A stretch of 64,000 nucleotides of DNA from an uncultured Holophagae bacterium (GTDB lineage: Bacteria; Acidobacteriota; Thermoanaerobaculia; Thermoanaerobaculales; Sulfomarinibacteraceae): NCBI GenBank assembly GCA_963797055.1, contig CAWCOD010000005.1, positions 7,947 to 71,946 on the forward strand, given 5' to 3'. The position numbers and the translations under genes are program-made. Under the pieces are notes generated by a model that was not told the DNA's origin, made no database searches, and worked only from the letters and a program-made list of their open reading frames with translations. Positions 1 through 64,000 of this stretch are shown here, piece after piece (positions within the stretch are counted from its first letter, which is position 1; every line of letters starts with the position of its first letter).

Positions 1-39
1 GTTTAACGTGTAACGTTCAACTATTAACTCCCCACCCGC
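1..39. repeat. Heptamer tandem array (GTNTAAC x4) plus C-rich box TCCCCACCCGC
   Basis: Read directly: gtttaac gtgtaac gttcaac tattaac tccccacccgc. The same unit type recurs at 25076-25103 and 33792-33820. Confidence 0.7.
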
Positions 40-69
40 AACACTGACGACTCAACCAAGGAATCGCAA

Positions 70-1432
70 ATGAACGAAGTTGCCCAAAATCTCCTCGACC
101 GCATAGACAACCACGACGCCGAGGTCGGCATCATCGGAATGGGCTATGTCGGGCTTGCCGCTTGCCCTGGCCTTTGCGGAAAAAGGCTTCAAAGTCCTCG
201 GGTTCGATGTCGACGACACCAAAGTGGAGGCGCTCAAGCGGGGCGAGAGCTACATCAAGCACCTCAACCCCGATCGCGTGGCGAAAGCCGTTGATTCGGA
301 CCGGTTGTGGGCGACGTCGGATTTCACCCGAATCGGCGATCCTGATGCGATCCTGATCTGCGTTCCAACGCCGTTGACCCCTCAGCGCGAGCCCGACATG
401 ACCTACGTTCGCCGGGCGGCGTACCAGATCCGAGAGTATCTGCGGAGGGGTCAGCTCATCATTCTCGAGTCCACGACCTACCCGGGCACGACCGATGAAC
501 TCATTCTTCCCATTCTCGAGGGATCCCGGGAGGATCGGACTCAGGGCGAAGTCAGAATTGAAGGTTCAGAATTCAGAATTGGCCGAGACTTCTTTCTGGC
601 GTTCTCCCCCGAGCGCGAAGATCCGGGCAACGCGACCTTCGGCACCACGAATACTCCAAAGGTCGTCGGCGGAGTGGACGAAGTGTCGGGTGACCTCGCC
701 CAGGCCCTTTACGACCAGATCATGGACCGTACTGTTCGCGTCTCTTCGGCCCGCGCCGCCGAGGCCACCAAACTCATGGAGAACATCTTCCGGTCGGTGA
801 ACATCGCGCTGGTCAACGAGCTCAAGATGATCTGGGACCGGATGGACATCGACGTCTGGGAGGTGCTCGACGCCGCCGAGACCAAGCCCTTCGGATTCAT
901 GAGGTTCAACCCCGGCCCCGGCCTCGGAGGACACTGCATTCCCATCGATCCGTTCTACCTGGCGTGGAAGGCTCGTGAACACGGCGTGACAACAAAGTTC
1001 ATCGAGGTCGCCGGTGAAGTGAACATCCAGACCCCGGAGTACGTCATCGAGAAGTTGGTCCATGCGCTGAACGACCGACGCAAACCGGTCAGGGATTCCA
1101 AGATCCTCGTGCTTGGTCTTGCCTACAAGAAAGACATCGACGATCCGCGGGAGAGTCCGTCCTTCGAGATCATCGAGGCCCTGCTCCAGCTCGGCGCCGA
1201 CGTCAGCTACCACGACCCGTTGATTCCAACCGCGCCCAGTATGAGGAGCTGGCCGGACCTTCCCCCCATGCACTCGATCGATCTGGACACCGACCTCGGG
1301 CGTTTCGATGCCGCGGTGCTCGTCACCGACCACTCCGACGTGGACTACGACGCCCTCGCCGACGAGCTCGATCTCATCGTCGATACCCGCGGCATCTATC
1401 GCGCGCCACGACCAAACGTCGTGAAGGCGTGA
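70..1432 (+). pseudogene. Nucleotide-sugar dehydrogenase (UDP-N-acetyl-D-mannosamine/glucosamine dehydrogenase family), frameshifted near 157
   Basis: ORF 70..294 (frame 1) gives MNEVAQNLLDRIDNHDAEVGIIGMGYVGL, the Rossmann GxGxxG start. ORF 146..1432 (frame 2) continues PLALAFAEKGFKVLGFDVD and carries GGHCIPIDP and LGLAYKKDIDDPRESP. One extra base around 155-160 separates them. Confidence 0.85.
552..579 (+). repeat. Heptamer tract (TCAGAAT-type, 4 units) embedded in the dehydrogenase coding sequence
   Basis: tcagaat tgaaggt tcagaat tcagaat read directly. It encodes part of ...EVRIEGSEFRIG..., a locally AT-rich patch in a GC-rich gene. Confidence 0.6.
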
Positions 1433-1436
1433 CTGT

Positions 1437-1485
1437 GATTTCGAATTTCGAATTGCAGATTGCAGATTGCAGATTGCAGATTGAC
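1437..1485. repeat. Heptamer tandem array (GATTTCG/GATTGCA, 7 units)
   Basis: gatttcg aatttcg aattgca gattgca gattgca gattgca gattgac. It starts 5 nt after the dehydrogenase stop. Confidence 0.9.
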
Positions 1486-1525
1486 ATGATTGGTTTGTTT
1501 GGGACGATTGGTACATCTGAATATC

Positions 1526-1972
1526 ATGGTTGAGATCAAGAGGTTTGAAGATCTTGAAGTTTGGCAAGCGGCCCGAAAGCTGACGAACATGATCTATGAC
1601 GTTTCTGATGAAGGGCAGTTCGCTCGAGATTTCGGACTTCGCGACCAGATTCGCAGGGCTTCCGTGTCGGTCATGTCGAATATTGCGGAAGGGTTTGAAA
1701 GTCACACAACCAAACTGTTTATGAACTACCTGGGTCGAGCGAAAGGGTCAGCTGGTGAGGTAAGATCGCAGCTCTACGTAGCTCTCGACAGAGGATATGT
1801 CGATCGAGGTCCTTTTGAGGAATTGGCACGGCAGGCGTTAAATCTGAGTCGGCAAATCAGTGGATTTGCTGGATATCTCAAACACGCTGAAACGAAGTTC
1901 AAGATTCGCGAAAATCTCCCCTACTGCGACGAAAACTACGGTCTATCCTCAAGAGAACTTGAACGAAGTTGA
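1526..1972 (+). CDS. Four-helix-bundle protein (23S rRNA intervening-sequence protein family)
   Basis: MVEIKRFEDLEVWQAARKL...SNIAEGFES...GSAGEVRSQLYVA is the characteristic pattern of this family. The internal ATG at 1526 is preferred to 1490. The gene is visibly AT-richer than its neighbours. Confidence 0.85.
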   Translation: MVEIKRFEDLEVWQAARKLTNMIYDVSDEGQFARDFGLRDQIRRASVSVMSNIAEGFESHTTKLFMNYLGRAKGSAGEVRSQLYVALDRGYVDRGPFEELARQALNLSRQISGFAGYLKHAETKFKIRENLPYCDENYGLSSRELERS

Positions 1973-1995
1973 CAGACGCGGAAAAACCTCGAACC

Positions 1996-2030
1996 CAATC
2001 TGCAATTTGCAATCTGTAATCTGCAATCGA
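1996..2030. repeat. Heptamer tandem array (CAATCTG, 5 units), inverted relative to 1437-1485
   Basis: caatctg caatttg caatctg taatctg caatcga. The reverse complement tcgattgcagattacagattgcaaattgcagattg closely matches the upstream array. Confidence 0.9.
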
Positions 2031-2117
2031 CGATGAGCACGCAGATCAATTATTCGTCGAGAGAAATGGACCTGAAGTGACCAATAACGATCCGGCAATC
2101 AATGTGGAGACCCCGCT

Positions 2118-4274
2118 ATGACCGAAAACTACCAAGGACCCTATCCCAACCCATACCCGCCACAGAGCCCGGGCCCGGTGCCGCCGTGGCCGCAGCCGCC
2201 CATGGCGTGGGCGGAGGAGGCGGAATCCGAAATCAACGTCATGGACTACGTCCGCCTCATCTGGTCGCGGAAGTGGATCGTGCTCGGGGTGGCGGTCGTG
2301 GTCGTGTTGCTGGGTACGGCCTGGGCGCTGACTCAGAAGAAGATGTACCGTGCCGAGACCAAGATCACCATCTATCCGGCGCCTCAGCTCACCCAGAATC
2401 AGCTCGACATGGCCATGAGCTGGTGGCAGATGGACCGGTTCATCTCCGATCAGATGGAGATCCTGCAGACTCGGAAAATGGCCGAGCGGGTGGTGGAGAG
2501 GGTGGGTCTGAATCAGCACCCGGAGTTCGCCGGCGGCGATGCCGTCGGAGCACTCCTGAGCCGCATCTCGGTCGAACCCGTTCGAGACTCCTTTGTGGTT
2601 CAGGTGTCGATGGTGGGCTACGAACCCGAGACCACGGCCGAATGGCTCAACCTCTATGTGGACGAGTACATCTCGGCCAACATCGAGTCGAGCATCGGAC
2701 GGACCCAGGAGATCTACAGCGTCATCCAGGACCGGCTTGCGCCTCTCCGCAAGAGGGTCAAACAGTCCGAGGAAGACCTCATGGCGTTTCGTGAGCGCGA
2801 CACCGAAATGCTCTTCGCCGACGAGGACAAGAACGTCATCTCGGAGCAGATCGAAACCCTGACCACGGAGTACGCTTCGGCCAAGGCCGAGCGGATCCGG
2901 CTCGAGACGCGGCTCAACGCGGTGGATGCTCTGTCGGCGACGAATCTGGCCGAAACCAGCTTCCCGGCGGTGCTGACCGACGTCACCATCCAGGGTCTGT
3001 TGCAGCAGAAGGCCGCCCTCGAGGTGGAGCTCACCGAGAAGCTCCGGTCCATGAAGGAGGGCCACCCGCAGGTGCAGCAGCTGCGGTCGTCCATCGCCGC
3101 GGTCAACGGACGCATCTACGAGCAGATCCAGACCATCAAGACCTCGCTCAGGACCGAGTACGACATGGTGCGGCGGCGGGAAGGATCCCTCTACTCGAAT
3201 ATCCAGCAGCTCAAGGGGGAGTCCATCGGTCTGTCCAAGCAGACGCTCGAGTACCGCGGACTCGAAGAGGAGTACCGGCAGAACAAGGCCTTTCTGGAAG
3301 ACATGTTGGCCCGGTCCAAAGAGGCCGACATCTCCGGGACGACCGCGGTCAACAACATCAACGTGATCGAGCCGGCGCGACCGCCCGGCGGACCGTTCAA
3401 ACCCAACGTCAAGCAAGCGGCAACGTTGTCCACAGTCCTTGGCCTGCTGCTCGGGGTGGGTCTGGTGCTCATGCTCGATTTCCTCGATCACACCGTGCGC
3501 ACCCCCGAGCAGGTCGAGCGTTACCTGGGTTTGGAAACCCTCACCGTGCTGCCCAAGTTCACCGAGGATGCAACTCGGGCCATGCGCGAGGCCTTCCAGT
3601 CGCTGCGCACGGCCGTGATCCTGTCGGCGCGCGGAACCGGCAGCCATGTCATGCAGGTGACCTCGGCGGTGCCGTCCGAGGGCAAGACCACCGTGGCCTG
3701 GAATCTCTCCAAGGTGCTGGCTACAGGTGGGGCCAAGGTGCTGTTGATCGACGCGGACCTCAGAAAGCCCAGGATCCACCGCCTGATCAACGCCAAGAAC
3801 GTCCGCGGCCTGACCTCGGTTGTGCTTGGTGAACGAGGCCTTGACGAGGTGATCCACCAGCTGCCCGATATCCCCAACCTGCACATCGTCACCTCGGGTC
3901 CGCTGCCGCCCAACCCGCCGGAGCTCTTCGGAAAGGGGACCTTCCTCAGGATGCTGGCCGGGGCCCGCGAGAACTACGATTGGGTCATCTTGGATACTCC
4001 TCCGGTCACCTCGGTCACGGATCCGGTGATGGCGTCGCGAACCGTGGACATGCTGCTGCTGGTGGTGCAGTACGGCGGCGCCCGCCGCGAACTCGCACGA
4101 GAAGCCGTCCGGTTGTTGTCACGAACCGGCGTTCGGATCTCCGGCGCAGTCCTCAACCAGGTGGACATGGACAAGGACCACTACTACTACTCGGGCTATT
4201 ACTCCTACTATCACTACGGTGAAGAACCGTCCAAGAGCTCCGGAAAGAGGAAGAGCAAGGCGAAAGCGAGCTGA
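2118..4274 (+). CDS. Polysaccharide co-polymerase / tyrosine autokinase (Wzc/GumC-type BY-kinase)
   Basis: N-terminal Wzz-type domain with TM segments and a coiled-coil middle. C-terminal Walker A SAVPSEGKTT, A' LLIDADLRKP and B VILDTPP, plus the terminal Tyr cluster DHYYYSGYYSYYHYG. Confidence 0.93.
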   Translation: MTENYQGPYPNPYPPQSPGPVPPWPQPPMAWAEEAESEINVMDYVRLIWSRKWIVLGVAVVVVLLGTAWALTQKKMYRAETKITIYPAPQLTQNQLDMAMSWWQMDRFISDQMEILQTRKMAERVVERVGLNQHPEFAGGDAVGALLSRISVEPVRDSFVVQVSMVGYEPETTAEWLNLYVDEYISANIESSIGRTQEIYSVIQDRLAPLRKRVKQSEEDLMAFRERDTEMLFADEDKNVISEQIETLTTEYASAKAERIRLETRLNAVDALSATNLAETSFPAVLTDVTIQGLLQQKAALEVELTEKLRSMKEGHPQVQQLRSSIAAVNGRIYEQIQTIKTSLRTEYDMVRRREGSLYSNIQQLKGESIGLSKQTLEYRGLEEEYRQNKAFLEDMLARSKEADISGTTAVNNINVIEPARPPGGPFKPNVKQAATLSTVLGLLLGVGLVLMLDFLDHTVRTPEQVERYLGLETLTVLPKFTEDATRAMREAFQSLRTAVILSARGTGSHVMQVTSAVPSEGKTTVAWNLSKVLATGGAKVLLIDADLRKPRIHRLINAKNVRGLTSVVLGERGLDEVIHQLPDIPNLHIVTSGPLPPNPPELFGKGTFLRMLAGARENYDWVILDTPPVTSVTDPVMASRTVDMLLLVVQYGGARRELAREAVRLLSRTGVRISGAVLNQVDMDKDHYYYSGYYSYYHYGEEPSKSSGKRKSKAKAS

Positions 4275-4560
4275 ATCGTCGAAAATTCACGCGGGCCTAA
4301 CGATGTGGCGTGTGGTCGTCTTGCCGAGATGAACACGGCCTCCTCAGCGGGATCTGACAGGGCTGTTTTCCGACGGCGGTCGGGATTGACAGCTTGAATC
4401 TCGCTGGAACATCCGCGGTGAGACATTTAAAGATCCTATCAATTGATATTTGCATCAAGTCGACGTTCTTGTGGTTGTCTGATGGTGCCGAGCAACGACA
4501 GATCAAGAAAGGCAGCTCAAAAGATGATCACAAAATGAACACGGTGAACCTGGAGTTCGG

Positions 4561-6051
4561 TTGATTCCATCTCAAAGTCGCCCTGAGTCAATCGGGGCGA
4601 AGAGTGCAGTTGGGTTTGCGTGGTTGGGCGGAAGCCGGGTCGTATCACAGCTCATACACCTGGGGATAAGGGTGATCCTCGCGCGACTGCTGCTTCCCGC
4701 GGATTTTGGGACGGTCGCCGGTGCACTTGTATTTGTTTCCTTCACCCGTCTCTTCGTGGACCTGGGTGTAGGTTCGGCATTGGTTTGGGATCCTGAAGTT
4801 GATTCCACCAGCCGGTCGACAGCCTTTTGGTTTAATTGCATTCTGGGCTTGACGACCTTTGTTTTGTTGTTTCTTTCAGCCCCGTTGGCTGGCGTTTTCT
4901 TTCGAAACCCGGAGGTTACGCCGGTATTGAGGGTTCTTTCCATAGGTGTCGTGCTGTCAATCCCTCAGATGACGATGGCCTCGCTGCTTCAGCGAGATAT
5001 GGAGTTTCGTACCTTGGGGTCGACGAGGATCCTGGCCGCTGTACTGAGTGGCTGTGTGGGGGTTCTGGTAGCGGTGGCAGGTGGGGGTGTCTGGGCATTG
5101 GTTGTCGAGTCGCTTTCCAGGGCTGCAACCTCGTCCATACTCCTCGTCTTGGCGGCTGGGTGGCTGCCAAGAGCTGTCTTTGACCGAGATTCGCTGCGAC
5201 GCCTGTGGTCATTTGGCCGTCACATGACAGTGTCGAATTTATTGAACTATGGCATCAGGAATATTGACAACCTGTTGGTTGGCAGGTTCCTTGGCGCAAC
5301 GTCGCTCGGGTTTTACTCATTCGGTTATCAGGGGGTGACGCTTCCCCTGCAGTATCTGACCCGACCTTTAGCCAATGTGCTTTTTCCAGCTCTCATCAAG
5401 ATGCGAGACGACAGTGAGCGACTCATAAACGCCTACTTGACTTCTGTGGGTGCCGTAATTGTGTTCGCATGGCCTGTCTGTGGCTTGGTGGCGTTGCTCG
5501 CCCCAAGCCTTGTGCCGCCGGTTTTTGGTGAAAAGTGGATTCCAGGTGTGCCGGTGTTCATGATCCTGGCGATGGCGGCTCCGGTTCAGGTTACGCGTGT
5601 GGTGAATCACCAACTCCTGAAGGCTCTGGGAAAGCCCCGAGGGATCGTCTTTCAGCATGCTGTTGAGTTCATTCTGGTGCTTGCTGGCGTCTGGTTCGGA
5701 CTAAAAAACGGCGTCGTGGGGGTGGCGATCGGCGTCCTGATAGCAATGCTACTGAGCGTGCCGATTCACTCTCTGATCCTATCGCGGCTCTCCGGTGTTC
5801 CCTTGGCAAAATTGGTTTCCCCTCTCCTGCGGGGAACCGCCATCTTGACTGTGATCGCCGCACCCATGCTCCTTCTAAAATTCTCGGGAAACCTGCCTCT
5901 GGACCAGATGTGGCCGATGTTGGGGTTTACGGCGGTGGGTGCGGTTGTCTGGTTTTTCCTGTCGACGCAGGTCTTCCCAGAGGTGTGGAAAAGAGTCGCG
6001 ACAGTTTTAAGCCAGTTCATCCACTCGAAATCAAGATACAGACATCAGTGA
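4561..6051 (+). CDS. Wzx-like oligosaccharide flippase (MOP superfamily polysaccharide biosynthesis protein)
   Basis: 496-aa polytopic membrane protein with the typical flippase hydrophobic pattern. TTG start with GGAG 6 nt upstream. EPS-locus context. Confidence 0.8.
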   Translation: MIPSQSRPESIGAKSAVGFAWLGGSRVVSQLIHLGIRVILARLLLPADFGTVAGALVFVSFTRLFVDLGVGSALVWDPEVDSTSRSTAFWFNCILGLTTFVLLFLSAPLAGVFFRNPEVTPVLRVLSIGVVLSIPQMTMASLLQRDMEFRTLGSTRILAAVLSGCVGVLVAVAGGGVWALVVESLSRAATSSILLVLAAGWLPRAVFDRDSLRRLWSFGRHMTVSNLLNYGIRNIDNLLVGRFLGATSLGFYSFGYQGVTLPLQYLTRPLANVLFPALIKMRDDSERLINAYLTSVGAVIVFAWPVCGLVALLAPSLVPPVFGEKWIPGVPVFMILAMAAPVQVTRVVNHQLLKALGKPRGIVFQHAVEFILVLAGVWFGLKNGVVGVAIGVLIAMLLSVPIHSLILSRLSGVPLAKLVSPLLRGTAILTVIAAPMLLLKFSGNLPLDQMWPMLGFTAVGAVVWFFLSTQVFPEVWKRVATVLSQFIHSKSRYRHQ

Positions 6052-6343
6052 GTGGTTGAAGTGAAAGTCCCCAATGCCGCCGGGTTCGAAGCCCTGGTTT
6101 TAGTCCTATGGCCATGCCGTCAAGGCCTGGATTGGCTCAACCAAACAATCGGCTCTCCATGTGAAGCGCTTTGGCAACTCTGCGAGACCAGAGCGACCTG
6201 TTCATCACTGAGGTGCGGGACACCGAACGACGTATTTCTGACGAATGTGATTCCATTTTTCTTGACACGATACGGCATGTGTCGAGATCTGAAGAGCTTT
6301 CAATGGGCTGACCGCGCCCTATGACCCTTCAATTGGAGTAGAA

Positions 6344-7048
6344 ATGATGGTAGAAACACCTCCAAGTTTCATCGTAGTTGGGGCCATGAAGTCCGGCACC
6401 ACTTCATTGTACAAGTGGTTATCTGGACATTCAGGTTGTTGTTTTTGTCGACTCAAAGAACCCCACTTCTTCTCCATAAATTGGGATCGTGGAATCGATT
6501 GGTATCGTGGACTATTTTCAGAATGCCCAAATCAACAAATTTCAGGCGAGGCGTCGCAAAGCTACACCGACCCTAGCTGGTGCGATGAGGCGGCAGACAG
6601 AATTTCTCAGGTGGTTCCGGATACAAAAATCATGTATATCCTCAGAAATCCCATAGCGCGATCACGGTCCCAGTACCGCCATGAGGTGAGAGCGTCTCGC
6701 GAGCGGCGGGAGTATTTGACAGCGATTGCGGACGGGTCGAGCGGATACCTGCAAAGAAGTATGTACTGGTCCTGCCTGAATCCGTTTGTTGAGAGATTCG
6801 ATAGAAGTCGTCGTCGGATCCTGGTTCTTAGGTTTGAAGACCTGGTATCGGATTCGGATGAAACGTGGGTTGAGCTTTTGAATTTCCTCGGTCTTCCGGT
6901 GGAAAGACGTTGTCATCATGTGCACCGTCGAACCGAGACAGTGCCTGGGAGGGGAAAAATTTTGCCACGCCTGAACGCGTTGGGTTCGAAGAAAATCACC
7001 AGATATGTGCCCAATTCCATCAAGGATCTGATCCCACCGTGTTCCTAG
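6344..7048 (+). CDS. Sulfotransferase family protein
   Basis: PAPS-binding motifs VVGAMKSGTTSLYKWL (5'-PSB) and ILRNPIARSRSQY (3'-PB). GGAG RBS. AT-richer than the flanking DNA. Confidence 0.85.
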   Translation: MMVETPPSFIVVGAMKSGTTSLYKWLSGHSGCCFCRLKEPHFFSINWDRGIDWYRGLFSECPNQQISGEASQSYTDPSWCDEAADRISQVVPDTKIMYILRNPIARSRSQYRHEVRASRERREYLTAIADGSSGYLQRSMYWSCLNPFVERFDRSRRRILVLRFEDLVSDSDETWVELLNFLGLPVERRCHHVHRRTETVPGRGKILPRLNALGSKKITRYVPNSIKDLIPPCS

Positions 7049-7497
7049 ATAGTGGCCGGCGGTACGGGATGTTGATGGAGTATTCTAAAGCAGAGGTTTC
7101 AAAGGGGTTGCAGGATCCGGTTTGGGAGGATGTCACCAAACTCGAAAAATGGCTGGGCGTCAGCCAGTTATGGAGCCGGTAAGAGATTCATGACCAAACA
7201 TGGGAAGAAGATCCACCATCATCATGGAGTTCTAGGTCGATAGGGTCCCCGTGATTTTTCGTCAAATACGTCCTCGATGAACAGGATTTTCGGAGGGGAA
7301 TTCCTACGTTCGAAAGAGCCTCTTTTTTTGAAGCAATAAATTGATCTGTGATTGTCATGAATTTGGTCGTAAATAGAGAAGTAAACCGTAAGTATTTTTG
7401 TGACGTGGTTGAGGTAGTCAAAATGCGGAAAACTTTGATTTGGCAACGAACCGAAATGTCGCAAGTCGGTGTGAAATAGAACGAGACGCGATTAGAC

Positions 7498-8669
7498 ATG
7501 AATATTTTGCACTGTATCGATACGATGGCGAGTGGCGGAGCGGAAATACAGATGGCAAGAAATGTCTCAAATATTGAAGGAAAAAATTTCAGAAATATTG
7601 TATGTATTTTCCACGGTCCAGAAACCGAAGCGGCAATTCTAAAGAGAACAGTATTCCTGTCATTAATCTCGATTTAACTGAAAATATATTAGGAGCTTGG
7701 TCGGGATGTCTTGAAGTCCGAAGAGTCATCAAGGACAAGAAGATTGACCTAGTCCATACCGACGGTTTTTGGGGAAATCTCGTGGGGAGGTTTTCTGCAA
7801 AGACCTTGAGAGTCCCGGTGGTGTCCACCTGTGGGAATACGGTGAGTCTGAAAGATCGATTTCGTGCAAGTCCGAGTGTCCTTCGATGGAAGCTGAGGCT
7901 GGTGTGGTTGTACTCCGCCTTCACGGCAAGACATTTTGTCGACCGCCATGTTGCGATTTCAGAAGCGGTCAAGGAGTCGCTGGTCCATCACTGGAGGGTC
8001 GCGGAGGATCGGATTGAGGTCGTCTACCGTGGAGTGTCCTTGTACGAAATTCCCCGCGAAAATGGGTCGTCGAGAGAGGTGGACGATCTCGGTCAGTTTG
8101 GGTTTGAGGGCGGATCTCCTTTCTTGGTGACGGTGGGGAGGCTGGTGCCGCAGAAGGGACATGACCGGTTACTTGATGCGATGGGGATCTTGGCGAGGCA
8201 TTACCCCGAATTTCGACTGTTGATTATCGGCGAAGGGAGGGAACGCCTCTCTCTTGAAAAGAAGTACGAGAATCTAGGCTTAGGAGACAACGTCTCCCTG
8301 GTAGGCCATCGTGAGGACGTAGGACGGTTTTTGGTCGAAGCTGACGTCTTCGTGTTTTCGTCTTACTACGAAGGATTCGGCACAGCTGTGGTAGAGGCGA
8401 TGGCGGCGGGCCTGCCAGTGGTGGCCTTTCCTAATGGCCCGGCGGAGGAAATCGTGGTTGACGGAGAGACCGGAATTCTCGTCGAAGATGGAACTCCGGC
8501 AGCCATGGCAGAAGCGATCTCGAAAATCATCGGGGATCCGGAGCTAGGGAAACAGATGGGTTGCAAAGGGGAAAGACGAGCGTCCTTGATGTTCGACTCG
8601 AATTCCGTCGCTGACCAGATGGCAAGGGTCTTCGTGTCGGTCCTAGGGAAAAGGGGGAGGGCGGCGTGA
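7498..8669 (+). pseudogene. Glycosyltransferase family 4, frameshifted near 7650
   Basis: Frame 1 from 7498 gives MNILHCIDTMASGGAEIQMARNV..., a GT4 N-terminus of 59 codons that is below the ORF-track cut-off. ORF 7602..8669 (frame 3) carries the rest, including YYEGFGTAVVEAMAAGLPVVAF and ETGILVE. Confidence 0.8.
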
Positions 8670-9626
8670 CGGAAACGGGAATTTCTCCAGCAAGAGCCGG
8701 GGTCGCTCGTTTGGATTTTGTTGTGGTTGGTGCCGCAAGGTGCGGCACGACCTCACTTTTCGAGTATCTTCGCAAACATCCCGAAATCCTCATGCCAGAG
8801 TCGAAGGAGGTTCCTTTTTTTTCCAATGAGACTGTCTTTGGGGAAGGCTTCGAAAGCTATTTTAAGGGGGTGTTTCCAGACTGCAGCGGTAGTACTCTTC
8901 TGGGTACGGTCACCCCGCAATACATGGAAAACCCGGTGGTCCCAGCGCGGATGGCCTCGCATTTCCCAGAGCTGAAGCTGGTGGCCATTCTGCGCAATCC
9001 GGTTGATCGTGCCTACTCCGCGTATCAACTAATGAGGCGGAAGGGCTGGGAGGAACGTTGCTTCGAAGAAGTCGTGGAGGCGCAGCTGGAACAGAATGCC
9101 CTCCAGGTGGCCCGAGAGCTGAACCCCACCGGCTCGGAGGTGCGGGACTGCGTTCTGGTGAACGGTGAGTACGGGCGGATTCTCGATGGGTACTTGAGTC
9201 ATTTCCCGACGCAGAAACCTATATATCTGTTTTCTTGAAGACCTCAAAACCAATCCAGATCCAGTGTTCGATCACATATTGCGTCATATTGGCGTTGACA
9301 CGGACTTTCGCCCTGACAGTCTCGGAAGAGCGTTTCACAAAGGAGGAGATCAGCTGAGATTTCCGGTCCTCGTTGATTGGATGTCGAGGATTCCAGGAAT
9401 GCGGGGACTTTGGCGAGCCATTCCGAAGCAGAGGAGGATGAGGGTTCTTCACGTCTTCAACACACAATTCAATATCAGGAAGTCGGAGGCGGTCCCTTTT
9501 GATGACTTCACACGGAGAAGGCTCGCCAAGTTCTACGTCGACGATGTCGCGAAACTGACAGACGTCGCAGGTGTCACTCCGCCATGGCCAGAGTTCAAGT
9601 CAGCGAACGCGACCAACTCATCCTGA
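8666..9626 (+). pseudogene. Sulfotransferase family protein, frameshifted near 9232
   Basis: Frame 2: VVGAARCGTTSLFEYL (5'-PSB) and ILRNPVDRAYSAY (3'-PB). It continues in frame 3 as EDLKTNPDPVFDHILRHIGVD.... One extra base lies in ctgttttcttgaag. Confidence 0.8.
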
Positions 9627-9632
9627 GTCGTT

Positions 9633-10538
9633 ATGGAAAGGCCACTGGTCTCCATCGTCATCCCGGCGTACAACAGCGAGCAATCCCTTCCGCGGACTCT
9701 CGCCTCGGTGCTCGAGTCGTGTGAGGCGGAATCGGAGATTATCGTCGTTGACGATTGTTCCCGATTGCCCGTGGCAGGCTGGTTGCCCAGTTCGATGGAG
9801 GGAAAGGCGCGGATCATTCGGCATTCCGTCAACCGAGGCCCCGGCGCGGCGCGCAACACGGGGATCGGTGCCGCACGTGGAAAGTGGATCGCGTTCGTCG
9901 ACGCCGACGATGTCATACGCGCTGGACGCTTCGAGGAGATGATCGACCGCGCAGGGGGATTAGGGGTTGACGTCATCGCAGACGACCTGGAAATTTGTAT
10001 TGAGGGTGACCAAAGAACAACCAGCCTGTTCGAGAGTCGGGGACTGAAGCTGCCTGAGGGGGCGATTGAAGTATCTGCCGAGGATTTTGTCGGATTTGAT
10101 CTTGGGTTGCTCAAGCCGATCGTGCGATCTGACGCGTTGTTGAGGACTGGCATACGATTTAGCGAGGACTTCCGCGCGGGGGAGGACTTTCACTTTATGT
10201 TGAATCTGATTTTGCAGGGTGTTCGGATGGGCATCATCAAGGATGCCTTCTATGTGTACACCAAACCCTCGCTGGCCCAACGTGAAAAAACCCTTCACAA
10301 CTTTCGTGAGAGCTTGAGGGCAACTGACTCTCTCATCTACAACGCGGCAGCAGGAGGCTCGACCCGGGTGAATCAGGCCCTCAAACTGAGACGGAGTCGT
10401 ATCAGGGATGTGATCGCCTACAACGAATTCCGGTTCGCTCTTTCGAACCGAAGTCCTGCCATTGCGATCAGGTCCCTGGTGTGCAGGCCAACTCTTCTGA
10501 AGCCCCCGTTCGCGCGATTTACCAAGCGACTCCATTGA
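9633..10538 (+). CDS. Glycosyltransferase family 2
   Basis: VSIVIPAYNSE...IIVVDDCS...GPGAARNTGIGAARGKWIAFVDADD (GT-A fold, DxD). Confidence 0.9.
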   Translation: MERPLVSIVIPAYNSEQSLPRTLASVLESCEAESEIIVVDDCSRLPVAGWLPSSMEGKARIIRHSVNRGPGAARNTGIGAARGKWIAFVDADDVIRAGRFEEMIDRAGGLGVDVIADDLEICIEGDQRTTSLFESRGLKLPEGAIEVSAEDFVGFDLGLLKPIVRSDALLRTGIRFSEDFRAGEDFHFMLNLILQGVRMGIIKDAFYVYTKPSLAQREKTLHNFRESLRATDSLIYNAAAGGSTRVNQALKLRRSRIRDVIAYNEFRFALSNRSPAIAIRSLVCRPTLLKPPFARFTKRLH

Positions 10539-10654
10539 TCAAAGACAATAGTGGACGTTTGCGATTCCATCGTGACACCATCCAATAACTGACCACTGGT
10601 TGTTTCGTCCGGATTGAACGGTTGATAGGCGGACGTAAATTGAATCGACAATAG

Positions 10655-11803
10655 ATGAAAATCCTCCAAGCCGTCAGTAGTGATCAGCGTCGAGGAGCGG
10701 AAGTGTTTGCGGGTGAGTTGTCGGATAGCCTTCGGGTTCGAGGGCACGACGTGCGGGTGGCCTCATTGAGGACATCTTCCTCGACCCCCAGGCTGACCGT
10801 TGATATGTCGTTTGGCGGCAACCACAGCGGCGTCCGCGGTTTCATTCAACCCGCGGGTTGGCTCAAGAAGCAAATCCGCTCGATGGATGCTGACGTGCTC
10901 CAAGCAAATGGCGGCTCGTCCGTCAAGTACGGTGCCATAGCAGCGTGGATCGACCCGCATCGTTCATGGAAATTGGTTTATCGAAATATTGGAGACTTGC
11001 GAGTCTGGCTCTCGTCGCCCTCGAAAAGGCTGTTCTACAAGGTGGCTGTTTGGCCGAAGATAGACGGTGTAGTGTGCGTGAGCCGTCAGGCGAGAGATGG
11101 TCTGCGCGCTGTGTACGGTGAACATGGTCCTCCGGTCGAGGTCATTTTTCAGGGTGTCGACGAGGCTGGATTGAGGCCGCGGTTGACGCGTCCAGAGGTG
11201 CGCCGGGCGTTGGCGACCTCTGATGATGAGATTGCTGTGGTCTGGGTCGGAGCCCTGAGCAGCGAGAAGGGACCGGACCGCGCCTTGCGGGTACTGTCCG
11301 AGGTGAGTCGAGGCGGGAAACCCGCTGTCCTCTGGATGGTTGGTGCTGGGCCGCTGAGCGAGGAGTTAAAAAATATCGCACGAGACCTCGACGTTGCAGA
11401 CTCGGTGCGGTGGGTTGGTTCTGTGGACGATGTGGGAGCGTATCTGCACGCGGCAGACATCTTCCTGCTGACGAGTGACACCGAGGGCATCCCGGGGGCG
11501 CTGCTCGAAGCAATGACAGTGGGGTTGCCGAGCATCGTCACCGACGTGGGGGGAATCTCTGAGGTTCTGGATGACGGCACGACCGGGTTCTTGACCCTCC
11601 CGGATGACGAGGAGGCCATGGTCGATCGGTTGTCACATCTGACGTCGGATGGGAAGCTTCGCGGACGAGTGGGGGCTGCTGCCCGGATCGCCGCTCTCAA
11701 GCGTTTCAACATGGACACCTGCGCCGAGGAGTACGAAGCCTTCTATCGGTCAATCCTCGACCGCTGGGCCAACGGTCAGACTGCGAGGCAAATCGGTTGC
11801 TGA
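10655..11803 (+). CDS. Glycosyltransferase family 4
   Basis: GT-B signature TSDTEGIPGALLEAMTVGLPSIVTDVGGISEVLDDGTTGF. Confidence 0.88.
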   Translation: MKILQAVSSDQRRGAEVFAGELSDSLRVRGHDVRVASLRTSSSTPRLTVDMSFGGNHSGVRGFIQPAGWLKKQIRSMDADVLQANGGSSVKYGAIAAWIDPHRSWKLVYRNIGDLRVWLSSPSKRLFYKVAVWPKIDGVVCVSRQARDGLRAVYGEHGPPVEVIFQGVDEAGLRPRLTRPEVRRALATSDDEIAVVWVGALSSEKGPDRALRVLSEVSRGGKPAVLWMVGAGPLSEELKNIARDLDVADSVRWVGSVDDVGAYLHAADIFLLTSDTEGIPGALLEAMTVGLPSIVTDVGGISEVLDDGTTGFLTLPDDEEAMVDRLSHLTSDGKLRGRVGAAARIAALKRFNMDTCAEEYEAFYRSILDRWANGQTARQIGC

Positions 11804-12974
11804 AGAGCGCACCATCTGACTCCCAGGGCGGGGGGTTGGAGGTTTTCCACCTGATCAAGGGATTGGGTCGGGGTGGGGCGGAGATGCTCCTGCCATCACT
11901 GATCCGGAGTGGCGGAGCGGAGCTTCAAATATTCGGTCGGGTACTTCCTTCCCTGGAAGGATGCACTGGTGCCCGAGCTGCAGGGCATGGGTGTTCAGGT
12001 CGAACGATTCACAGCCCGTGGTCCGGCTGGGATGATCGCCCGGGTGCCCGGCATCGCACGATTTCTTCGGCGAAACCGCGTTGATCTCGTCCACGCCCAT
12101 TTGCCGCTGGCCGGGGTGGTGGGGCGGCTGGCTGGCCGGATCGCCGGCGTGCCGGTCGTCTACACCGAGCACAACCTCCAGGAACGCTATCACCCATTGA
12201 CGAGAGGGTTGAACTCCAAAACCTGGAGCCTGCAGAGCGCTGTCGTGGCGGTGTCAGGCGAGGTGGAGGAGTCCGCGAGACGGCGGAACGGCTCGGTGGT
12301 GCCGATTCACGTGGTTCGGAACGGGATCGAAATTCCCCCGGTCGACAGCAGTCGCATCCTCCGGAAGAGGTGTCCGCGGCGAATTGGGGATCATGCCCGA
12401 CACTCCGGTGGTGGGCACCGTTGCCGTGTTCCGGACGCAGAAGCGACTGGATCGTTGGCTCGAAGCGGCCGCCGCGGTCAGACAGAGTGTGCCGGACGTG
12501 CACTTCCTGCTGGTTGGAGACGGCCCGGTCCGCCCCGAGCTCGAACGGCTGGCCGGCTCGCTTGGAATTTCCGACAGAGTGCACTTCGCCGGGCTCACGG
12601 ACGATGTTCCTCCCTACCTCGCCGCCATGGACATCTATCTCATGTCCTCCGAGTTCGAGGGCCTGCCGTTGGCCCTCCTGGAGGCCATGGCCGCCGGTCT
12701 CCCGGTTGCGGCCACCGCGGTCGGTGGCATCCCGGAGGTGATCGATAGCGATGCCGCAGGGATGCTGGTGGAGCCGGGCGACGTCGCCGGCCTCGCCGCG
12801 GCGACGGTTCGGCTGCTCGAGGACCGCGCGGTCGCCGGTTCGATCGGAGCAACCGGCCGTGAGCTGGTGGAGGAGAAATTCGGGGTCGAGCGGATGGCGC
12901 GCGAGCTCGAGGATCATGTACCTCGAGGTGGCGGGCCCGTCACGGGTCGGGTGATATGGAGATACGGCGCGTGA
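11797..12974 (+). pseudogene. Glycosyltransferase family 4, two frameshifts (near 11910 and 12370)
   Basis: ORF pieces in frames 1, 2 and 3 read through as one GT4: VFHLIKGLGRGGAEMLL / VDLVHAHLPLAGVVGRL / SEFEGLPLALLEAMAAGLPVAATAVGGIPEV. Confidence 0.8.
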
Positions 12975-13970
12975 CGCCGGATGACGAAGAGGCCGTTCTG
13001 GACCTGGTCGGCAGGGTCCTGACCACCGCATCGATCCCCAGGACCCCGGAGTTCTGGAGGTGGAAGCACGTGGATGGACCCTTCGGACCCTCACCCGGCC
13101 TTTTCGCCGAGGAAGACGGGAGGATCATCGGGCTTCGGATGTTCCTGAGCTGGCGATGGACCTCGAACGCGAACGTCCACCGGGCGGTCCGGGCGGTGGA
13201 CACCATTACCGCCCCCGAGGCGCGGGGCCGAGGGGTATTCACCCAGCTGACGCTGGATCTGGTCGAACAGATGAGAAACGAGGGCGTGTCCTTCGTCTTC
13301 AACACCCCCAACGAGCAGAGTCGTCCCGGCTACCTCAAGATGGGGTGGAGCGACGTCGCGCGGGTGCCGGTGTCGATTCGGCCGATGCGGCCGGTCGGCC
13401 ATGGTGCGCAAGAAGCTCGTGGGTGCCGACGAGCCGGGCGAGGTGGCGGCCCCCGCACCACCCGGAACCGATCCTGTTGACGATCTGTGCGCCGAACCGG
13501 AACTTCCTGCATTTCTCGACGGGCTCCACGAAGGTGAATCGAGGTACCACACCGAGCGAACGGTGGAGTACCTCCGATGGCGCTACGGCGCCATCCCGGG
13601 AATCGACTACCGGGCCCGGAGCCGGATCGAGGGCGGAGCGGGGGCGGTGGTGGTCTACCGTCACCGGGTTCGGGGACGAATGAGCGAACTCTCCTTTGCC
13701 GAGGTGTTGGTTAGCCCGGGCAGTAGAGGCGCCCGATTGGGCGCACGGCTTCTGCGTGAGGTGATGCGCGACTCTCCGGCGGACTACGCGGCGGCGTGTG
13801 CGGCAAAGGGGACCGGGGAGCGAGCAGCCCTCGTTCGTGCGGGGTTCCTGCCCATCGGTCTGCCGGGGCCGCGGTTCACCGTGAATCCGCTTGCAGGAGT
13901 CGCTGGATCCCCGATCCGTCTGGCGTGGTCCTCATGGCGGACGTCGGTTGGTGATCTCGAGCTGTTCTGA
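12956..13970 (+). pseudogene. GNAT family N-acetyltransferase, frameshifted near 13400
   Basis: Frame 2: MEIRRVTPDDEEAVLDLV...APEARGRGVFTQLTLDLVEQM (acetyl-CoA motif). The C-terminal half lies in frame 3 (13401..13970). Confidence 0.7.
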
Positions 13971-13986
13971 TTTGAGAAATTAGAAG

Positions 13987-15250
13987 ATGACGTACAACAT
14001 CCTCGCGTTCTTGATGCTCTCGATTCTGGCCCTGGTGCTTGCCGGCGCCGCTGGGCGGAGGATTCGATGGGTGTCGCCACGACTCCTCATGGCGGCGGTT
14101 CTGTTGCGGATCGTCGGCTCCACCGCCAGGTACGAGGTGATGGAGCGTTTTTATCGCGGAGTCGGTGATGCGGTCGACTACTACCGCAATGGACTCGGCT
14201 TTGCGGAACACGTCTGGGCGTTCGACTCGGCGTCCTATCACCCGATGTCTGGTTCGCGCGGTCGTTGGTGGGGAACGCAGTTTCTGAGGAACATCTCCGG
14301 CCTCGCGGTGTCGGTGGTCGGGCCGAGCCTGAGAGCGGAGTTCTTACTCTTTTCCCTTGTTTCATTCTGCCGGCCTCTTCGCTTTTGCGCTCGCGTTATC
14401 GGCGCATGTACCCCGGGCCCAGTGCCCAGAGATACGCAGCATTGTTGTGGCTGTGGCCGACGCTGTGGTTCTGGCCGTCGAGCGTGGGTAAGGAAGCCGT
14501 CGTCATTTTCGGTATGGGGGTCGCCGTTCTGGGTTTCGTGGGGCGCAAAGGGCGTCCAACGTGGTGGCTGATGGCCATTGGAACCGGTCTCGTGTTCTGC
14601 ATTCGACCACACATGGCCCTTGTGGTTGCTCTGTCCGCAGCGGCGGCGACGTGGCTCAGTTCTGGCGGGGCTTGACCGCGAGACGGGTGGTCGAGGTCAT
14701 CAGTGGCGGTCGTCATTGCGGTGGTGGCGTTCCAGGCCATGCTGGCGCAGTTCGGTCTTGGGGACGCGGACCTCGAGGGCATGCAGGAATTCGCCGAGTT
14801 CAGGGCGTCACAGTCACTAAAAGGTGGAAGCAACATCGGGGGTACCGGACTCACCGGGGCCGGCATCCCAATGGCCGTCATCAACGTCTGGTTCCGGCCG
14901 TTTCTGTGGGAGGCGCACAACCCCATGGCGGCGGTGGCGGCCATGGAGATGGTGCTCTTCTGGTACCTGGTGTGGAGGAATCGCCGTGGTCTGAAACCCG
15001 TCCTCAAGAACTGGAGGAGATCGCGGCTCATCGCCTTCGCCATACCTTTTCTGGTGCTCTTCACCTTCATGATCGGTCTCGTGATGGGGAATATGGGTCT
15101 TCTGGCCCGACAGCGGACGCCGATCTTCCCCTTTGCGTTCATGGTGATCGCCGCCGGTACGGCGGCGGTCCCGGTCCGGCGCCGGGTGGCTCGCCATTGG
15201 GCGGCCCGGTCCCCGGCCGGTGTCGCCCCACCCGGCGGAGCCGGCAATGA
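13987..15250 (+). pseudogene. Polytopic membrane protein, possible Wzy-like polymerase, about 4 frameshifts
   Basis: Hydrophobic segments continue across frames 1->2->3->2->3 (near 14365, 14395, 14655 and 14700), e.g. FLLFSLVSF / AGLFAFALA / YRRMYPG...LWLWPTLWFW / AVVIAVVAFQAML...WFRPFLWEAHN. The function and the 3' end are uncertain. Confidence 0.4.
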
Positions 15251-15268
15251 TCGGGCTCCATCCGAAGA

Positions 15269-16044
15269 GTGGTGCGCGCGGTCCAGCCGATGGTCCCGGA
15301 GTCGTCGGCTGGAGGAGTGGTGCTCTGCTACCACCTGGTGGATGCCGGTACCGCATCCCCGGTGGACATTCCGGACGTCGCTCTTCCGTGATCACATGGA
15401 GACGTTGGCCGAGGTCGCCCATGTCGTGACGCTTGACGGACTGGTGGCTGGGCTTTCCGGTGGAGGATCGGCGGCCAAGACCCGGGTGGTCATCACCTTC
15501 GACGACGCCTTCAAGAACTTTTTCACCACGGCCTGGCCGGTGATGCGCGGGCTCGGACTGCCCGTGACCCTCTATGTGCCGGTTGGGTTCGTGAACGGGG
15601 AGTCGCCGAGCCCCATGACCGGAGGGGAAGATCTGGAAGCGGCCACCTGGGAGGAGTTGAGGGAGGGCGTGGCGAGCGGTCTGCTCACCATCGGCTCGCA
15701 CTCCTGGACCCACCCCGACATTCGGGCCCTGGATCGGTCGTCGGCGGAGAGGGAGCTGGGCGATTCGCGGCGTGTGCTCGAGGATCGTCTCGGGACTCCG
15801 GTGACCTCGTTCTGCTACCCGCGCGGCATGTGGGATCAGCGTCGGAAGGGATGGTCGCGCAGTACTACGACACCGCGGTTGTCGGCGGGGGGATCCGGGT
15901 GACGCGGAAGAACTACTCGTCCGCTGCGGATTCCCAGGATCCCCATACGACGCGACGCCCAACAGGAGCGTGGAGGCCATGCTGCGGTCGCGGGTGTGGC
16001 TCGAGGAGTGGCTGGCCGATCGGGCCCGGCGGATGCTGCGGTGA
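15269..16044 (+). pseudogene. Polysaccharide deacetylase (NodB homology domain), at least 4 frameshifts
   Basis: GVVLCYHLVD (frame 2) / FRDHMETL...VVITFDDAFKNF...GSHSWTHPD...CYPRG (frame 3) / MVAQYYDTAVVGGG (frame 2) / SVEAMLRSRVWLEEWLADRARRMLR-stop (frame 1, TGA at 16042). Confidence 0.75.
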
Positions 16045-17220
16045 TGTCCACATCGGGTCAATGCGACGTGCCGAGGCTTCTGGTCACCGTGACCCATCCC
16101 ATCACGGCTCGTTTTCTGATGGCCGGCCAGTTGGACCACCTTCGCGACGCGGGATTCGAGGTGGCGGTGGCGAGCGCGCCCGGCGACGATCTGGACCTGG
16201 TGGCCGAGCGAGAGGGGGTGCAGGTCATCGCCGTGCCCATGGCTCGGGAGATGTCACCAATCGCCGATGCGTCGTCCCTGGCGCGAATGCTCTCACAGGT
16301 GCGCCGGTTTCGACCACAGATCGTCAATGCCGGAACGCCGAAAGCCGGCCTGCTCGGGCATGATCGCGGCCCGGCTGGCAGGCGTTCCGGTGCGGATCTA
16401 CACCCTGCGGGGGCTGAGGTTGGAAACGGCGACCGGAACAGCCCGCCGTGTGCTGACCATGACCGAAAAGGTGGCGTGCGGCTGTGCCCACCACGTGGTG
16501 TGCGTGAGCGACAGCTTGAGGAGTCGCGCCATCGACCTCGGGTTGGTCCCGGAGTCCAAGGCGCTGGTTCTGGGTTCGGGATCGTCGAACGGCGTCGATG
16601 CCGATCGCTTTCGACCCCGGCAGCCGCACGAGCAAGCTGAGATTCGCGCTGAACTCGGTATCCCCGATCGTGCGCCGGTTGTGGGTTTTGTCGGCCGTTT
16701 CACCCGTGACAAGGGAATCGCCGATCTCGCGGACGCCTTTTTCGGAAAGGTCGTCGAGCGATTCCCCGACGCCCGACTCCTGTTGATCGGAGATTTTGAG
16801 GAGGGCGATCCGGTGGCGCCCGAGGTGCGTCAGCGACTGGAGGACGACCGCCGCGTCGTTCGCCCCGGGTTCGTGTCCGACACCGCGCCCTACTACGGCG
16901 CCATGGATGTTCTGGCGTTCCCGTCGTATCGTGAGGGCTTCCCGAATGCGCCTCTGGAAGCGGCTTCCAGCGCCGTCCCGGTGGCCGGGTACGCCGCAAC
17001 CGGCACCGTGGACGCGGTGGTGACCGGTCGCACCGGAACCCTTGTCCCCATTCGGGATCGACAGGGCCTGGCGAACGCGCTCCTCAGCTACCTCGACGAC
17101 CCGGCGCTGCGGCGAGCGCACGGCGGGAACGGACGGGAGCGGGTCGAGGGCGAATTCCGACGCGAGATCGTGTGGCAGAATTGGATCGACTTCTATCGCG
17201 GGGCACACGGCAGGGGCTAG
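16044..17220 (+). pseudogene. Glycosyltransferase family 4, frameshifted near 16358
   Basis: The ATG at 16044 overlaps the upstream TGA (gTGATG). Frame 3: LLVTVTHPITARFLMAGQLDHL...GTPKAGLLG. It continues in frame 1 as MIAARLAGVPVRIYTLRG...PSYREGFPNAPLEAASSAVPV. An extra G lies in ctcgggcatg. Confidence 0.8.
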
Positions 17221-17231
17221 ACTGAGACGTC

Positions 17232-17859
17232 ATGTATCGGGCCTTTGGTAAACGACTGTTGGATCTGATGCTGGTGGTTCCCGGCCTCGTGGTGCTCGGA
17301 CCGGTGTTGCTCCTGATCGCCGCCGGAGTGCGCCGATACATGGGTTCTCCGGTTCTGTTCCGTCAGATCAGACCGGGTCTTCGGGGAGAGCCCTTCGAGA
17401 TCCGGAAGTTCCGAACCATGACCGACGAGCGGGACGACCAATGGCGAGCTCTTGCCCGACGCGGAACGCCTGACGCCGTTGGGGAGCTTCCTGAGGCGCA
17501 CCAGTCTCGACGAGCTGCCGGAGCTCCTGAACGTGCTGACGGGCGACATGAGTCTGGTGGGGCCGAGGCCTCTCATCATGAGTTATCTGGACCGCTACAC
17601 TCCTGAGCAGGCGCGTCGCAACGAGGTGGTGCCGGGTGTCACGGGTTGGGCCCAGGTCAACGGCCGCAATGCGTTGTCCTGGGAGCAGAAGTTCGCGTAC
17701 GACGTTTGGTACGTGGATCATCTCAGCCTCTGGCTGGACCTGAAGATCCTGGCCATGACCGTGTGGCAGGTCTTTGCCGGGCACGGCGTCAGCGCCGAGG
17801 GTCACGCCACCATGCCGGAGTTCATGGGATCAGAGCGATCAAGAAGACGACGTAACTGA
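17232..17859 (+). pseudogene. Undecaprenyl-phosphate sugar phosphotransferase (PglC/WbaP C-terminal type), frameshifted near 17440
   Basis: MYRAFGKRLLDLMLVVPGLVVLGPVLLLIAAGV...PVLFRQIRPG...FEIRKFRTM (frame 3), then LTPLGSFLRRTSLDELPELLNVLTGDMSLVGPRP (frame 1). Confidence 0.85.
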
Positions 17860-17941
17860 ATTACCAGATGTGGTGGATGAATAGCATGCGAATATGTGCG
17901 CCTATATCTGCCGTCTTTTTGTGCAGAAAAGGAGGACGACG

Positions 17942-18509
17942 ATGAAGATCGGCAAAGACGTCACGATTCACTCGTCGGTGAAGATCATCCATCCCGAGAA
18001 GATCACGATGGGAGATGCGGTCATCGTGGATGATTTCGTGCTGCTTTTCGGAGGGAAGTGCTGCACGATCGGGAGCTTTATCCATATCGCGGCTTTTTCG
18101 AGCATCGGCGGTGGTGGCGAGCTGGTGATGGAGGATTTCTCTGGTCTATCCATGGGGGTTCGACTGTACACCGGGAATGAGGACTATTCTGGGAGAGAGC
18201 TTTACAAACCCGACACTGCCGGCTCCCTATCGAAGCCGATTCGGTCATTCGTTCATATCGAGAAGTTCGCAGTGGTGGGTGCGAATAGCGTGATCCTGCC
18301 CGGGTGTGACGATCGGTGAAGGTGCTGTGGTTGGAGCGAATTCTCTGATCGTAAAAGACTGTAAACCATGGACGGTTTATCTCGGAAATCCCGCTCGACC
18401 AGTTCGTGAAAGACCGAGTGAAAAGCTGATCAAAATGGAAACACGATTGAGGAAAGAAATTTACGATTCAGATGGTAAATATATTCCGAGAGCCGAGAGA
18501 GAATCTTGA
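17942..18509 (+). pseudogene. Hexapeptide-repeat (left-handed beta-helix) acyl/acetyltransferase, frameshifted near 18300
   Basis: MKIGKDVTIHSSVKIIHPEKITMGDAVIVDDFVLL...VVGANSVILPG, then (V)TIGEGAVVGANSLIVKD in the next frame. An extra G lies in cccgggtgtg. AT-richer segment. Confidence 0.75.
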
Positions 18510-18618
18510 TGTTGAAGAAGAGAATGGCGCAGGGAAATATGAGAAGAATTGAGTTCGTTTGGAGTGTGTCCAACGAGTGTCAATCGCCGTTCGGAGTGTC
18601 GAGCCAAGGGAGGTGGTC

Positions 18619-19243
18619 GTGACGGTGAAGGGTCGTCTCGTGGTTCTGGGCGCCGGAGGGCACGGCAAGGTGCTGGTGAGCGCCGCCCAGGAGGAGGGCT
18701 GGCGGGTGATCGCGGTTCTCGACGATGACCCGTCGCTGAAGGGTCAGGATGTTCTCGGAACCGAGATCATTGGGGGAGTGGACCTTCTCGACGGCCTGGA
18801 ATTCGACGGGGTGGTTATTGGTGTGGGCGCCAACAGGGCACGGCAGGCGTTTGCCGAACGGATTCGGACGAATTGGACGACCGTGATCCACCCTTCGGCG
18901 GTGGTCCACCCTGATGCGGAAATAGGCGTGGGCACCGTGATCTTCGCCGGGGCCATCGTCCAGCCCGGCTCGGTGATCGGTGACCACGTGATCCTCAACA
19001 CCGGCGCGTCGGTGGACCATGACTGCACGCATCGGCAGCTTCGCCCACGTGGCGCCTGGTTGCGCCCTGGCGGGACACGTGACCGTTGGCGAGGGCGCCT
19101 TCGTGGGAATCGGCTCCACCGCCATACCGGGCGCCGTGATCGGAGCATGGGCCACGGTTGGCGCTGGAGCTTCGGTCGTGCAACCTGTGGAGGACGGCAT
19201 GACCGTTGTGGGCGTCCCAGCCCATCCGGTGTATCGGACCTGA
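18619..19243 (+). pseudogene. NeuD/PglD-family sugar N-acetyltransferase, frameshifted near 19025
   Basis: LVVLGAGGHGKVLVSAAQEEGW...GVGANRAR...IHPSAVVHPDAEIGVGTVIFAGAIV...VDHDC (frame 1), then IGSFAHVAPGCALAGHVTVGEGAFVGIGS (frame 2). The start codon is approximate. Confidence 0.8.
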
Positions 19244-20376
19244 GTGATGGGTCGTATCTACCTCTCACCGCCGCACATGGGGGGCGAAGAGCTGGACCTG
19301 GTCCGGGAGACCTTCGAGTCCAACTGGATCGCCCCGCTGGGTCCCCAGGTGGACGCATTCGAGCGGGAGTTCGCCGACACGGTGCAGGTGCCCCACGCCG
19401 CGGCCCTGTCGTCGGGAACCGCCGGACTGCACCTGGCCCTGGAGCTGATCGGGGGTGGGCCGGGACGACACCGTGGTGTGCCCGACGCTGACCTTCTCGG
19501 CCACGGCCAACGCGATCACCTACGTGGGTGCCGAGCCCGGTTTTCGTGGACTCGAATGCCGCGACCTGGAATCTCGATCCGGAGTTGCTCCGTGAGGAGT
19601 TCGAAACGGCGGCGCGGTCGGGAACGCAACACGCGGCGGTGATCGCGGTGGATCTCTACGGCCAGTGCGCGGACTACGGTCGGATCGTCGAAGTCTGTGC
19701 CGAGTACGACGTTCCGCTGATCGAGGACGCGGCAGAGGGGCTCGGCGCGACGTGTGACGGGCGCCCGGCCGGCGGATTCGGCCGTTGCGGGGTGTTTTCC
19801 TTCAACGGCAACAAGATCATCACCACCTCCGGCGGCGGAATGCTGGTGTCGGATGACGAAGAGTTGGTGGCCAGGGCTCGGTACCTGGCGACCCAGGCCC
19901 GCGACCCCGCGCCCCACTACCAGCACTCGGCCATCGGCTACAACTACCGGATGAGCAATGTGCTGGCGGCCATCGGGAGGGGTCAACTCCGGGTGCTCGA
20001 CGATCGGGTCACCGCCCGGCGAGCCAACTTCGATCACTATCGTCGCGCGCTCGCCGATCTGCCGGGGGTGGAGTTCATGCCCGAGGCGCCGTACGGCCGG
20101 TGTACCCGATGGCTCACGTGTCTGACCATCGATCCCGGCACGGCGGGCGTGACTCGTGAAGATGTCCGACTCGCTCTCGAGGCGGAGGACATCGAAGCGC
20201 GGCCGGTGTGGAAACCGATGCATTTGCAGCCGGTGTTTCAAGGGTGTCGCGTGCGCGGAGGAGAGGTCGCTGCGGAGCTCTTCGGAAATGGTCTGTGCCT
20301 CCCCAGTGGTTCGAGCCTGACCGTCGACGACCGAGAGCGTGTGATTCGGATCTTCCGAAGCCGATTCGGAGACTGA
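19244..20376 (+). pseudogene. DegT/DnrJ/EryC1/StrS-family sugar aminotransferase (PglE-like), two frameshifts (near 19455 and 19527)
   Basis: IYLSPPHMGGEELDLVRETFESNWIAPLGPQVDAFE (frame 2) / DDTVVCPTLTFSATANAITYVGAEP (frame 3) / FVDSNAATW...FSFNGNKIITTSGGGML...YNYRMSNVLAAIG (frame 1). Confidence 0.88.
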
Positions 20377-20379
20377 GCG

Positions 20380-22315
20380 ATGGGATCACAACGGAAGAAA
20401 ACCTCACGCCATACCTACGACCAACGGACGGGCGATCAGGACCCGAGACACCACGTTCCCTGGGAACGCCTCCTCAGTCGTCCGTTCCAGTATGTGATGG
20501 ATCTTCTGCGTTCTGACTCTCGCCTTCGTCGTGGCCTACCAGCTCCGCTTCGAGTTTCAGATCCCCGAATTCTACAGTCGCGCCATCCCGGTCCAGCTGC
20601 CGCTGGTGGTGCTCTTCCAGTTTGCCGCGCTGAATCTTGTGGGGGTCTACTCCTTCGTCTGGCGCTACGTGGGCATGTCCGAAATCAAGCCGTTCCTCAA
20701 GGCTGCGGTCTGGTCGGTGCTGCCGATCCTCGTGCTCCGTCTCCTGCTCCCCGAACACCTCGGCCTGCTGCGCATGCCCATCTCCGTGATCGTGACGGAC
20801 ACGATCTTCGGGTTCGGAGGGGTCCTGGGGCTCCGGGTCATTCGCCGGAGCCTGTACGAGCGATACGAGCGCAAGCTCCACGAGGAGAACGGGAGTGGCG
20901 AGAACGTGCCGGTGTTGCTCGTGGGCGCGGGGAGGGCCGGGCAATTGGCGGCCAAAGAGATTCAGGGCCGCGGGGACATGAATGTCGACATCGTGGGCTT
21001 TGTTGACGACGCAAAAAACAAGCAGGACACCGTCATCCAGGGCGTCCGCGTCCTCGGCATGACCCACGATCTCCCTCGTTTGGTGACCGAGCACCACATC
21101 GACCACGTGGTCATCACCATCGTCAAGGCCTCGAGAGCCCAGATCCGGCGTATCGTGCAGATCTGTGAGCAGATCCCGGTCAAGGCTCGGATCATCCCCG
21201 GGTTGTACGAGATCCTGTCGGGCGACGTCGAGATCAGTCGTCTCCAGGACCTCCAGATCGAGGACCTGCTGGGCCGCGACCAGGTCCACCTCGACGAAAA
21301 GGGGGTCCGGGAGTTTCTCGCGGGAAAGACGGTCATGATCACAGGAGCCGGTGGTTCCATCGGCTCGGAATTGGCCCGCCAGGCGGCACGGTTCGGTGTC
21401 GGGACCCTGCTGTTGGTGGAGCGGGCCGAGTTCGCGCTCTTCGACATCGATCGGGAGCTGCGCGAGGCCCGGCCCGATCTGTCCATCGTGCCGCTCGTGG
21501 CCAACGTCTCGAACGAGGCGCGTATGCGGCCCCTTTTCGAAGCCTATCGGCCGGCGGTGGTGGTGCACGCGGCGGCACACAAACACGTGCCGATGATGGA
21601 GTCCAACCCAAGCGAGGCGGTGAGCAACAACATTCTCGCGACGCGGCTTCTTGGCGAGCTCGCCGGTGAGTTCGAGGCCGAGGCCTTTATCCAGATCTCC
21701 ACCGACAAGGCGGTCAACCCGACATCGGTGATGGGTGCTTCGAAAAGGGTCGCAGAGTTGGTGGTCCAGGACCTCAATCCGCGCTACAGCACCCAATTCG
21801 TGTCGGTCCGTTTCGGCAACGTCCTGGGGTCGGCGGGCTCGGTGATCCCCATCTTCAAGGAGCAGATCCTCAAGGGCGGACCGGTGACCGTGACCGATCC
21901 GGAGATGACCCGCTACTTCATGACGATTCCGGAGGCGGCACAGCTTGTGCTCGAGGCCGGGGCCATCGGCCAGGGTGGCGAGATCTTCGTGCTCGACATG
22001 GGCGAGCCGGTCCGCATTCTCGATATGGCCAACGAGATGATCAGACTCTTCAACCTCAGACCGAACGAGGACATCGAGGTCGTCTTCACCGGGGTCCGTC
22101 CGGGAGAGAAGCTCTTCGAGGAACTTGCCGCTCTGGACGAGAACCACACCAGAACCCGACACCCTAAGATCTATGTCGGCACGATCAACACCTACCCGGA
22201 TCGTCAGGTTCGAGAGGCCCTGGAGAAATTCGAGGAGTTGGGCATCTTCGGCAGGGAGAAGGAACTGAGGCGATTTTTCAATGAGTTCCTGCCGGAGGCC
22301 ACAATCACCGAGTAG
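20380..22315 (+). pseudogene. Membrane-anchored NDP-sugar 4,6-dehydratase (CapD/PglF family), probable frameshift near 20495
   Basis: ORF 20531..22315 has TM helices, then VLLVGAGRAGQ and MITGAGGSIGSEL (NAD-binding), then ISTDKAVNPTSVMGASKR. The first TM helix WIFCVLTLAFVVAYQLRFEF extends upstream of an in-frame TGA, so the N-terminus probably starts at ATG 20380 in frame 1. Confidence 0.85.
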
Positions 22316-22344
22316 GTCCGGGCCAATTCTCTCGTAGACAACCC

Positions 22345-22372
22345 ACGCAGCGTTCGTCGCTGCGTTTTTTTC
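22345..22372 (+). terminator. Rho-independent terminator closing the pgl-like operon
   Basis: acgcagcg-ttcgt-cgctgcgt (8-bp perfect stem, 5-nt loop) followed by seven T. Confidence 0.85.
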
Positions 22373-22465
22373 TGTGTGATGCCGTATCTGACCCGGCTGT
22401 TGCGTATCCACCGCCCTGGCCCGACGACCGGCCCGTGGGTCGTCGAATCAACCCGATGGGAAACG

Positions 22466-23272
22466 TCAGCGAAGGGACCGGAACAGACGGCTGACCCTCG
22501 TGCGGAGGCCGGAAAGAGGGGAAACCGGGAGACCGAGCCATTTGGTGATCCCGAGCTCCAAGGCTGTGTCGTATGGCGACTTCTTCCGGTCGAGCCGCCG
22601 GGCCATGGCAGGGGTGTCGTTCCAGGTACCGTCCTTGTTGGCGGCATATGCCGCGCCGCAGAACAGGACGGTCTCCACATCGGATGGATCCTGCGAACAA
22701 TCTGATGTCCGGGCGGCCACGAAATCCGGGGTGGGAATTCTCACCGTTCGCCCGCTCATCTCCACCTCGCCCGTCTTCTGCTCGAGAAGCCCGAAGAGCG
22801 ACCCCGCGCTTCCCCAGCGCACGCCGCGGTGACCCGGCAGGGCTTCGAAATAGGTGTCCTCTTCTGTCGGATCAACCATCGGCACCAGCAGGGCGCCCTC
22901 GGCCGAGACCAGATCCCACCGACCGAACACCGCCCTTCCGGCGGAGGATGGACTGAGCACGACGACCGGGACACCGCTCTTTGCCACCTCGGTGGCGATG
23001 TCCCCGTGCAGGAGGGCCGTTGCGTGTTCTAAAGATGCTGCGGCGCCCCGGCATTGGGACAGGTTCACGTTGCCGGGGATGTCCCACCCGGCGGCATCAT
23101 GGATCTCTCTGACCAGGTGCCATGCGATGCCGCGAAGAAAGGTCGGAGTGGCCGAGTCCTCCTCGAAGAGACGTGCGATGTGCAGGGCGCGGGAGACGTC
23201 CGGGCCCTCGGGCGCATGCCGCCGATGCCAAAGCTCGATGGTCGTCTGAATCGTGCCGATGCTCGCCGCCAT
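22466..23272 (-). CDS. Hypothetical protein (268 aa)
   Basis: Uninterrupted ORF divergent from 23387..24601. I recognise no motif with confidence. Confidence 0.5.
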   Translation of the reverse strand: MAASIGTIQTTIELWHRRHAPEGPDVSRALHIARLFEEDSATPTFLRGIAWHLVREIHDAAGWDIPGNVNLSQCRGAAASLEHATALLHGDIATEVAKSGVPVVVLSPSSAGRAVFGRWDLVSAEGALLVPMVDPTEEDTYFEALPGHRGVRWGSAGSLFGLLEQKTGEVEMSGRTVRIPTPDFVAARTSDCSQDPSDVETVLFCGAAYAANKDGTWNDTPAMARRLDRKKSPYDTALELGITKWLGLPVSPLSGLRTRVSRLFRSLR

Positions 23273-23386
23273 GGGGGCATGATAGCTCGATGGTCAGAGA
23301 TGGGGTAGCCCGAGCGTGATCCGGAATTCCAGTCGCCGGCGCGAACGATGGGATTTCGATGTCCAACCCGCGAGTGGTAGGCTTCG

Positions 23387-24601
23387 ATGGTGGGTACCCC
23401 AGTGCAATTTGATCCCCCCTCCGTGGAGCTGAGTGCCGAGCTGAACTGGGTGCTGGCGCGGGCCTTCGGCCCGTTGGATGTGACGTGCGATGCCCGGCTG
23501 GATGGGAACGGACTGATCGATGGGGCGAAACGGCTGGCGTTGGCGGCGCGGATCGGGGCACGAATTCCACCCGAGGTCCTCGCGACGGAGGTGGGCGAGG
23601 ACGTCGCCGCGGGGTTGCAGCAGGCCTACGGTGACGCGGCGGCCCTCGATCTCGCCTCCGCGGGCCTGTGTCGTCAGATCGCAGCACTGGGAAACGCCAT
23701 CGAAACACCGGTCATCGCGTTGAAGGGTGCGGCCCTGCGGGAGTCCGGTATCACTGCCGCGGGTTCACGGCAGGCGTGTGACGTGGATGTGGTGACCCTC
23801 GAGTCGCGGCTCGACGACCTGCACCAGGCCGTTGTGTCGGAGGGATACCGGGTGTCTGATATGCGGTCCGCCGAACATGAACTCGACGCCCTCTTCCATC
23901 CGTCCGGGTTGATGATCGAGATCCACCGGTATGTCAGAGGCGTTCGAGTCGTGGAAGGTCGATCCGCAACCGCGGATGATCTGCTCGACAACGACCTGTG
24001 TCGAAGCCGTGGAGACGATGGGAGTGGGCTGCTGGTGCCCGATCCCCACGTCGTGCTCGCCCATCTCCTGGTCCACGGCATCGCCCAACACGGCAATGCG
24101 CCATGGTCGTACCCGCTGCTGCGGTTGGTGGGGGATGTGCAGGACATGGGGTTGGACCGAGCAGGTTGGTCGACCTTCCTCGAGAGGGGTTGGCCGTGGA
24201 TCGCTCGGGATGTGAGTCGTGCGGAAGCCACTGCCGTGTGGGAGATCGGGTGCCGGCTCGGGATGGGGGAGTCACCCGACGCGGTCATCGCCGGCAATGA
24301 CCCGTGCGGTCTGGTGCTGGCCCACATGGTGGCGGGCACGTTGGATGAGGAGTATCAGCGATCACTGCGGATCGCGCATCTGGCGCGGCCGGTGGCCGGG
24401 ACCACCGTCGGCCGAACCCTCGTAAGAAAAGTGATGACGAATCTCTGGCTGCGGCGCGGTGAGATCGACCAGATCTACGGGCCTCAACCCAATGCGGGCC
24501 GGTATCTGGCGATGCGCCTGTGGCGGCCTGTGGATCTCGCGCTGCAGGCCGCGGGATCACTTCGGGCACGGTCGGCGATCAAAAAACGGAGCAATCGGTA
24601 G
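23387..24601 (+). CDS. Uncharacterised nucleotidyltransferase family protein (NTP_transf_5-like)
   Basis: VIALKGAALRESGI...RQACDVDVVTLESRLDDLHQAVVSEGY...LMIEIHRYV fits the KG-aal...R...D-D-llv...G-y...E-H pattern of that family. The family is known to co-occur with lasso-peptide kinases. Confidence 0.6.
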   Translation: MVGTPVQFDPPSVELSAELNWVLARAFGPLDVTCDARLDGNGLIDGAKRLALAARIGARIPPEVLATEVGEDVAAGLQQAYGDAAALDLASAGLCRQIAALGNAIETPVIALKGAALRESGITAAGSRQACDVDVVTLESRLDDLHQAVVSEGYRVSDMRSAEHELDALFHPSGLMIEIHRYVRGVRVVEGRSATADDLLDNDLCRSRGDDGSGLLVPDPHVVLAHLLVHGIAQHGNAPWSYPLLRLVGDVQDMGLDRAGWSTFLERGWPWIARDVSRAEATAVWEIGCRLGMGESPDAVIAGNDPCGLVLAHMVAGTLDEEYQRSLRIAHLARPVAGTTVGRTLVRKVMTNLWLRRGEIDQIYGPQPNAGRYLAMRLWRPVDLALQAAGSLRARSAIKKRSNR

Positions 24602-24609
24602 CGATAAAT

Positions 24610-24640
24610 AATTCGCAATTCGCAATTCGCAATTCGCAAT
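24610..24640. repeat. Heptamer tandem array (AATTCGC x4.5)
   Basis: aattcgc aattcgc aattcgc aattcgc aat read directly, 9 nt after the stop at 24601. Confidence 0.9.
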
Positions 24641-24723
24641 GGAAGACCCTTGGAAACGCCTGTGTTGAGGCTGCGATCAGCACCGATGCGTGACAGCGAA
24701 AGTGTTCATTGAAAATGCAAAGG

Positions 24724-24752
24724 TTGACGGATGTCACAAACTCCCCCAGTAT
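24724..24752 (+). promoter_or_regulatory. Possible sigma70-type promoter (TTGACG-17 nt-CAGTAT)
   Basis: ttgacg at 24724-24729 and cagtat at 24747-24752, upstream of the small ORF 24777..25004. Pattern match only. Confidence 0.25.
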
Positions 24753-24776
24753 TGTGTGGTCTGATGGTGTGGAGGA

Positions 24777-25004
24777 ATGGGAGGGCGCACCGTGAGCGAG
24801 CTGCATCTCAGTGATCTTGCAGCGGATCTGGAGAGCTATATGGCCGAGCTGTCCGCCCGTCGGGCGTCCGCCTGCAGGGTGGGGCCGGAGAATCCCTTTG
24901 ACGGCCGCGACACTCCGGATCTCTTCACCATTCTGTCCGAGCCGTGGAGCGACACCGAGGTCGAGGAGTTCCTCGAGCTCGTGAAGGTGCCGGAAACCCT
25001 GTAG
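24777..25004 (+). CDS. Small acidic hypothetical protein (70-75 aa)
   Basis: ORF with a possible GTG start at 24792 preceded by gggaggg. It is followed by a strong hairpin terminator. No recognisable family. Confidence 0.4.
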   Translation: MGGRTVSELHLSDLAADLESYMAELSARRASACRVGPENPFDGRDTPDLFTILSEPWSDTEVEEFLELVKVPETL

Positions 25005-25032
25005 CCTCATTCCCGGGAAAAAAAGTTGAACG

Positions 25033-25058
25033 AGCCCCGATCATCGGGGCTGTTTTCT
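25033..25058. terminator. Hairpin terminator between convergent genes (likely bidirectional)
   Basis: agccccga-tca-tcggggct (8-bp stem) followed by gttttct. An A7 run at 25018-25024 lies on the other side. Confidence 0.7.
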
Positions 25059-25075
25059 GTAGAGGACACCAAGCA

Positions 25076-25103
25076 GTTACACGTTACACGTTTAACTTTC
25101 AAC
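25076..25103. repeat. Heptamer tandem array (GTTACAC type, 4 units)
   Basis: gttacac gttacac gtttaac tttcaac. It abuts and overlaps the stop codon of the ABC exporter at 25099. Confidence 0.75.
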
Positions 25104-26931
25104 TTCCTCCCGTTTCCATCTGCTCCCTCCACGCCCTGGCGTAGCGCCCATTCCGCGCCAGGAGTTTCTGATGGTTGCCCGACTCCACGATGCGTCCCTC
25201 GTCCAAAACGTGGATGATGTCGGCGCGCATGGCGGTGGTGAGGCGGTGCGAGATGATGATGGCGGTGCGGCCCTCGGCCACCAGGCGAAATCGCCGAGTC
25301 CATTCGATTTCGGACCACGAGTCCATCGCGCTGGTGGGTTCGTCGAGCAGGATCACCGGCGCCTCCCGAACAGCCGCACGGGCCAGGGCGATCCTCTGCC
25401 ATTCGCCCACCGACAACTCGGTTCCGCCGGTGAACCAGCTGCCGAGCAGGGTATCGAGCCCGTTGGGCAGTCGCCCTATGATGGCGTCGGCGCCGGCCAA
25501 CGACACGGCATCGTCGAGACAAGCGCTCGACGCGTTGTTGCCCACTGAGCCCAGCTCGATATTGCGCCGGACGGTCTCCGAGTAGTGCATGGGTTGCTGG
25601 AACAGGACGGTGACCAACCGCCGCGCCTCGGCCAGACCCATGTGTTTGAGGTCGCGCCCGCCGATTTCGATGAATCCCTCCTCGGGATCGTAGAGTCGGC
25701 ACAACAGCTTGAAGAGGGTGCTCTTGCCGGCGCCGTTGACTCCGAGCAGGGCGGCGATCTGGCCCGGCGCAACCTCCAGGTCGAAACCATCGAAGACGAG
25801 CCGATCCGAGCTGGGGTACCGGAAGGTCAGGTCGCGGAAAACAACACCTGGAGGCGACTCGGTCGGCTGCGGCTGTGGCTCGTCGGGATCCGAGATCTCC
25901 GGTTCCACGTCAAGAAATTCGAAGAGGTTTTCCAGGAACATGATGTTCGTGACGACCTGGCCGACGGTGGCAAGCAGGGTCCGCATGAGTTTCTGGCCCT
26001 GGTTGAACGCCTGGAAAAACATGGCCAGGCTGCCGAGAGTTGCGGCGCCGCGCAGCGTGCGTACCAGCATCCACGCCACCGCGGCGCCCATCACCACGAG
26101 GGCGGATGCCCCGGCCGCCATCTCGGCGAGGGCCTGAGAACGGGCGAGATCAATCTGTTCACCCCTGAGCCGCCGCCGGAGGTCGCGGAAGCGGGATGAG
26201 AACGTGCCGGCGAGGTCGAAGAGACGGATTTCGGGTGCCGGGTCCCGGTTGGTGAGGAGCCAGTCATAGTAATAGGAGCGCCGAATGTCGGATGTCGCGC
26301 CCACTCGCCAGCGGTGCTGCCGAATCGCGAACCGCAGCACCACCATGAAAACCGGAACCGCGCTCAGGACAAGGGCCAACGGCACCCACCAGCCGAATTG
26401 GAAGAGTACTCCCGCCATTGCCACCAGGGTGATGCCGTTTTGGAGCAGACTGCCCAGACCCTCCACCAGCGCGACGGGACGGCCGTAGGCGTCAATGCGC
26501 GCCCGGTGGAGCTGATCGTGGTATTTCGGAGTCTCGTAGTACGCCAGATCCACCGCGGTGGCCCGGTTGTGAATGAGTTTGGACAGGTGATCCGCCACGA
26601 GTTCCGACTGGGCGGTCCGCACCCACCGGGTCGCGGCCTGTAGGAGATCGGAAACAAGCATCAGGGCAGCCATGAGCAGGGCGAGCAGCAGCGGCTGTCG
26701 GATAGCGGCCCAGCTCCCACCGGCATCCACCGCCGCCACGAGACTGTCCACCAGGAACTTCGTAAGCGCGACGATGGCCACCGGCAAAATGCCCTGGACA
26801 ACCAGGAGAAGGACCCAGGCCACCGTCCACGCCCCGCCGGCCTCCCACACCAGACGGAGCGCCCGTGGGATATGGGGAAGCTGAGCGCGGACCTTGTTCA
26901 GCTTGGAGGTGAGTTCGCCGCCTTCGGGCAT
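25099..26931 (-). CDS. ABC transporter, fused permease/ATP-binding exporter (McjD-like position in the lasso module)
   Basis: N-terminal 6-TM ABC membrane domain. Walker A LLGVNGAGKSTLFKLL, signature ELSVGEWQRIALARA and Walker B VILLDEPTSAMD. Confidence 0.9.
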   Translation of the reverse strand: MPEGGELTSKLNKVRAQLPHIPRALRLVWEAGGAWTVAWVLLLVVQGILPVAIVALTKFLVDSLVAAVDAGGSWAAIRQPLLLALLMAALMLVSDLLQAATRWVRTAQSELVADHLSKLIHNRATAVDLAYYETPKYHDQLHRARIDAYGRPVALVEGLGSLLQNGITLVAMAGVLFQFGWWVPLALVLSAVPVFMVVLRFAIRQHRWRVGATSDIRRSYYYDWLLTNRDPAPEIRLFDLAGTFSSRFRDLRRRLRGEQIDLARSQALAEMAAGASALVVMGAAVAWMLVRTLRGAATLGSLAMFFQAFNQGQKLMRTLLATVGQVVTNIMFLENLFEFLDVEPEISDPDEPQPQPTESPPGVVFRDLTFRYPSSDRLVFDGFDLEVAPGQIAALLGVNGAGKSTLFKLLCRLYDPEEGFIEIGGRDLKHMGLAEARRLVTVLFQQPMHYSETVRRNIELGSVGNNASSACLDDAVSLAGADAIIGRLPNGLDTLLGSWFTGGTELSVGEWQRIALARAAVREAPVILLDEPTSAMDSWSEIEWTRRFRLVAEGRTAIIISHRLTTAMRADIIHVLDEGRIVESGNHQKLLARNGRYARAWREQMETGGS

Positions 26932-26943
26932 GGCCGGAGGGTA

Positions 26944-28041
26944 TCAGAGTCGAGAGGCGAGCGATTCCGGTGCGCGCGCCTCATTGCAGAGAGTATTGAG
27001 GGTGATCTCGGGTTCCTCCAGCATGTCGCGCCCGAGCCGGACGTCGAATCCCCGACAACTCTCGGCGAGAGTGGCCAGCACCGACAAAGCTCCTGCTCGT
27101 GCTCGGGGGTACCTTGGCGACAGGGTCAGTAGCGAGGCCGAAGATACAAGGGCCACCAGGGCCTCCTGTGTGGACAACGGTCGGATTCTGCTGGCGCGCA
27201 AGCGACGGTCGATCCCCAGCTGCCACAGTTGGTCCGGAATCAGTTCCGCGGCGAGGTTGTCGGGACACGACAGGCGATCGAGATAATGAGCGTCAACACC
27301 CTCGGTGGTCTTGCTTCTCAGCCCATCGGGCAACACCGCCAGGGTGGCGTCCCGGAAGCTGAAGTACGCCCTGAAAGGACCAAGCTGGACTCGGCCGTCG
27401 CATGGGCCCGCGAGGACGGAATCGTCCGACGCGACCCGCCCTCCGGATCGGATGGCGGCGGCGGTGATCGTTGATTTTCCGGCCCCGCTCCCGCCCACTC
27501 CAAGAACGGTATCGCGGCCGATCTGGAATGCTACTGCGTGGAGGCAGATCACACCGAGCCGACCCAGGGCGAGACCCATGGCGGTCTCCATGAGATCGGG
27601 GGACGGGCCGTCTTCCAGCCCAGCGGTCGGGGTCCATTCCACTTGGATGATCGGAGATTCCCGGGTCAGCCGGATCAGGCCGGTCGGGAATTGGAGCTCA
27701 TCGCCTCCACGGATCACGCGGTGTAGCGGGTGGACGGATCCAACGCGGGGTGGACTTGGAAGGGGACGACTGGTGGCTTGCGCACGTTGGACGGCCAGCA
27801 CGGCCGTACGCGGACCCGCAGGGTCCGCCGGGGCATGAACCACGGAGGTTTCCCACAATCGGGCCAGACGGTCGGCCTGAGCCGCGGTCAGTCCACGAAC
27901 TCTGACCGGGGTCCGGGGGCGTGTCCCGGTGAACCGGAAGTCGACGACCGTGGATTCAGCCCTCTGCGTCACCGGAATCCTCGTTGAAAGGTTGTTTGCG
28001 GGACGATTGCCATCTCTGTCGAACGCGATTATTGAGATCAA
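26944..28041 (-). CDS. HprK-related P-loop kinase (lasso-peptide kinase-like)
   Basis: VICLHAVAFQIGRDTVLGVGGSGAGKSTITAAAIRSGGRVASDDSV resembles the HPr kinase C-terminal domain. It lies directly downstream of the cyclase and the small ORF. Confidence 0.65.
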   Translation of the reverse strand: MISIIAFDRDGNRPANNLSTRIPVTQRAESTVVDFRFTGTRPRTPVRVRGLTAAQADRLARLWETSVVHAPADPAGPRTAVLAVQRAQATSRPLPSPPRVGSVHPLHRVIRGGDELQFPTGLIRLTRESPIIQVEWTPTAGLEDGPSPDLMETAMGLALGRLGVICLHAVAFQIGRDTVLGVGGSGAGKSTITAAAIRSGGRVASDDSVLAGPCDGRVQLGPFRAYFSFRDATLAVLPDGLRSKTTEGVDAHYLDRLSCPDNLAAELIPDQLWQLGIDRRLRASRIRPLSTQEALVALVSSASLLTLSPRYPRARAGALSVLATLAESCRGFDVRLGRDMLEEPEITLNTLCNEARAPESLASRL

Positions 28042-28099
28042 AGCTCATCAGCCGATGCGATGGTCGGCTGGCGCTTCCGCATTCTGGAATCAGGGCGTT

Positions 28100-28300
28100 C
28101 TACTTTCCGCTGCTGCCAAGACCGCCGCTGCCAAGCTTCGTTCTGCCACCCGACGGATTGTCAGGATTGTCGTCCACGGTCAAGGCATGAACGATGGAGG
28201 CAATTCGGCGCACCGTGACGGTTGGACGCTGATAGGAGCGCAGAATATGGCTGCGATCCGTGTCGTGTGTGCACTGCTGAGACATTCTGTCGACTTTCAT
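28100..28300 (-). CDS. Candidate lasso-peptide precursor (66 aa), non-canonical core
   Basis: ATG at 28300 with GGAG 9 nt upstream. Product: MKVDRMSQQCTHDTDRSHILRSYQRPTVTVRRIASIVHALTVDDNPDNPSGGRTKLGSGGLGSSGK. It has a YxxPxV leader-like motif and an ALT-V junction, and it sits between the cyclase and the kinase on the same strand. Confidence 0.4.
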   Translation of the reverse strand: MKVDRMSQQCTHDTDRSHILRSYQRPTVTVRRIASIVHALTVDDNPDNPSGGRTKLGSGGLGSSGK

Positions 28301-28376
28301 GATGACGAACTCCGGCCCAATCGTTAGGAACACTGTTCGACTGAGTTGTCTGAACCGTTAATGTAACATACTGCAC

Positions 28377-30077
28377 TCAAGAAGTGCAACTTCTTTCCCT
28401 TATGTAAACCTCAGCAACGTTCAAAAGCATGACGTTGAAAAGCGTTGCTTCGTCGTGATCACGGATCCGAGACACCTGTTGCATCCAATCGGGGTCAACG
28501 ATTTTCTGTCCCACGAGATTCCACGAAGACATTTCGGATTCAGCGACGACCTTGCGCGCGGTTGCTTGAAAAACGGGGCCATAGCCCGTCTTGTCCAGTC
28601 GATCAAGAACCGCTGGAGGCGCCAGACCCGCTCCCGCCAGTCGCAGAAGGTGTTTGTTGCGGATGCCGTGGGTGAGAGCCCGGCCCGGAACCCTCAGAGA
28701 GAATTCGATGACGTCGAGATCCATGAAGGGGCATCGGCGCTCCACGCCATATCTGGCCATGACCTGCTCGCCGCTTTCGAACTCATGCCAATTCTGAGTG
28801 AGGATCAGTTTGCGGAGCAGGGAGCGGCGCGACCGACTTCGGCGTTGTCGTCCGTCGAGTGCTGCGATTCGTCCGTCGAAATCGACGAACGGCCGTTTCC
28901 GCTCGGGGTGGAGCCATTCCAACGGCCCGGGAGATGTGGAAGTGAAACGGACGCGGCGCAAAACGGGTTGAATGAGGTGGCTGTGAATGAACCGGAATCG
29001 CGTCTGCCCGGGAACAAGCTGAAATCTGAAGAGGTCACGGACGAGTTCGAATAGATTTCCGGAGAGAAGGTCGTCGGCCAGGTAGGAGGTGGTACCCCCG
29101 AGCCACTCGTCGGCGCCTTCGCCGACGAGATCGATGCGGCGACCGTCTCGAGAAAGCCGCCGGGCGTGTTGTTCTGCGTAGGGCAACCCGCCGGAGTGGA
29201 GACCATCCACTTCGGCCGCGAGTCGCGCGACGTCGGGCCGGAGGTCGTCGGTTCTGAAGTCCATCAGCACGCCGTCCGTGCCGGTGAAACGATGGGTTTC
29301 CAGAATCCGGTCGGTTTCGTCGCACGCCAGACCCGGAAAGACGTGGGAGTAGGCTCGGCCCTGCGCCGCCACCGGATCGCCCCCTCGGATGCGTCGAGCC
29401 ACCAAACCCCACAGAACCGTGGAGTCGATACCACCGCTGAGACTGACCGCGAACGGAACATCCTCGAGGCATCGGTCCAAGGCACGATCGAGGAGAGCTT
29501 CGAGTTCGGCGACGAGTTCAGCCACGTCGTATCGTCGTCCACCCTCTGCCGGGGGCTTCCAAAAAGCCTCGCTGCGCGCCTCGGATCCGTCCGCCTCGGC
29601 CGGGAATTCGACGGCTGTGTTTGGTTGCAGGCGGGCAACCTGTCGTACAAGCGTCAGACACGGATCTTCGTGCTCGATGAGCATCTCCTGGACAAGCCCG
29701 TCCACATCGATCTCCGGACTGATTTCGGCCCCCGAAATCACCTGTCGGACCTCGGTGGCGATAAACCTGCGGTCGCCGGTTGAACCGTGGAAGAGTGGAC
29801 GGTGGCCGATGACGTCGCGAACCGCGAGCAGGGTGCGCAGCCTGCGGTCGTAGATGAGCATGGAGAATTCTCCGCGGAGCTTCGAGAAGAGGGCTCGGCC
29901 GAGATCCTCATAGGCCACGGCGACCCGGGCGGCATGGGAGGCATCGTCGGGGAATGACCAGTGGTGGCTCGAAGCGAGCTCGGCCCAGTTGCCGATGAAC
30001 CCGTGAACGGCCACCGTCCAGTTCCCTGCGGTGGCAAGCGACGCGTCCCCATTGTTGGCCTGGATCCCAAGGGCCAC
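28377..30077 (-). CDS. Asparagine-synthetase-like protein, probable lasso-peptide cyclase (C protein)
   Basis: AsnB-like fold with the ATP-pyrophosphatase motif FAVSLSGGIDSTVL. The N-terminus MALGIQ lacks the Cys2 nucleophile of glutamine-dependent Asn synthetases. Confidence 0.75.
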   Translation of the reverse strand: MALGIQANNGDASLATAGNWTVAVHGFIGNWAELASSHHWSFPDDASHAARVAVAYEDLGRALFSKLRGEFSMLIYDRRLRTLLAVRDVIGHRPLFHGSTGDRRFIATEVRQVISGAEISPEIDVDGLVQEMLIEHEDPCLTLVRQVARLQPNTAVEFPAEADGSEARSEAFWKPPAEGGRRYDVAELVAELEALLDRALDRCLEDVPFAVSLSGGIDSTVLWGLVARRIRGGDPVAAQGRAYSHVFPGLACDETDRILETHRFTGTDGVLMDFRTDDLRPDVARLAAEVDGLHSGGLPYAEQHARRLSRDGRRIDLVGEGADEWLGGTTSYLADDLLSGNLFELVRDLFRFQLVPGQTRFRFIHSHLIQPVLRRVRFTSTSPGPLEWLHPERKRPFVDFDGRIAALDGRQRRSRSRRSLLRKLILTQNWHEFESGEQVMARYGVERRCPFMDLDVIEFSLRVPGRALTHGIRNKHLLRLAGAGLAPPAVLDRLDKTGYGPVFQATARKVVAESEMSSWNLVGQKIVDPDWMQQVSRIRDHDEATLFNVMLLNVAEVYIRERSCTS

Positions 30078-30179
30078 GCCGTGTTCGATATGGTGTTCGG
30101 GGGCACCGCGATAGGGAGACCGGCGTCAGCATCCGGTGAAGCCGCAACGGCAGCTCGGGGTCCCCGCTTTCACCGATGA

Positions 30180-30671
30180 TTGCTACAATCGCGCCCATGC
30201 CGTAAGGCAAGTATATGGAAGTACGAACAGGATCAGCCACGCTTTCGTGACCCCGGAGATGTCGTTCTCTTTTTGAGGGCGCTGCCTCTGGCTCGGCGCG
30301 CCCAGAGGGTGGGAGGGACTCCGTTGCCGGAGGTTGTGGCCGCCATGGGCGGGGTGGCTGGACGGGAGAAGGAGGCCCGGCGGGTGCAGGTCGCGGCCGG
30401 CCGGGCATGCTCGGCGTACGGTCGGCTCTTCGGCGGACTCGACTCGTGTTTGACCCGTTCGTTGGTGGCTGGCGCCATGTTGTCGGAGGCGCACGACGTC
30501 GTCCTGCACGTAGGGTTCCGGCCCGGCTCGGACGATGTGCCCGTGGATGGCCACGCGTGGCTGACGGTGGACGGGGCGCGTCTGGACGCGATTCCCCCGG
30601 ACGATCTGGACCGTCCATACGCCGGGGTCCTTGAGATTCCCTTCGGGGTGCAGAGAAGGAGCGGAGGATGA
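30180..30671 (+). CDS. Lasso-peptide B2 protein (transglutaminase-like leader peptidase)
   Basis: SCLTRSLVAGAMLSEAHDVVLHVGF...VDGHAWLTVDG is the Cys...His signature of McjB-C-terminal/B2 proteins. The start is uncertain (TTG 30180, or ATG 30214 plus a shift). Confidence 0.75.
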   Translation: MLQSRPCRKASIWKYEQDQPRFRDPGDVVLFLRALPLARRAQRVGGTPLPEVVAAMGGVAGREKEARRVQVAAGRACSAYGRLFGGLDSCLTRSLVAGAMLSEAHDVVLHVGFRPGSDDVPVDGHAWLTVDGARLDAIPPDDLDRPYAGVLEIPFGVQRRSGG

Positions 30672-30968
30672 GCAGGATCGAGGAGCTGTCACGGTTGTTG
30701 GCATCGGACGAGGAATTCACGCAACAGAAATTGTCCGATTCGAACCGGAGTGATCCTGGACGTGGACTCTCTCCAGGTCTTTTCCCTCAATCCCACCGGG
30801 CAGTTCCTGGTGGATTGTCTGCGGCAGGGTGTGACCACCGAAAGCGGTTTGGTGGAGCGACTGGTGGGCGAGTTTGACGTCGGGGAGGCAACGGCGAAGG
30901 AGGACGTCGCCGGCTTCCTGGGGGAGCTTGAGACGTACTTGATCGAAAAGCGGATCAAAAAGGGCTGA
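30668..30968 (+). pseudogene. PqqD-family protein (lasso B1 / RRE), probable frameshift near 30748
   Basis: The ATG at 30668 overlaps the B2 stop (ATGA). Frame 2 gives MSRIEELSRLLASDEEFTQQKLSDSNRS, then frame 3 gives ILDVDSLQVFSLNPTGQFLVDCLRQGVTTESGLVERLVGEFDVGEATAKEDVAGFLGEL (PqqD pattern). Alternatively it is a short 72-aa protein from GTG 30750. Confidence 0.7.
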
Positions 30969-30974
30969 GAGGCC

Positions 30975-31050
30975 CATTGCGAATATTCGAAATTCGGAAT
31001 TCGACCCTACCCAACCCCCTCTATTCACTATTCACTATTGACTATTTGCT
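30975..31050. repeat. Composite repeat: heptamer array (ATTCGAA type), C-box, heptamer array (TATTCAC type)
   Basis: cattgcgaatattcgaaattcggaattcga / ccctacccaaccccctc / tattcac tattcac tattgac tatttgc. Confidence 0.85.
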
Positions 31051-31103
31051 TTTCCAAACGAGCGCTTGACGCCCCGGTGACCTCGGGAGACGATAAAGAC
31101 GAG

Positions 31104-32235
31104 ATGACCGATCAATCGTCGAAGGTGCCGCTGCCGCCCTCCAAAACATCGTGGGTCGGGCTGCTGATCGGCCTGGTCGTCGGCCTGATGGTGGTGTTGC
31201 GCATCCTGGCGCCGTTCGTGGGTGTGATATTCATCGCGCTGGTAGCAGCGGGGCTGCTCCACCAACCCTACGTCAAGCTGACCCGGCTGTTCAACGGGCG
31301 GAGACGACTGGCCGCTCTGGCCATTTGCGTGGCGCTGGTCGTGGCACTGATGGTCCCGCTGTTCTTTACCGCAATCGAGGTTTCGCAGGAGACGCTGGAT
31401 TTCTACGAAATTTCGACGTCGCAGCTCACCGAACGGAGTCTGCTCGACGCCATCGAGGCGAATCGGGGCGCCCTGGACAGGGTCAACCAGCTCCTCGCTC
31501 CCTTGGGCGCATACTTGACACCGGAAGACGTGGTGGCGCGGATCGCTGCGGCCGGGGCCGGTCTGGGCGGCTTCTTCTACAAACAGGGGGTGTCGCTCGC
31601 CACCGGTTTGGCCCGATTCGTGATCGGGTTCCTCGTGTGGGTGATCGTTCTCTTCTACCTGCTGGTGTATGGGCCTGCGGTGCGTGCCTGGTTCCGGGAC
31701 ACCGTGCCGTTGCAGGCAGACGAGCAGGAGCTCCTCCGGCACCGCTTCATGGACATGGCCTCTTCGCTGGTGGTCGGCAACGGAGCGGCGGCCATCATCC
31801 AGGGCGTGGCGGGCGGGATGATATTTGCCCTTCTCGACCTTCCCGGCCCGGTGTTGTGGGGGGTCGTGATGGGGCTTTTGGCGTTCATCCCGGTGGTGGG
31901 GATTTCATTGGTCTTCATGCCGGTGTGGGCCGTGCTCATGCTCGCCGGCCAGACGGGTCGAGCGTTTGCGTTGCTGATCCCGCTCGCGGTCCTGGCTGCG
32001 GTGGTGGAGTACTGGCTCAAGCCGGTGCTGGTGGGCCGTCGGGCGCAGCTTCCCACGTTGTTGGTCTTCTTCTCGTTGTTGGGAGGCTTCGACGCATTCG
32101 GGGCGGTCGGATTACTGATTGGACCGTTGATGATGACCGTGTTCCTCACCCTTGTGTCCATCTATCGGCGAGTATTACCGTCCCTTCGCGCGTGGTGGGC
32201 CAGATGCCGGTGTCGGCCCGGCCTCGATCGAATAA
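31104..32235 (+). pseudogene. AI-2E family transporter (PerM/UPF0118), frameshifted near 32165
   Basis: Eight hydrophobic segments. PVLWGVVMGLLAFIPVVGISLVF...YWLKPVLVGRRAQLPTLLVFFSLLGG. The C-terminus EYYRPFARGG...IE-stop (TAA 32233-32235) lies in frame 1. The long frame-3 read-through to 32771 is an artefact. Confidence 0.8.
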
Positions 32236-32368
32236 GGAGCGAGGACCACCGAAGACGGTCAGCACGAACCTGGGGCTCCTTGACGAGGTGCACTCCGGGC
32301 TCGGCCACGGATTCGGACTGGTGCAATCTCCGTGTGCTTCAGCCGATTTTTAGCAGCCGCCAAGCGGC

Positions 32369-32839
32369 TTACGGCTGCGGTTTCAGGCCAACGGCTAAGG
32401 TTCCGGCCTGGTGGCCGACCGGCCGGTCCGGGCTCTTCATGTGGACCTTACCCTCGAAGGTGGCGCCGTCGGCAATCCGAATCCGTGGCGCGGTGATGTT
32501 CCCCTCGACTGTCGCGGACGTTTCCAGTTGGATGGTCTCACCGGCAAGGATGTCGCCTCGCACGGTCCCCGCCACCACCACAGTGCGGGCCGCGAGGTTG
32601 CCTTCCACCACGCCTTGTGCGGCAACCTTGAGGTGTCCTGTGCCATCGACTGCGCCTTTGAGTTCGCCCTCGATTTCGACGTCGCTGGAGCCTGTGATGG
32701 TGCCCTCGATACGGTTTCCACGGGCAATCACGGTATTGCCGGCAGAAGGAGTCTGGCCAGCCTCCTGCTGACTCCCGGACGGCGTCGATGCGGGATGTTT
32801 GGAGTGAGAATTACGTTCGTCTCGGCCGAAGATGCCCAT
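32369..32839 (-). CDS. Bactofilin-family cytoskeletal protein
   Basis: MGIFGRDE...NTVIARGNRIEGTITGSSDVEIEGELKGAV...VVVAGTVRGDILAGETIQLETSATVEGNITAPRIRIADGATFEGKV (beta-helical DUF583 repeats). The upstream part of ORF 32369..32998 runs through the tRNA and is discarded. Confidence 0.85.
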   Translation of the reverse strand: MGIFGRDERNSHSKHPASTPSGSQQEAGQTPSAGNTVIARGNRIEGTITGSSDVEIEGELKGAVDGTGHLKVAAQGVVEGNLAARTVVVAGTVRGDILAGETIQLETSATVEGNITAPRIRIADGATFEGKVHMKSPDRPVGHQAGTLAVGLKPQP

Positions 32840-32870
32840 GCTTGAGAACCTCGCGAGTGGGGTCATGATC

Positions 32871-32946
32871 TGGAGCGGGCAACGGGATTCGAACCCGCGA
32901 CTCTCAGCTTGGGAAGCTGATACTCTACCAACTGAGTTATGCCCGC
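32871..32946 (-). tRNA. tRNA-Gly (anticodon CCC), CCA encoded
   Basis: The reverse complement GCGGGCATAACTCAGTTGGTAGAGTATCAGCTTCCCAAGCTGAGAGTCGCGGGTTCGAATCCCGTTGCCCGCTCCA folds by hand into a cloverleaf with a 7-bp acceptor stem, anticodon loop TTCCCAA and T-loop TTCGAAT. Confidence 0.93.
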
Positions 32947-33069
32947 CCGCGCGGAGCGTCACTCTAGCACTTATTCCACAATGGGACAATCTCGCCATGC
33001 CTGCCTTCAGCGATGCGGTATCAATGTCTGGCGTGGAATTTGCATTCGCAATTGCCCGAGGAGACAGGA

Positions 33070-33512
33070 ATGCGGCAACGAGGATTTACTCTCATAGAGC
33101 TCTGATCGTGGTGGCGATCATCGGGATCGTGGCGGCGATCGCCATCCCGAATCTGCTCAACTCCATCCAGCGGGCTCGGCAAAAACGGACCATGTCCGGC
33201 ATGCGTGGGATCTCCGAGGGCATCGAAATCTACCAGCAGGACCACGGCGCCTACCCCGAATACGCTGACGTGCCGGTGTCTGCCCTGGCGGGCGATCTCG
33301 CGCTCTACGTCAGGCCATTCGACCCCAAGGATGGCTGGAATCGAACCTTCTGGTATGCCGCGAGCGGCGACTACTACACTTTAATTTCCTATGGCAGCGA
33401 CGGTCAGGACGATGGTGCCCACCCGTTGGGCGAGACCGGCAGATTCGAATGCGACATCCTCTTTTCATCCGGGGTCTTTGTCCAATGGCCGGACGGGGTC
33501 CAGCAGCAGTGA
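33070..33512 (+). pseudogene. Type II secretion/type IV pilin-like pseudopilin (GspG-like), frameshifted near 33100
   Basis: Frame 1: MRQRGFTLIEL (prepilin cleavage/methylation motif), then frame 3: IVVAIIGIVAAIAIPNLLNSIQRARQKRT...DGWNRTFWY...YTLISYGSDGQDD. Confidence 0.8.
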
Positions 33513-33583
33513 CGGACAGGGATCGGGGATGACGTAGAGGGTCACCCATGGTGGCCAAATGACGCATTGCGAAAGTCGGGCTG

Positions 33584-33820
33584 CGAATTCCGGATTGCAG
33601 ATTTCATATTGCAGATTGCATATCCCCCCGCCCACCTGGGAAGGTTGCGCTGATCGGGCGTGACAACCTTGACGACGTTGTAGCCAGGTCGAATTTTGAA
33701 TTCTCAATTTTTAATGTTGATTTCCTCCCTCTCCCAACCAGAGGACCGGGGGGACGGGTGGGAATTCAAAATTTAGAATTCTCGATCCAGCGTTCAACGT
33801 GTAACGTTGAACGTCAAAAC
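33584..33820. repeat. Dense composite intergenic repeat region (several heptamer arrays, C/G boxes, GATCGGGCGTG box)
   Basis: gattgca gatttca tattgca gattgca / ccccccgcccacctggg / ctgatcgggcgtg / gaattttgaattctcaattt / ctccctctcccaacc...ccggggggacgggtggg / aattcaaaatttagaattc / gttcaacgtgtaacgttgaac. Confidence 0.85.
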
Positions 33821-33869
33821 CTCATCCAAAAAGCCATGGAATTGCGGGTGCGGGTACACTTCCCGCATC

Positions 33870-35056
33870 ATGACGACCTTGAACCATTTCTCCCGTCAGC
33901 TCCCGAATTTTTTGGAGGAGTTGCGGACGATCGTGGAAATGGACTCGCCCACCGGTGACGTAATCGTGCGCCCAGCGGGTCGCCGCCGTGTTGCAGGGTT
34001 GGTTCTCCGAGGTGGCATCGGTTGAATCCGAACCGATCAGCGGCTACGGACCGATGATCAGGGTGCGTCGACCGGGGACGGGGACAAAGGTTTTCCTGTC
34101 GGCCCACTACGACACGGTTTGGTCGGTGGGTCGTGGGCGGAGCCCTGGGTCGAGCGGGATGGCAGGATCTACGGCCCCGGGGTCTACGACATGAAGGCGG
34201 GCCTGCTGTTCATTCTCTTTGCCTTGCGGTGGCTCCGCCAAACCGATCGCGATGCTCCCGATCTCGAGATTCTGCTCAATCCCGACGAAGAGATGGGTTC
34301 CATGGGTTCGCGGGCCAGCATCGAGGAGGCCGCAGCCCTCGCCGACTTCGCTCTCGTGCTGGAGCCGGCCAGCCCGGCGGCCACCTCAAGCTGGAGCGCA
34401 AGGGTTCCGGTGAGTACGTCGTCGAGGTGAAGGGTCATCCGGCTCATCAGGGCGTCCAGCCCGAGGCTGGTGTCAACGCGATCATCGAGGCCTCTCATCA
34501 GATATCTCGCCATGCTCGAACTTCAGGATCTCGCGCGAGGAACCACGGTTGGTCCGAATATCATCGCCGGGGGCACGGTGAGCAACACGGTGGCCTCCGC
34601 GGCGAAAATCACGGTGGATGTGCGGGCCTGGACCCGAGACGAACAGCGACGGCTGGATCGTGGGCTGCGCGAACTCGCTCCCAATCTCGCCGGGGCCGAG
34701 ATCACCCTCCGCGGCGGTTGGAACCGCCCCCCGATGGAGTCGTCCCCGGCCTCCGTTGAGCTCTTCCTGCGGACCCGGCAGATTGGGCTGGACCTCGGAC
34801 TGGATCTCCAACGGGTGGCGTGGGGGGGTCTTCGGATGCCAATCTCGCTGCGGCTGTGGGCGTGCCCACGATGGATGGCTTCGGCCCGGTGGGCAACGGC
34901 GCCCACCAGTTCAGCGAACACATCGTGGCCGACCAGTTCCCGGTTCGGCTGGCGTTGTTCTCGGAACTGGTCGCGTCGCTGGCGATACCGCCCGAGGATT
35001 GGCTCAGCCAGGCCGCACAGCGCGGCTTCCGCCACAGAGGCCACGAGAACAGTTGA
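33870..35056 (+). pseudogene. M20-family metallopeptidase (carboxypeptidase G2-like), about 5 frameshifts
   Basis: Family motifs are scattered over frames 3,1,3,2,3,2: MTTLNHF...EMDSPTGD / FLSAHYDTVW / GPGVYDMKAGL...NPDEEMGSMGS / LKLERKGSGEYVVEVKGHPAHQGVQPEAGVNAI / IIAGGTVSNTVASAAKITVDVRAW / GGSSDANLAAAVGVPTMDGFGPVGNGAHQFSEH. Confidence 0.75.
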
Positions 35057-35100
35057 TCGCGCCCCCCAAGCTGGTCTCCTCAGGGGTGGGAGATATCGTC

Positions 35101-35147
35101 GTCGAATTGCAGATTGCGGATTGCAGATTGGGTGGGGTGGAGGGGGG
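35101..35147. repeat. Heptamer array (TGCAGAT type) plus G-box
   Basis: gtcgaat tgcagat tgcggat tgcagat tgg / gtggggtggagggggg. It lies between convergent genes. Confidence 0.85.
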
Positions 35148-36475
35148 TTAATCTTCGCCGGGCCACGCTGGGATTTGGACCGTGAACACAGATCCCTCGT
35201 CGTGTTCGCTGCGCACCGAGATCTTGCCTCCCATGGCGTCCACGAGTTTGCGGCAGACCGCAAGCCCAGACCGGAGCCATCCTTCCGTCGGTCGGGATGG
35301 AGCCGGACAAACTCGTCGAAAACCTCGGCGACTCGATCGGCCGGAATCCCGATCCCCGTGTCGCTCACCGAGATCTCGAATCGAATCACCGTCACGTTCG
35401 GTGCGAAGTGTCACCGATCCTCCAGCCGGGGTGTTCTTGAGGCTGTTGTCGATCAGGTTGCGTACGATCTGCTGGAGTCGTCCCTCGTCGGCCCGTGCCG
35501 ACGCCGGGGAAACGGCCTCCAAACGGAGCTCGATCTCAGCTCGTTCGGCGAGTGGCCGCATCTCCTCGATGACCGTGGCCAGCGCCGGCGTGATTTCAAC
35601 GCGTTCGATCTGCAGCCGGACGCGACCGGTCTCGAGAGCCGCGAGATCCACCATGTCGAGAACCAGGCGACGGAGCCTGAGTACGCTCTCATGGCAGATC
35701 TCGATATACGACACTTGCTCGTCCGACAGACCCGGAGCCAACTCGTTGAGCAGGGTTTCCAAATAGACCTGTAGGACCGTCAATGGGGTCTTGAGTTCAT
35801 GGGCGGAGGACGAGAAGAACAGCGTTCTCCGGGCCGCCAGATGTTCGATCCGGTGCTGCATCTCCGCCAGCTGATCCTCCAATTGCCGATGGTCGCGTGC
35901 AGCATCGCGTGATCGGCTCTCGACGCCTCGGGCGCATCGATTTCGGCCGAGTCATCGTTCAGCTGTCCGGAGGGACGCGATTCCACTGAGGTCAGCGCGA
36001 CGAGGGCGTGCGGTGGAAGATGGTGGTCCTGAGAGCAGGTCACCCGAACCGGGATCCTGTGACCGTCAATCAGAATGATCTGTGGCCGGGCACTCACCTG
36101 GCTGTTGCCGGTCAGCATCTCGATCAGCCACCCGTTTGTCTGATCCTCCGGGTCTTTGATCACGTGAACGAGTGGCCTGCCCGACGCGGCGTTGATGGCG
36201 TTGACGATGGCGCTGTCCCGGCCGCCGTGGATCGCGCAGATCCGACCGTCGGGCAGGACCTCGAACACGGCGTCCGAGATCTCGGCGGCGAGCCGGCACC
36301 ATCCGCTCTCGATTCGACGTCCGACCTCGTGTTCGAGGACGGTGCGTTCAACCACTCGGCACAGTTCTCCTGCGGGGTCATCACTGGCCATGGCCTGGAT
36401 GACGTCGTGTTCGAGCTTTGCGCGCACCGAGTCCGGGAGAGACTCCGGAGCCGGTGCTGTGGGGCGTGTTACCAT
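35148..36475 (-). pseudogene. PAS-domain sensor histidine kinase, about 3 frameshifts
   Basis: N-terminal part in ORF 35780..36733 (from MVTRPTAP). H-box FSSSAHELKTPLTVL and N-box LQQIVRNLIDNSLKNTP in ORF 35148..35882. G-boxes VSDTGIGIPADRVAEVFDEFVRL...GSGLGL in ORF 34523..35395. The tail is AVCRKLVDAMGGKISVRSEHDEGSVFTVQIP. Confidence 0.8.
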
Positions 36476-36598
36476 CTCGTCGCGCCTCGTGGTGTTCCGA
36501 GTATACGGCGGCACGGAGCGGATTTCGTCGCCGCGTCTTCGTGGCGCCATGGAGTCGAAGCGTCGACGCAGCGCGCCTGCACAGGACGACGGCGGGTG

Positions 36599-38413
36599 AT
36601 GGAGGTTCGGACGACCACTGCGAGACGCTCCTCTGCCCATTTCTTCGCCCGCGAGCTGCGCTTCGGGCTGTTCTTGGTGTTGGGCATGGTGCCTGCGTCG
36701 TGGTTCTTCGCGCGGCGGGTGAGGGAGACGCACCGTCGCGGATCGAGATCGAGTTCGAGCCTTATGGCAACCTCCGATGGGACCGCGGCCGACAACCGGT
36801 CCTCAAGGTGACTCCCCGCCGCGGCGACGGCTGGATTTCCCTGGCTCAGAAATTCTGGGTCAGCTCCGGTGTGGTGACCGATCTCCGAGCCGCCAACCCC
36901 GGCCTGTCTCATCCCATGCAGGATCGCCCCGTGAGAGTTCCGGTGGAGATCCTGAAAGGTGATCTTCGTCTGGAGGCCGTGAAGCGGCTGTTCCGGTTGA
37001 CCGTCGGGTCTCCGATGGGTGGGAACACTGGGTGCTCGACCCATTTGACGACGGTGAGGAGAGCTGGGAGTGGCTCGCCGACGTGTTCACCGGCAACACG
37101 GCGAAGTCCCGTGCTCTCAGGAATCGAACCCGGGATTGCCGGACGAGGATCTGGAGCGGGGCCGGCCGATGGTGATCCCCACAGGGTTGCTGTTGCCGGC
37201 GTTTCGGGACGTCCCAGCACCGGTGCCGACGCCGAAACCGTCGATCGCTGGTTGGCGGGAACAGGTGCCGGCTGAGGACGGGCTGCCGCTGAGCTACGGC
37301 GAGGACGATCTCGGGCCCTTCGCCCAGTATCGCCTCCAGCGAGGTGAGGCTCTCTACTCAGCGGTGGTCGTGCGATTCACCGGACAGCTCATCGCCAAAG
37401 AGGTCAACGCCACCGCCCTTGAAATCGCCGAGCGCTCGGGGATCGACGATGTGACATCGATTCCGGTGGGCTATCCGGTGCGCATCCCCCTTGACTTGCT
37501 GGTGCCCAAGTACCTGCCGACCAATCACCCCGACGTCAGGCGTGGGAGGCGGAGCGTCGGGAATTGGCGGGCTTTCTCGAGGTGATCCAGGCCACCGATC
37601 TATCCGGTGTCCAGGTCGTCATCGACGCCGGTCATCGTGGTGTCGACAGCGGAGCGTCGGTGGCAGGGCTGTGGGAAGCGACCTACGTCTACGACATCGG
37701 GTGCAGGATTCGTCGAAATCTCGAGCAACACACCAGGGCCACGGTCTGGATGACCCGAAAGGACGGCGATCTCGGCTTTCAGGTGCCCGACAGGGGACAC
37801 CCTGACGAGGACCGAAACCAGTACCTGCTGACCCACCCGCAATACCGTCTCCAGGAACACGGTCCTGGGGGTCCACCTCCGGTGGTATCTGACCAACGAC
37901 ATCATCCTCAACCGAGTCGAGCGGCGAAGGTTCCGCGCTCGAAGACGGTTTTTCTGTCGGTCCACGCCGACTCGCTCCACCCAAGCGTTCGTGGAGCGAT
38001 GGGTCGACGTGCCCTCCAGGTATCTTCGGCCCAACAGCTACACCGTGCGACGTCAGGACATCAGGGCGTATGCGGAGTACAAGGCCACCCGACGGTGCGT
38101 CTGGGGGCGGAGTACAAGGCCAGGGTCGAAGCGTCGTCGCGCCACATGGCGGGCAAGATCGTGGCCAGTCTCGACCGCAACGGGCTTGCGGTCCACGATG
38201 ACGACCCCGTGCGGGGCCGAATTCTGCGGGGCCGCCGCAGTTGGGTGCCGGCGGTCCTTCGCTACACCGCCGCTCAGAACGCTCTGCTGCTTGAAAGCCT
38301 GCAACCTCGCGAACCCCTTGGATCGGGAGCTGTTGGTGGACGAAGATTGGCGGGAGAACTTCTCGCGGGCGGTGGTCGAAGGGATGGCCGAGGCGTTCAA
38401 TACCCAGAAGTGA
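36599..38413 (+). pseudogene. N-acetylmuramoyl-L-alanine amidase (Amidase_3-like) with an N-terminal anchor, at least 4 frameshifts
   Basis: MEVRTTTARRSSAHFFARELRFGLFLVLGMVPASWFFA (frame 2). Catalytic region VVIDAGHRGVDSGASVAGLWEATYVYDIGCRIRRNLEQHTRATVWMTRKDGD and FLSVHADS (frame 1). The tail ACNLANPLDRELLVDEDWRENFSRAVVEGMAEAF lies in frame 2. Confidence 0.6.
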
Positions 38414-38515
38414 CCCGCCACCCGACAATTTGCGAATTACGAATTACGAATTGCAGATTGCAGATTACAAATTACAAATTACAGATTGCAGATTGCGGAT
38501 TCCCCCGCCCACCCG
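38414..38515. repeat. Longest heptamer array (11 units, GAATTAC/AGATTGC) flanked by two direct C-boxes
   Basis: cccgccacccg / aatttgc gaattac gaattac gaattgc agattgc agattac aaattac aaattac agattgc agattgc ggattc / ccccgcccacccgg. Confidence 0.9.
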
Positions 38516-38685
38516 GATCGTGAAAGGTCGCGATGGGCGGGCGCGCCACTTCTGACACTCTCGGGTTGATCGCGTCGAGGGTCTCCAAACTGTTGAGTCC
38601 CGAAAGTGTCAGGGGTGGCAACCACGGGGAGCGCCTCAGGGAGATGGCCGCGGCGAAGTCAGCAGATCGAATCGAACACATGGGC

Positions 38686-38756
38686 CGGTGCCAGGCACCG
38701 TCGAAATTGGAACGGTAGAAGGAGATCGACACATCTGCGGCGGTGCCTGGCACCGA
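38686..38756 (+). repeat. Palindrome-terminated ~70-nt element, copy 1 of 3
   Basis: cggtgccaggcaccgtcgaaat...(about 26 nt)...tctgcggcggtgcctggcaccgacatg. The termini GGTGCCAGGCACC and GGTGCCTGGCACC are reverse complements of each other. Confidence 0.85.
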
Positions 38757-38885
38757 CATGTGGGGAGCGCCCCGGAGGTGGGCGCGATGGGTGACGGAAT
38801 TCGATCATTGGCCGCAGTGCCTTCGTCGCTACCCGGTTCTCATCGCACGTCCCGTCCCACAAAGGCGTTCCGGGCGGGCGGGGGT

Positions 38886-38917
38886 CCTCATAGCCCCATA
38901 GCCCCATAGCCCCATAG
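38886..38917. repeat. Octamer tandem repeat (CCCCATAG x4)
   Basis: cctcatag ccccatag ccccatag ccccatag read directly. Confidence 0.9.
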
Positions 38918-38936
38918 CGACGAAGGGAGGGGAAAA

Positions 38937-39322
38937 TCAGTCCCCGATCTTGATCGGGTCACCGAGGTGCGAGAAGGAGAAACTCGAGAAGATGTGGTGG
39001 CCGTTGAAATCGAGGACCCTTACATCTTCCCCGTGCTCCAAGTCGGACGCAATGACGTCGAATGGGAGACCGCAGTCCGGCGGACGATGTCCAACGGCAC
39101 CTCGTAAGCGATGAATTTCAAAATCCCCTGGTGCCCGAGTTTGTCCACCAGCCGCTCGTCGGTGAGCGCCGGGTAGGTGGTCAGAATGAGGATGGGGCCG
39201 GTTCCGGAAAAAACGATGTATGACGATCCGCACCCCCGCGATAAATTGGAATTCTCGTCCAAGTGTAACCGGTTTCGGTCGGCGCGGAATAGGGCGGCGA
39301 ACAGCCCGCGCCAGCCCAGCAT
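38937..39322 (-). pseudogene. Hypothetical protein, apparently split by one frameshift
   Basis: ORFs 39020..39322 (...SSYIVFSGTGPILILTTYPALTDERLVDKLGHQGILKFIAYEVPLD) and 38937..39233 (...FDVIASDLEHGEDVRVLDFNGHHIFSSFSFSHLGDPIKIGD) overlap in different frames and read as one product. The family is not recognised. Confidence 0.35.
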
Positions 39323-39356
39323 GCGGAGACCGGCACTTCAGTCAGGCGACCGTGAC

Positions 39357-40918
39357 CTAATCGACCTCCCTTGGCCAGCGGAAGGTGTCACCGGTTTCGA
39401 AGTCGTCGATAAAGGTGACCTGTTGGCCGTAAAAAGCAAAGACTGCCCCCTCGTCGGTCTGGCCGCCGTCATAGTAAAAGCTGCCGATCGCCAGATCGTC
39501 AAAGCCGTCGTCATTGATGTCGCCGGCGGCGGTCAGGGTGCGGCTGAACACGGCGCTGTCCTGCTCGCCCTCGATCATCACATTTGCATAATAGGGCGTG
39601 CCCCACCGGGGCAGACCTGTGGTGTTGCCATACCAAATGGTGGCAAGTCCACTGTTGATGGACCCGCCCTGCCCGTCCCAATTCTGCGCGCCGATTACGA
39701 TGTCGTCCAGACCATCGCCGTTGAAATCGCCCGCGGTGGCGATATGCCCCCCGACACAGTCCGCCTCATATAGGCCTGTGGCCACCCAGTCGGCGTTGTC
39801 CGGCGTGCCGTTGGGCCCCAGCCCGTCGGCCGCTCCGTAGAACAAACAGGACGATACCGTCGGCGTTGTAGAACGCTGTCATATGCCCACGTGCCGACGA
39901 TGAGGTCGTCATAGCCGTCGCCGTTGACATCCCCCGCGGTCCCCATGTCGGAGTTGTCGCCAGGTCCGGTCAAATAGGCCTCTGCCTGATCGGATTCGGC
40001 TATCCAGTCGGCTGATGCACTGGACGTGTTGGGGCCGAGACCCGCTGCAGATCCGTACCAGAGAAACAGGACACCTTCATCGGTCTGGCCCATGTCGTAC
40101 GCGCGGGCCCCGACCAAGATGTCGTCATAACCGTCTCCGTTGACATCGCCTGCGGTGCCAACGCGGATTCCGAAGTAGGATCCCTCCTGGTCCGATTCGA
40201 CGACCCAGTCGGCGTTGGCAGGTGTGCCCTCGGGTCGTGAGCCGTCGGGGTCGAGACCATTTGCCGATCCGTAGAACACCATGGCATGCTCGAAACCGTA
40301 CGTGTCCGTGTAGTCGTCTCCACCGACGATGATGTCGTCATAGCCGTCGCCGTTGACATCGCCGGCCGTGTCCATGCCCCAGCCCAGGTGCGCCCACTGA
40401 AAACCCGCGGCGTGGCACCACCAGTCGTGTGTCGGATCGAGGGCGCCATCCCCCCCGTAGTACACGAATACCGCCCCCTCATCGTAAAACAAGGGGTTTG
40501 GCTGATCCCAGTTCATCATCCCGACCATCACATCGTCGTACCCGTCGCCGTTGACATCACCCGCGCCCGCCACCTGAAAACCGAAGAACCCGTGCAACTG
40601 GACCGTGGGCGGGTTGAGGGTCACATCCGGGGTCGCGCCGTAGCCGCTGTCTCCGCCGTAGAAGACCCACGCGATACCAGCGTTCTCGGCGCCGTTGTCG
40701 TAGAACCGCGCGCCGACGATCAGATCGTCGTATCCGTCGCCGTTGACATCGCCCGCCGCTGCGATGGACTCCGATGCCTGGGCGCCTGCCTGATTGCTTT
40801 CAAAGATCCAGAATGCATCCGACGCGTTCATTTCGTATCCAGCCGCGCCGGCGGTGCACGTCATCCCGACGACAGCCGCGCACACGATTCCCACCGGAAG
40901 AAACAACCTGCTGTTCAT
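39357..40918 (-). pseudogene. Secreted FG-GAP (integrin-alpha-like) repeat protein, frameshifted near 39845
   Basis: Signal peptide MNSRLFLPVGIVCAAVVGMTCTAGAA. At least 7 repeats of AGDVNGDGYDD(L/I)IVGA...G(A/V)..V(F/Y)YG. The C-terminal part lies in ORF 39357..39845. Confidence 0.85.
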
Positions 40919-41152
40919 GGGCCCGTCTCCCTTCCCCGTTGATTGCCTCGTGCCAACGCCCTCATAAGACTCGCACCGAGCCTGAGAGGAAACGTCGCAC
41001 CCTGCCAAGTTCCATAATTGAGCAAATACTCATATGGCTTTTCTCAATTTCGAGATCTTATGCACGACATGTTACAGGATGTGGTTGTCAGGTCAATAGG
41101 GATTGATGGACCCCGGCATCATTGAGGAGGGTCGGCCGACCCGTTGAGGGCG

Positions 41153-41755
41153 TCAGACCCGCGTCGAGCCCTGAATGAGGCTCCAGAGGTCGAGGTTGCA
41201 GCTCTCGAAGAGCTCCGGCAGGCGATGGATGGGCAGACCGACCACCGTGTGGGGTGAGCCGTCGATGCCGGCCACCAACAGCCCCCCTCGGCCCTGGACG
41301 GCGTAGGCCCCGGCCTTATCCATTGGTTCCGGTGTCGCCGAATACCAGTCGATCATGGCTTCGGACAGCGGGTGGAAGCTGACGGCGGTTGTGTCCACCA
41401 GAGCCTCGCATCGACCATCGTGCGCCAGGGCAACGGCTGTGTGGACGTGGTGGGTCTGACCGGAGAGCAGGCGCAGCATACGGATCGCATCGGCCCGGTC
41501 CACTGGCTTGCCCAGTGCCTGGTCATCGATCTCCACCACCGTGTCCGAACCCAGGACCGGCAAGTCGTCTTCGGCGGCCACGGCGGTTGCCTTGTCGCGG
41601 GCGGCGCGGAGAGCGAAGTCAGCGGGGCTTTCGTCCTCGCGGCGCACCTCTTCGATATCGGCTGGGCGGACCAGGTGGGCGAGACCGATCAGGTCGAGCA
41701 GCTGACGGCGGCGCGGAGACGCGCTGGCAAGAATGATCTTCGGTTCTTCATTCAT
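41153..41755 (-). CDS. maf: Maf-family nucleoside triphosphate pyrophosphatase
   Basis: KIILASASPRRRQLLDLIGL...VLGSDTVVEIDDQALGKP...LSGQTHHVHTAVAL...DKAGAYAVQG. Confidence 0.92.
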   Translation of the reverse strand: MNEEPKIILASASPRRRQLLDLIGLAHLVRPADIEEVRREDESPADFALRAARDKATAVAAEDDLPVLGSDTVVEIDDQALGKPVDRADAIRMLRLLSGQTHHVHTAVALAHDGRCEALVDTTAVSFHPLSEAMIDWYSATPEPMDKAGAYAVQGRGGLLVAGIDGSPHTVVGLPIHRLPELFESCNLDLWSLIQGSTRV

Positions 41756-41780
41756 CGATGGGTAGTATAGCGGCGTAGCC

Positions 41781-41830
41781 GATTACCGATTACAGATTAC
41801 AGATTGCGATTGCGAATTGAAATTGTGAAC
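41781..41830. repeat. Heptamer tandem array (GATTACA/GATTGCG, 7 units)
   Basis: gattacc gattaca gattaca gattgcg attgcga attgaaa ttgtgaac. Confidence 0.9.
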
Positions 41831-41894
41831 TCGGCGGTTGGGGGTCTTCGTTCTTCGATCGGGCATGGACTCGGACGCGGACTCGGAGTGCCGC

Positions 41895-41971
41895 GCCCTC
41901 CACACCTTCCACATTTCCACACCGGGTGGGTGGGGGTATTCGAATTTCGAATTTCCAATCTCGAATTTTCC
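41895..41971. repeat. C/G box pair plus heptamer array (ATTTCGA type)
   Basis: ccctccacaccttccacatttccacaccgggtgggtggggg / tattcga atttcga atttcca atctcga attttcc. Confidence 0.85.
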
Positions 41972-41981
41972 TACGCGCCTC

Positions 41982-42898
41982 TTATTCGCGCGGCACACCG
42001 CCCAAGAACCGGGCCATGTCCTCGGGCACCGGGCAATGTACCGTCAATTTCTCGCCGGTCTGGGGGTGTGGGAGTGTCAGCCTGGCCGCGTGGAGCAGCG
42101 GGCGGTGGATCTCGGGGTTGGTCGAGCACCGTAGAGTCGGTCGCCCACGACCGGATGACCAAGGTAGGCCAGGTGGACGCGGACCTGGTGGGTTCGGCCG
42201 GTGATCAAACGACACTCCACCAGGGAGGTGCCTGACGGGTGGCGGTCGATCACCACGACCCGAGTATGTGCCGGGTCACCGTCTTCCGCGACGCGAAAAC
42301 GCCATCGGTGGTTCCGGTCGCGTGCGATGGGTCGTTCCACCAGGAACTCGTCATCGGGTGGGTCGCCCTCCACGACGGCCAGGTACCTGCGGTCCACCCG
42401 GCCCGCCGCCCAGGCGCGGGTCAGAGGCCGCAGGGACTGGGGGTTGCGTGCAAAGAGCACCGCACCGCTGGTGAGCCTGTCGATGCGGTGGACAAGCCTG
42501 ACAAAGGGCCGCTGGCCCTCCCTCAGCGCAAGTCCGAGAAGCACCATTTGATCCAGGGCCAGTTCGCGGGAGTCCGTCTCTGCAGGTTGGGACAGCAGCC
42601 CGGCCGGTTTGTTGACCACCACGAGCCATCGATCCTCGAACAGAATCTCGGGCATGGTGAGATCGGGGGTCGCGGGGACCCCGAGTTCTTCGCATGGCAA
42701 CAGCACATCCACCACATCACCGGTCTCCAGCGATTTCGACTGAACCCGAACGGCGCCGCCATTGCGCCACACCCCACCGGACCCCACGAGCCGACGTGCG
42801 GCCCTGCGGGACATGTTGGTGGAACCGGCGAGGAAGATGTCGAGGCGCTCACCATCCTGGTCGGGCCGAACCACGAGACGGGTGGATCCGGAGTCCAC
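41982..42898 (-). pseudogene. RluA-family 23S rRNA pseudouridine synthase (RluD-like), frameshifted near 42110
   Basis: S4 domain GERLDIFLAG...SRRAARRLVGSGGVWRNG. Catalytic LVVVNKPAGLLSQP and VHRIDRLTSGAVLFARN, plus HQVRVHLAYLGHPVVGD. The C-terminus PLLHAARLTLPHPQTGEKL lies in ORF 41982..42215. The GTG start at 42898 is inferred. Confidence 0.8.
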
Positions 42899-42905
42899 GG
42901 CGCTG

Positions 42906-43611
42906 GTCAGGACCCGCTCGGCGTGTGGACCGAGGGGAGGATGCAGTGGGCGACGGTTCCTTCGCCGGGGGTGCTCTCGATCTCGATTCGACCACCCAGA
43001 GCGTGGGCGAATTTGGCTGCGACCGATAGTCCGAGCCCGGGCCGTCCCGCGTGCTGCGGGTAGAAGGGCAGGAAGATCTGTCCCAGACGTCGTCCGCGAT
43101 GCCCTCGCCCCGGTCACTCACAGACAGCCGAATCGTGTCCGGTGTCGGACGATCGATGCTCACGTCCACAGGGTGCGGCGGGGCGGTGTGTTCGATGGCG
43201 TTGGTCAGCAGTCGTTCGACGATGACACGGATCGCGTCCGGATCGCTCACGACTTCGGCGGCCCCGGATCCGGGATCGAACCCCACCTCCGCCGGCTCGC
43301 CGAATTCCCTGGCGGGCGGCTTCGACGGTGTTTTCCACGACGGCGGCGAGATCCGCGGCGCGGATATTCAACTTCGGCTCACGTCCGAGCAACAGCATTT
43401 CCTCGAGGTTGTCTTCCAGTCGCTTCAACTGTTTCTGAATCATGTGGGCCGAGCGGGCGATCGACTCATCGCCGCCTGCCTTGAGACTGAGAGCTTCGGA
43501 CTGCACGAGGGCGGCGAAAATCGGATTGCGGAGGGCGTGCGCGATCTGGTTGACCAACCATTCCTGGTCGACGGTCGAGTCGGAAGACGACGTGCTGACG
43601 ATGATCGCCAC
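42906..43611 (-). pseudogene. Small cytoplasmic histidine kinase, two frameshifts
   Basis: H-box LVNQIAHALRNPIFA (ORF 43114..43611). N-box RVIVERLLTNAIEHT and SVSDRGEGI (ORF 42849..43286). The tail IFLPFYPQHAGRPGLGLSVAAKFAHALGGRIEIESTPGEGT lies in the third frame and ends at 42906. Confidence 0.75.
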
Positions 43612-43615
43612 GACG

Positions 43616-45086
43616 CTACAGCTCGGGTCTGGTGACGCTGGTTGCAGGAAGGGCGCGGTTGCGCGCCCAGGATCGGATCGCCTTGAGCTGGTCCTCCATG
43701 GTCTTGGACAGCGGGATGATCTTCCCGATGGCCGACAGCATGTCGTTCTGGGTGACGGTGGTGTCGTTGGCGATGGCGGTGATCCTCGCCGCCTTGACCC
43801 CCTGCTCGATCTCGGCGCCGTTCCAGGTTCGAGTGGCGGAGGCGAGCAGGATCAGGTCGAATGACGTCGGATCGAGGCCGTTGCGCATCATGTGGATGCT
43901 CAGGATCTCCTTGCGTTCCTCGTCGTTCGGCAGATCGACGAAGAAGACCTGATCGAATCGGCCCTTGCGGATGATTTCGGCCGGCAGCAGGTTAATGCGG
44001 TTGGCGGTGGCGGCCACGAAGACGTCGGCCCGGTGTTCCTGCATCCAGGTCAGGAACGTGGAGAAGATCCGGGTCAGGGAGCCGGTCTGGCCCTCGTGGT
44101 AGCCGGCAATGCCCATCTCGATCTCGTCGATCCACAGCACGGCCGGTGCCACCGACTCGACGGCCTCCAGTGCGCGGTTGAAAACCCACTCCGCAGATCC
44201 CGGGACACCAGCAAAGACCAGGTTCATGTCGAGTCGAAACAGCGGCAGGTTCCATTCGCGCGCGATGACCTTTACCGCCAGGCTCTTGCCGCAGCCGGAG
44301 ATACCCATCAGGAGGACGCCCTTGGGCACCGGCAGGTCCTCTTGCGGGCCTCCGGGGTGAAGAGCGAGGAACGCTCGTGGACCCATGCCTTGAGCTGGTC
44401 GAGCCCGCCGAGCTGTTCCAGGCTTTCGTCGGGCGGCACGAACTCCAGGATGCCCTCCTTGCGGGTGACCTGTTCTTTTTCGTCAAGCACCAGCTTGAAG
44501 AACTCGTCATCGATCTCGCCATGGCGGTCCAGCAGCCGACGCAGAAGATGCTCGACTTCGGTCAGGCTCATGCCCTTGAGCGTTCCCACCAGTCGTTCCA
44601 CATCTCCGTCGGAGAGCTCTTGGACTTCGCCATGGTGCGCACCGTCTGCTCGAGCTCGCTGGAATCCGGAAACATGGACACAACGACGTAGCTCAGAGGC
44701 TTGAGGGTTTCGGGCAGCATGGCGTCGGGTTTGAGCAGGAACAGGAAACGTCCGCTGTTGCGGACCTTCATGGCGGTGTCTCGCAGACGCCGGAGTAGCC
44801 GGCGATCGTCGAGGTACTCGCCCATGTCCTTGAGCAGGTAGATGCCGCGCGGGGCCTCGTCCGCGATCCACGCCAACGCCTCCATGGGATCCGTGAGATC
44901 GGAGGTGCCGTCCATGGCGAATCCGTCGACGCAGTTCCACACCGTGACTGGCAGCGGATCCGGTTTTGCCGCCGCGGCGAATCGACCGAGCAATCGCTCG
45001 AGACGTTCCTCCTCGAGGCTCACCAACACGGTCAGAGGATAGGCGGACGCGAGGGCGGTCCGAATCTGTTCAAGGGTGGTTTGCAT
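43616..45086 (-). pseudogene. AAA+ ATPase (Ycf46-like), two frameshifts (near 44350 and 44640)
   Basis: Three ORF pieces (44568..45086, 44308..44940, 43616..44386). Walker A GVLLMGISGCGKSLAVK and Walker B VLWIDEIE. The second region of homology is ATANRINLLPAEIIRKGRFDQVFFVDLP. Confidence 0.8.
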
Positions 45087-45124
45087 GGCGTCTCCATTGT
45101 ATTACGGAGTGAATGACGGCAAGT

Positions 45125-45200
45125 GATTAGTCAATAGTAAATAGTGAATAGTCAGTAAGATTGGGCGAGCGATTCTATTCACTATTTATTGTTCACTTTT
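45125..45200. repeat. Inverted pair of TGAATAG-type heptamer arrays (hairpin-forming)
   Basis: tcaatag taaatag tgaatag tcagtaag ...16 nt... ctattca ctattta ttgttca. aaatagtgaatag and ctattcactattt are perfect reverse complements. Confidence 0.85.
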
Positions 45201-45208
45201 CATGTTTT

Positions 45209-45886
45209 CTACGAGCTGCGTGATCCGCCCTGGCGGAAGGACCGGCCGAGACGCCGGGCAACGCGGACGGTTGTGGGCTGCCACCGCGGCCAACTTCTGG
45301 CCAGAAAAACGGACGAAACAACCGCAACCAGTGCGACCGCCAACCACACACCCGCGACCCTGCCGGTGGCGGTGGTGGCCTCGAGCCGCGCGAGATCGCC
45401 GGCCAGCCACCAGCCCAGACCGGACCAGGCCAACAGGTGAACCGAGAGCGCGATCAGATCCCATGCGAGGAAACGGCGCCAGGACACTCCCGCCACGCCG
45501 CAGCCGGCGATCCAGGCGCCGCGGCCAAGGGGAAGGACCCGGGCGGGCACGAACCCGGCCATCGCCGCAGGCGACCCTGTCAGGCGCGCAGCAACCGACG
45601 CCAGTTGGTTCGATATCCGGGGAAACCGGGCCAACCGTGGCCGCAGCCAACGACCGGCGAGATACAGCGCCTGGTCGGTGGCCAGGTGGCTGAGCCCCGC
45701 AGCGCCCAGCAGCACAACGGCCTCGGCGGGTGATCCGGCACGGGCGGCCAGAACACCGACCGCCACCATGAACAGCTCTTCGGGAATGACGTGGCCAACC
45801 GCCCGGATCACGGGCGGTAGAACAAGCGCCAACAGCAGGGCATGGGGCTCGAGCCAGGCGAGGAACTGGGCGAGGTGGCTCTCCAC
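45209..45886 (-). CDS. DedA/VTT-domain-like membrane protein
   Basis: Hydrophobic 5-6 TM protein, ...VIPEELFMVAVGVLAA.... The GTG start at 45886 was chosen because the ORF upstream runs into the repeat array. The family call is tentative. Confidence 0.5.
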   Translation of the reverse strand: MESHLAQFLAWLEPHALLLALVLPPVIRAVGHVIPEELFMVAVGVLAARAGSPAEAVVLLGAAGLSHLATDQALYLAGRWLRPRLARFPRISNQLASVAARLTGSPAAMAGFVPARVLPLGRGAWIAGCGVAGVSWRRFLAWDLIALSVHLLAWSGLGWWLAGDLARLEATTATGRVAGVWLAVALVAVVSSVFLARSWPRWQPTTVRVARRLGRSFRQGGSRSS

Positions 45887-45943
45887 GACTTCAGAGTATA
45901 CCTGACATGGCTTATTTGATGAAAAACAGTGGAGGAACCGAGC

Positions 45944-46053
45944 TTGAATTCTCAATTTTCAATTGTGAATTCTCAATGACCGCATCGGTAGGCATCCGGT
46001 CCACCCGGGCGGGTGGAGGAATTCAAAATTCAAAATTCAAAATTAAGAATTCT
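45944..46053. repeat. Long imperfect palindrome: heptamer array, palindromic box CCACCCGGGCGGGTGG, inverted heptamer array
   Basis: cttgaattctcaattttcaattgtgaattctcaat ... ccacccgggcgggtgg ... ggaattcaaaattcaaaattcaaaattaagaattc. Confidence 0.9.
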
Positions 46054-46077
46054 GATTGTGACCGTCCAGCTCTCCAC

Positions 46078-47049
46078 TCACGAATCGATGGGGTGCCAGC
46101 AGCGGACATGTCGTTCGTTGTGAATCGAGATGAGAGCCGGTTCCTCACGGCAGGCGGGGGAGGCGCCGCGGCAGCTTGAGGCGTATCGACAGGCACCCTC
46201 TGGCCAGTTCTCGTGGTGTGGCGACTGGAGGGAGGGTGGGCGCCAGCTGGGATCGAGGAGGGGAGTCGCGGCCACCAGGGCCCGGGTGTACGGGTGGGCC
46301 GGCCGGTCGAGAATCTGTGTGACAGGTCCCTGCTCGACGATCGCACCCTGGAGAAGAACGGCCACACGGTCGCAGATTTCACCCACCACCCTCAGATCGT
46401 GCGAGACGAAGACCATGGTCAACCCGTAACGGTGTCGTAGTTCGCTCAACAGCCTCAGAATCTGACAACGGATCGACACGTCGAGGAAAGACACCGGCTC
46501 GTCGAGGATCAGAAGATCGGGCTCGAGCGCCACCGCACGGGCAATGGCGATGCGCTGCCGTTCGCCCCCCGAGAATGCGCTCGGGAACCGTCCGGAGGCG
46601 TCCTCCGGCAAACCCACGAGGGCCAGGAGCTCGGCCACGCGGATGCGCCGTTGTGCGGCCGTGCCGTTGCCAAAGGCCACCAGCGGTTCGGACACGATGG
46701 TGCCCACCGTCAGCCGAGGATCGAGGGACGCCAGCGGGTCTTGGAATACCGCCTGAAATCGCCTTCTCAGCGGACGTACCCGGCGCGGCGTCATGGTCGA
46801 GATGGGCCGGCCGTCAAAATACACGGATCCGGCATCGGGTTTCTCCAGAGCCAGCATGAGTCTCGCCAGTGTCGACTTGCCGGCACCGGAGGATCCGACG
46901 ATGCCGAAGGCCTCTCCGGCCCGAACCCGGAGGTCGATGTGGTCCACGGCACGGATCATCTGATTCGACCCGCCCGGTGTCGGGTAGTCGCGGCAGAGCC
47001 CCACGGTTTCGAGCAGCGCTTCAGACATGTGTGGTCCCACATTCCCCAC
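46078..47049 (-). CDS. Oligopeptide/dipeptide-type ABC transporter ATP-binding protein (OppF/DppF-like)
   Basis: Walker A GIVGSSGAGKSTLARL, signature FSGGERQRIAIARA and Walker B LLILDEPVSFLD. Conserved C-terminal HPYTRAL region. Confidence 0.9.
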   Translation of the reverse strand: MGNVGPHMSEALLETVGLCRDYPTPGGSNQMIRAVDHIDLRVRAGEAFGIVGSSGAGKSTLARLMLALEKPDAGSVYFDGRPISTMTPRRVRPLRRRFQAVFQDPLASLDPRLTVGTIVSEPLVAFGNGTAAQRRIRVAELLALVGLPEDASGRFPSAFSGGERQRIAIARAVALEPDLLILDEPVSFLDVSIRCQILRLLSELRHRYGLTMVFVSHDLRVVGEICDRVAVLLQGAIVEQGPVTQILDRPAHPYTRALVAATPLLDPSWRPPSLQSPHHENWPEGACRYASSCRGASPACREEPALISIHNERHVRCWHPIDS

Positions 47050-48040
47050 AGGCAGCCATGCCGCGCACCGTAACCGGACAGCGCACCGCGCGATAATCGT
47101 CCACCAGGGCCAACGACGGCTGGTGAGTCAGACACGGGGGTTCGGCGATCGGGCACCGAGCGGCGAATCGGCACCCCCGGGACGCATCGGCCTGACCCTG
47201 GCTCGGTTGCGATTGCCGCTGGTGGCCACCCTTGTTGACGGCGTCGAGGAGCTGCCGTGTGTAGGGGTGGAGCGGTTGACCGAAGAGCTCTCCAGTCGGG
47301 GCATGCTCGATGATCTGCCCTGCATACATGACGGCAACCCGATCCACCAATCCGGAAACCACCGCCAGATCGTGGCTGATCAGCAGCAACGCCATGTCAT
47401 CACCGGTCAGTTTGCGAAGCAGTTCGAGGATCTGCGCCTGCGTCAAAACGTCGAGGGCCGTGGTCGGCTCGTCCGCAATCAGCAAGCGGGGAGCACCGGC
47501 CAGGGCCAGTGCAATCATCACCCGCTGAAGCTGGCCCCCGGAGAGTTGGTGCGGATATCGAGCGCCGATATGGCCCGCGTCCTCGAGGGCCACGGCGTCG
47601 AGGAGCCGTTGGGTCTCGATCCGAGCCTGTCGGCGGTTGAGTCGACGATGGGACGCTGCCGTCTCGGCGATCTGAAAACCCACCGTGAGTACGGGGTTGA
47701 GGGCTGCTGATGCCTCCTGGAAGACAAGCCCGATGGTTCCACCACGGATCTCCCGCAGGCGATCCTCGTCGGCGTCGGCCAGATCGAGGCCGTCCACCGT
47801 GATGCGCCCAGACCGGATCCTGCCCGACCCGGAGACCAGGCCCAGGGTGGCCAGGGCAAGAACGCTTTTTCCGCTGCCCGATTCGCCCACCAGGGCCATC
47901 CGTTCCGACGTCGCCACATCCAGCGAGAGGTCATCGACGACACGCCGCCAGCCGCCGTTCGGAGTCGGGAAGTCCACCGCCAGATCGCGGATTGAAAGAA
48001 TCGGCTCAGGGTGCATGACGGAAATGTCCGAGTCGGACAT
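47021..48040 (-). CDS. Oligopeptide/dipeptide-type ABC transporter ATP-binding protein (OppD/DppD-like)
   Basis: From [20 protein letters not shown]. Walker [15 protein letters not shown], signature [15 protein letters not shown] and Walker [13 protein letters not shown], plus HPYTRQLL. The upstream part of ORF 47021..48256 is discarded. Confidence 0.9.
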
Positions 48041-49199
48041 GCTCGTCCGGGTACACCAGGCCGAGGGGCGAGACTGCCGGCGGTCTTTGCCAACAATGAG
48101 CAACAATATCGGCCCGGTCGAGGCGGCCGTTGCCGTCGTCCTCCACCAGTACGGTGAAGTGGCTCCCGTCCACCAGGAGGTCGCCAGCCAGAACGTCATC
48201 ACCCCATCGCAGGGGTCTGTTGCTCCCCATGGCGTCGCCAAAGGACAGGGTGACATCGCCCAGAGGTTGCAGGCTCGAGTCCGGGATGACCGAACGGCCC
48301 GAAACAGCGACCGCGGCGAAACTGCGGGACGAGGTCAGGAGGCGCCGGTCCACCGCCTCGCTGAAGGTGCTGCCGAACGCGATCTCTGCGATCTCGTCCT
48401 GGAGACGTGGGTCATCCGGATCGGTTTCCCAACCGGGGAGGTTGAAGAGCTCTCCCAGCGTCGCGTCGAGGGGGGCGGGTACCGATGCCGCGATCAAGAT
48501 CGCAGGGTAGTCGGGATCGAGGATGCGGTCGGCCCCACGGGATGACATGGTCTGTACGGCCTGGACGTTGCTGCGATCCGGCTGGAGCACATCCACCTTG
48601 ACATAGAGGCGAAGAGTCCCAATGTCAACCCAGAGTTGGTCGGGCTGTGGCCCCAGACCGTCGTCGTGATGAACCTCCGGCGGCGAGACGGCGCTCAGGC
48701 CCTGGCCCATTTCCGGCGCCAGAAACGGTCGGTATCGAAGTCGTTTGGCCGCATTGTCAGGTGCGACGAGGCCACCGATGTTGGTGCTCTCCACGGTAAA
48801 CCAGAAGGCTCTCACCGTGCGGTCGTTCTCGGGCCACTCCTCCGACCTGAGGTGATCCACGATCCGGCCGTCGATTTCCAGCCGTTCGACCGGCGCCAGC
48901 CACTGCCGCCGCCCACCGGGGTATTGGAGTTCGAGGGCCGCCGCCACCCGCACGGGATCGGTGGGCCCCGACCTCCGCGGGCCGGTGCGAAACACCGGGT
49001 CCGAATCGCTGGCGGTGACGATGCGTACGTTCACCAGCACGGGTCTTCGCACGTCGCGAACCTTCCAGTAGATCAACGGCGCCGCGACCAGCGCGACCAG
49101 TGCGGCGAGGATCAGAATGATGAGCTTGTTCTCGGAAGCCACGGATCGATTGTAACGGTGCCGGATCGATGAAAGGAGTGAAATGCGGTCACAGCTCAT
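48006..49199 (-). CDS. Hypothetical membrane-anchored protein
   Basis: N-terminal anchor NKLIILILAALVALVAAPLIYW followed by a ~370-aa domain with no motif I recognise. The start is ATG 49199 or GTG 49140. The rest of ORF 48006..49877 is antisense to the GT gene and is discarded. Confidence 0.5.
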   Translation of the reverse strand: MSCDRISLLSSIRHRYNRSVASENKLIILILAALVALVAAPLIYWKVRDVRRPVLVNVRIVTASDSDPVFRTGPRRSGPTDPVRVAAALELQYPGGRRQWLAPVERLEIDGRIVDHLRSEEWPENDRTVRAFWFTVESTNIGGLVAPDNAAKRLRYRPFLAPEMGQGLSAVSPPEVHHDDGLGPQPDQLWVDIGTLRLYVKVDVLQPDRSNVQAVQTMSSRGADRILDPDYPAILIAASVPAPLDATLGELFNLPGWETDPDDPRLQDEIAEIAFGSTFSEAVDRRLLTSSRSFAAVAVSGRSVIPDSSLQPLGDVTLSFGDAMGSNRPLRWGDDVLAGDLLVDGSHFTVLVEDDGNGRLDRADIVAHCWQRPPAVSPLGLVYPDEHVRLGHFRHAP

Positions 49200-49261
49200 C
49201 CGGAGCGAGGGGGCGTGTTGATCGGGCGTGCCGTCTGAGAGCTCATCCCGGAAGCGCGGGC

Positions 49262-49330
49262 CGGTGCCAGGCACCGTCGAAATCGTAATGGAGCACGAGA
49301 TAGCGGCATTTGCGGCGGTGCCTGGCACCG
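49262..49330 (+). repeat. Palindrome-terminated ~70-nt element, copy 2 of 3
   Basis: cggtgccaggcaccgtcgaaatcgtaatggagcacgagatagcggcatttgcggcggtgcctggcaccgccatg. It is preceded by gatcgggcgtgcc at 49221 and ends 22 nt before ATG 49353. Confidence 0.9.
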
Positions 49331-49352
49331 CCATGTAGAATCGACCACTACG

Positions 49353-50549
49353 ATGGAAGCTCCCCTGAATATTCTGATCGTCGCGACCAAACCACCGTGG
49401 CCGCCGGTGGATGGCGGCAGGGTAGTCATGCTCCAGACCATCGACGCGTTGGCGGCAGCCGGTCACCGCGTGACGGTGGTGAGCCCATCCGATCCCGGCG
49501 TCGACGACGACGAGGTGCGACGACAGTTGTCTGACAGGTGCCGGTCTGTACTCGTCCCTGACCGGCCCCGCAGCGTGTGGCGTGTACTCGCGACCTCCAT
49601 ACTCGGTCGTCGTCCGGTGACCGTGGTCCGGCACGAGCTCGAGGGGGTCCGACGTCGGGTGACCGGGTTGGTGGCCGAGGAGCGCTTCGATGTGGTGCAG
49701 GCCGAGCAGGTGCAGGCCATACCTCAGGCCCAACCGGCAATCGCGCGCCGTATCCCGCTGGTCTTCCGGGCCCACAACGTGGAGAGCGCGTTGTGGACCT
49801 TCGCTGCGGCATTCGGACGTCCGCTGACGGCGGGTCTCCTCCGACGGGAGGCCAGGCGTCTCACGTTGTGGGAGCAAAAGGCGGTCCAGCAGGCTGCGGC
49901 GACGGTGGTGTTGACCGACGTCGATCTGGCTCCCTTACGACGGACTGCGGGCAACGGGCCGTTGATCGAGAAGGTCCCGGTGCCCTATCCCGAGGATCTG
50001 TCAGCCGGAGAGATGCCGCTGGAGGGTCATCCGGCGGTTGTCACCCTGGCGAGCCAGACGTGGCTTCCAAGCAGAGAGACGGCTCGACAGGTGGCCGAAG
50101 TTTGGTGGCCGGTGGTTCGCGAGCGTTTGCCCGACGCCGTCCTCCACGTCTTCGGTGGCGGCCCCGAGAGTGATGAGTGCAACGGCGTGCGCCTCCACCC
50201 ACCACCGGAGGAGAGTGTTCAAGCATTCGCCGCCGGTGCGATTGTGGCGATCCCGACCCGCCACCCCACGGGTGTGCCGGTGAAGGGGCTGGAAGCCTGG
50301 TCGAGAGGTCTGCCGCTGGTGGTGTCCTCAGAGACGGCGCGCGCCCTGGAGGGTGCTGACGGGGTCGATCTGTTGGTGGCCGACGGTCCCGAAGCGTTCG
50401 CGGCGAAGCTGGCGGAGCTGGCCGATGACGCCGAGCTGTGGGGTCGCCTGGTGGCTGGTGGCAGAAGACGGCTGCTCTCGCACCATGATCCGAAACTCAT
50501 CGCAGAGCAGCTCACCGAACTTTATAGGCGAGTGAGGTCTCGGTCTTGA
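49353..50549 (+). CDS. Glycosyltransferase family 4/1 (GT-B)
   Basis: LNILIVATKPPWPPVDGGRVVMLQTIDALAAAGHRVTVVSP. GT-B C-terminal half ...AIPTRHPTGVPVKGLEAWSRGLPLVVSS. Confidence 0.8.
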   Translation: MEAPLNILIVATKPPWPPVDGGRVVMLQTIDALAAAGHRVTVVSPSDPGVDDDEVRRQLSDRCRSVLVPDRPRSVWRVLATSILGRRPVTVVRHELEGVRRRVTGLVAEERFDVVQAEQVQAIPQAQPAIARRIPLVFRAHNVESALWTFAAAFGRPLTAGLLRREARRLTLWEQKAVQQAAATVVLTDVDLAPLRRTAGNGPLIEKVPVPYPEDLSAGEMPLEGHPAVVTLASQTWLPSRETARQVAEVWWPVVRERLPDAVLHVFGGGPESDECNGVRLHPPPEESVQAFAAGAIVAIPTRHPTGVPVKGLEAWSRGLPLVVSSETARALEGADGVDLLVADGPEAFAAKLAELADDAELWGRLVAGGRRRLLSHHDPKLIAEQLTELYRRVRSRS

Positions 50550-50582
50550 ATTTTGAATTTTGATTTCCGCCCCCCACCCGGT
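50545..50582. repeat. Heptamer array (TTGAATT type) plus C-box
   Basis: cttgaat tttgaat tttgatt tcc / gccccccacccgg. It overlaps the GT stop codon (50547-50549). Confidence 0.85.
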
Positions 50583-50632
50583 GCGCGCGATGATCGGGCG
50601 TGCCTTTCGAGCGGGTTCCGAACGCGCTCACC

Positions 50633-50705
50633 CGGTGCCAGGCACCGTCGAAATCGCAGCGAAGCACGAGATCGGTTCATTTGCGGCGGTGCCTGGCACC
50701 GACAT
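50633..50705 (+). repeat. Palindrome-terminated ~70-nt element, copy 3 of 3
   Basis: cggtgccaggcaccgtcgaaatcgcagcgaagcacgagatcggttcatttgcggcggtgcctggcaccgacatg. It is preceded by gatcgggcgtgcc at 50591. Confidence 0.9.
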
Positions 50706-50712
50706 GGAGGAT

Positions 50713-51654
50713 TCAGAGTTCCAGGTCCTTCAGGGCGGCGAGGCCCGCTTCGAACGCACGGGTGTCCCTTTCCCACGTGGCCGGGCGGAGCGAGCCGAGA
50801 AAGGTGCCGTAGAGCCTTCGACCGAACAGCCGGAGCCTCGCACCGGAGGCGAGCGCCGACATCGCTTTGCGGGCGGCTTCCGGTCCCCCGCGCCAGCCGG
50901 CGAACCGCACCAGATCGGCCCACATGAACTCCGGATGATATGGGGCGGCGGAGCCGGCGGTGGCGGTGATGGTGGCCCCGTGATGGTGGATCACCTCGAA
51001 CGAAGGGATGACCTCCACGTGCCAACCCGCTTCCCGGGCTGCGGCGCAGAGGTGGAGGTCCTGACAATAGAATCGATAGTCCTCGTCCAGCGGGCCGACG
51101 GCCTGCCAGACCTCGCGGCGGACCGCCATGGCGGCGCCCGACACCCAGTCCACCTCCGATCCGGCGGCTCGCCCCGGGGGTTTGATCATCCGATATCCGG
51201 GGATTTTGCCGAGCAGCGCGGGCAGGCCGGAGGCAGTTGCAAAAAGCCACACGGGTGTGGGTTCCCGTCCGGCGCTCCACTGCGGAGAACCGTCCGGATA
51301 GCGGAGTTGGGCGCCGGCCACGCCGAGTCGGGGCTCGCGGGCAAACGCGGCCCGGACAGCGGCCACAGCTCGCGAGGAGACCTCGGTGTCGCTGTTGAGG
51401 AGCAGCAGGACCTCGCCCGTGGCCTCGGCCAGACCGCGGTTGCTGGTCCGCGAGAATCCTGATCGCCTCGGATTGACCAGCACCCGGACCTGGGGAAACC
51501 GCTGGGCGATGGCCTCAGCGGTCTGGTCGGTAGACGCGTCGTCGACCACGATGACCTCGAGGTCGGTGGCCGAGCGGAGCACCGAACCGAGGCAACGCAG
51601 CGTCATATCGCGTGTTGAGTGGGTGGGAATCACGATGGAGAGAGGCATCGACAT
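50713..51654 (-). CDS. Glycosyltransferase family 2
   Basis: LSIVIPTHSTRDMTLRCLGSV...LEVIVVDDASTDQT...RSGFSRTSNRGLAEATGEVLLLLNSDTEV. Confidence 0.9.
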   Translation of the reverse strand: MSMPLSIVIPTHSTRDMTLRCLGSVLRSATDLEVIVVDDASTDQTAEAIAQRFPQVRVLVNPRRSGFSRTSNRGLAEATGEVLLLLNSDTEVSSRAVAAVRAAFAREPRLGVAGAQLRYPDGSPQWSAGREPTPVWLFATASGLPALLGKIPGYRMIKPPGRAAGSEVDWVSGAAMAVRREVWQAVGPLDEDYRFYCQDLHLCAAAREAGWHVEVIPSFEVIHHHGATITATAGSAAPYHPEFMWADLVRFAGWRGGPEAARKAMSALASGARLRLFGRRLYGTFLGSLRPATWERDTRAFEAGLAALKDLEL

Positions 51655-51686
51655 AACAGGTGGACCATTGTAGCTCGGGGCTCGGG

Positions 51687-51724
51687 ATTCGAATTTCGAA
51701 TTTCGAATTTCGAATTTTGAATTC
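51687..51724. repeat. Heptamer tandem array (ATTTCGA x5) followed by a C-rich/G-rich box region to about 51810
   Basis: gattcga atttcga atttcga atttcga attttga attc, then ccccacctccacaccc...ccctccacaccgggaggttgggaggggg. It is preceded by ggggctcggga, as at 54338. Confidence 0.9.
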
Positions 51725-51829
51725 TACGAACCCCACCTCCACACCCTCTACGCTTTCTAAACCTCCTGCACCTTCTTTACCCTCCACACCGGGAGGTTGG
51801 GAGGGGGTTCCCGTGCTAGACTCCCGCCG

Positions 51830-52663
51830 ATGTCCACACCCGCCGTACCGGTTCTGCGCAATTCAGCCAGGCAGACCCTGAATCCCATCCTCGAGGTTCG
51901 CGACCTATTCGCCAATTGGAACCTCATCGCGAACCTGGTGCGACGTGACCTGACGGTGCGCTACAAGCGGTCCGTCATCGGCTTCTTCTGGACCATGCTG
52001 AACCCGCTCCTGTTGATGATCATCCTCACCGTGGTCTTCTCCACCGTTTTCCGGTTCGAGGGGATCAAGAACTACCCGACCTATTTCCTCTCGGCGTACC
52101 TGGTCTTCGGGTTCTTTTCCCAGACCACCGTGCAGTCCATGACCTCCCTGGGTTTTCACGGGTCGTTGATGAAGCGGGTGCGGGTGCCCAAGTCCATCTT
52201 CGCGGTGTCCACCACCATATCGGGGCTGATCAATCTCTGTCTGGCCTATGTCCCGCTTTTCCTCATCATGATCGTCACCGGGGCGCCGATACGGCCCACG
52301 GTGCTCTTCCTGCCCATCAGCTTCCTGATCATCGCCGCCTTCACCCTCGGGGTCTCCCTGATGCTGTCGGCGCTCGCGGTCTATTTCGACGACGTGTCCC
52401 ACATGTACCAGGTGGCCACCGTCGGGCTGATGTACATGACCCCGATCATCTATCCCATCTCCATCGTGCCCTACCGCTGGCTGTGGCTCATTCGCATCAA
52501 TCCCCTCACCCAACTCTTCAAGCTGGCGCGCGATCCGGTCTATAGCGGCACCCTGCCCGGAGCCCATGTGATCATGGCTTCGGTGGGCGCTGCCTCGATC
52601 GCGCTGGTGGTGGGTTGGTTGGTCTTTCACCGGCTCGCCCGCGGCTTCTACCTGCATCTGTGA
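51830..52663 (+). CDS. ABC-2 type polysaccharide export permease (Wzm/TagG/KpsM-like)
   Basis: NWNLIANLVRRDLTVRYKRSVIGFFWTMLNPLLLMIILTVVF plus six TM segments. Confidence 0.9.
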   Translation: MSTPAVPVLRNSARQTLNPILEVRDLFANWNLIANLVRRDLTVRYKRSVIGFFWTMLNPLLLMIILTVVFSTVFRFEGIKNYPTYFLSAYLVFGFFSQTTVQSMTSLGFHGSLMKRVRVPKSIFAVSTTISGLINLCLAYVPLFLIMIVTGAPIRPTVLFLPISFLIIAAFTLGVSLMLSALAVYFDDVSHMYQVATVGLMYMTPIIYPISIVPYRWLWLIRINPLTQLFKLARDPVYSGTLPGAHVIMASVGAASIALVVGWLVFHRLARGFYLHL

Positions 52664-53454
52664 TGAACGCAACCGCCATTGAATTCTGCGATGTTTCGCT
52701 GCGCTACCGGCTGCTGGCCGAGCGGGGGATCGTGACCCTCAAGGAGTGGATGATCCGCAGGTTGACGTCGCAGATGACCTACCAGGAGCTGTCGGCTCTG
52801 TCACATGTCAGCTTCACGGTGGAACCGGGCAGAACCTTCGGCATCATCGGGCACAACGGCGCCGGCAAGTCGACCCTGCTGCGGATTGCCGGCGGGATTC
52901 TCGCGCCCACCGAGGGTGAGGCCATCATTCGGGGTCGACTCGCGCCGATCATCGAGCTCGGGCTCGGTTTCGAGGGCGAACTCTCGGGCCGGGAGAATAT
53001 TTATTTCAACGGCGCCCTGCTCGGCCGATCGAGGGTCGAAATGCATGAGCGCGTCGATGACATTGTCGAGTTCTCGGAGCTCGGTGACTTCATCGAGCAG
53101 CCGATACGGACCTATTCGAGCGGCATGGTGGCACGCCTTGCCTTTGCCATTGCAACGACCGTGGATGCCCACATCCTGTTACTCGATGAGGTGATGTCGG
53201 TGGGTGACGAGCGCTTCCGTCTGAAGTGCCAGCAACGGATCGGAGCCTTTCGGGACGCCGGCATCACCATCCTGGTGGTGTCGCACGATCTCGATGCCAT
53301 CGAGCGTTTGTGTGACGACGTCATGTGGCTGGAACACGGTGCGATGAAGGCCCTCGGTCCGGCCCATGAAGTGGTCGGCGCCTATCGGTCTTCGGTGGAA
53401 CGGCACGCCGAGGGCTCGGGGGTGGGCGGAACCGTCACACCCGCCGGGTCATGA
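52663..53454 (+). CDS. Polysaccharide ABC exporter ATP-binding protein (Wzt/TagH-like)
   Basis: The start overlaps the permease stop (TGATG). Walker A GIIGHNGAGKSTLLRI, signature YSSGMVARLAFAIA and Walker B LLLDEVMSVGD. Confidence 0.9.
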   Translation: MNATAIEFCDVSLRYRLLAERGIVTLKEWMIRRLTSQMTYQELSALSHVSFTVEPGRTFGIIGHNGAGKSTLLRIAGGILAPTEGEAIIRGRLAPIIELGLGFEGELSGRENIYFNGALLGRSRVEMHERVDDIVEFSELGDFIEQPIRTYSSGMVARLAFAIATTVDAHILLLDEVMSVGDERFRLKCQQRIGAFRDAGITILVVSHDLDAIERLCDDVMWLEHGAMKALGPAHEVVGAYRSSVERHAEGSGVGGTVTPAGS

Positions 53455-54323
53455 GTCGTCAGCCCTGCATTTCGGTCGTCATCCCGACCAGGAACCGCCG
53501 TCGGGTGCTTGCGGAAACCCTCGAAGCCCTCGATGCGCAGCGCTCCCTGCCGGGGCCCCTCGAGGTCATTGTCGCGGTGGACGGGTCATCGGACGACACA
53601 CTGGAATGGCTGGCCACGGCGCGGTTCTCGGGCTTTGGACTCGAGGTGCTTGCACTCGACGCGGGTGGTCCGGCGCGTGCACGGAATCGCGGCGTCGATC
53701 GGGCCCGGGCCAACCGCGTGCTTCTCCTGGGAGACGACACCAGTCCGGAGCCGGATACCCTGGCCGCCCACCTCGAGGCCGCGGGTGACCGTGAGGTGGC
53801 GGTCCAGGGTCTGATCCACTGGGATCCGTCCCGGCCCGTCACCGAAGTCATGGAGTTTCTGGCACCTGAAGGTCCGCAGTTCTACTTCAAGGGCCTGGAG
53901 GATGGGGTCGAGATACCGTATACCGCTGTGCTCGGCTCGAATCTGTCGGCGCCGGCGGAGTGGCTTCGCGCCGAGCCCTTCGACGAAGGTTTCACCGACG
54001 CCTGCTTTGAAGACACCGAGATGGCTTGGCGGTGGCGACGGCGGGGCTGGGTAACGGTCTTCGCACCACGGGCGCGCTGTCTCCATCGTCACCTCTACGA
54101 CACCATCGACCCCTTTGTCGAGCGGCAAATGCGGGCGGGGCTGTGGGCCCGGCGGGCGGTTGCGATCCACCCGGGAATGCTGGCCCGGGTGGCGTTGCAG
54201 CCCATGGCCTTCGCCGCCGTCTCGGCCCTCCGGTTGGTCTCGAGGCGCCGGCAGAGGGATCGCTGGGACCTGCAGTGCCGTCTCGCCTTTGCCCGCGGTT
54301 TCTTCTTCGGCAGATCCCCATAA
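53451..54323 (+). CDS. Glycosyltransferase family 2
   Basis: ATGA overlap with the upstream stop. ISVVIPTRNRRRVLAETLEALDAQ...VIVAVDGSSDDT...ARNRGVDRARANRVLLLGDD. Confidence 0.85.
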   Translation: MSRQPCISVVIPTRNRRRVLAETLEALDAQRSLPGPLEVIVAVDGSSDDTLEWLATARFSGFGLEVLALDAGGPARARNRGVDRARANRVLLLGDDTSPEPDTLAAHLEAAGDREVAVQGLIHWDPSRPVTEVMEFLAPEGPQFYFKGLEDGVEIPYTAVLGSNLSAPAEWLRAEPFDEGFTDACFEDTEMAWRWRRRGWVTVFAPRARCLHRHLYDTIDPFVERQMRAGLWARRAVAIHPGMLARVALQPMAFAAVSALRLVSRRRQRDRWDLQCRLAFARGFFFGRSP

Positions 54324-54352
54324 CCCGGGACTCGGCACGCGGGGCTCGGGAC

Positions 54353-54411
54353 TCGTAATTTGTAATTTGTAATTTGAAATTTGTAATCCGTAATGGCCGG
54401 GTCGGGTGGGG
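54353..54411. repeat. Heptamer array (TGTAATT, 6 units) plus G-box
   Basis: cgtaatt tgtaatt tgtaatt tgaaatt tgtaatc cgtaatg / gccgggtcgggtggggg. Confidence 0.9.
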
Positions 54412-54412
54412 G

Positions 54413-57121
54413 TTATTGGACGTACCCGAGAGCCCGGAGTTGATCGAGCACCTCGATATCGGCCTGGGGAGCGGTAGGCGCTGTATCTTGAGCGCCGCCC
54501 TCCCACCAGAGTATGAAGCCGGTTGCCGGTGGAGCAGATGGATTGTCCACCTCCCGCCAGCCTTCAGCGGCAAGTTCGAAGGCCGCGGGCGTGTCCAGTT
54601 CGTCGAGATCGAACCACCGGGCCAGCGGGAGGGCCTTGCGCCCGTCGCCGAGAACCATGTGGAGGTTGACGCCGGCTCGATTCCGGTCCGGGGAGTCCAG
54701 CAACAGCACCAACTCCTCGCCCTGCGGTACCTCGAAAGTGGGTGGTACGTCGTTCCTCCAGCGGACGTTGGCGTCTCCCGCGGAGGCGCTCTTGAGCCGG
54801 TCGTGGGCTGCGAGGGCCCCGCGGAGCCTGCCCTTCATGAGATCGGAGGAGCTGTTTCGGATGATCAAACGGACGCCCCGTTGTTGATCGACCAGGGCGG
54901 CCCTGGTCCGTTCCATGAGTTCGGTGGTCTCGGCCGCACCGGCCGAAAGGTCGGTGGTCTCCTTTGGATCACGGCGCAGATCGATCAGCCGCTGACGGCC
55001 GTACAACTGCTCCCATGCGGTGTCGTTGAAGGTGTATTTGAGACGACTGTCCAACCTGAGGGCGAGCCCGCGGTTTGACGAGGCGGCATAGGTCCAGGCT
55101 GCCGCAGGGACCCGTGACGGTTCGCCAGCCATCAGATGGAGCAATGACAGGCCGTCTGACGACGCCGGGGCGGGCGCACCAGTGGCCTCAATGATCGTTG
55201 GCGCGAGATCCACCAGCCGGACTTGTCGGGAAACACGGCGCCCCGCTCCGACGTGTCCCGGAAGCCGGATGATCAAGGGCACCAGTGTGTTGTAGTCCTC
55301 GAGGTAGGAGTGGCCGGCCCGGTCGTCTTCGCCGAGGGCCTCGCCATGATCCGAGGTGATCACCACCACCGTATTGGCGGCCAGTCCCAGCTCCTCGAGC
55401 CGGTCGAGCAGCTGCCCGACCGCATCATCGGCGTAGGCGACCGCACTGTCGTACATCAGGCTCACGAGTTCCTTCTCAGAGGGGTTCAGGGGACTCTGCC
55501 ACCGGTCGTCCCCGGGTCGTTGCGCCACGAAGTAGTCCCCCGGCGCGCGCAGCCCGTGCCACCCGTGAGACTCCATTGAGATGCGGCTTTTCGGGAGGGT
55601 GCCGAGGTCTCGACCGGCGAGCTGGTCGAACCAGGGCTGGCGCCGGCGGTGAGGAAAGTGGATTTCGTAGGTGTGGAAGAAAAGGAAGAACGGCCGGCCC
55701 CGCTGATGCTCCAGCCAGGCCAGCGCGTCGGATAGACCGGTCGCGAGTTCGGCCTTGGAATCGTCGTCCTTCCAGTAGCGGAAGGTGTCGAAGCCCCGGT
55801 CCAATCCGAACTGCGGTCTGAGGTAGCCTCCGCCGGTGATCGCCGCGGTGGAGTAACCGGCCCCGCGAAGCTGCTCGGCCAGCAGATCGAGGTCGGCGGG
55901 CACGCGGCGGTAATGGTTGACGCCGTGGCGCACAGCGTCGAGTCCGGTGAACATGGATACGTGCGACGGGAGCGTCCAGGGTGAGGTTGCCACCACCGTC
56001 TCGAAGACCGTGGCCTCGTTCGCCGCCCATCGGTCGATGCGGGGACTGGTCGACCGACGCCAGCCGTAGCTCGACAGATGGTCGGCACGAAGGGTGTCCA
56101 GGCAGACAAGGAGAACGTTCGGGAGATCGGGGGGCGGTCCTCCGATGATCTCCGGGTTGGACCACATGGGCAGGCCGTGGACCGCCCGGTATCCCTCTCC
56201 GCTTTGGGTTACCAGCCGAAGTGTGATCTGCTGGTCCTCGAATTCATCGAGCCGGACTGTGGCGTCGTGCCACCGCGCAGCCTCGCCGAGACGGGGATCG
56301 AGTTTGGCGAAGAAGACGCGCTGGGGTCTGTCGCCGGCCCTTTCGGCGAAGACCTCGAACCGCACCGACTCGGTGATGCCGTGCTGGAGGGCATAGCCGA
56401 ATTGGAGTAGGGCTCCGGCTGGGACACGAAGTTCTCGCTCGTGGTCCCGGCCCGGCGGAGCCAGAAGGACGGTGCGCGATTCGCGGTCCAGGTCGACTCT
56501 CCAGGCCGTTTCGACGGCATCCGCTAACCGGTCGGATCTGGGCAACCGCCGTGTCCCCACGACGGTGGCGATGCCCACCGGAGCGCCGGCCGCAGCGATG
56601 GGCTCGAGACGGATCCTGGAAATTCGTCCGGTCCACTTCGGGTGTGGATGGAGGTCGAAGACAAAGGTCTTCAGGTTGTCGCCCACCGTCTGGCCGCTTT
56701 CGATGACCACGGATCTGTCGTCTGAGAACCACCCGAAGGGGCCGGCCCACCGGAGGGCCACGTCTCCGGCGTGAAGGCCGGCGATGGTCACCGAGATCTG
56801 GTCCAGTGAGGTTGCGTCCATCGCCAGGTCGCGGTCCATCCGTGGCTCGTCGCCGGACGGAAGCAACCGAAGCCGTCCGCCCTCCACCGGTTCACCGTGG
56901 AGGTCGTGCAGCCGCCACGACCGTCGATCATCGGCGTCCGCGAAGGTCCACCGAAAGACCTCCTCCGACTCGTAGAGATCATCGGACTGCAGATCTTCGA
57001 TCGAGGCGTGATCGATCCACCGGAGGACAATGGCGCCGGTGATTGGCGAGATCTCGGTGTCGGCGCACGCGGCGAGCCCGATGGAGAGCAGGGAGAGACA
57101 GATCAGGGAGCCGTTGCGCAT
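54413..57121 (-). CDS. Sulfatase-like (alkaline-phosphatase superfamily) lipoprotein with large N- and C-terminal extensions
   Basis: Lipoprotein signal MRNGSLICLSLLSIGLAAC. Sulfatase-fold core NVLLVCLDTLRADHLSSYGW...ATSPWTLPSHVSMFTG...VVITSDHGE. The ORF upstream of Met 57121 runs into the heptamer array. Confidence 0.8.
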   Translation of the reverse strand: MRNGSLICLSLLSIGLAACADTEISPITGAIVLRWIDHASIEDLQSDDLYESEEVFRWTFADADDRRSWRLHDLHGEPVEGGRLRLLPSGDEPRMDRDLAMDATSLDQISVTIAGLHAGDVALRWAGPFGWFSDDRSVVIESGQTVGDNLKTFVFDLHPHPKWTGRISRIRLEPIAAAGAPVGIATVVGTRRLPRSDRLADAVETAWRVDLDRESRTVLLAPPGRDHERELRVPAGALLQFGYALQHGITESVRFEVFAERAGDRPQRVFFAKLDPRLGEAARWHDATVRLDEFEDQQITLRLVTQSGEGYRAVHGLPMWSNPEIIGGPPPDLPNVLLVCLDTLRADHLSSYGWRRSTSPRIDRWAANEATVFETVVATSPWTLPSHVSMFTGLDAVRHGVNHYRRVPADLDLLAEQLRGAGYSTAAITGGGYLRPQFGLDRGFDTFRYWKDDDSKAELATGLSDALAWLEHQRGRPFFLFFHTYEIHFPHRRRQPWFDQLAGRDLGTLPKSRISMESHGWHGLRAPGDYFVAQRPGDDRWQSPLNPSEKELVSLMYDSAVAYADDAVGQLLDRLEELGLAANTVVVITSDHGEALGEDDRAGHSYLEDYNTLVPLIIRLPGHVGAGRRVSRQVRLVDLAPTIIEATGAPAPASSDGLSLLHLMAGEPSRVPAAAWTYAASSNRGLALRLDSRLKYTFNDTAWEQLYGRQRLIDLRRDPKETTDLSAGAAETTELMERTRAALVDQQRGVRLIIRNSSSDLMKGRLRGALAAHDRLKSASAGDANVRWRNDVPPTFEVPQGEELVLLLDSPDRNRAGVNLHMVLGDGRKALPLARWFDLDELDTPAAFELAAEGWREVDNPSAPPATGFILWWEGGAQDTAPTAPQADIEVLDQLRALGYVQ

Positions 57122-57193
57122 GTGGGATTCTATCTCGCCCGGGCTGATCCCGCGCCCCATCGAGAGGACGGGTGACGCCGATATTGCCATGTG

Positions 57194-57233
57194 CATTTTC
57201 GAATTTCGAATTTCGAATTTCGCATTCGGTGAA
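57194..57233. repeat. Heptamer tandem array (AATTTCG x4-5)
   Basis: cattttcg aatttcg aatttcg aatttcg cattcgg. It lies in a divergent intergenic region. Confidence 0.9.
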
Positions 57234-57240
57234 TCTCCTC

Positions 57241-59232
57241 GTGTACCCTGTGATCGTGGATCGCGACGACAAGGTGCCGGCTGCCACGCAACATCGCCAG
57301 GCAGAGCTGCAACAGCTCCGCGAGACGGTAGAGGATCTCAAAGCGCAGATCCGAGATCTCGAGGATCAGCTGACCGCGGTCCTGAAGGCCCGTGATGGGG
57401 ATCGACCTGCGGTGCCTGCTTCGGGGCCGTCCGAAGAGCCTGTGGCTCCGGGATCGCCACCCGTTCGAGGGCCGACCGCCGCGCTGAAGCGCACGGCCAA
57501 GCGGGCGATCCGAGGATCCCTCGGGGTGGCGCGTCTGGTGTGGGGTGCCGCGGATCCGGCGCAGCGCCACGTCGTGGCGGTCCGATACGACGCCGAGCCG
57601 GCACAAACGCTGCCTCAGATGACCGTGGTCGTGGAAGGAACCGAGATTCCAACCGGTCTCGTGCAGCAGACCCTCGAAGATCTCGAGGTCGCGCTCTGGG
57701 ACCGAACAGAGGGAACTCTCGCGTCCCTGACCCTCGACGGCGTCGAGACGGCCCGGGCGACCGTCAGGGACCGGGACGACATGCTATCGGCCATCGGTGG
57801 TGACTACATCATGACGTTTTCGCCAGCGGGCCCGCCGCTGTCGGCCTCGCTCATGGAGCGTCTCCAGTGGCTCGTGGCCTCCGAACGTCCCCACTACGTC
57901 CGTGTCGTCGCCGGTGGAGACGATGGGGACGCCGTTTTGGATGGCTGTCACCTACTGTGTTCCAGGGATGTCTGGGACCCGGAGTCGAGCCCGGCCCTGG
58001 CTCGTCTGGCCGAGGTCGCGCAAACCAGTCCCATGCTGGGTCTCACGGTCGGAATCGCGGACGGACTCGATGCCGTTGTGCCCAGGCTCGGTTCGCTCGG
58101 TCCGGGGAGTCACGGCGTGGTCTGCCGGACCGGCCGCTTCGATGTCTGGGCCGAAAACCGCACGGGCCCGGTGGAACACCGGGTCCGAACGCTTGCAGAA
58201 CACCCGGCGCGCGTCGCGGAGGGGGATGATCGTCCCACCGTGATCATGGTCGCCGCCGCGCCCCTGGAGGCCGGTTATGACCAGTTGGCGGCCGGAGTCG
58301 TGGCCGGTCTGGCCGACGACGTTCGGTTGGTGGTTGTCACGACCGCAGCCGACCACGGCTTGGCCCTTCGTCGAGCCGCCCAGATCGAACGGGCGGGCAC
58401 ATTGGTCTTCGAATTGGGTTCCGTCCTCGTTCCGTCGGTCTGGCCGTCGGCGGTGGGCCGGCTGGTGAACCGGTTCGAGCCGTCCACCGTGCTCGTGCTG
58501 GGCTCCGACCACCGTCTCAGTGCCACCTGGGCAGCGTGGGAAGATCGCGGAACCCGTATCGTGCACCTCGGTGGGAGCGGCGCGGGGACGACCGGGCTGC
58601 CTCAGGGATGGCCCCCTGTGGAGGTGCCCGAGGATATTCCGCCGCAGCGTCTCCTCGAGGTTCGAGCGGAGTTGGGCGTTCCGGTGGATCGGTTCCTCGT
58701 CGTGACGGCGGTTGATTTCGTGCTACGAACGCGGCCCGAGGACGTGGTGACGGTGGCCGACCGGCTTCGGGACGAACAGGGTCTTGAATTCCTGCTGGTG
58801 GGCGAGGGACCGCTGGAAGGGCATCTTGTGGACCTGATGCGCTATCTCGGACGAGTCAACGTCCGGCTGCGTCGCCCCCGCCACAGCCTGCACGAGTTGG
58901 TCGCGGCGGCTGATCTGGTGTTCGATCCTTCGGAAGACGCGGTCGTGAGACCGGCCGTGGTCGCTGCGGCGGCGGTTGGCACACCGGTAGTGACCACCCC
59001 GGGTGGCGGTGTCGCGACGTTGTTTCCCAACCCAGGTACGGCCGGATTGATCGTTCAGGAGGTGGGCGATTCCAAGGCGCTGGCGGACGCGATCCTGGAG
59101 GTTCGACGCCGTGGGTGGACGGCCATCGACCCCGAGCCGGTGCGAGAGGACATCCGGCGGCTGGCCTCGGTTGGCCTCGACGGTCTCCGAAGGGCGGTTC
59201 TGGGTCCCCTGTCCGCCGCCGACGGGAGCTGA
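57241..59232 (+). CDS. Large protein with an N-terminal coiled coil and a C-terminal GT-B (GT4-like) half-domain
   Basis: AELQQLRETVEDLKAQIRDLEDQLTAV. C-terminal FLLVGEGPLEGHLVDLMRYLG...ELVAAADLVFDPSED...AAAAVGTPVVTTPGGG. The GTG start is approximate (57241, 57250 or 57256). Confidence 0.55.
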   Translation: MYPVIVDRDDKVPAATQHRQAELQQLRETVEDLKAQIRDLEDQLTAVLKARDGDRPAVPASGPSEEPVAPGSPPVRGPTAALKRTAKRAIRGSLGVARLVWGAADPAQRHVVAVRYDAEPAQTLPQMTVVVEGTEIPTGLVQQTLEDLEVALWDRTEGTLASLTLDGVETARATVRDRDDMLSAIGGDYIMTFSPAGPPLSASLMERLQWLVASERPHYVRVVAGGDDGDAVLDGCHLLCSRDVWDPESSPALARLAEVAQTSPMLGLTVGIADGLDAVVPRLGSLGPGSHGVVCRTGRFDVWAENRTGPVEHRVRTLAEHPARVAEGDDRPTVIMVAAAPLEAGYDQLAAGVVAGLADDVRLVVVTTAADHGLALRRAAQIERAGTLVFELGSVLVPSVWPSAVGRLVNRFEPSTVLVLGSDHRLSATWAAWEDRGTRIVHLGGSGAGTTGLPQGWPPVEVPEDIPPQRLLEVRAELGVPVDRFLVVTAVDFVLRTRPEDVVTVADRLRDEQGLEFLLVGEGPLEGHLVDLMRYLGRVNVRLRRPRHSLHELVAAADLVFDPSEDAVVRPAVVAAAAVGTPVVTTPGGGVATLFPNPGTAGLIVQEVGDSKALADAILEVRRRGWTAIDPEPVREDIRRLASVGLDGLRRAVLGPLSAADGS

Positions 59233-59235
59233 ATC

Positions 59236-60354
59236 GTGGGGGCGCCGTTGATTTCGGTGGTCGTGCCCACCTTCAACCGGCTGGAAACGCTGGGAATCGT
59301 GCTCGATGCCTGGGAAATCCAGGAACCCGAAAGTCTGAATTTCGAAGTGGTGGTCATCGATGACGGCTCCGAGGACGGCACGGCCAAGATGTTGGCTGAC
59401 CGCGTTGGGCGGCGCTACCGATTGCTGGCGATGTCGCAGGCAAATGCCGGTCCGGCGGCGGCGCGGAATCTGGCGATCCAGGTCGCTTCGGGAGACATCG
59501 TGCTGTTTTCCGGTGACGACATCGAGCCCCATCCGCGATTGCTGGCCGAACATGCGGCCGGTCATGAGTCCGCGGACGATCCGTGCACCGCGATCCTCGG
59601 ATTGACCCGTTGGCCCGATGGGTACGAGCAGACCGCGACCATGCGTCACATTGACGGCGTCGGTGCTCAACAGTTCAGTTACCACTACTTCTCCGACGGG
59701 TCCGAGTACGACTTCAGACATTTCTACACGTCGAACGTCTCGCTGAGGAGGTCGCTGCTCGACCGAGAGGCCGGTGGATTCTGCACTGATTTTCCGTCGG
59801 CGGCGTTCGAGGACGCCGAGTTCGCCTACCGGCTCGCCGGACATGGCATGCGAATACGGTACCGGGCCGCCGCCGTGGCCTATCACCACCACCGGTATGA
59901 GGTGGGTGCCTTTTTTGATCGGCAAACACGTTGCGGTGAAATGGCGGCGGTCCTCTTGCGCAAACAGCCGGCGCTCAAGAAGTGGCTCGGAGTGACGCCG
60001 CTGGAGTGGCGGCGGCTGGAGGTCGTGGAGAAAACCGCCCGCTCGCGTGACGAGGTGCAGGTTGCGTCTGACCTCGAACGCTGGGAGCACAGAGCGCTCA
60101 ACCTGGCTGGGGTCTTCGATCGCCCCGCGCCGGAGGCGGTGGATGCGTTGCTGTACCCGCTGTTCGCGTACGGCTACGCGGCGGGTTTGTCGGATGCTCT
60201 GTTCGACGACGACTGCTCGCGGTGGGTCAAGACCGCCGAGTTTCTCCGGTTGGTGCCCCAGGGAGTGCGGGAACTCGAGCGGAGGACCGCCCTGGCCGGG
60301 ATCCCGGTTCCCCGCTCTGACGCGGTCCCACTCGCGAGGTTGGGCCTGTTGTGA
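59236..60354 (+). CDS. Glycosyltransferase family 2
   Basis: LISVVVPTFNRLETLGIVLDAW...VVVIDDGSEDGT...GPAAARNLAIQVASGDIVLFSGDD. Confidence 0.85.
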   Translation: MGAPLISVVVPTFNRLETLGIVLDAWEIQEPESLNFEVVVIDDGSEDGTAKMLADRVGRRYRLLAMSQANAGPAAARNLAIQVASGDIVLFSGDDIEPHPRLLAEHAAGHESADDPCTAILGLTRWPDGYEQTATMRHIDGVGAQQFSYHYFSDGSEYDFRHFYTSNVSLRRSLLDREAGGFCTDFPSAAFEDAEFAYRLAGHGMRIRYRAAAVAYHHHRYEVGAFFDRQTRCGEMAAVLLRKQPALKKWLGVTPLEWRRLEVVEKTARSRDEVQVASDLERWEHRALNLAGVFDRPAPEAVDALLYPLFAYGYAAGLSDALFDDDCSRWVKTAEFLRLVPQGVRELERRTALAGIPVPRSDAVPLARLGLL

Positions 60355-60412
60355 TGGGTCGATGGTGAGGAGTTGGTAGTTGCTCGCGGCTGAAGGCCGC
60401 GGCGACTCCCCG

Positions 60413-60458
60413 GGAATTCGAATTGCGTATTGCGAATTTCACCTCCCACCCAGTCCCA
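60413..60458. repeat. Heptamer array (GAATTGC type) plus C-box
   Basis: ggaattc gaattgc gtattgc gaatttc / cctcccacccagtccc. It is preceded by the small hairpin cgcggc-tgaag-gccgcg (60386-60402). Confidence 0.8.
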
Positions 60459-60645
60459 TGATCTCCTCCGAATTCCGACTCCCGAGTTCCGAATCCCGAA
60501 ACTGAGATCTTTGACAATGCGTTCACAATCGGCGAGTCGAGGTGTGATCTAAGCTACTTCTTCTCAAACGTGTCCGAAATACAGTGGTTCTGGGGACTTT
60601 GAGTACAAGAGCCGGAGTCCGGCCGACTTTCTCTGGAGGCATCTG

Positions 60646-63084
60646 TTGATTTGGAGGACACTGTCAGCGGCGGTCGTGGTCTTTGCCATGGCGCTTCCCG
60701 CCTCGGCGCAGGCGATCATCGAGGTGCCGACGGGGGTTGCGACCCTCAGTCAGGCACTGAGCCAGGTGCCGGACGGGGGGATCATCGTATTGGCGGCGGG
60801 AAGCTATCAATCGCCGTCGGGCGGGTTCATCATCTCCAACCCGAATCGGAGTTTCACCGTTCGTGCGGCCAGCGGCGCCTCGGTGACGCTGACCGGCGGG
60901 GGTTCCAGCCCGGTGCTCCGGTTCATCAACTCGGCTCCTGATCCTCAGGCCACCGTGATCTTCGAGAACCTGGTATTCGCAAACGGCCGGTCGGCGCTCA
61001 ATGGAGCCGCCGGTGGCGTCACCCTCGAAGCCGCATCAGCGACCTTCAGGAACTGTCTCTTCCGCGACAACACTTCGGTGGCGTCGATCACCGGCGGTGG
61101 CGGCACCGCCGTGTTCATCGATTCCGTGGCCCACTTCACCGACTGCGAGTGGCGGGACAACACCGCCGACAACGAGGGGGCGGGTCTTCGGGTTGGCGAG
61201 GGCTCGAAGGCCTATGTTCATCGGGGCCTGTTCACCGACAATCGGGCGAACCTGTCCGGACACCGACCCTCCGCCGCCGGAGGCGGCATCCACATCACCA
61301 ACTCCGAGGTGTGGGTGACAAACAGTCGATTCGACGGCAACCAGACCGGTTATGCAGGCGGAGCCATCTACGTCCTCGGCACGTGGCAGTCGCCCTTCAC
61401 AACACCGCGGGCCGAGCTGGTCGTCGCCAACTGCACTTTCGTCGACAACGAGGCAACTCCTCACTTTGCGGTCACTCCACCGGCACCGACCGAGGGTGGA
61501 GCCATTCACTCCGAGGACCAGGCCAGAGTCGAGATCATCAATTCCAGGTTCGTCGCCAATCAAGCCGATCTTGGGGGTGGTGTGAGCTCTTACCGGAGTG
61601 AGGTCGGCGTATCGAGCTCGGTTTTCCTCGGCAACCGTGCCGTGGGGGTTGGAGCCAGCACCGGTTTCGGCGGGGCGTTCAAGATCACCTCCGACGACAG
61701 CCACCTGGACGGACCGAACTACCCGAACGGTAGCCTCGTCCTCGAGGATTCCTTTGTCCAGTGTCGATATGGATCCACCACCACCGCGGCCCAGGTTGCC
61801 GCCGGCCTGTTCGCCAAGGGTGACGTGTGCCGCAACTACGGCAACGGCGGGTGTGACGAGCTCGGGACCGATGCTGCGAATCGCTGTGTGGTGGATGTTG
61901 ACAACGTGGTCTTTGCAGACTGTGATGTGGACCAGGGCGGGGTGGCAAATCAGGGCCTTGGTGGAGCGATGAGCGTCGCACTGACCTCTCTTACCCTGAC
62001 CGACTCGTTGGTCGTAGCCTCCAACGCCACCGGGAACGGTGCATCGGGGGGTGGCTTGCGAGTCGTCATCGAGTCGGACGCCGTGGTGGATCGCACGACC
62101 CTTGCCGGAAACACCGCCGTGCAATTCGGAGCTGCGGTCTTTGCCCAGGGGACGGCGATCGATTTCTCCGACTGCCAGTTCTTCGACAACGAGATCAGCC
62201 CGGGGGTGAACGAGTCCGAGGTTTCGAGCTTTGGAGCGGCTTTTTTTGTTGCACCCCTGGAAAATTGGGGCGTTGACCAGTTGGATTTTCCGGTCACAGG
62301 AGTTGTGGACAACTCGATTCTCAGCCGCAACGTGGGCATGCCGATATTTGACGACGATCGGAACCCCCAACCCATCAACGCCGTGCGGTACAACAACAAC
62401 GATTTTCACAACACGACCTTCGGTTCGAAGGTCTATCGCCACAACACGGCTCAATCCAAGACGCCTGCGGAACTTAACGCGCTGGTGATCTCCCACAGCG
62501 GTGTCGACAAGGGGACCGGCAACAGTTGGCTGTCCAACCCTCCCGAACTCGGTGCCCTCCGCGCCGTTCCACACCGGATTCTCAACGTCACCGCGGTCGG
62601 CGACCCGGAGTCTGTGACCAGGTCATACGTTGGCTATGCCTGGGACGGCGGAAATGCGACCCTCGATGGATCGCCTGTGAGCGGTGGTTATGGATGGGGA
62701 CCCACCTCCGCGGGGACCCACAACCTGTGGGTGCAGGGCACCCAATTCCAGGCAACCGTCGGTGTCGGTCCGACGCCGGCGGTGAGTTTCACCGCGACGC
62801 CGGAGATTTCCACACCGGGTCAGCCGGTCACGCTGTCGTGGTCGCTGGTATCGGGGACCTTCGTAGATGTCGAGATCGATCACGGTTTGAACCCGAGTGG
62901 CACGGCGTCCGGGCAGCTTGTCGTGACGCCGTCGGTCACGACCACCTACTCACTGCACATGCTCACCGAGGAGGGCGGAGCGACCGCAACGGCCACGGTC
63001 TGTATCAACTGCGAGAGCCCGCTGTTCTCCGATGGATTCGAGTCGGGTGATATTTCCGTCTGGTCTACCGCGGTGGTCGACTAG
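60646..63084 (+). CDS. Secreted right-handed beta-helix protein with Pmp-type (GGAI / FxxN) repeats
   Basis: Signal peptide MIWRTLSAAVVVFAMALPASAQA. Repeated GGA(I/V/F)... F(R/T/V/L)(D/G/A)N(T/R/Q/E) units (FRDNTS, FTDNRA, FDGNQT, FVDNEA, FVANQA, FLGNRA, GGAIYV, GGAIHS). The C-terminal tail is LFSDGFESGDISVWSTAVVD. Confidence 0.8.
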   Translation: MIWRTLSAAVVVFAMALPASAQAIIEVPTGVATLSQALSQVPDGGIIVLAAGSYQSPSGGFIISNPNRSFTVRAASGASVTLTGGGSSPVLRFINSAPDPQATVIFENLVFANGRSALNGAAGGVTLEAASATFRNCLFRDNTSVASITGGGGTAVFIDSVAHFTDCEWRDNTADNEGAGLRVGEGSKAYVHRGLFTDNRANLSGHRPSAAGGGIHITNSEVWVTNSRFDGNQTGYAGGAIYVLGTWQSPFTTPRAELVVANCTFVDNEATPHFAVTPPAPTEGGAIHSEDQARVEIINSRFVANQADLGGGVSSYRSEVGVSSSVFLGNRAVGVGASTGFGGAFKITSDDSHLDGPNYPNGSLVLEDSFVQCRYGSTTTAAQVAAGLFAKGDVCRNYGNGGCDELGTDAANRCVVDVDNVVFADCDVDQGGVANQGLGGAMSVALTSLTLTDSLVVASNATGNGASGGGLRVVIESDAVVDRTTLAGNTAVQFGAAVFAQGTAIDFSDCQFFDNEISPGVNESEVSSFGAAFFVAPLENWGVDQLDFPVTGVVDNSILSRNVGMPIFDDDRNPQPINAVRYNNNDFHNTTFGSKVYRHNTAQSKTPAELNALVISHSGVDKGTGNSWLSNPPELGALRAVPHRILNVTAVGDPESVTRSYVGYAWDGGNATLDGSPVSGGYGWGPTSAGTHNLWVQGTQFQATVGVGPTPAVSFTATPEISTPGQPVTLSWSLVSGTFVDVEIDHGLNPSGTASGQLVVTPSVTTTYSLHMLTEEGGATATATVCINCESPLFSDGFESGDISVWSTAVVD

Positions 63085-63088
63085 AAAG

Positions 63089-63126
63089 TCAGTAAATAGT
63101 GAATAGTGAATAGTGAATAGTGGATA
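63089..63126. repeat. Heptamer tandem array (ATAGTGA x4-5)
   Basis: tcagtaa atagtga atagtga atagtga atagtgg ataacc. Same unit class as 45125-45159 and, inverted, 31022-31050. Confidence 0.9.
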
Positions 63127-63231
63127 ACCGGGGCCACTGGGGGACACCTGAGTTCCCGACGCCGCAACGGCAGTGGAGCCCGGTTTTGTCCGCAGAGGCG
63201 GAAAGCACCGGTCGGCCGCGGAATCCACGCG

Positions 63232-63996
63232 TCACACTCCTGTCCCGGGTTTTCCCTGAACAACGCGGCCCGGAAGGGACTGTGCAGTGGCCCAGATACG
63301 GGCACCGAGCCGTCCGCCGACAAAGCAAGTGACTTCTTCTTCGATCAGGTCCGGCTTTGTGCGTACACAATCCTGAACAGCAGCGTAAGCTTTGACGTGA
63401 TCTTGGCGAACAAGATGTACCGCTGCAAGGGCAAGACGAGGCAGGTACAACCGGTCGTCGTCCTTACAGGCGCTTTCTGCAGCTTCCATCGCGGTGTCCA
63501 GTTGGCCCTGCGCCAACAGCGCCAGCGCGAGCACCGCCCCCCATACCGAACGCCGGCTGTCTGCGGGACTGCAGTTGATGCCTTCGGTCAGGTGCCTAGC
63601 TGCGGCTTCGTAGTCGCCCGTGATCATCAGAGCGGACCCGAGTGCCGTCTTCGCCTGCCCGTTCTGCGGATCCAGCTCGATCGCCTTGTTCAATATCGGG
63701 ATGGCGCGGTCCACCTGTCCGATATCGGCAAGGGCACACCCGACCAGGCTCAGGATCGTGGCATCCTGGCTCTCCAACTCGAGTGCCCGTTCTGCCGCCG
63801 CGATGGCGGCTGGCACAATGGTGTCATCGTCTCGTAGAAGCCCGACCCGATGCCCGAGAGCCTTGAGCAAGGCAAGATACGCGTGCGACAACGCAAGGTC
63901 CGGTTCCTGTTCGATAGCCCTTTCAATCATCTCGGTGGCTTCAACAAAGGTCGTTTGGTGCCACCCTTTCAAGCTGAGTAGCGCGATGGCCTGCAA
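63232..63996 (-). CDS. TPR-repeat protein (5' end probably beyond the window)
   Basis: Repeated 34-aa A/L/G-rich helical units, e.g. AIELDPQNGQAKTALGSALMITGDYEAAARHLTEGI. The ORF reaches the window edge. Confidence 0.7.
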   Translation of the reverse strand: MQAIALLSLKGWHQTTFVEATEMIERAIEQEPDLALSHAYLALLKALGHRVGLLRDDDTIVPAAIAAAERALELESQDATILSLVGCALADIGQVDRAIPILNKAIELDPQNGQAKTALGSALMITGDYEAAARHLTEGINCSPADSRRSVWGAVLALALLAQGQLDTAMEAAESACKDDDRLYLPRLALAAVHLVRQDHVKAYAAVQDCVRTKPDLIEEEVTCFVGGRLGARIWATAQSLPGRVVQGKPGTGV

Positions 63997-64000
63997 CAGA

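Follow-up and report, generated by a model that had tools for sequence, protein, structure and literature searches.

Three hairpins in a 64-kb window (the whole stretch of DNA that was analysed) from a Holophagae-like marine-sediment acidobacterium are unexceptional members of a high-copy, REP/REPIN-like family of intergenic repeats and not a switch for the GT4-family glycosyltransferase gene that two of them bracket. The repeat is probably non-autonomous and REPIN-like, of the RAYT/TIRYT kind. For the window, this means that the glycosyltransferase gene appears to be neither a mobile nor a switchable cassette and that the hairpins do not represent a glycosyltransferase riboswitch.

Hairpin copies and mosaic anatomy

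The three copies that an earlier note on this DNA had placed in the window were recovered, all on the + strand and all intergenic, as a 67-nt hairpin unit with six exact GGTGCCWGGCACC sites in total (Table 1). A search of the window with GGTGCCWGGCACC at ≤1 mismatch gave 6 matches against 0.11 expected, a number attained in 0 of 100 shuffles, while at ≤2 mismatches the extra matches in the window were at chance level only. As the earlier note had described, one 13-mer of a copy is the exact reverse complement of the other. Each 13-mer is also a palindrome in its own right, of the form GGTGCC-W-GGCACC (locally CGGTGCCWGGCACCG) with a central A or T. The two are paired in inverted orientation with 54 nt between centres, and the unit is flanked by GGGCC / CACCC at the 5' side and by GTCG / GACATG at the 3' side. 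The long hairpin expected from this arrangement was found by computation, as the + strand RNA of each copy folded into a stable 18-19 bp stem, with energies between -44 and -48 kcal/mol and z-scores between -4.8 and -5.9. Folding of the - strand was poorer because a U-G pair turns into C-A. No intrinsic terminator (GC-rich stem with U-tract) was found in 49050-50800, and the tails read GACATG.. or CTCTCTGG...

The hairpin was the 3' module of a longer mosaic. The earlier note had given an extent of about 70 nt for the element, but the repeated unit reaches ~60-250 nt upstream of the hairpin and has its 3' edge at (G/A)CATG. The order of modules is 7-nt tandem repeats, the C-rich motif CCCCGCCCACCCGG, a GGGCG(GGCG)TGCC module, the hairpin and GACATG, and it recurs in ~40 family copies. 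At copy 1, the heptamer array with its C-rich motif belongs to the upstream gene as a resident 3' tail and forms the left part of the mosaic; the type A module that follows has GGGCGGGCGCGCC and GGTGGCAACC.CGGGGAG..GGGAGATGG..GAAGTCAG, together with an irregular stem CTGACACT..AGTGTCAG. For copy 2, the likeness to other copies begins at ~49200, and metagenome contigs show loose ends before 49200. The mosaic of copy 3 opens with heptamers (TTGAATT x2.6) from the GT4 stop, followed by the C-rich motif at 50568-50581 and a type B module. The upstream GATCGGGCGTGCC (50592-50604 in copy 3) that the earlier note had seen in both copies 2 and 3 is real and belongs to a longer shared module. In combining a palindromic unit with further short, conserved intergenic modules in a set order, the repeat resembles the BIMEs of enterobacteria; however, the modules are unrelated in sequence, and here a C-rich motif and 7-nt tandem repeats that differ between loci make up the start of the mosaic.

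Table 1. Features of the window around the three hairpin copies.
Feature	Positions	Strand	Details or basis
7-nt tandem array (ATTACAA/ATTGCAG) with C-rich motif CCCCGCCCACCCGG at 38503-38516	38435..38516	+	TRF, motif search
Type A module, from C-rich motif to copy 1	38517..38685	+	Alignments; present in 24 family copies
Hairpin copy 1	38686..38760	+	A-arm 38687-38699, 42-nt centre, T-arm 38742-38754, tail GACATG
378-aa gene, divergent from GT4	48006..49142	-	Called orthologues in L223 and L224; codon scores
Type B module of copy 2 (CCGGAGCGAG..GATCGGGCGTGCCGTCTGAGAGC..GCGCGGGCC)	49200..49261	+	Similarity to other copies; loose ends of metagenome contigs
Hairpin copy 2	49262..49335	+	13-mers 49263-49275 and 49317-49329, tail GCCATG
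GT4-family glycosyltransferase gene	49353..50549	+	Pfam; orthologues in conserved synteny
Left mosaic part of copy 3	50546..50632	+	Heptamers, C-rich motif, type B module
Hairpin copy 3	50633..50706	+	13-mers 50634-50646 and 50688-50700, tail GACATG
GT2-family glycosyltransferase gene, convergent with GT4	50713..51654	-	Pfam; synteny

Copy number and context of the repeat family

Among the matches listed, more than 120 metagenome contigs carried the unit, which was also found at several Holophagae and Thermoanaerobaculia MAG loci beside unrelated genes. Of 73 distinct copies, 70 had a unit of exactly this length (67 nt), even across subfamilies whose centres have little in common. In four sediment metagenomes the depth was 400-730x on the element and 3-6x on its flanks, an excess of ~100x. 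The intergenic regions of this little-studied acidobacterial lineage are thereby flagged as being made of ordered repeat modules, which matter for assembly because metagenome contigs break at the element, and also for gene calling and expression studies in the lineage.

In 56 of 78 cases the gene beside the GACATG end was oriented with its 3' end towards the element, frequently at a distance of 7-70 nt, a statistic that is only approximate because the crude codon-usage caller behind it mis-called the GT4 locus itself. REPs are typically located downstream of genes (PMC3733652). Contigs from metatranscriptomes read through the hairpin, an observation at the level of the family that carries no strand information and comes from RNA libraries which may contain DNA; a search for RNA runs with the copy 2 locus itself found none. 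No shared transposase ORF was found near the copies, and no related DDE insertion sequence.

Of the options in the earlier note, a MITE-like mobile unit comes nearest to the evidence, the repeat being high-copy, interspersed and variably present at orthologous sites. A REP/REPIN-TIRYT relationship fits better, since no target-site duplication or DDE transposase was seen and the core flanks Y1 transposase genes elsewhere. The repeat is like the MITEs (Correia/NEMIS, RUP) in being small, non-coding and dispersed, with inverted-repeat ends and presence/absence polymorphism, but it differs from them in having neither a recognisable target-site duplication nor, as far as was found, a related DDE insertion sequence, and in a 5' boundary that is made of modules and not of a matching terminal repeat.

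A phage or plasmid origin was rejected as 0 and 1 matches were obtained in IMG/VR and BLAST gave no match in plasmid/phage collections. A sigma-54 promoter, considered as the 13-mer has CTGGCAC, was also rejected; no suitably spaced TTGC was present, and the motif is also found in Actinomycetota, which are not known to have sigma-54. A small protein on the - strand (ATG..VPGT..VPGT) was dismissed because the variation was without 3-nt periodicity.

The glycosyltransferase locus and its orthologues

Copy 2 sits within a 210-nt divergent intergenic region (49143-49352) bounded by the start of the 378-aa gene, and the 623-aa ORF at 48006-49877 is an over-extension of that gene. It lies 17-23 nt 5' of the GT4 start, inserted just ahead of a conserved TAGAATCGACC leader. 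Copy 3 is located between the stops of the convergent GT4 (+) and GT2 (-) genes, in the spacer 50550-50712, and ends 6 nt from the GT2 stop (50713-50715), with the 3' end of GT2 facing its GACATG end. An exact look-up of the GT4 product of the window returned no record.

The locus was compared with those of three relatives, L223, L224 and L225, with GT4 75-80% identical. Synteny around the GT4 orthologues was kept and the presence of the element was variable. The hairpin was absent on both sides of GT4 in L223 and L225. L224 had copy 2 at the identical site with 2 differences in the 41-nt centre. At the site of copy 3, a full hairpin in the window corresponded to a solo 13-mer in L224 and to nothing in L223 or L225, and an extra copy 1 nt from the stop of an ABC-ATPase gene occurred in L224 only. 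Orthologous sites therefore display both presence/absence and hairpin/solo polymorphism; no target-site duplication was seen when filled and empty orthologous sites were compared. Copies 2 and 3 differed at 8 of 41 centre positions, which is the family median, and were not mutual closest copies, the nearest relatives of copy 3 being copies at other loci. Copies 2 and 3 are accordingly judged to be independent insertions, so that their bracketing of GT4 is a coincidence. GT4 itself is a resident gene and not cargo of the repeat.

A recombination cassette, in which the direct copies let the glycosyltransferase gene excise or enter and so give glycan variation, had been raised in the earlier note, and repeats in the same orientation, 86% identical and 1371 bp apart around one gene, do have the expected appearance. 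The change from hairpin to solo in L224 is also evidence that local recombination or slippage of the 13-mers is possible. However, GT4 stands in the same synteny in the repeat-free L223 and L225, the two copies are no closer than the family median, no recombinase gene was found near GT4 and the repeats, and no deletion or circle junctions between the copies were seen in four metagenomes, whose contigs can hide rare forms. Of all the readings considered, this was judged the least probable.

Another proposal was a cis-regulatory RNA specific to the glycosyltransferase, that is, a riboswitch-like leader. Copy 2 does lie in the GT4 leader, where no Shine-Dalgarno is visible, and is conserved in L224. 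This proposal is nevertheless largely refuted and retains a very small probability, as the unit lies beside many unrelated genes on their 5' and 3' sides, copy 3 is downstream of GT4, and the hairpin is absent from GT4 orthologues. In Rfam 15 only tRNA reached the gathering score, and E ≤ 10 added just generic miRNA-hairpin models and no family for the unit; covariation analysis gave no supported pairs in the inner 41 nt of the loop. The same unrelated neighbours speak against an operator pair dedicated to this gene.

Overall, copy 2 and the whole intergenic region around it were ~94% identical in L224, against ~79% for coding DNA. Copy 2 is old, shows an unusual degree of conservation and may have become a co-opted part of the GT4 leader; a secondary role of this kind is possible because of that conservation, and any effect of the hairpin on GT4 expression would belong here. 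A function for the host, for instance in protein binding or at the RNA level, would likewise agree with the strict 67-nt length and with how well copy 2 is conserved. An RNA element selected by the host, which would protect mRNA 3' ends, block 5' ends or be a processing site and would be kept whatever its origin, could draw on this conservation as well as on the very stable stems, on the U-G pair that favours the + strand fold in 38 of 44 copies, on the placement near gene 3' ends and on the presence of the unit in metatranscriptome contigs. It is still considered unlikely, given that the orthologous genes in L223 and L225 manage without the element, that there is no U-tract or terminator-like site and no covariation in the 41-nt centre, and that the transcript of the usual abutting convergent gene would carry the less well paired strand. 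It also leaves the link to RAYT genes unexplained.

The 13-mer in other phyla and its link to Y1 transposases

A scan of 185,579 genomes found the 13-mer at more than 101 loci in ~30 lineages, an enrichment across phyla judged only against a random-sequence expectation. The central base was A or T in 273 of 275 cases. No neighbour gene was common to the 101 genome loci carrying the 13-mer, and a Lachnospiraceae locus (L057) with two units 5 kb apart contained ordinary genes only. Y1/HUH genes of the RAYT type were directly flanked by the 13-mer in Bacillota, Actinomycetota, Alphaproteobacteria and Gaiellaceae. Y1_Tnp / REP_Tyr_transpos genes with the 13-mer on both sides were found in Metabacillus arenae (L070), an actinobacterial locus (L028), Allosphingosinicella (L100) and a soil contig (L154), and a Gaiellaceae Y1 gene (L229) had the 11-nt core GTGCCWGGCAC on both sides.

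Relatives of these transposases carried core variants in which changes were compensated. The cores were GGTGTCWGACACC or GTGTCWGACAC in L231 and L233 and GGGGTCAGACCCC on a R. rubrum plasmid, while GGGGTCAGG formed terminal inverted repeats beside transposase relatives in L226, L230 and L237. These variants match the published TIRYT motif GGGGWSAS (PMC3733652), to which the core GGGGTCWGACCCC of transposase relatives corresponds; GGTGCCAG departs from it at positions 3 and 5, with compensation at 11 and 9. A graded, compensated series GGGGTCAG(ACCCC), GGTGTCAG(ACACC), GGTGCCAG(GCACC) was obtained among the relatives. In addition, the motifs of the linked transposases, NH[LVF]H and Y[IV]xLNP, fit subclass 2.1 (Table 1 of PMC6006769), for which Quentin et al. 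found no REPs (PMC6006769), a finding that counts against the REPIN-like reading. A single exact 13-nt palindrome, with occurrences ranging from Bacillota to Acidobacteriota, is tied here to an IS200-like tyrosine transposase clade of that description, and it offers a concrete substrate with which to probe the activity of the very common subclass 2.1/TIRYT enzymes.

Neither the 64-kb window nor ~1.3 Mb of fetched loci, among which were all those of the family and of Holophagae, yielded a Y1 transposase gene. The one Thermoanaerobaculia relative that was examined had different terminal repeats, and the Thermoanaerobaculia and Acidobacteriota relatives looked up had other ends or none. On the favoured reading, each copy is a REPIN-like doublet whose two inverted 13-nt palindromes can fold, as ssDNA or RNA, into one hairpin, and the 13-mer is the hairpin/end motif that accompanies an IS200-like Y1/HUH clade (RAYT/TIRYT, closest to TnpA_Y1 subclass 2.1). 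Mobilisation of the family in this lineage by a Y1 transposase would involve an enzyme supplied in trans. The enzyme would bind the hairpin on single-stranded DNA and copy or move the unit into intergenic DNA, preferably by gene 3' ends, where the unit would join BIME-like mosaics and, in transcripts shared with adjacent genes, form a very stable stem.

The 13-bp palindromes 54 bp apart could instead be paired operators bound by a DNA-looping dimeric DNA-binding or nucleoid protein, a reading to which only a low probability was assigned. In its favour are perfect 6-1-6 palindromes with a centre restricted to A or T and an invariant spacing across subfamilies with differing centres; the symmetric half-site changes in related cores are also what a homodimer would impose. 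Other taxa, however, have the 13-mer singly, in tandem arrays at many spacings and in frame within genes, no candidate regulator is linked to it, and it brackets Y1 transposase genes, whose family is known to bind single-stranded hairpins.

The REPIN-like reading is consistent with the likeness to REP/REPIN and RAYT (TnpA_REP) systems, such as the REP-BIME of E. coli and the REPINs of Pseudomonas fluorescens. Short palindromes (a unit of 13-15 nt) in many extragenic copies, inverted doublets that pair into one larger hairpin, genomic copy numbers of about a hundred or more with most copies by gene 3' ends, and occasional in-frame intragenic copies are common to both, and a Y1/HUH gene bracketed by the same units, as in a REPtron, was seen in other taxa only. 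Several differences were also noted. The 5' GT[AG]G and CGTC tags are absent, and membership in the GTAG or CGTC REPs (definitions in PMC3733652 and PMC6006769) was rejected; the REP tables of PMC6006769 do not include the 13-mer motif. The palindrome here is perfect, 13 nt long with a 1-nt centre, whereas a REP is an imperfect 20-40-nt stem-loop; the core is common to several phyla, whereas classic REPs are species-specific; and the linked transposases resemble subclass 2.1 (TIRYT) and not the REP-associated 2.2, 2.4, 2.5 and 2.7.

The TIRtrons and TIRYT families (Di Nocera et al. 2013, PMC3733652) share the Y1 clade with NH[VLF]H and Y[IV]xLNP, some with HTH or DnaA_C tails. They are also alike in the end-motif series set against GGGGWSAS, and some TIRYT repeat families are self-complementary, with REP-like dimers and clusters. 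Apart from the two changed motif positions, the repeat differs from them in a copy number far above the 'moderately abundant' families described and in units embedded in multi-module mosaics. It is possible, and is put forward here tentatively, that GGNGYC-W-GRCNCC hairpins (GGTGCCWGGCACC and its compensated variants) constitute a third pan-bacterial REP superfamily beside the GTAG and CGTC REPs, co-evolving with and mobilised by TIRYT/subclass 2.1 Y1 transposases. Such a superfamily could attain copy numbers in the hundreds within one genome, give rise to mosaics and tandem arrays, and enter genes in frame. A literature search for the 13-mer and the 11-mer core returned unrelated eukaryotic primers only.

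Finally, all reading frames of the 13-mer are free of stop codons, and in a gammaproteobacterial MAG it was found in frame within a kinase gene, where it reads VPGT. This case, which lies outside the window, is similar to the in-frame palindromic repeats of Rickettsia (RPE), but RPEs are genus-specific, measure 100-150 bp and have no link to a Y1 transposase.

Hairpin units and their gene setting

The repeat element of the window is REPIN-like, of the RAYT/TIRYT repeat kind, and stands within BIME-like mosaics. The hairpin elements which the earlier note had observed around the glycosyltransferase gene GT4 were confirmed overall, with correct positions for all three copies (table). With at most one mismatch allowed, a search with GGTGCCWGGCACC found six sites in the window against 0.11 expected; each copy had two, and every site was on the + strand. 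None of 100 shuffles reached six, and a 2-mismatch search of the window added chance-level matches only. As had been claimed, the two 13-mers of each copy (the palindromic arms) were reverse complements, and the upstream GATCGGGCGTGCC common to copies 2 and 3 was genuine. The centres of the two 13-mers were A and T. The predicted fold of each copy was a stem of 18-19 bp, at -44 to -48 kcal/mol with z -4.8 to -5.9, and the + strand fold was the stronger because a U-G pair (GUCG/CGGC) turns into C-A on the - strand. An Rfam search of the window gave no family match to the hairpins, even at E ≤ 10.

Features of the window and of compared loci
Feature	Position	Strand	Remark
Copy 1	38686-38760	+	Flanked by amidase-like ORF and by - strand gene
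Copy 2	49262-49335	+	17 nt from GT4 start codon, GCCATG tail included
Copy 3	50633-50706	+	6 nt to GT2 stop
GT4 glycosyltransferase gene	49353-50549	+
GT2 enzyme gene	50713-51654	-	Convergent with GT4
378-aa gene	start ~49142	-	Orthologous to called genes in L223, L224
623-aa ORF	48006-49877	-	Antisense to first 525 nt of GT4
AAGGAG	49173-49178		Ahead of 12-codon ORF
12-codon ORF	ATG 49183, TGA 49219-49221		In the GT4/378-aa gene spacer; 49173-49221 with AAGGAG
Extra module	38517-38685		~170 nt
7-nt arrays (examples)	1438-1483, 24610-24640, 31021-31046, 33593-33623, 35106-35130, 38435-38501, 41939-41968, 46020-46052, 50546-50563, 51688-51723, 54355-54387, 57197-57226, 63091-63126
8-nt array	38889-38918
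C-rich motif CCCCGCCCACCCGG	33626, 38503, 38870-, 41922-, 50568		Next after heptamer array
21-nt near-palindrome GTT(T/C)AACGTGTAACGTT(C/G)AAC	1-21, 25083-25103, 33792-33812
ABC-ATPase gene stop, window	45940-46080		Heptamers only
ABC-ATPase gene stop, L224	1-336		Complete mosaic, its hairpin ending 1 nt from stop
Second RAYT-like gene, L070	6526-7010		Frameshifted
Alternating tandem units, L053	521-1100
In-frame units, L018	512-543, 821-873

The window overall is a polysaccharide-synthesis region. As GT4 and GT2 are convergent, copy 3 lies between their two stop codons, and the start of the 378-aa gene places copy 2 within a divergent spacer of 210 nt. Of the 67 Pfam families matched in the window, the 25 listed included no transposase family, and no promoter-like or terminator-like sites were found in 49050-50800. 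The 623-aa ORF was an over-extended version of the true 378-aa gene; because GC1 and GC3 are nearly equal in GT4, its antisense frame resembles coding sequence and may deceive gene callers. In the related locus L224 the 12-codon ORF was kept and differed by two synonymous and one non-synonymous change; it may encode a leader peptide or be fortuitous.

Copy number, structure and mosaics of the repeat family

In metagenomes, at least 120 contigs matched the exact pattern GGTGCCAGGCACCGTCGAA, and the unit was also carried by Holophagae and Thermoanaerobaculia MAGs. The arm-to-arm length was 67 nt in 70 of 73 distinct copies, including subfamilies with quite different centres. The family consensus was GGTGCCAGGCACC-GTCGAAATCGaATCGgAGcACGAGgTCGa.ACATCTGCGGC-GGTGCCTGGCACC followed by GACATG, after which similarity ended. 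When contigs of four marine-sediment and soil metagenomes were placed on the window locus, depth was 400-730× in element bins compared to 3-6× in unique DNA, which implies roughly a hundred family copies per genome equivalent; metagenome contigs terminated at the element. A coding unit was ruled out, as the variation had no 3-nt periodicity. The earlier note had put forward structural covariation as a check; RNAalifold supported the outer stem alone and no structure in the 41-nt centre. At the foot of the stem, 38 of 44 copies had a U-G pair and the other 6 had U-A; the flanking pair next to it covaried among subfamilies (C-G or G-C).

Family copies shared an ordered set of modules, in which tandem 7-nt repeats with a locus-dependent unit were followed by CCCC(G)CCCACCCGG, AGCGAG..GGGCGCGAT(GATC), GGGCG(GGCG)TGCCGTCCTCGAGCGCATTGCGAACGCGCGGGCC or alternatively ..GCGCTCACCC, and finally the hairpin. 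This ordered arrangement resembles BIMEs. An extra module of ~150 nt, through which successive hairpins can be joined, preceded the hairpin in 24 copies, window copy 1 among them, and at least 24 metagenome copies had it ahead of or between hairpins. The window version had a long irregular stem (CTGACACT..AGTGTCAG), a conserved GGTGGCAACC.CGGGGAG..GGGAGATGG and no Rfam match. Heptamers and the C-rich motif were also present at "empty" orthologous sites and are therefore resident gene 3' tails outside the inserted unit.

Short 7-nt arrays with locus-specific units (at least 22) occurred in almost every intergenic region of the window, often beginning directly past a stop codon and often with the C-rich motif behind them, and resemble cyanobacterial STRR heptamers and Beggiatoa TAACTGA repeats (PMC4679880). 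The same heptamer and C-rich architecture with other units was seen in L223-L225, and the 21-nt near-palindrome was related to AAACGTT heptamer arrays of other family loci.

In 56 of 78 cases the gene beside the GACATG end had its 3' end towards the element, frequently at a distance of just 7-70 nt; the count is approximate, since the rough codon-usage gene caller mis-handled GT4 itself. The opposite side showed no preference. Hand-checked cases (copy 3, L224:264-336 and the - strand neighbour of copy 1) agreed, as does the reported placement of REPs (PMC3733652). No RNA runs contained the copy 2 locus. A consensus-like copy was found in metatranscriptome contigs of sediment and salt marsh, some crossing the hairpin into unique flanks; since these contigs lack strand information and could partly stem from DNA, they are weak evidence that at least some family copies are transcribed.

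GT4 and its flanking repeats in relatives

The order ABC ATPases, 378-aa gene, GT4, GT2 and ABC-2 transporter was kept in all relatives examined, with GT4 amino acid identities to the window of 78% (L224), 75% (L223) and 80% (L225). At the copy 2 site, L224 carried a hairpin at the identical position, with 2 differences within the 41-nt centre. At the copy 3 site it carried module B, a single 13-mer and GACATGG, a 54-nt difference from the window lying exactly between both 13-mers. L223 and L225 had no hairpin at either site. The ABC-ATPase gene stop, compared between L224 and the window, was a third insertion polymorphism among close relatives. The proposal that the repeats are recombination sites for gain or loss of the glycosyltransferase was not supported, as GT4 is syntenic in L223 and L225 without repeats and no deletion or circle joints between copies were seen in contigs of the four metagenomes. 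GT4 is thus neither cargo nor target of the repeats. Copies 2 and 3 differed at 8 of 41 centre positions, the family median, and the closest relatives of copy 3 were located elsewhere; with the site comparison and the lack of joints, this makes the bracketing two independent events, and it is coincidental. The spacer with copy 2 was ~94% identical overall between L224 and the window compared to ~79% for flanking coding DNA, the sole hint of a co-opted local role. This conservation and the fixed 67-nt length of the unit leave room for a host function.

Transposases bracketed by the 13-mer

The most interesting by-product was a link between the 13-mer and transposases across phyla. A 184-aa gene of Metabacillus arenae (L070) lay between 13-mer clusters, one of which encoded the C-terminus of the protein (..EKVPGTKL), and tblastn found likewise bracketed homologues in an actinobacterial MAG (L028), Allosphingosinicella (L100) and a soil contig (L154). 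All four proteins passed Pfam Y1_Tnp and scored 67-92 bits with NCBIfam REP_Tyr_transpos (cut-off 80). With HUH (NH[LVF]H) and Y[IV]xLNP motifs, they agree with TnpA_Y1 subclass 2.1 as given in Table 1 of Quentin et al. (PMC6006769). The second RAYT-like gene on the L070 contig was 51-60% identical to the intact one.

Flanking repeats of further homologues formed a graded series, from GTGCCWGGCAC (Gaiellaceae L229) through GGTGTCWGACACC / GTGTCWGACAC (L231, L233) and GGGGTCAGACCCC (R. rubrum plasmid) to GGGGTCAGG.. terminal inverted repeats (L226, L230, Sporomusa L237), in which positions 3/11 and 5/9 co-varied. The first eight bases have their counterpart in the TIRYT motif GGGGWSAS of Di Nocera et al. 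(PMC3733652). Judged from this match and the paired changes, the window arms appear to be a compensated, self-complementary version of this transposase clade's end motif. A dimeric protein that binds double-stranded DNA would likewise be compatible with the symmetric core changes.

The Y1 enzymes IS200/IS605 TnpA and E. coli RAYT bind single-stranded DNA hairpins and cleave adjacent to them. By analogy, we infer that the window family would have spread in trans through a Y1 enzyme acting on single-stranded hairpins. The search for a Y1 gene was negative for the window and for ~1.3 Mb of loci, all family and Holophagae loci included, and the Thermoanaerobaculia homologue examined had GGGGTCAGG ends.

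The window unit had no match in plasmid and phage collections, the 13-mer motif was almost absent from IMG/VR, and a literature search did not find it printed in any relevant context. With one genome per species, paired 13-mers occurred at at least 101 loci in ~30 lineages (~0.01 matches expected in random sequence), including Bacillaceae, Clostridia, Alpha-, Beta- and Gammaproteobacteria, Desulfovibrio, Bdellovibrio-like bacteria, Planctomycetota, Actinomycetota and Acidobacteriota. The centre was A or T at 273 of 275 sites, and the flanks were lineage-specific, often lengthening the palindrome. Tandem arrays were also seen, as in the Planctomycetota MAG locus L053, where alternating units (~124 nt per pair) held nine 13-mers and TTTGCTAGCAA palindromes. 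Finally, the gammaproteobacterial MAG locus L018 (CAVOGM010000008.1) had 13 copies of the 13-mer within 8 kb, with a cluster at every gene junction, and units of two or three 13-mers in frame inside an SrkA/YihE-like kinase ORF, read as ..EEVPGTEAVPGT.. (VPGT).
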